Shown one piece after another: positions 1-23,778 of a stretch of 23,778 nucleotides of DNA; positions within the stretch are counted from its first letter, which is position 1, and the number at the start of each line of letters is the position of its first letter. The DNA is from Candidatus Bathyarchaeum sp. (lineage in GTDB: Archaea; Thermoproteota; Bathyarchaeia; Bathyarchaeales; Bathyarchaeaceae). Location: contig JAOZIF010000153.1 of the NCBI GenBank assembly GCA_026014495.1, positions 9,681-33,458 on the forward strand, given 5' to 3'. The notes beneath the pieces are model-generated. The model was not told the DNA's origin and made no database searches. It saw nothing but the letters and a program-made list of their open reading frames with translations. Both the position numbers and the translations under genes were made by a program.

Positions 1-651
1 GAAACAACCAATTCAAAAGTTAGAAATGTTGAAGTTTATGTTGACCAACAAAAAGCGGGAACCACTACTGAACAAGGAACTATTGCATGTGAAGCAATGC
101 CTGTTGGTCAGCACCTCATTTCAATTTCGTATTCAGGATATGGAAATTTAGATGTAGGGTACATTACCATAGAAACTGACACCACCTCTTTAGATTTGTT
201 TGTTGATATGCCAAATCCTAAACTCACGGTTTCTATAACAATGGATACAAGATTGACGTTAGGACTACCACCAGATGAGGTGGGAACAGCAACAATAACT
301 GTTGGTAACCAAGGAAATCTTGCTTCAAAGGATACTATGGCACTAATTACAGTTTATGAACCTGAAAGTGAAAAAGTTCTTGATCAGGATTTAATCAGAT
401 TAGGAAGCATATCAGCAGGTGAAATTACAACACAGGATTCGAGAGAACTTGACACATCATACTGGAATGATGAATGTGTTTTGGTAGTTTTATTCGATGG
501 CAGTGATTACATTTCTGAAGAAAATTTAAGGAGTCTTATTAACGCTCAAGGATCTACAGTTGACGATTTAGTTTATGCTGTTACTGACTATTTAGCCGAC
601 AATCCTGAAGTCATTGGAAAAATTATCGATGCTGCACTTTGTTTCATTTGA
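1..651 (+). CDS. 3' part of a probable secreted/surface protein with PEGA-like and CARDB/Ig-like domains (5'-truncated by the window)
   Basis: Frame 1 is open from base 1 (ETTNSKVRNVEVYVDQQKAGTTTEQGTIACEAM...), so ATG 97 is internal. VEVYVD...G.T...GQHLISISYSGY resembles PEGA; TATITVGNQG...DTMALITVY resembles CARDB. Confidence 0.55.
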   Translation, partial: ETTNSKVRNVEVYVDQQKAGTTTEQGTIACEAMPVGQHLISISYSGYGNLDVGYITIETDTTSLDLFVDMPNPKLTVSITMDTRLTLGLPPDEVGTATITVGNQGNLASKDTMALITVYEPESEKVLDQDLIRLGSISAGEITTQDSRELDTSYWNDECVLVVLFDGSDYISEENLRSLINAQGSTVDDLVYAVTDYLADNPEVIGKIIDAALCFI

Positions 652-804
652 TTAACTACATGTGTATACTAAGACAACAAGAAACTAAGAAAACAAATGA
701 ATTTGTGATTAAAAATGAACAGAAAATCCGCACACAAATAGATAAAAAGATTGTACAAACCTGAAAACGCAAACAGCACTTAGTTTATTCACATGTTTGT
801 GCGG

Positions 805-892
805 CATATTAGGAGTCTAATAGCAGTTCATTGTTGAAAACTAGCTTTTTTTCTGAAATTTTCTGCACAGCACACATTTTCTGAAAATGTTC
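805..892 (-). repeat. Dispersed copy of ~90-bp intergenic repeat with TATTAG-N4-CTAATA core
   Basis: The reverse complement of 829-858 is identical over 30 bp to 21738-21767 (TTTCAGAAAAAAAGCTAGTTTTCAACAATG). Palindrome TATTAG-gagt-CTAATA lies at 807-822. Confidence 0.9.
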
Positions 893-927
893 ACATGTCT
901 GTTAGTATGCCAAATTGTTGTTTAGTG

Positions 928-3900
928 TTATTCGTTTGCGCCTTCTAGTATGCCTTCGGTTTCTAGGTAGAGTTTTTGGAGTTCTTTTTTCATTTCGTCT
1001 GTTGCGTTCCATAGGTTGCGTTCTATTGTTTCTAGGAGCCGTTCAACCATGTTTTGTAAAGCGTAAGGATTAACCTCTTTTAGCCACTCCTGCATCTTCT
1101 TGTCCAAAACATACTTGTTGGCAAGGTCTTCGTACATCCAGTCCTCAACAACCTCAACCGTAGCATCCCAGCCCATAACATCATCAAGAGTCTTAGAAAG
1201 CGTAGAAGCCCCAGCATAGCCATGACGCACCAAACTGCTAATCCACTTGGGATTAAGAAGGCGCGTACGAAAAACATGGCACGTCTCCTCTGCAGTGCTT
1301 CGAACTTTAACTCTGTCAGGGTCAGAACTATCACCACAATAAGACCGAGGCGCCTTCCCAGTTAAAGTCTTAACAGAAACAATCATGCCACCATGAGCAT
1401 CATACCAGTCATCACAGTCAAGTATGTCAAATTCACGCGAATCCTGATTCTTCACAGTCGCCTCAATCTCACAAAGACGAGCCTTAAACCGCTCAGGAAC
1501 CGAACTACCATAAACCTTACGGCTGTAAGCATAGCTGCCCCACGCAATGTAGATGTCACTCAAATCCTGTTGAGTTTCCCAATTCTTAGAACTCACCAAC
1601 TCACTAACCCCACAGCCATAAGCCCCCGGACGATCACCAAAAACCCTGTAATGAGCCTCATCACGCGCCTGCTCCGCGTCAACACCCTCAGCAACACGCT
1701 CACTAACCTCCTTCTCCACATGCTTTCTCACAAAATTTTGGTCTGAACTCTCATCCAAACCAGCAACCAAAGCCACAGCCTCATCAATAAGATGCACAAT
1801 ATTCGGAAAAGTATCCCTAAACAAGCCACTAATACGAACAGTAACATCAATACGCGGACGCTTCAACTCCTCAAGCGAAATAGCCTCAACACCAACAACA
1901 CGACCACTCGACTCCTCCCACACAGGCCTAACACCCATCAAATACAAAATCTCAGCAAAATCATCACCCTTAGTCTTCATCGTATCCGTAGCCCACAAAA
2001 TAGCACCCACACTCTCAGGATACTTGCCATCCTCCTTCAAGTAACGCTCCAACAAACTATCAGTCAAAGCAACACCCACACGCCAAGAAGCAGTCGAAGG
2101 CACAGCCCGAGGGTCCACAGAATAAAAGTTTCTACCCGTAGGCAAAATATCAGCCATACCCCTTGTCATAGAACCTGAAGGACCAGGAGGAACAAAGCAG
2201 CCTTCACAAGACGCCATAACATTGTCTAACTCATCTGTAGTCTTCGCCAAAGCAGGCACCAAAAAACCAGACACATACAACAAACACTGCCTCACACTAG
2301 AACTACCACAACCAAGCACACCCTCAATAACCTCATCAACAGCACAATCCACAAAACCCCTAGCATTAAACTGCCTAATCAACTCCAAAGCAATACCATT
2401 CATTTCCTTGATTACATCACCATTTGTCCGCCCATCAGACCGCAACTTCCCCTTATTCGCAACCAAATCCTCATAATCATAACCCTTCAACTCAGCAAGA
2501 GAACGCCTCAAAGAAGGCACAGACCCATTATCCAAACGCGTCAAAGTAACCAAAAACTCTTCAAGACGCTCATCAACTGGCGGCTGACCCAACGTATGCA
2601 AACCATCACGAAGCTGAGCATCCGACAAATCATGCAAATAAGCATGCAAACGCTCTAAGAAGCCATCAAAATCAGCAAAAACATCCTCTTTGGTAACTTG
2701 AAGGTCTTGGTCCAGCTTACCAGAAACTACAGTTTCCCAAATCACATTCTGCAAAACAGGCAACTTTCCCTCATCAACAAGCTTTGTATGATAATAGTCC
2801 TGCAACAAAACCTCAAGCTCCGCCAACTCCTCATACGTGTCAGCATTATGCATAACTGGAATTAAGTAATCAACAATGCAACAGTAACTGCGACGCTTAG
2901 ATTGCGTACCCTCCCCAGGGTTTGTAATAACGTAAGGATACACATTAGGCAAATCAGAAATCGCCACATCAGGAAAACAAGACCCAGAAAGCCCAACAGA
3001 CTTACCCGGCAACCACTCCAAACTACCATGCGTCCCAACATGAATCACAACATCAGCCTTAAACACATCCCGAATCCAACGATAATAACCATAATAATGA
3101 TGCGACAAAGAAAGATCAGGACTATGAAGACTAGCCGAATCATCCCCCAAAGAACCACGCGGAGGCTGAATACCCATGAAAACGTTCCCGTTAATCACGC
3201 CAGGAACAATCAAACTATTGTTGTAACAAAAAAGCTTACCAGGCGGACAGCCCCACTTCCCCTCCATCTTTTCGCGAGCATCAGACGGCAACTCACCAAA
3301 CCATTCAGCATACTGTTTACACGAAGTTTTACCCACAGCCCGTTTTGCAAGCTCTTCAGTACTCAACCAACGCAAATCATTAGTCAAACCGTTAATTATT
3401 CCATCTATAAGCTCCTGACCGCTTTCAGGCAAACTGTCTAAACTGTAGCCAGCAACTTTCATGTTCTTTAGCAAATTCAAAACAGAAACGGGAGTATCAA
3501 TTGCAAAAGCTTTACCGATAGTGTCATTTCGCGGAGGATAATTATGAAAAATTATTGCTACCTTTCGCTCACTGTTTACAACATGTTTTAGTTTCGCCCA
3601 ATTTATGCTCAACCGAGCCACTTTATCAACCCGTTCAGGAATCGGCTCAAAAGCAAGTATCTTAGTTCCCGTCAAAGGATTAATTTTAGTGGAACCCATC
3701 GCAGCCATAGGCACACTAATAAGAAAACCATCAAACTCAGGCATAACAACGCTAGCAGGTATGTCAATAAAACTAAGACCCTGCATAGTATCGCGCCAAT
3801 CTTCAAAACTGTTAACGGTTGTAATCGCCTTTATGACTGGAACACCTAACGTGCTCAAAGCCTCCAAAGCCTTACTACTAGAAGAAGTCAACGAAAAACA

Positions 3901-4623
3901 CATAACACTCACCACAGAATCCACAACAGGCTTTCCATCCTTCATAAAATAGGCCTCAACAACCTGACTCAAATTACCACCAAAAGAAACAGCAACAACA
4001 TTCACACCCCTACACTCAATCGCCCTGACCAAACTGTCAACAAAACTGGTATTCTCGCCACGCAACTGACTAACATGAAACAAAATCCCTACAGTCGAAC
4101 GACCAGACACAACCTTCAGTTCAGAATACTCATCCAACCCAAAAATTCTGTCAAAATCAGGATGATACACACCCTCCCACTGAATTTTCTCAGGAGGACA
4201 CACATCATAACATGAACCAGTAAAACGATTAGCCAAATACAACAAAAGATTCTCAAAATTCATTTTTCCACCATACATAAGATACCTCAAAATCCTCTGC
4301 TTATCCTTCGGCTCAACAGTACACACACTAGGCTGATCCTTATTTGGAGAAACAACCAACATCGGAACATTAACACTCCTCAAAGACGACACAAAAACAT
4401 CATACGCCTGAAACGTACCCATCAAATGCACAACAGCCACATGAGACTTTTTAGCAAACCGAATAAACTCATCCATCCCATCAAAATCTTGAGAAGAAAT
4501 ACCCACCTTAACACGCACATCCAATATGTCACCAAATTTTTGGTTCAAAGACGTAACAGCCGAAATAAGAGGCGCTGCATCAGTTATCATAGTCGCAACA
4601 AAAGCTAGCTTAAGTTTAGCCAT
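928..4623 (-). CDS. cobN: CobN/magnesium-chelatase H family large subunit (cobaltochelatase CobN-like)
   Basis: 1231 aa with family motifs HNYPP, HVGTHGSLEWLPGK, LPTGRNFYS, RPRIDV, RISGLFRD; divergent from cobD-cbiB. Confidence 0.93.
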   Translation of the reverse strand: MAKLKLAFVATMITDAAPLISAVTSLNQKFGDILDVRVKVGISSQDFDGMDEFIRFAKKSHVAVVHLMGTFQAYDVFVSSLRSVNVPMLVVSPNKDQPSVCTVEPKDKQRILRYLMYGGKMNFENLLLYLANRFTGSCYDVCPPEKIQWEGVYHPDFDRIFGLDEYSELKVVSGRSTVGILFHVSQLRGENTSFVDSLVRAIECRGVNVVAVSFGGNLSQVVEAYFMKDGKPVVDSVVSVMCFSLTSSSSKALEALSTLGVPVIKAITTVNSFEDWRDTMQGLSFIDIPASVVMPEFDGFLISVPMAAMGSTKINPLTGTKILAFEPIPERVDKVARLSINWAKLKHVVNSERKVAIIFHNYPPRNDTIGKAFAIDTPVSVLNLLKNMKVAGYSLDSLPESGQELIDGIINGLTNDLRWLSTEELAKRAVGKTSCKQYAEWFGELPSDAREKMEGKWGCPPGKLFCYNNSLIVPGVINGNVFMGIQPPRGSLGDDSASLHSPDLSLSHHYYGYYRWIRDVFKADVVIHVGTHGSLEWLPGKSVGLSGSCFPDVAISDLPNVYPYVITNPGEGTQSKRRSYCCIVDYLIPVMHNADTYEELAELEVLLQDYYHTKLVDEGKLPVLQNVIWETVVSGKLDQDLQVTKEDVFADFDGFLERLHAYLHDLSDAQLRDGLHTLGQPPVDERLEEFLVTLTRLDNGSVPSLRRSLAELKGYDYEDLVANKGKLRSDGRTNGDVIKEMNGIALELIRQFNARGFVDCAVDEVIEGVLGCGSSSVRQCLLYVSGFLVPALAKTTDELDNVMASCEGCFVPPGPSGSMTRGMADILPTGRNFYSVDPRAVPSTASWRVGVALTDSLLERYLKEDGKYPESVGAILWATDTMKTKGDDFAEILYLMGVRPVWEESSGRVVGVEAISLEELKRPRIDVTVRISGLFRDTFPNIVHLIDEAVALVAGLDESSDQNFVRKHVEKEVSERVAEGVDAEQARDEAHYRVFGDRPGAYGCGVSELVSSKNWETQQDLSDIYIAWGSYAYSRKVYGSSVPERFKARLCEIEATVKNQDSREFDILDCDDWYDAHGGMIVSVKTLTGKAPRSYCGDSSDPDRVKVRSTAEETCHVFRTRLLNPKWISSLVRHGYAGASTLSKTLDDVMGWDATVEVVEDWMYEDLANKYVLDKKMQEWLKEVNPYALQNMVERLLETIERNLWNATDEMKKELQKLYLETEGILEGANE

Positions 4624-4662
4624 ATTCTTTCAACTCTATTTTCAATGTACCTTCACACAATT

Positions 4663-4681
4663 TGGATGGAGTATCCATCCA
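4663..4681. promoter_or_regulatory. Candidate operator, palindrome TGGATGGA-gta-TCCATCCA, cobN promoter
   Basis: Perfect 8-bp arms, 40 bp upstream of the cobN ATG and just downstream (on -) of TATA-like TTATAT at 4687-4692. Second copy at 4862-4880. Confidence 0.8.
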
Positions 4682-4708
4682 TTGACATATAACAGTTGAG
4701 TTAAATCA

Positions 4709-4728
4709 AGTTGAACACGAGTTGAACA
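4709..4728. promoter_or_regulatory. Direct repeat AGTTGAACA x2 (11-bp period), possible second binding site
   Basis: 4709-4717 and 4720-4728 are identical; partial AGTTGA at 4694-4699; upstream of the cobN TATA-like box. Confidence 0.35.
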
Positions 4729-4861
4729 ATACATTCTTGTCTTCGAATAGAAGGCGAGCTGTCGTGGATTTGAATGATTACAGAAACGTTATTTCACAAG
4801 TGAACAAATTGCAGACCAAATAGCGCTTAATGCGTTTTCAAACTGCAAAGCATTAAAAACA

Positions 4862-4880
4862 TGGATGGACAATCCATCCA
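4862..4880. promoter_or_regulatory. Candidate operator, palindrome TGGATGGA-caa-TCCATCCA, cobD-cbiB promoter
   Basis: Perfect 8-bp arms identical to 4663-4681; sits 4 bp upstream of TATA-like TTTATA (4885-4890), over the expected BRE position. Confidence 0.8.
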
Positions 4881-4969
4881 AATATTTATACTGTAGCCAG
4901 TGTAACGATAAACATCATAGAAACAAAACGATTGATAACAGGTCCAAAAAACTGAAAGGTGAACTAAAC

Positions 4970-6106
4970 GTGAGATCGACATGGGAACTAGCAAGAGACA
5001 GCATCAAATCTCTCAAACCCTGTGTGCATGGAGGAGAAGTGTGGAATGCAGAAAAAAAGGTCAGTTATAATAGAAACGAAATTGTGGATTTTAGTTCAAG
5101 TATCAATCCTTTAGGGCCATCCCAAAAAGCGCTTGAAGCTATAGGAAAAAATCTTGGCAGTATTCAGATTTATCCTGATTCAAATTCTGAATGGCTACGA
5201 GAAGCGATTGCAACCAGTTTTGGGGAAATTGGCTCAAACAATGTAATTGTAGGCAATGGTTCGACAGAACTCATTTACTTATTTGCCGAGACATTTTTAG
5301 AGAAGGGTGAAATGGCATTGATACCTGCACCCACGTTTGGTGAATATGAGAAAGCAGTAAAAAAGGCAGGAGGTGAACCAAGACACATAAAGATGACACG
5401 GAATTTGGGTGTTGAGCCAAACATCTTCACGCGCCAAATCAAGGATGCAAAGATAGTATTTTTATGTAACCCGAACAACCCCACGAGCGCTCTTATTCCC
5501 CATGATACGCTGATTAAGATAATTGAAGATGCCCTCAAACATGATGTTCTTCTTTTTCTTGACGAGGATTTTTTGGAATTTGTTGATGAAGGAAAACAAG
5601 TTTCATTAGTAGACAAAATAAGTGAATTCCCCAACCTTTTTGTTTTACGCTCATTCACAAAGGTTTTTGGATTAACAGGACTTAGAATAGGATATGGAAT
5701 AGCTTCTGAAGACACAATTGAAATCCTTTCAAATGCTAAGACACCATGGAACGTTAACTGCTTGGCTCAGGTTGCAGCTTTGGCATCGTTAGCTGATAAA
5801 GAGCATATAAAAAAAAGCAGTCAAGTGGTCAAAACTGAGCGAGCGTTTTTGACTCAAGAAATAGCACAACTGAAATGCTTCAGTCAATATCCAGCCGATG
5901 CAAACTTTATTTTAATAAACATCAAAAAGTCAGGTTTTACTGCAGCACAACTCAAAGAAAAGATGTTACAACAGGGCATTCTGATTCGGGACTGCAGTTC
6001 TTTCAAGGGACTTGACGAGCATCATATTCGGGTAGCAGTTAAATCGCGTCAAGAAAATGAAAGGTTGCTTGAAGCTTTTAGAAAAAATTTGGGAATTAAA
6101 ACATAA
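4970..6106 (+). CDS. cobD: L-threonine-O-3-phosphate decarboxylase (PLP-dependent, aminotransferase class I/II fold)
   Basis: Motifs HGG, DFSSSINPLGP, CNPNNPT, RSFTKVFGLTGLRIGY; directly upstream of cbiB. Start moved from 4865 to GTG 4970 (SD AGGTGA at 4957-4962) because ATG 4865 lies inside the promoter palindrome. HisC-like activity is not excluded. Confidence 0.82.
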   Translation: MRSTWELARDSIKSLKPCVHGGEVWNAEKKVSYNRNEIVDFSSSINPLGPSQKALEAIGKNLGSIQIYPDSNSEWLREAIATSFGEIGSNNVIVGNGSTELIYLFAETFLEKGEMALIPAPTFGEYEKAVKKAGGEPRHIKMTRNLGVEPNIFTRQIKDAKIVFLCNPNNPTSALIPHDTLIKIIEDALKHDVLLFLDEDFLEFVDEGKQVSLVDKISEFPNLFVLRSFTKVFGLTGLRIGYGIASEDTIEILSNAKTPWNVNCLAQVAALASLADKEHIKKSSQVVKTERAFLTQEIAQLKCFSQYPADANFILINIKKSGFTAAQLKEKMLQQGILIRDCSSFKGLDEHHIRVAVKSRQENERLLEAFRKNLGIKT

Positions 6107-6120
6107 AAATTGGACGAAAA

Positions 6121-7086
6121 ATGTTCACAATAAACGTCTCTTTAGTTTTGGATTCGTTGCTCATATTTTGTTTAGCATTTCTTATCGACTACACGTTTGG
6201 TGAACTCCCAGACAGATTTCATCCAACACTATGGATGGGAAAGATTACAGATTATCTAAAACCCAAGTTCAGAAATAAAAATTCAAAAAATGAAAAAATA
6301 AATGGTATCCTTCTTTGTTTATTGGTTGCAACAATGTTTGTAGTTCCTACAAGCTTGGCGCTGTTTTGGATTCATGAATTGCTTGGCTGGTTACCGTACA
6401 TTGTTGCTTCTGCTATTGTGTTGCAGACTACATTTGCCATCAAATGCATGAAACAGTATACTCTGCCTGTTGCAAAAGCAGTGGAAAATAAAGATTACGA
6501 CAGAGCTAAGCAACTGTTGCCATTCATTGTAAGACGCAACCCAGACAAACTGACTGAAAGGCACATAATTTCTGCCACTGTTGAAACAATAGCTGAAGGA
6601 ACAACCGATGGTATAACTTCACCCTTTTTTTACTTCGCACTGTTTGGGGTTTCAGGTGCAGTTGCTTTCAGGGTCATCAATACGTTGGACTCGATGGTAG
6701 GATACAAGGACCCTGCAAACATCAACATCGGCTGGTTTTCAGCAAAAATGGATACAATAACCAATTACATTCCCGCAAGACTAACGGCAATATTGATGAT
6801 ATTAGCGGCATTAATTTTAAGAGAAAACTGGAGGAAAGCATGGAAGATTCTGCAAAGAGACAGAAAAAACACAGTAAGCCCTAATGCAGGATGGACAATT
6901 TCAACCATGGCTGGAGCATTAAACATTAGACTAGAAAAACCATCAGCTTACATAATAGGAGACAATAACAACTTGTCGCCAGCACATGTGAAAAAAGCTT
7001 TGCAAATAATGGTTTTAGCAGCAATACTTTTTGGAATCTTGATATTGTTCCCGATACTAATTCTAAAAGCAGTAATAATCATTTGA
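6121..7086 (+). CDS. cbiB: Adenosylcobinamide-phosphate synthase
   Basis: Hydrophobic 321 aa with GELP...HP, AE.TTDG, NTLDSMVGY, NYIPARL, SPNAGW, MAGAL motifs; 14 bp after cobD. Confidence 0.93.
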   Translation: MFTINVSLVLDSLLIFCLAFLIDYTFGELPDRFHPTLWMGKITDYLKPKFRNKNSKNEKINGILLCLLVATMFVVPTSLALFWIHELLGWLPYIVASAIVLQTTFAIKCMKQYTLPVAKAVENKDYDRAKQLLPFIVRRNPDKLTERHIISATVETIAEGTTDGITSPFFYFALFGVSGAVAFRVINTLDSMVGYKDPANINIGWFSAKMDTITNYIPARLTAILMILAALILRENWRKAWKILQRDRKNTVSPNAGWTISTMAGALNIRLEKPSAYIIGDNNNLSPAHVKKALQIMVLAAILFGILILFPILILKAVIII

Positions 7087-7234
7087 TGGTTCAATGTATC
7101 AGAAAATTCAATTAATTTTTTAGTTTCCTAACATGTCCAAGAGATTTTGGCAACAAATAATTATTTTACTGTGAACGGCTTAAGGGTATCTTCTACAATA
7201 GGGCTCTTGTAATACAAGGTAGGACAAAATAATC

Positions 7235-8311
7235 ATGATTAGTCAATTAAAGGAACAAATCAAAAAGCAGCTTGACCGAATGAATAATCCCTCTTTTTTG
7301 CAGTTTGCCATCTTCTTTGCAGCTTTTGTTGTGCCAGTGCTGGCGCTCTACATCAGGGATGCGAGCATGAATGCAGACTCCTTTGATTACCTTTGGAAAG
7401 GCAGAGCACCATATTTTCTCTTTTTATGGTTGCTAGTCTTAGAGGCTGCGCTTGGATGGAAAAAACTCAAAACTGAGCAGACTTTAGTCTGGACTAAAAA
7501 AACAGTTTTAGTAGCAGTAACCTTGATTCTGCCGACCATATATGCAGTGGGTTTGAACTTCGGGTTGTATGATGGTATTGTAGAGCTTGGAAAAGCTGTT
7601 GGCGTACCCGTTGAACAATATGGCGAATGGTACTTAACGCATTCTTGGCCATTCTCGTTTGAATATGTTCTTTTTGCATTGCTTTTTGTAACTTCAATTT
7701 GGCTCATGTACAAAAAGCAGGGACTGAAACTCTTTGCTGTATCCTCATTTTTCATCGGGGGCGTTGGCATATTCTACATGATTGACACATTCTATCCTTA
7801 CGGAACATTTACAGTTTTACAGGCTTTTGTTCCAGTTACTGTCTCTGGAGCAGTTCTTATACTGAACATTTTGGGTTACGGAACCAGAACATTCTCGGGA
7901 GGTGGAGATGGACTAGGACTCACGGTGACTGGAGCAAACAGCAGTTACTCTGCAATTGTATCATGGTCTTGTGCAGGAAGCCATAGTCTCTTTTTGTACT
8001 CATTTATGATAATGCTTTTTCTTAGGGGCACAAGCATATCGCGCACAAGAAAAATAATTTATGTTCTTGTGGGAGCGGCGGGAACCTTTTTTGTTAATAT
8101 TCTCCGAATTGTAGCGATTCTTTTAGCAGGAGTCAACAGCGGAGCCTCATTAGCAGCAACATTTCACGAATTTTATGGAGAATTCTTTTTCATCGCATGG
8201 ATGTTCATTTATCTGTCCATTATCTTCCTCGTTGAAACGCGTGTCATCAACAAAAAAGACGGCAAAGAGGAACCCATCGAAAAACACAGTGATGAATCAC
8301 AGTTTGGTTAA
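7235..8311 (+). CDS. Exosortase/archaeosortase family membrane transpeptidase (thaumarchaeosortase-like, Cys nucleophile)
   Basis: Multi-TM protein with WSCAG (Cys246, 7970), NILRI (Arg291, 8105) and FHEFYG (His311, 8165), matching the family Cys-Arg-His triad order. Confidence 0.85.
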   Translation: MISQLKEQIKKQLDRMNNPSFLQFAIFFAAFVVPVLALYIRDASMNADSFDYLWKGRAPYFLFLWLLVLEAALGWKKLKTEQTLVWTKKTVLVAVTLILPTIYAVGLNFGLYDGIVELGKAVGVPVEQYGEWYLTHSWPFSFEYVLFALLFVTSIWLMYKKQGLKLFAVSSFFIGGVGIFYMIDTFYPYGTFTVLQAFVPVTVSGAVLILNILGYGTRTFSGGGDGLGLTVTGANSSYSAIVSWSCAGSHSLFLYSFMIMLFLRGTSISRTRKIIYVLVGAAGTFFVNILRIVAILLAGVNSGASLAATFHEFYGEFFFIAWMFIYLSIIFLVETRVINKKDGKEEPIEKHSDESQFG

Positions 8312-8340
8312 CACACAAATAGGAAAAACCTCAGACACAC

Positions 8341-9795
8341 TCATGCAGTTTTTTTTGTTGTTCCTACCCTTTCCAGTGAACCCCACTTTGACTCTCTTTT
8401 AAGAATTACATCAAAAAGACTTTTTATTTTAATGAAATTCCGCAATTCTTTGTAGCCCACCACAAAGAATGGAGCAAAGACTACGAGTTTCACATCTTCG
8501 TTATCCAGCTGTACTGCTAAGAAACTGTATGTAATTTGAATCAACATGAAAACCAGCATCACAACTAGAGCCTGCAATCCGTAACCCCCAATCACTGCAA
8601 GTGCAATGACAAATAGAGACACTATTGAAACAAATGGGACAAAAATCATGGAAAGGATAACATATTGGAAAGTCAAGTTACGCAAGTAACCGAATCGTGC
8701 ATTGCTGAAAACGTTTCTATGTTTTACGATTGTTTGGAAAGTTCCCTTGTTCCATCTTGTTCTCTGTTTAATAAAGTCCTTCCAATTAACTGGTGCCTCA
8801 GTATAAACATAGGCTTCAGTTAAAGCTTGCACGACTCTTGTTGTTTTCAATAGTTTGATTGTAGTATCAAAATCCTCGGTTAGAGTGTCTTTGTCATAAA
8901 AACCTATTTCTTTCAAATCTTTTTTCCTAAAACTAGCTAAAGGACCTGGAACAACAGGAACAACCCCAAAGACATCGAAAAGCCTTCTCCAGATGTTCTG
9001 GTTTACGATGTACTCAAGTGCTTGACATTTTGTTAGCAAATTAGTTCGATTTAAAACCTTTACATTCCCTGCCACAGCACTAACCTGCGGGTCATGAAAC
9101 CGCCGAATAATCATTCGCAGGGCACTTCTAGCAATCATGCTGTCTGCATCACAGGTGATAATAATTTCACCTTTTGCAATCAATATGCCCGTGTTCAAAG
9201 CAGCAGATTTTCCCCCAGCTGTCGCTCTATGTAGAACCTTCACACCATTTGATCGGTATTTAGATGCCAACTGGTAAGTTCTGTCTTTTGAGCCATCATC
9301 AACTACAATAACTTCTTTTTTTGGATAGTCTATTTCTATTATTGCTTCAATGCAACGCTCTATCACTTTTTCTTCATTATGAGCGGGAACAACAATTGTA
9401 ACAACTGGCCAGTAGTTCATGTGTATTGCAGGCATGTTCATCTCTAGATGCCGATGGTAAATGGTTAATGGAAGTGCAAGGAAATTCGAGAAAAATTCAA
9501 CAGTTAATGCCGTTGCCAGAAGAGCTGTTGCAATAGAAAGGTATCCAAGGTAAACAGTGAGCCACCCAACAATTATTGGAAATATGAAAAATGACAGAAG
9601 AGAAAAAATAGTAATCTGCCGTGAAGCTCGTCTATTTCGATTACGTGCACTTCTAGCAGCAAACAAAAAATATGCTGCGACAGCAGCCCCTATGCCAAGA
9701 CATATCCAAGCTATGAATCCAGGTATAATAACAGCTACTAAAATGAGCTCAAATACTAGTACAACAGTAATTGTTACTAATTTCTTTGTACCCAT
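8341..9795 (-). CDS. Processive GT2 beta-glycan synthase (PgaC/IcaA/cellulose-synthase-like)
   Basis: DDGS, DAD, TED and QRTRW (QxxRW) motifs; N-terminal and C-terminal TM bundles; no PilZ-like extension. Confidence 0.9.
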   Translation of the reverse strand: MGTKKLVTITVVLVFELILVAVIIPGFIAWICLGIGAAVAAYFLFAARSARNRNRRASRQITIFSLLSFFIFPIIVGWLTVYLGYLSIATALLATALTVEFFSNFLALPLTIYHRHLEMNMPAIHMNYWPVVTIVVPAHNEEKVIERCIEAIIEIDYPKKEVIVVDDGSKDRTYQLASKYRSNGVKVLHRATAGGKSAALNTGILIAKGEIIITCDADSMIARSALRMIIRRFHDPQVSAVAGNVKVLNRTNLLTKCQALEYIVNQNIWRRLFDVFGVVPVVPGPLASFRKKDLKEIGFYDKDTLTEDFDTTIKLLKTTRVVQALTEAYVYTEAPVNWKDFIKQRTRWNKGTFQTIVKHRNVFSNARFGYLRNLTFQYVILSMIFVPFVSIVSLFVIALAVIGGYGLQALVVMLVFMLIQITYSFLAVQLDNEDVKLVVFAPFFVVGYKELRNFIKIKSLFDVILKRESKWGSLERVGTTKKTA

Positions 9796-9814
9796 TCATA
9801 AACAACCAATTTTT

Positions 9815-10834
9815 TCACATTTTTTGGCTAGATTGTTTATCTTGACTTTTTTCTGTTAACCCAGTGGTTTTCAAACCGAGTTGAAGATTTTGGCGACCAG
9901 TTTTTGTTAAGCTGTAGTTATGAAGCATCTCCAAGTTTGCAGTTTCGAGGTTGAATTTTGCGGTGCATTTTGAACATGCAAAGCTGAAGTTGGGTTGACC
10001 GAAAAAGTGATTGTTTGAGCATCTGTACCAGTTTTCTATTTTCCGGTAGTCAACACCGATTACTTTCAGTTTTTTTCCACATTTTGGACAGACAAGACTG
10101 CCTTCACCTTTGCTGAACTTGGTTCTGAAGTCAATGTTGCCACAATCGAAGTGTTCTAGGGCTTCTTCTTTTGTCATTTTTGTGCTTTCACATTCGGGGC
10201 ACTCAATGTAGAGAGTAGATGTTAGAGATTCGCAGTCGGGACAGGTAATTACTGAGCGTGATGGTTCTGCGTTTACTATGTCGAGTTCTGTAAGTGTTTT
10301 TAGTGTTGCAACAAGTTCTTCTGTGGGAATTTCGGTTTTTGGATTAGATGTTAAGGTACTGATGGAGTCTATTCGCACGATTGGGTTTTTATTAAATAGG
10401 GTTACGAGGGCTTTTGCTGTTTCAAGGTTTATTGTTTCAGGCAGAGACGATTCTAGCAGGATGTCTGTGATGCTGTCAATTAGACGCTGTGATTTGACCT
10501 CTTCTTTTATTATGTAGTCTCGGACGCCAAGTTTCATAGCTTCTACTGCTATGTTTTCGTTTCCTTTTCCAGTGAGTAAAATGATTGGCGCTTTGTTACC
10601 CGTCTTTTTTAGTTGTCGAACAAAATCGATGCCTGTCATGTCTGGTAATCTGTAGTCCATAAGGATCAGGTCGAAGTCTTCTTTTTGAATTTTAGCTAAT
10701 CCTTTTGTTGCAGTGTCGACAATTACTAAATCATAATTGATTGAAAGCTTTTCTTTCAATGATCGCTTCAGAATAAGTTGGTCGTCTGGGTTGTCTTCAA
10801 TATACAATATTCGTATTTTCAAGTCACTCAACAT
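9815..10834 (-). CDS. Response regulator with Cys-rich Zn-ribbon output domain (REC-TackOD1 type)
   Basis: REC motifs IEDN, LMDYRLPD, LTG, YIIK; C-terminal CPDC, CPEC, EHFDCG, CPKC, IGVDYRK, CSKC. Start moved to ATG 10834 (GAGG upstream) to avoid overlap with the upstream gene. Confidence 0.85.
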   Translation of the reverse strand: MLSDLKIRILYIEDNPDDQLILKRSLKEKLSINYDLVIVDTATKGLAKIQKEDFDLILMDYRLPDMTGIDFVRQLKKTGNKAPIILLTGKGNENIAVEAMKLGVRDYIIKEEVKSQRLIDSITDILLESSLPETINLETAKALVTLFNKNPIVRIDSISTLTSNPKTEIPTEELVATLKTLTELDIVNAEPSRSVITCPDCESLTSTLYIECPECESTKMTKEEALEHFDCGNIDFRTKFSKGEGSLVCPKCGKKLKVIGVDYRKIENWYRCSNNHFFGQPNFSFACSKCTAKFNLETANLEMLHNYSLTKTGRQNLQLGLKTTGLTEKSQDKQSSQKM

Positions 10835-10848
10835 TAATTCCTCATAGT

Positions 10849-11289
10849 TCACGGTATTTTTGAGAGCGTTAACCAATAACGCTTAATTTCCATTACAGCT
10901 TCAACAAAGTCTTCAAACGCAGCAGGTTTTACGATAAAACTATTTGCCCCGAGTTTGTAGGCAAGATCAATATCTTCGGTTCTACTCGAAGAAGTCAACA
11001 CTATTATGGGGACACTCTTTAAATTTTCATCACCTTTTATTGTTTTCAAAACTTCAAAACCATCAACTTTAGGCATGTTCAAATCTAATATAACCAATCC
11101 AGAGGCAGGAACATCTTTGTAATCGCCTTCTTTACGTAAGAATTGAATGGCTTTTTCTCCATCGTCAGTCACATATACCTTGTTTCGAATATCGCATTTG
11201 CTAAACGCCCTTTTTGCGATCATCACGTCATCGGGGTTGTCGTCCACCAAAAGAATTGGGCGTTCACTCATTGCAGCTTTATTTTTCAA
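10849..11289 (-). CDS. Single-domain response regulator (Rcp1-like)
   Basis: LLVDDNPDD, LDLNMPKVDG, LTSS, GANSFIVKP. TTG start with AGGAG upstream; ATG 11271 is an alternative. Confidence 0.92.
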   Translation of the reverse strand: MKNKAAMSERPILLVDDNPDDVMIAKRAFSKCDIRNKVYVTDDGEKAIQFLRKEGDYKDVPASGLVILDLNMPKVDGFEVLKTIKGDENLKSVPIIVLTSSSRTEDIDLAYKLGANSFIVKPAAFEDFVEAVMEIKRYWLTLSKIP

Positions 11290-11312
11290 TTTTTATTTCT
11301 CCTGTTCTTTTT

Positions 11313-14300
11313 TTATTTCTTTGGAATTGTGAAACTGAACACACTACCTTTACGGGGTGTGCTTTCAACCCAGATTTTTCCTCCGAGATGCTCAACAATT
11401 TTTTTACATATCGACAACCCAGCTCCAGTTCCTTCATACTTCTTTTCGGTTGGAGCTCTCTCAAAGAGATTGAAAATACGCGTTAGGTATTTTTCTTCGA
11501 TTCCGATTCCATTGTCAACGACCTTAAACAGATGCGCGGTCTTGGTTTCTTGATACAAAACTTCTATTTTCGGGTTTTTGGACTCGTTAAACTTTAATGC
11601 GTTACTGATCAAATTCATAAACAGTTGCCTCATCCAGACCCTCTGCGCTAAGAGTGAAGGAAGTTTGTCGACAACAACTTTTGTTTTAGTTTCCTTGATT
11701 GTTGCCTCAAGGTCAGCTAGAATTTCAGTTAATAGTTTGTTTAGGTCCACTTTTTCGAATTCTGTGAATTTTCGCCCAACACGTGAAAGAATAAGCAAGT
11801 CTTCAATCATAGTATCCATTCGGGACGACGCACTAACCATTCGGTTCAGATAATCACGACCAGTCTCATCTAGCTTATCTCCGTAATCTTCCAACAAAAA
11901 TGAACCGAATGATTTTACAGTACGGAGAGGCGCCTTCAGGTCATGAGACACAACATAGGTGTAGCTCTCCAACTCAGTGTTAGACTGCTTCAATAAACGC
12001 ATAGCCTCATCTACTACTTCTTCAGCCTTCTTTCGTTCAGTTATGTCGCGTGCAATACTCAAAATAGCATCTTTTCCTTGATAACTCACAAGACTGGAAC
12101 TAAGTTCCACAGGAATTTTCTTTCCAGCTCTAGTAATGTGCGTTGTTTCAAAAACCTGTAACTTATTTTTAAGTACTAATTTGATAAGCCCTTTTACTTT
12201 TTCCTCTGTTACATCTAAAGCAATGTCTGTTGGCCCCATAGAAAGCAACTCTTCCTTAGAATACCCCAAAACCCTAACAGCAGCATCATTCGCGTCAACA
12301 AGTTTCCCATCAAGAGTCATAACCAAAGCAGTGTCATTCATTGCATTAATTAACTCACGGTACTTCTCTTCACTTTTCCGAAGTGCTTCCTCAGCTTTTT
12401 TCCGTTCTGTGATGTCTCGAGCAATACTCAAAATAGCATTTTTTCCAGCATAAGTGACAACTGTCGAGTTAATCTCAACAGGAATTCTTTTTCCATCTTT
12501 CGTAATATGGCTAGTTTCAAAAGCCTGCATTTCATCGGCTTTCATACCTTCAATAAGCCCTTTTATTTGTTGTTCAGTTAAAGAATCATCAATGTCTGTT
12601 GGTCCCATAGAAAGCAGTTCTTCCTTAGAATACCCCAAAACCCTAACAGCAGCATCATTTACATCAATGAATTTAGAGTCAAAACCAATAACCCACGCAG
12701 TATCATTCATTCCATTAATTAGCTCTCTGTAATTCTCTTCACTCGCCCTGAGAGCTTCCTCAGCCTTCTTTTGTTCAGTAACATCCCTAATGAAGCCTAC
12801 CAAGTATTGTTCGGTTCCAATCTTCATTAGCCTAGAACTTATATCGCAATAAATTACGGTGTTATCTTTTCTTTGAAGGGCTACGTTTCTAGTAAGACGA
12901 ACTTTTTCGTCCAAATGCTTTTTGAACTGTCCAAATGCAAAAGCCAAATCATCTTTGGGAACAATATCAGCAAAATTCAAGTTGGTTAGCTCACCAAAAG
13001 AATAACCCAACATTTCGTGCATACGAGGATTGGCAAAAATAAAGTTTCGAGTCACAGGGTCTACAGCCAAAATACCATCAGTTGCGCCTTCAAAAATTGT
13101 TCTGAACTTTTGTAAACTCTCTTTTAGTTGAATCTCAGTATTTTTACGTTCAGTTATGTCTAATGCCATCTCTGATGCTGCAACAATTTCTCCTTTTTCA
13201 TCTCTGATTGCAGCTGCAGTAAGTTCCATCCAATGATGTTTACTGTCCCTCTGGTCAATTACTTCCTGCTCACAAATAACCAAGTCTTTTCCGGTCTCAA
13301 AAATTTCTTTAACCCCACACTTGGGACAAACGCTTTTCCTCTGATTAATGGCTGCGTAACATGTTGCTCCTTCTACTTGCCCGACCCAGCCTTTGAGAAC
13401 ATTATTTGCCCACAAAATCTGGTAATTCTTCGAAATAACTGTAAGCCCAGCGTTAATGTTTGCTGTGACTGTTTCTAACATTTCTCGTTCCTGACGTAGA
13501 GCTTCTGCTACTTCCTTTCTGTCGCTAATGTCCACAGATAAAATAAAGAGTCCCTCAGGCACGGGCTCAATACTGAGCTCAAACCAAGCGGTCTTCCCGT
13601 TTGGGTATGTGAATTCATTCTCAGTTCGTGCGGATACACGTTCTTTCATACATTTACTAAGAACAGAAAATAACGTGGTTGTATCAATATATGGGTACAA
13701 ATCCATCATTGTTTTACCAATGAAGTCTTTTTTTGCAAAGCGTCCATGCTTTGCTGCAGCATCATTAACGTAAATGTAGCGCCAATCATAATCAATGAGT
13801 TGGCAGCCTTCCATCATATTATCAAGGGTGCTACGGAAACGTTCCTCGGACTCCTTGAGCAACTCTTCCGCCCTTTTACGTTCGGTGATGTCCACACTAG
13901 ATTCTATTATCTGAACAACGTTTCCTGCTTTGTCAAAAAGTGGGTAGCCACGAACCTCAAAAGTCCTCGGATTTCCACTTTTATCGTAGTGAATGTGCTC
14001 CAAAACGATGGGCTTTTTTGTTTTCTTTATTTCCTCAAGTGTACAAGAATGTTCTGGTTTTGTACATGGCTTACTTCTGTTGTGTGTTAAAGCGTAACAA
14101 GTTGTGTTTTCTGCAATACCCCCAAAAACAGCAGCAGCAGAATTTGCCAGCTTAATTGTATAGTCGTTGGCGTCAATAACGTAGAATGGATATGTTATTG
14201 TGTCTAGAACTTTATTCAGAAATCTATTTTGATCTGAAAGTTTATCTTCCATCTTTTTGCGTTCAGTGATATCTACATCTGCGCCCCGATAGCCAACAAG

Positions 14301-16211
14301 CTTTCCTTTGTCATCTAATAGCGGAACTCCACTTGTAGATAACCAAACAATGTCTCCATTTTTGTGCACATTTCGATTAACGAATTCTTGAAAAGACTGT
14401 TTTTGTTTGAACGCTGAAAGGGCGACTTTCTTAAGGTTTTCTTGGTCGTCAGGATGGAACAGGTCATAGAACCGCTTTTTTCCAACAAGTTCTTTGGCTT
14501 TGTAGCCAAGCAACTTTTCTACCGTAGGACTTGAATATGTATACAGTCCTTCAGCATCTACGTCCCAAATCCACTCCGAAGCATTTTCTGCCACCTGTGA
14601 GAATCGTTCCTCACTTTCTTGCAAAGATTTTTCTAAGGCTTTACGCTCGGTGATGTCTACAATAATTCCCCTTAATCCCACAGTCGCATCTGCATGACTA
14701 ACTGGAGTAGAATGTATCATAATCGGAAAGGTGCTACCGTCTTTCCTCAATGCTGTATACTCAACAAAACCTATGTCTGTTCCATCCGCTACTGTTTCGA
14801 AGTCTGTTTTAGCTCTGTTCCGATCTTCAGGAACTAACATCTGAAAAGCATTCAAACCTTTATTCAAATCTTCTCGAGCATAACCAAAACGATCAAATGC
14901 AATATCATTCACGAATGTAAGTTTCCCAGTTACATCCGTTTCAAAAACAGTTTCAGGAAGTAATTCACTTAATTCTCTAAACTGCTTTTCACTTTCTCGA
15001 AGGGCTTCTTGGGCAGCCTTGCGTGCGGTTATATCTCTTGTTATACCTATAATCTCGATTTTTCCGTCCCGTTCAACGGGAATAGTTGTTGCCTCAATAG
15101 AAACTAGTGTTCCATCTTTTCGTATCAACTCTAATTCTGTTGGTCCACTTATTTCTCCAGGTTCGTTTGCTCTGAACGCCTCCATAAGTCTAGGTATAGA
15201 GTCTGATGGAACAAAATTTAGTTCTAACATGTTTTTTCCAATTAATTCTTCTCTCTTGTAGCCAGTCAACTCTTCTGCTCGTTTGTTTCCATCAAGAAAA
15301 GTTCCAGTAAGGTCTTGCACCCAAATTGCTTCAGGAGCATTCTCAATAAAATATCTAAAACGCTCTTCAGACTCCTGAAGTTTCTCTTCAGCCTTCTTTT
15401 GTTCAGTAATATTATGAAATATAGCAATTACAGATGCCTCGCCCTTGTACCTTATTTTTGCAGGTGTCAACTCATAAAGCAATTTTTTGCCAGCCTTCGA
15501 GACTGCCTCAATAGGGTGCGGTCGAATGTACAGTCCTTTTCTTATCTTAGCCAGATTTTTCTTCATGATTGCTTTGCTTTTAGCAGTTGCAATATCTGTT
15601 TCCAAAAAATGTTTTCCAACAAGTTCCTCTCTGGGGAATCCCATTATTTCTTCCGCCGATTGCGACAAATCTAAAATGTTTCCATTCAGGTCTACAATGA
15701 CAATAGGGTCTACAATAACCTCGAACAAACGTTGAAAATGCTGTTTTGACTGCTCCAGTTCTTCCTCAGCACGCAAAAGGGTTGTGAGGTCTTTACCGGT
15801 TGCTTGAACGCCCAAATAATCCCCGTCGTCATTAAAAATTGCAATTGCGTTCCATGCTACACGCCTAAATCCTGTGGGGCTCTTCATTCTGACAATAAAG
15901 CCTCTAACTTGATTCTTGTTTTCAATCAGGTCTTGAAGAGCAGCAATTGCTTTTTTTAGATCATCAGGGTGCAAGTATTCGGCAAAATGTGTTCCAATAA
16001 TTTTTTTGTTTGGCTTATCCCAGAATTCAACGGCTGCATCATTCACAAAAACAAAGTTGCCATCCTGATCAATACTCACAATGAGGTCATGCATGAGGGC
16101 GCTAAGAATAAGAAGATAGTTGTCTCGCATCTTCTTTACGTAATCGTCTCTAACTGCCTTTGCATCTTTTTTTGATGTTTTTACTGCGACGTTGTCTAAA
16201 GGCATTCTCAC
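11313..16211 (-). CDS. Soluble multi-PAS (11 PAS/PAC) sensor histidine kinase
   Basis: 11 repeats ending in (R/V)D(I/L/V)T-like PAC motifs; H-box SHDLKAPLR (His at 11943-11945), N-box NLISNALKF, DNGIGI, GTGAGL; no TM segment; SD AAGGAG before GTG 16211. Confidence 0.93.
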   Translation of the reverse strand: MRMPLDNVAVKTSKKDAKAVRDDYVKKMRDNYLLILSALMHDLIVSIDQDGNFVFVNDAAVEFWDKPNKKIIGTHFAEYLHPDDLKKAIAALQDLIENKNQVRGFIVRMKSPTGFRRVAWNAIAIFNDDGDYLGVQATGKDLTTLLRAEEELEQSKQHFQRLFEVIVDPIVIVDLNGNILDLSQSAEEIMGFPREELVGKHFLETDIATAKSKAIMKKNLAKIRKGLYIRPHPIEAVSKAGKKLLYELTPAKIRYKGEASVIAIFHNITEQKKAEEKLQESEERFRYFIENAPEAIWVQDLTGTFLDGNKRAEELTGYKREELIGKNMLELNFVPSDSIPRLMEAFRANEPGEISGPTELELIRKDGTLVSIEATTIPVERDGKIEIIGITRDITARKAAQEALRESEKQFRELSELLPETVFETDVTGKLTFVNDIAFDRFGYAREDLNKGLNAFQMLVPEDRNRAKTDFETVADGTDIGFVEYTALRKDGSTFPIMIHSTPVSHADATVGLRGIIVDITERKALEKSLQESEERFSQVAENASEWIWDVDAEGLYTYSSPTVEKLLGYKAKELVGKKRFYDLFHPDDQENLKKVALSAFKQKQSFQEFVNRNVHKNGDIVWLSTSGVPLLDDKGKLVGYRGADVDITERKKMEDKLSDQNRFLNKVLDTITYPFYVIDANDYTIKLANSAAAVFGGIAENTTCYALTHNRSKPCTKPEHSCTLEEIKKTKKPIVLEHIHYDKSGNPRTFEVRGYPLFDKAGNVVQIIESSVDITERKRAEELLKESEERFRSTLDNMMEGCQLIDYDWRYIYVNDAAAKHGRFAKKDFIGKTMMDLYPYIDTTTLFSVLSKCMKERVSARTENEFTYPNGKTAWFELSIEPVPEGLFILSVDISDRKEVAEALRQEREMLETVTANINAGLTVISKNYQILWANNVLKGWVGQVEGATCYAAINQRKSVCPKCGVKEIFETGKDLVICEQEVIDQRDSKHHWMELTAAAIRDEKGEIVAASEMALDITERKNTEIQLKESLQKFRTIFEGATDGILAVDPVTRNFIFANPRMHEMLGYSFGELTNLNFADIVPKDDLAFAFGQFKKHLDEKVRLTRNVALQRKDNTVIYCDISSRLMKIGTEQYLVGFIRDVTEQKKAEEALRASEENYRELINGMNDTAWVIGFDSKFIDVNDAAVRVLGYSKEELLSMGPTDIDDSLTEQQIKGLIEGMKADEMQAFETSHITKDGKRIPVEINSTVVTYAGKNAILSIARDITERKKAEEALRKSEEKYRELINAMNDTALVMTLDGKLVDANDAAVRVLGYSKEELLSMGPTDIALDVTEEKVKGLIKLVLKNKLQVFETTHITRAGKKIPVELSSSLVSYQGKDAILSIARDITERKKAEEVVDEAMRLLKQSNTELESYTYVVSHDLKAPLRTVKSFGSFLLEDYGDKLDETGRDYLNRMVSASSRMDTMIEDLLILSRVGRKFTEFEKVDLNKLLTEILADLEATIKETKTKVVVDKLPSLLAQRVWMRQLFMNLISNALKFNESKNPKIEVLYQETKTAHLFKVVDNGIGIEEKYLTRIFNLFERAPTEKKYEGTGAGLSICKKIVEHLGGKIWVESTPRKGSVFSFTIPKK
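12040..12750 (-). repeat. Recent tandem duplication of a PAS unit (369-bp period) inside the kinase
   Basis: 41 identical bp at 12250-12290 and 12619-12659; a further match at 12052 and 12421 has the same 369-bp offset. Unit boundaries are approximate. Confidence 0.85.
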
Positions 16212-16268
16212 GTCTCCTTCTGTGAGTCTTCGATGAAAGGATAACTGTTGGTTAACTCAATATTCATA

Positions 16269-16289
16269 TACCGTCAATGTACCGTCAAT
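16269..16289. promoter_or_regulatory. Direct repeat TACCGTCAAT x2 (11-bp period) at the kinase-operon promoter
   Basis: 16269-16278 and 16280-16289 are identical; they abut TATA-like TATATGAA (- strand, 16263-16270) about 55 bp upstream of the kinase start. Confidence 0.6.
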
Positions 16290-16473
16290 AGCTATTTACT
16301 TTTTCGGTTTCCAAAAAACAAAAACAAAATAATTGTAGAACAACACATAATCACACAAAACACATAAAAAATAACACGCTTACTAAACCACAAAATCTAA
16401 AAGTATAAATGACGCTGAGAACTTCACAAAAGCGTCCCAGATACATTTCAAATTGAGGTAAACAAAAAAAGAA

Positions 16474-17448
16474 ATGGAGCAAAAAACGATGGCAGACCTT
16501 GAAGTATTAAAAAAAGAAGGCAACGACTTTATCGTAAAAGTGCCTGAAAGAGAAGACCCCGTAAAAATAGATGACACTTTCGCCGAAATGTTCCCCATGT
16601 GGGCAGGCAGAATACTGATAACTGCCGCAAACGAAAAATGGGCATTAATAGCAGCAAGAACCGCAAGCGGATTTGCATCTTCAATCATTATGTCCCCCGC
16701 AGAAGCTTCAGTAGAATGTTTAGTTTCAGCTAAAGACACCCCAGATGGACGCCCTGGAGCAATCATCCAAATCTACCACAGCTCAAGAGGTGAACTCAAA
16801 CACCAGATGAGCCTAAGAATTGGACAATGCATAATGACCTGCCCAACAACAGCAGCTTTTGATGCCCTACCCAAAGCAAAAAGAAGAGTCAAAATAGGCA
16901 GAAGCTTGCGCCTCTTCGGAGACGGTTTCCAAAAAAGCGGTGAAGTTGCTGGACGAAAAGTTTGGCGAATACCAGTCATGGAGGGCGAATTCTTAGTCGA
17001 AGACGACTTTGGAATAATGAAAGCTGTTGCCAGCGGAAACATGCTTATTTTAGCAAAAGACTGGAAATCAGCTCTTAAAGCAGCAGAGGATGCAAAAGAG
17101 GCAATCACCAAGAACGTTCGTGGCGTAATCATGCCATTCCCAGGTGGTCTTTGTAGAGCTGGATCAAAAGTTGGTTCACTAAATTACAAGCTTCCTGCAT
17201 CAACAAGTCATCAATACTGTCCCACAATCAAGATACTGGTGCCAGACTCTAAGCTTACAGACGACGTTAACAGCGTCTACGAGATTGTAATTAATGGTTT
17301 GAACCAAAAAGTTGTGAAAACTGCAATGGGAGTTGGAATAAAAGCTGCAATCAAAGTTCCCGGAGTTTTGAAGATTACTGCTGGAAATTATGGCGGCAAG
17401 CTTGGTCCATTCAAAGGAGTTCTAAAAGAAGTTTTGAATCTAGAGTAA
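16474..17448 (+). CDS. ftr: Formylmethanofuran:tetrahydromethanopterin N-formyltransferase
   Basis: IDDTFAEMF, GF.SSIIMSPAEA, TPDGRPG, RIGQCIMTCPTTA, GGLCRAGSKVGS, VYEIVING, ITAGNYGGKLG. Start could be ATG 16489. Confidence 0.95.
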   Translation: MEQKTMADLEVLKKEGNDFIVKVPEREDPVKIDDTFAEMFPMWAGRILITAANEKWALIAARTASGFASSIIMSPAEASVECLVSAKDTPDGRPGAIIQIYHSSRGELKHQMSLRIGQCIMTCPTTAAFDALPKAKRRVKIGRSLRLFGDGFQKSGEVAGRKVWRIPVMEGEFLVEDDFGIMKAVASGNMLILAKDWKSALKAAEDAKEAITKNVRGVIMPFPGGLCRAGSKVGSLNYKLPASTSHQYCPTIKILVPDSKLTDDVNSVYEIVINGLNQKVVKTAMGVGIKAAIKVPGVLKITAGNYGGKLGPFKGVLKEVLNLE

Positions 17449-17469
17449 ACCCTTCTTTTTTGGGGTTTA
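17446..17469. terminator. Hairpin with T-rich loop between convergent ftr and nucleotidyltransferase genes
   Basis: TAAACCC-ttcttttttg-GGGTTTA; the stem ends are the two stop codons. Confidence 0.6.
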
Positions 17470-18510
17470 TTTTACCAATTTTAGGTATTCTTTGCCTTTA
17501 CCTTCAGCAGAGCCGACAAGAACACGGTAATGTTGTTGACGGGTTCCTGTTTTTGTTACTTTTTCCAGTTTGCCTTTAACTTGTATAGTTTCACCGTTTT
17601 CAGCTAGGCTATCGTAGAGAGTCTCGTAAGCAACTACTTCAGTGATTGGCCCCCATTGTTGACAGTCTATGAATTCTACATCTTTGATTTGATAGACGGC
17701 GGGAAGAAAAAGTGAATCAGTATTATCGGATACAACTGCTTGGATTGTTACTTGACCACAGGGATTATATGTTTTTTGTCCATATTTTTCGGTGACTTCG
17801 CTTTCAAGCTTAATTGGATGTATAGAAACCCAAGTGCCTTCGAAAAGTCCTAAATTCCATTTCCGTTGATAGAGCGTCAAAGCTTCCTCAGGAGTCAATG
17901 GATAATATTGAGCCTTTTTGGTGCACCATTCTTTAAGAGCTGTTCCGAGCAACCGTTTTAGCGGTGCTTTTGTGTCCAATTTAGTTAGGGCGTCTTTTAG
18001 TGCCCAACTGTTCTTTACGCCATAAACAGTTATGTCAATGTCCGAAAAGTTCGGGTTGTGTATGTCCAATAAAAGTGAGCCGGTTACTCCAAACATTTCA
18101 GGGGAAAGCTCACTTTTTTGCTCCAAAAACTGCGTGAATCTAATTAACTTTTTTTGTAACGCGTCTAGTTGTGGGACTCGTCTAATTTGAGCCAACTTTT
18201 GTTCGGGCTTAAAGTGCTCTTTGATTTTTTTGTGAGGAACCGCAGTTATTGTTATGTTATCTACTGGAGAGCGAAAAAGGTAATGAGGATAATTTTTTTC
18301 AAGATAGTTGAATGTTTCTAAAAGATTAGGGATTGTGTACTTTTGCAGAATTCTGCTGAATTTTTCTTCATTATGTCCCCAGAGCCCAGACTTGGATGGA
18401 ACATATTTAATGTAAGAGATGGCACGATCTGATGGATGTACAGCGCCGACTACACAAAAAAAGAATCCTTCGGTTGTTTGAATGAAATCTCGGTCCCTGA
18501 ACCCTCGCAT
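17467..18510 (-). CDS. Pol-beta superfamily nucleotidyltransferase with C-terminal OB-like domain (COG1665-like), paralog 1
   Basis: RDRDF...GFFF..G..HP N-terminus; FGVTGSLL...SDID; C-terminal VKGKLEKV. Confidence 0.8.
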   Translation of the reverse strand: MRGFRDRDFIQTTEGFFFCVVGAVHPSDRAISYIKYVPSKSGLWGHNEEKFSRILQKYTIPNLLETFNYLEKNYPHYLFRSPVDNITITAVPHKKIKEHFKPEQKLAQIRRVPQLDALQKKLIRFTQFLEQKSELSPEMFGVTGSLLLDIHNPNFSDIDITVYGVKNSWALKDALTKLDTKAPLKRLLGTALKEWCTKKAQYYPLTPEEALTLYQRKWNLGLFEGTWVSIHPIKLESEVTEKYGQKTYNPCGQVTIQAVVSDNTDSLFLPAVYQIKDVEFIDCQQWGPITEVVAYETLYDSLAENGETIQVKGKLEKVTKTGTRQQHYRVLVGSAEGKGKEYLKLVK

Positions 18511-18547
18511 ACCTTTACCAGACTCAAATTAGACTATTAAACGGTTT

Positions 18548-19252
18548 TTAGAGATATGCAAAATACACTAGGGCTATTGTTATTGCATCGTATATTCCAT
18601 GTATCCAAGCTACGGCAGTTGTATTTCCGTTTGTTTTCTGCCAAACATAACCTAAAAACAAGCTAATAATAGTCACAGGAATAATAGAGCGCAAAGAATT
18701 CAGTCCATGCAACAGGCCAAACAGTATAGAAGCAATGATCAGTCCTGTTGTCTTGCCAAATGATGTTTCAAACCCGCGTTGAACAAAACCTCTGAAGGCT
18801 AACTCTTCAGTGGGTCCAACTAGGGCTATTGAGATGCTAATTAGGGCAATCAGTTGTAACAAGTTTCTGGGCAGTATAGCGTCTATGATAAGTTGTGCGT
18901 CAGGGTCTGGGCCAAGAATGATTTCTTCAATTATAGAGATTCCCATAGCCAACAAAAGCAGAAACAGTGCAACAAATGATGCAATCACCAAGGTTTTGAG
19001 GTTGGGTTTTTTTAATCCAAGTTTTGTCAAGTTTGCGCCGTTTTCTTTAGCGAAAATGAGCGTGATTACTAAGAGTAGTCCCTCGTTGATTGGAAGAGAC
19101 AGCAATGCTGATGGAAACGTTAAGTTTTGAAGGTCTACTCCAATGCCAAGCAGAACTGCTGCGGTTATGATGCTGCCTAATAGAATTGCCGCAAGTAACA
19201 GAAGGTAAAGAATTAGTGATGTTTTTGCTTTCCAAAAGTGCTGATTTTCCAT
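18548..19252 (-). CDS. CPBP (CAAX protease/Abi) family intramembrane protease
   Basis: Multi-TM with EELAFRG, LFGLLH and HGIYD motifs. Confidence 0.9.
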   Translation of the reverse strand: MENQHFWKAKTSLILYLLLLAAILLGSIITAAVLLGIGVDLQNLTFPSALLSLPINEGLLLVITLIFAKENGANLTKLGLKKPNLKTLVIASFVALFLLLLAMGISIIEEIILGPDPDAQLIIDAILPRNLLQLIALISISIALVGPTEELAFRGFVQRGFETSFGKTTGLIIASILFGLLHGLNSLRSIIPVTIISLFLGYVWQKTNGNTTAVAWIHGIYDAITIALVYFAYL

Positions 19253-19495
19253 GTGGGGTGTTCACCAACTGGTGTAATAGAGGGTTAAGTTTTCTATTAA
19301 TGGTTGCCTATTTTTTGGTCAAGTGTGTGGTTTTGTGGGTGTAGTTTTGAAAAAATAGTTAGGCACACAATTACATAGTCAAGTATACAGCATTTTTATG
19401 AATGAATGTTCATTTTTTATCCATTAGAAAGTGTTTTTCTTCAATTGAAGGAAAATATTTATATGTAAAATTGTAATATTTTCAGGTTCTATTGA

Positions 19496-20563
19496 ATGAT
19501 GGTGTATGATATGGTAACGAGCGCTGCAGAAAATCAAGAATTGTTATCAAAAGTAGATGATGTAGCAGCTGAACTACGTGATTTACTTGAAAAATCTGTT
19601 AAGAAAAACCTGACAAAAGATATGCTATTCTCAGGAGGCATAGATACAAGCATCCTAGCAACCATAGTAACAAAGGATGTACGCATCAGAGGATTCACAT
19701 GTGCATTCAAAGAAGCAAATGCATTGGATATTAAATATGCCAAACTGATGGCTAAACGCCTTAACATTGAACATTACATGAATCCATTTGGTGAAAAAGA
19801 AGTCTATGAAGCCATCCCAGATGTGGTCAAAGTTTTGGACTCTTTTGACCCTATGGAGGTCAGAAACAGCATAACCATCAACATTGGATTAAGGTTTGCC
19901 AAAACTTACGGTTCAACCAAACTAATCACTGGAGACGGAGCTGACGAACTCTTTGCAGGATATCACATGTATTACAAGCATGTTGGAAACAAGGAAAAAT
20001 TAACCGCCATGCTCAAAAAGATGTGGAGCATAATGGCGTTTTCAGCGGGTACTCTAGGCAAAAATCTAGGCATTGAAGTTAAGCAGCCATTCTTGGACCC
20101 AGAGGTTCAAAAGTTTGCAATGACAATGGACCCCAGATATAATGTCCAAGAAGAGAGGGGCGAAGTTTGGGGTAAATGGATTTTGCGCAAAGCTTACGAG
20201 GATGTTCTTCCGCCAGAGGTCAGATGGAGAGACAAGAACCCCATTGAGGTTGGTTCAGGCACAACGATTCTTCCTAGATACTTGGCAAAGAAAATCTCTG
20301 ATTCAGATTTTGCAGCTAAAAAGAAGAAGATTCTAGAAACAGACAATGTTACCATCCGCGACAAAGAACAGCTCATCTACTACGAAGCATACAGAGAAGC
20401 TGTAGGTGTACCCCATGCTAAAGACCCTGACGCACGAACATGCCCACAATGCAACTCTAACGTTGCTGACAACGCTGTTGTGTGCAGAACTTGTGGAGCA
20501 TATCCAATTGCAGCAGGCGGCAGGTCAATAACCAACGAAAACGCTTACGCTGACGACAAATAA
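19496..20563 (+). CDS. Asparagine-synthetase-like ATP-dependent amide ligase lacking the glutaminase domain, with C-terminal Zn ribbon
   Basis: PP-loop FSGGIDTS, TGDGADELFAGY, PFLD, GKWILRKA...GSG; C-terminal CPQC...CRTC; no N-terminal Ntn-GATase. Confidence 0.82.
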   Translation: MMVYDMVTSAAENQELLSKVDDVAAELRDLLEKSVKKNLTKDMLFSGGIDTSILATIVTKDVRIRGFTCAFKEANALDIKYAKLMAKRLNIEHYMNPFGEKEVYEAIPDVVKVLDSFDPMEVRNSITINIGLRFAKTYGSTKLITGDGADELFAGYHMYYKHVGNKEKLTAMLKKMWSIMAFSAGTLGKNLGIEVKQPFLDPEVQKFAMTMDPRYNVQEERGEVWGKWILRKAYEDVLPPEVRWRDKNPIEVGSGTTILPRYLAKKISDSDFAAKKKKILETDNVTIRDKEQLIYYEAYREAVGVPHAKDPDARTCPQCNSNVADNAVVCRTCGAYPIAAGGRSITNENAYADDK

Positions 20564-20596
20564 GCACGGGCACACTTTTTGTGTCATAACATCATC

Positions 20597-20627
20597 TGTG
20601 GATATTATTCCACATCTTCTTTTTTTG
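20597..20627 (+). terminator. Hairpin plus T-tract after the AsnB-like gene
   Basis: TGTGGA-tattat-TCCACA (20597-20614) followed by TCTTCTTTTTTTG. Confidence 0.5.
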
Positions 20628-20703
20628 TTCGTCTTTTTCAGGAAATGTTTAAAGGCAATAATAGTCTGCAAAGTTTGCTGTCTTTACATCGAGGCGGAGT
20701 AGT

Positions 20704-21735
20704 GTGGTAGCAAAAGATTGGATTCCTAGAGACGGTGAAACTCTTCTCACTAAAGAGGGATTTATTTTCTATGTTTTTGGGTATGAGCACCCAGAGAATC
20801 GTGTTTTTGCTTTTCTGAAATACATTCCTTCTAATGTGGCGCATCATTTTCCTATTCGTTTTCTTAAACAGAAATGGAATTTAGAGGATATTGAGCTGTC
20901 CAGACCTGAGAAGTTGTACACAGCCAAGAATTACCAAAAACTAGTTGAAACGTTAAGAAAGAATTTTCCTCATTACCTATATTGCTGCCCATTCAGAGGT
21001 AAAGAGGTTTTGAGCGTTCCATTAGACAAAATAAGAAAAGTGTATCTTCCAGAAGATTGCTTACAAGCGATATTTGAAAAAGAAGACAAAGATGCCATAC
21101 AACGTGAAACAGTGGAGTTGGTTTCTCTTCTCTCAAAAGAGTCCAAAGTGCCCATTGAAGAGTTTGGAATTCATGGGTCTGTTGGCTTAAACATGCACTC
21201 AGAATATTCCGACATAGACCTTGTAGTTTATGGTTCTGAGAACTTTAAGAAGTTGGAAGGTGCAGTTAATCGACTTGCAGATGAATGCGTGTTTACTCAT
21301 GTTTGTACCAAAAAAATCGATTTTGCACGTAAGCATCGGGGGCGTTATAATGATAGGCGTTTTGTGTATAATGCTGTAAAAAAGTATGAAGAGATAGATG
21401 CTCCGCATGGGAAGCTGAAGTATACGCCAGTTAAGAATATTAGTTTTAGTTGTGAAGTTGTCGATGATAACGAGAACATGTTCAGGCCAGCAGTTTATCC
21501 GATTAAGAATTATCAGCCAGACGATTCTGCCTCCGAACTAGCTGAGGAGCAGGTTCCAGCAAGAGTGGTGTCTATGATTGGGTATTATAGGAATGTTGCT
21601 CGAGTTGGTGATGTTGTTAAGGTTTCGGGGACTTTGGAGCGTGTTGAGAATGTTGAGTCTGGTGAGGTTTGCTATCAGGTTGTTGTGGGCACGGCTACAC
21701 GCGAAAAGGAGTATATTGAGCCTGTTTGCGGTTGA
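20704..21735 (+). CDS. Pol-beta superfamily nucleotidyltransferase (COG1665-like), paralog 2
   Basis: RDGE...EGFIF..G..HP; FGIHGSVG...SDIDLVVYG; VSGTLERV. Confidence 0.8.
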
Positions 21736-21737
21736 GT

Positions 21738-21959
21738 TTTCAGAAAAAAAGCTAGTTTTCAACAATGTACCTCTATTAGTATCCTAATATGCTCAAGATT
21801 TTTGAGGAAATCGTTGCCTTGCGTGAAATTTCTGAAAAAAGCTATTTTTCAACAATATTCTGCTATTAGTCTCCTAATAGGTTCAGAGATTTTGGTGGCA
21901 AAATGTTGTTTTGCACGGAGTTTGTTGAAACAATGAAGTAATATTAGTCGCCTAATATG
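21738..21959 (+). repeat. Three degenerate tandem copies of the ~90-bp repeat
   Basis: TATTAG-N4-CTAATA at 21774-21789, 21864-21879 and 21942-21957, each preceded by ACAAT-N7; the sequences between them also align with each other and with 805-892 (-). Confidence 0.9.
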
Positions 21960-21980
21960 TTGTAGTTGTGGTGTGGTTGG

Positions 21981-23054
21981 TTGAAGCTTCGGGACCGTGA
22001 TGCTATTCTTACAAATGACGGCTTTATTTTTCGGGTTTATGGTTATCTTCATCCGTCAGGCTCGTATGTTTGTGACCCAGAGTATGCGTCGCCACAGGTT
22101 TTTAGGTCAACTAATTCTAGGGCTCGAAGGGGAGAAAATGAGCCACTTTACTACAAGTTTTTTGCAGACGAGGGAATGAAGCTTATTTTGAACAAGTTTC
22201 CGCAGTATACTGTATTTTATGAGCCACTGCAAAAGTGTCTGGTTGGCGTAAACGAGAGTGATGTTGCGCAGGTGCGTAAGCCTGAGGTTGGGTTAGAACA
22301 GGTTCTTGCAAAGGAGCCTTCGGATGCTTTGCTAAAGGCGTTGCATGATTTGTTTGGCCGTGTTTGTTCGCAGTCAGGCTTGAATACAGAAGATTTTGGG
22401 GTGTTTGGTTCGCTGTTGCACGGTTTTTATCATCCAAACTTTTCTGACTTGGATTTTATTGTTTACGGCAAAGAGAATATGACTAAGCTGTGCAACGCAT
22501 TGGAAATTCTTTACCGGGAAGACCCTTCTTTGCGTAACGAGTTTGACCACATGAAGGCTGTTGAGTCCAAAGACTGGAAGTTTGTTAATTACAGTTTGCA
22601 GGAATATGTTTGGCATCAGCGAAGAAAAATGATTTATGCTTACTTTGATTCCAAGGATGCTGGAAGGGTTGTTAAGGCAGAGTTTGAGCCCGTGAAGTGC
22701 TGGGCAGAAAACGTTAATGAATTCAATAATTTTGCGCGGATATCTCATGTAGGCTGGATTAAAGCAGTAGTAGAAATAACTGACGACAAGGATGCGCCGT
22801 TTATTCCGTCGGTTTACCAGATTGAGGTTAAGGACATCCTAAAAGGACCAAAAGTTGAGGGCATCAAACGAATATTTTCGTACATGGAAGAGTTTAGGAT
22901 GCAAGCAAAACAGGGAGAAACTCTGCTTGTTGAAGGAAACCTTGAGAAAGTCGTAGATGGCACCAACATTTACCATCAAATTACATTAAGTTACGGTCCA
23001 CGCTACTACGAACAAACCTTAAAGGTTATCAACCTTTCACAAGTTTCTGACTGA
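21981..23054 (+). CDS. Pol-beta superfamily nucleotidyltransferase (COG1665-like), paralog 3
   Basis: RDRDA...DGFIF..G..HP; FGVFGSLL...SDLDFIVYG; VEGNLEKV. Start placed at TTG 21981 (MKLRDRD) by analogy with the paralogs; the track gives 21966. Confidence 0.8.
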   Translation: MKLRDRDAILTNDGFIFRVYGYLHPSGSYVCDPEYASPQVFRSTNSRARRGENEPLYYKFFADEGMKLILNKFPQYTVFYEPLQKCLVGVNESDVAQVRKPEVGLEQVLAKEPSDALLKALHDLFGRVCSQSGLNTEDFGVFGSLLHGFYHPNFSDLDFIVYGKENMTKLCNALEILYREDPSLRNEFDHMKAVESKDWKFVNYSLQEYVWHQRRKMIYAYFDSKDAGRVVKAEFEPVKCWAENVNEFNNFARISHVGWIKAVVEITDDKDAPFIPSVYQIEVKDILKGPKVEGIKRIFSYMEEFRMQAKQGETLLVEGNLEKVVDGTNIYHQITLSYGPRYYEQTLKVINLSQVSD

Positions 23055-23264
23055 TTACCTAAACTTTTTCGAAGACAACACAACCCTTTGAGGTTTTTTT
23101 CCGAAAAATGGTTTACAAAGAATCATGCCGACTCCAGAAAACTTAACAAGTTCGCGACATAGAAATATAGCTGCATATACGACACGCCCTATTTGACAAA
23201 CACCCACATTTGGGCATAGTGACTTTTGAAGACCCAAGCGATGAAAAGAAAACAACTTTTCCAT
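23055..23264 (-). CDS. Possible small Cys-containing hypothetical protein (69 aa)
   Basis: Fills an otherwise empty gap; its stop directly abuts the paralog-3 stop (TGA|TTA); four Cys; inverted repeat upstream. No recognised homology and no clear SD. Confidence 0.35.
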   Translation of the reverse strand: MEKLFSFHRLGLQKSLCPNVGVCQIGRVVYAAIFLCRELVKFSGVGMILCKPFFGKKPQRVVLSSKKFR

Positions 23265-23290
23265 CTTTTTTGGGTATGAGAAACGTCAAT

Positions 23291-23311
23291 ATTGTATTAT
23301 GAAAATACAAT
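23291..23311. promoter_or_regulatory. Inverted repeat ATTGTATT-N5-AATACAAT
   Basis: Perfect 8-bp arms, 27-47 bp upstream of the 69-aa ORF start; AT-rich context lowers significance. Confidence 0.4.
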
Positions 23312-23346
23312 TATCAGAAAAGAAAGAATTTTTTGCTCTTTTTTCA

Positions 23347-23479
23347 GAAGAACGGGGTTTGCTGAGGCTCATGCACAAATGCATTAGAGGAGAAAAAAAT
23401 GAAAAACAACAAAACAGCTACTACCGCTTAGTTATTTTCACTTTTTGTGCCTGAGCCTTTTCAGCCCCCATTTTTCTTC
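23347..23479. other. Long imperfect inverted repeat / candidate structured RNA enclosing a mini-ORF
   Basis: AGGCTCATGCACAAA (23365-23379) pairs 14/15 with TTTGTGCCTGAGCCT (23444-23458), extended outward by GCTGA/TCAGC, GGGG/CCCC and GAAGAA/TTCTTC. Confidence 0.6.
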
Positions 23480-23492
23480 CGTTAAAGTTTTA

Positions 23493-23512
23493 CTCCCAAA
23501 AAAAGAAGGGAG
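23493..23512 (-). terminator. Hairpin/T-loop terminator of the surface-protein gene
   Basis: CTCCC-ttcttttttt-GGGAG on -, 12 bp after the stop; loop nearly identical to that at 17446-17469. Confidence 0.6.
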
Positions 23513-23524
23513 GGAAAATTTGGT

Positions 23525-23778
23525 TTATTTTCGTTTTCGTAGTGTCCAGAAAGCTGCTACGCCGATAACAGCGGCTACTGCAACAGCCACAAGGATTGCT
23601 ACTTCTGTAGAAATCAGAGCTGTTTCTGCTGTTGGTTGCTCTGTGTCTGGTGTCTCTGTGTCAGGTGTTTCAGTGTCTGGTGTTTCTGTGTCGGGAGTTT
23701 CTGTGTCAGGTGTCTCTGGCTCGATTGGTGTTGAAGCAGAGACAGCAGGATCTACGCCTATCGCTGTTTCTGCGTATG
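23525..23778 (-). CDS. C-terminus of a membrane-anchored surface protein (5' part outside window; not in the ORF track)
   Basis: Manual translation: ...YAETAIGVDPAVSASTPIEP(ETPDT)5EQPTAETALISTEVAILVAVAVAAVIGVAAFWTLRKRK*, i.e. Thr/Pro linker, TM helix and basic tail. It resembles ends of bathyarchaeal beta-propeller surface proteins (recollection, unverified). Confidence 0.85.
   Translation of the reverse strand, partial: YAETAIGVDPAVSASTPIEPETPDTETPDTETPDTETPDTETPDTEQPTAETALISTEVAILVAVAVAAVIGVAAFWTLRKRK
23642..23716 (-). repeat. 5 x 15-bp coding tandem repeat (ETPDT)
   Basis: In-frame units with synonymous third-position variation. Confidence 0.92.

Follow-up and report, generated by a model that had tools for sequence, protein, structure and literature searches.

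Twin palindromes between cobN and cobD in a Candidatus Bathyarchaeum genome as likely operators of a protein-controlled cobalamin regulon

A "CBL-box", the predicted signal of a hypothetical B12 regulator, was reportedly described for some archaea by Rodionov, Vitreschak, Mironov and Gelfand in 2003. To our knowledge, no archaeal B12-sensing regulator has been characterised so far. By its description the CBL-box resembles the element studied here: both are DNA signals ahead of genes for cobalamin synthesis and transport, in archaea that lack a B12 riboswitch, and both come from comparative genomics. The likeness to TGGATGGAT-W-ATCCATCCA, the refined consensus of our element (a 9-1-9 palindrome), is one of description, and the present case adds a candidate reader (DUF4443), a second element and DUF7839. 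For other vitamins, archaeal protein regulators are known: ThiR and RbkR act on thiamine and riboflavin genes via palindromic operators at the pathway promoters, and in these systems a DNA-binding protein replaces the bacterial vitamin riboswitch. The same replacement is predicted here, with other protein families, other operators and another vitamin. The bacterial cobalamin riboswitch (RF00174) regulons are similar in content (btuFCD, cob/cbi, cobalt chelatase and transport genes) and in their presumed B12 feedback, but RF00174 is an RNA leader, whereas the element here is predicted to act as DNA, next to the TATA box. Archaea make only sparing use of the known riboswitch classes (PMC5473149). 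Further parallels are TrmB and TrmBL1 (Tgr), with which the factor predicted here would share a winged-helix dimer, a short-spacer inverted repeat and an effect set by position relative to BRE and TATA box; on the other hand, the half-site (TATCAC-N5-GTGATA in the Thermococcales glycolytic motif), the protein family and the sugar sensing are different. TrmB of Halobacterium also controls cob/cbi genes (PMC3794607).

The window, i.e., the whole stretch of DNA analysed, comprises 23,778 nt (contig C59, positions 9681-33458) of a source genome of 2.19 Mb (G000). It contains two exact 19-bp copies of TGGATGGA-N3-TCCATCCA, at 4663-4681 and 4862-4880 as an earlier note on this DNA had described, and a third match is absent from the window even when up to three mismatches are allowed. 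Both copies are perfect 8-3-8 palindromes, an inverted repeat that suits a dimeric HTH protein. Aligned in inverted orientation together with their flanks they are identical at 21 of 23 bases; the inversion claimed in the earlier note thus stood, but its count of 20/23 had to be corrected. The features of the region and of its flanking genes are the following (window coordinates):

928-4623, minus strand: cobN, encoding a CobN/Mg-chelatase large subunit of 1231 aa (PF02514, E = 0), downstream of operator 1
4663-4681, unstranded: putative operator 1 (TGGATGGAGTATCCATCCA), with the TATA box of cobN on one side and the start codon of cobN on the other; PWM score 30.5 bits
4686-4693, minus strand: cobN promoter TATA-like box, reading GTTATATG on that strand; operator 1 is 4 nt away
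4862-4880, unstranded: putative operator 2 (TGGATGGACAATCCATCCA), adjoining the upstream (BRE) side of the cobD TATA box; PWM score 30.5 bits
4883-4890, plus strand: TATA-like box TATTTATA of the cobD-cbiB promoter, quasi-symmetric and possibly bidirectional
4970-6106, plus strand: cobD-type class I/II aminotransferase (threonine-phosphate decarboxylase-like), start inferred from sequence
6121-7086, plus strand: cbiB/cobD, adenosylcobinamide-phosphate synthase family (PF03186), second gene of the operon

The two TATA-like boxes (4686-4693 on the minus strand and 4883-4890) fit the placement proposed in the note, with copy 1 between the TATA box and the start of cobN and copy 2 at the BRE of cobD; operator 2 ends 2 nt before TATTTATA, upstream of cobD. 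The ATG of cobN is at 4623, and operator 1 is the predicted element by which this gene is controlled. The aminotransferase ORF as called from 4865 is probably over-extended, and its true start is likely the GTG at 4970, 3' of a GGTGA Shine-Dalgarno-like box. The 180-bp spacer between the operators contains no ORF, Rfam family or repeat. Since this spacer occurs only once in the genome, a MITE or terminal inverted repeat was rejected as an explanation of the pair. Elsewhere in the window, an exosortase/archaeosortase-like membrane protein is encoded directly 3' of cbiB (7235-8311 and 9815-11289 cover it and response regulators), two response-regulator genes lie nearby on the minus strand, one of them with a TackOD1 output domain, and a homologue of formylmethanofuran:H4MPT formyltransferase (Ftr) is found at 16474-17448.

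Base composition predicts 0.0004 exact sites and 0.02 sites with at most one mismatch in 2.19 Mb, and two and six, respectively, were observed; among 100 shuffles of the window, only one gave two matches at up to three mismatches. A PWM was built from the sites of a first whole-genome scan and then rescanned over the genome, and the resulting scores were bimodal: eight sites scored 27-31 bits, and the next best scored 15.8. All eight sites are intergenic and lie beside a TATA-like box, and seven of them head cobalamin synthesis, uptake or regulator genes. The distribution is thus non-random, with the enrichment that the earlier note had named as support for a regulon. Besides the pair in the window, the sites are (contig coordinates in the source genome):

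C59:7003 and C59:7242: a further twin pair, flanked by a ChlI/ChlD-type chelatase gene and by a wHTH-DUF7839/wHTH-DUF4443 operon
C108:7154: between a CobQ-like gene and hemA, with a cbiX-cbiC fusion after hemA
C193:32657: precedes an importer of BtuF-like, FecCD and ABC proteins (btuFCD)
C120:1661: precedes a second CobN-type gene
C175:18669: ~280 nt before purS-purL

The second CobN-type product shares 29% identity with the window CobN over residues 4-109 of the latter, and its gene is incomplete at the contig end. The minus strand downstream of the ChlI/ChlD-VWA chelatase gene encodes a 1014-aa protein with three Peripla_BP_2 (BtuF-like) domains (locus L001, 1785-4829), and such a triple binding-protein fusion is unusual. 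The CobQ/CbiA-like protein of contig C108 (locus L002, 3387-4949, minus strand) has a swapped domain order, with GATase_3 at the N-terminus (residues 41-200) and the ATPase at the C-terminus (residues 259-445). The purS site appears to be the odd member, with no obvious fit to a B12 regulon: at this locus (L003, 5001-5297; C175:18669-18965) a strong operator, a TATA box and TTCAAC repeats stand ~280 nt before purS-purL, and the leader showed no noteworthy ORF, Rfam match, stable fold or conservation in the relative G015. A small RNA 3' of the operator was rejected here, as the sequence could not be aligned with the G015 locus and the fold z-score was -0.26.

We consider it likely, judging from these sequence patterns, that both palindromes of the cobN/cobD intergenic region serve as operators in a cobalamin regulon under protein control. 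Conservation was followed in 41 related genomes, ranging from the same genus to the same order, with a pattern that allowed up to two mismatches. The motif occurs in 40 of the 41 (1-13 copies per genome, against 0-2 for the reversed-pattern control). ORFs flanking the best site of each genome (n=30) include 13 of the Peripla_BP_2 (BtuF) type, and the other flanking ORFs in relatives encode, among others, CbiZ, an aminotransferase of the CobD type, a CobQ-like protein and an ECF S-component. Only five of the 41 relatives gave a close match to the N-terminus of CobN; CobN orthologs and paralogs in G005, G016 and G040 have operator sites upstream, and in the G005 ortholog both twin sites are weakened, with the TATA-side half-site and the TATA box exactly kept. 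The motif is present at orthologous cobN and cobD promoters, and its placement in the genome is non-random.

The earlier note had seen no riboswitch-like leader in the region, and this was upheld by an Rfam scan of the window and an RF00174 scan of the genome, both of which came back empty: RF00174 gave zero matches in G000 at E <= 1, with the positive control found in nine bacterial genomes, and the Rfam scans of the window and of loci L001 and L003 revealed no RNA families. At the protein level, at least 15 B12-binding-domain proteins are encoded in the genome, and many B12-dependent radical SAM enzymes. CarH-like or DUF4430-type B12-binding regulators were not found in G000. The ORFs with B12-binding domains were rejected as CarH-like regulators, being mostly of 400-520 aa and in two cases small standalone domains, and a 262-aa candidate was discarded as well, its domain lying N-terminally in a longer ORF that runs off the contig, which leaves no space for an HTH ahead of it.

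We infer that a protein binds at the palindrome, and this protein is most likely a dimeric winged-helix regulator. Its gene had been placed outside the window by the earlier note; candidates were indeed found ~1.5 kb upstream of the window and on contig C73. They belong to the DUF4443/PH0730-type winged-helix proteins, and a member of this family is, in our estimate, rather probably the reader. The two DUF4443 copies of the source genome, i.e., the core gene (contig C73; locus L037, 1486-2142, minus strand) and the paralog linked to the chelatase gene (locus L001, 8137-8886, plus strand), encode products that are 47% identical and have in common the recognition-helix core T-R-T-x-L-K-H-L. The domain make-up is an N-terminal PH0730-like/CggR-like wHTH followed by a C-terminal DUF4443 domain (PF22167, PF21715, PF14544). 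By sequence, the candidate aligns over its whole length with PH0730 of Pyrococcus horikoshii (E = 1e-12; PDB 2P8T), which was deposited as a hypothetical protein, and the AlphaFold model (pLDDT 94.6) matches 2P8T with a TM-score of 0.69 (query-normalised) or 0.81 (target-normalised). The modelled wHTH resembles the operator-bound DNA-binding domain of CggR and superposes at 1.4 A on the N-terminal DNA-binding domain of CggR/SorC (PDB 7OYK). Where CggR carries its sugar-phosphate-binding SorC domain, DUF4443 has an alpha/beta domain of GAD-like type, which in the model resembles the GAD insertion domain of AspRS; a known corrinoid-binding fold was not evident in the modelled C-terminal domain. 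A search of the literature available to the analysis found no paper on DUF4443.

Several observations connect the family with the operator: i) DUF4443 (PF14544) is present in 40 of the 41 relatives; ii) almost all genomes of the phylum with at least three motif matches carry DUF4443; iii) in five DUF4443-less genomes with motif matches, 11 of the 12 matches lie inside ORFs and have neither a TATA box nor the T-W-A centre, and thus are chance matches; iv) in G000, G005, G016 and G017 the paralog's operon carries an operator, and in G011 a weak half-site; v) in G176 an operator stands between the core DUF4443 gene and a divergent, Pfam-confirmed gene of the ECF S-component type, an arrangement that G160 repeats by sequence only; and vi) a distant DUF4443 gene (32% identity) and cbtB-cbtA diverge from a region in which two TATA boxes enclose a perfect palindrome, TTGGATAA-T-TTATCCAA (TGGAT/ATCCA). 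The co-occurrence test suggested in the earlier note thus pointed to a family found in 40 of 41 relatives, but it discriminates weakly: in a phylum sample of 201 genomes the motif was present in 117 and DUF4443 in 166, motif-less families included.

Because the family is near-universal in the phylum, co-occurrence is weak evidence for DUF4443, and a somewhat unlikely alternative is that the B12-regulon operator is read by another transcription factor, DUF4443 being a widespread regulator with a different role. In keeping with that alternative, the core DUF4443 gene of G000 has neither an operator nor B12 neighbours, three of the four distant DUF4443 genes examined are in housekeeping contexts where motif and B12 context are absent, and in two genomes with good sites, G015 (89% complete) and G137 (96% complete), DUF4443 was not found. 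Yet operators adjoin DUF4443 genes in several genomes and genuine operators were not found in the five DUF4443-less genomes, and neither a DUF4430-type nor a CarH-like regulator was found in G000. DUF7839 (PF25211), encoded in the same operon as the paralog, was rejected as the general palindrome reader on phyletic grounds, since it is present in only six of the 41 relatives against 40 of 41 for the motif. We prefer DUF4443 as the reader; a DUF4443-type system would most likely be the archaeal counterpart that does the job of the bacterial B12 riboswitches.

A corrinoid would be the most likely signal, since the conserved core of the regulon in relatives consists of corrinoid uptake and salvage genes; we put its chances as effector at roughly even. 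A palindrome of a repressor that senses cobalt or another metal is unlikely. Two CobN-type chelatases and the ChlI/D chelatase in the regulon would suit a metal signal, and so would the distant DUF4443 gene, which is divergent from the predicted cobalt transporter genes cbtAB; however, the sites in the 35 relatives without a close CobN match mostly head BtuF-type proteins, CbiZ and the ECF S-component, i.e., corrinoid uptake and salvage functions that would logically be tuned to corrinoid supply, and hemA and cobD-cbiB stand for non-metal steps.

The distance from operator to TATA-like box is 2-6 nt at all eight sites of the genome, and the better-conserved half-site is the one that adjoins the TATA box. 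Two positions can be distinguished. At the first (TATA box, operator, gene start) are the operators of cobN, the ChlI/D chelatase, btuF, hemA, the second cobN and purS, so that the layout of operator 1 and the cobN TATA box is common to six unambiguous sites genome-wide. At the second, directly upstream of the TATA box and over the BRE, are those of cobD-cbiB, the regulator operon and the CobQ-like gene, the last with a shared TATA box. The starts of the CobQ-like gene and hemA (L002, 4988-5019; contig C108) are ~70 bp apart, and the single TATA-like box and single operator between them suggest a bidirectional promoter in which one TATA box would serve both genes. The ATG of hemA overlaps the end of the palindrome, and thus the hemA mRNA is probably leaderless.

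Read on the minus strand, operator 2 has the order of the six unambiguous sites (TATA box, 2 nt, operator), its better-kept half-site adjoins the TATA box, and this geometry is kept in G005 and G016. Operator 2 (4862-4880) might accordingly be thought to serve an upstream leftward promoter, directed towards cobN or a non-coding transcript, and not cobD. We regard this as improbable: the order operator, 2-4 nt, TATA box, 50-80 nt, cobD is seen again in G017 and, at 26.9 bits, in L094, a metagenomic contig of Bathyarchaeota, where the divergent gene is absent at the cobD-side operator, and the 180-bp spacer offers no ORF, Rfam family or repeat as a target. This recurrence, in L094 without a divergent gene, is what argues that the BRE-side position is real.

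The following course of events can be proposed. A corrinoid-loaded DUF4443 dimer would occupy the operator beside the TATA box; since the operators lie only 2-6 nt from the TATA box, the bound dimer would hinder the assembly of TFB or RNA polymerase and repress transcription; synthesis, uptake and the regulator operon would then be shut down together. As the mode of action, repression is quite probable on this geometry. The converse, that the factor activates at the BRE-side sites (cobD and the regulator operon) in the manner of position-dependent TrmBL1-type regulators, is very unlikely, for although archaeal regulators of the TrmBL1/Tgr type can activate when bound upstream of BRE and TATA box, the operator comes to within 2-4 nt of the TATA box and therefore overlaps the BRE instead of lying upstream of it, and opposite control of cobN and cobD-cbiB within one pathway would be hard to rationalise. 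TrmB, for its part, is both an activator and a repressor (PMC3794607).

A second cis-element accompanies some of the operators. In the window and elsewhere in the genome it is represented by:

4710-4726 (window), minus strand: direct repeat TTCAAC-tcgtg-TTCAAC with an 11-bp period, 16 nt upstream of the cobN TATA box
4695-4699 (window), minus strand: an extra TCAAC copy near the cobN repeat
C59:7050-7066, C120:1618-1634 and C175:18626-18642 (source genome, outside the window): TTCAAC-N5-TTCAAY copies

TTCAAY-N5-TTCAAY has only seven copies in the genome, and four of them are 43-45 nt before an operator, i.e., 15-17 nt upstream of the TATA box; these four belong to cobN, the ChlI/D chelatase, the second cobN and purS. 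The layout of repeat, TATA box and operator was also found at chelatase and cobN-type promoters of G016, G017 and G040, by a relaxed local scan that was needed because a strict composite pattern had low power in relatives and matched only G000 and G016. Moreover, each DUF7839 gene examined (those of G000, G005, G011, G016, G017 and G040, and of the metagenomic loci L092 and L094) has the repeat in mirror orientation (NYTAAA-N5-GTTGAA), placed after its TATA box and ahead of its start codon; in L093 three phased copies are found just before the DUF7839 gene.

In the source genome the wHTH-DUF7839 and wHTH-DUF4443 genes (L001, 7298-8886; contig C59, ~1.5 kb upstream of the window) share 4 nt (ATGA) and are organised as one operon, 3' of an operator; the DUF7839 gene occupies 7325-8140 of L001 on the plus strand. 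The pair of DUF7839 and the DUF4443 paralog occurs in G000, G005, G011, G016 and G017, and G040 has DUF7839 without the paralog. CobN and DUF7839 are found in nearly the same few genomes: CobN is present in all DUF7839 genomes (G000, G005, G016, G017 and G040) except G011. On other Bathyarchaeota contigs, DUF7839 homologues are divergent from cbiMNQO or follow a cbiD-cbiG operon. The mirror repeat at the DUF7839 genes, the cbiMNQO and cbiD-cbiG contexts and the co-distribution with CobN together indicate that the TTCAAC repeat is probably the binding site of DUF7839, which would be autoregulatory at its own start and act from upstream at the chelatase promoters.

The presence of the repeat both at chelatase promoters and at every DUF7839 gene start examined suggests two-input control. 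We offer, as a rather unlikely possibility, a protein-only two-input B12 switch in which DUF4443 with the palindrome and DUF7839 with the TTCAAC repeats flank single TATA boxes that may be bidirectional. A DUF4443 dimer would sense corrinoid status at the palindrome on the one side; on the other, DUF7839 would sense cobalt or a precursor at the 11-bp-phased TTCAAC repeats, autoregulating at its own start and tuning the cobN, ChlI/D and cbiMNQO promoters from upstream. New in the present case is that the two regulators are told apart, that a second element is described and that the repeat is linked to DUF7839.

The locus bears on how archaea tune an expensive cofactor pathway of roughly 30 genes to supply. 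It provides a testable kit, consisting of a 19-bp operator with eight genomic copies, two candidate proteins (DUF4443, with a solved relative in 2P8T, and DUF7839) and a second cis-element. Bathyarchaeia are abundant sediment organisms, and given their abundance and the many B12-dependent radical SAM enzymes, the switch bears on which members of a community make and which scavenge corrinoids.
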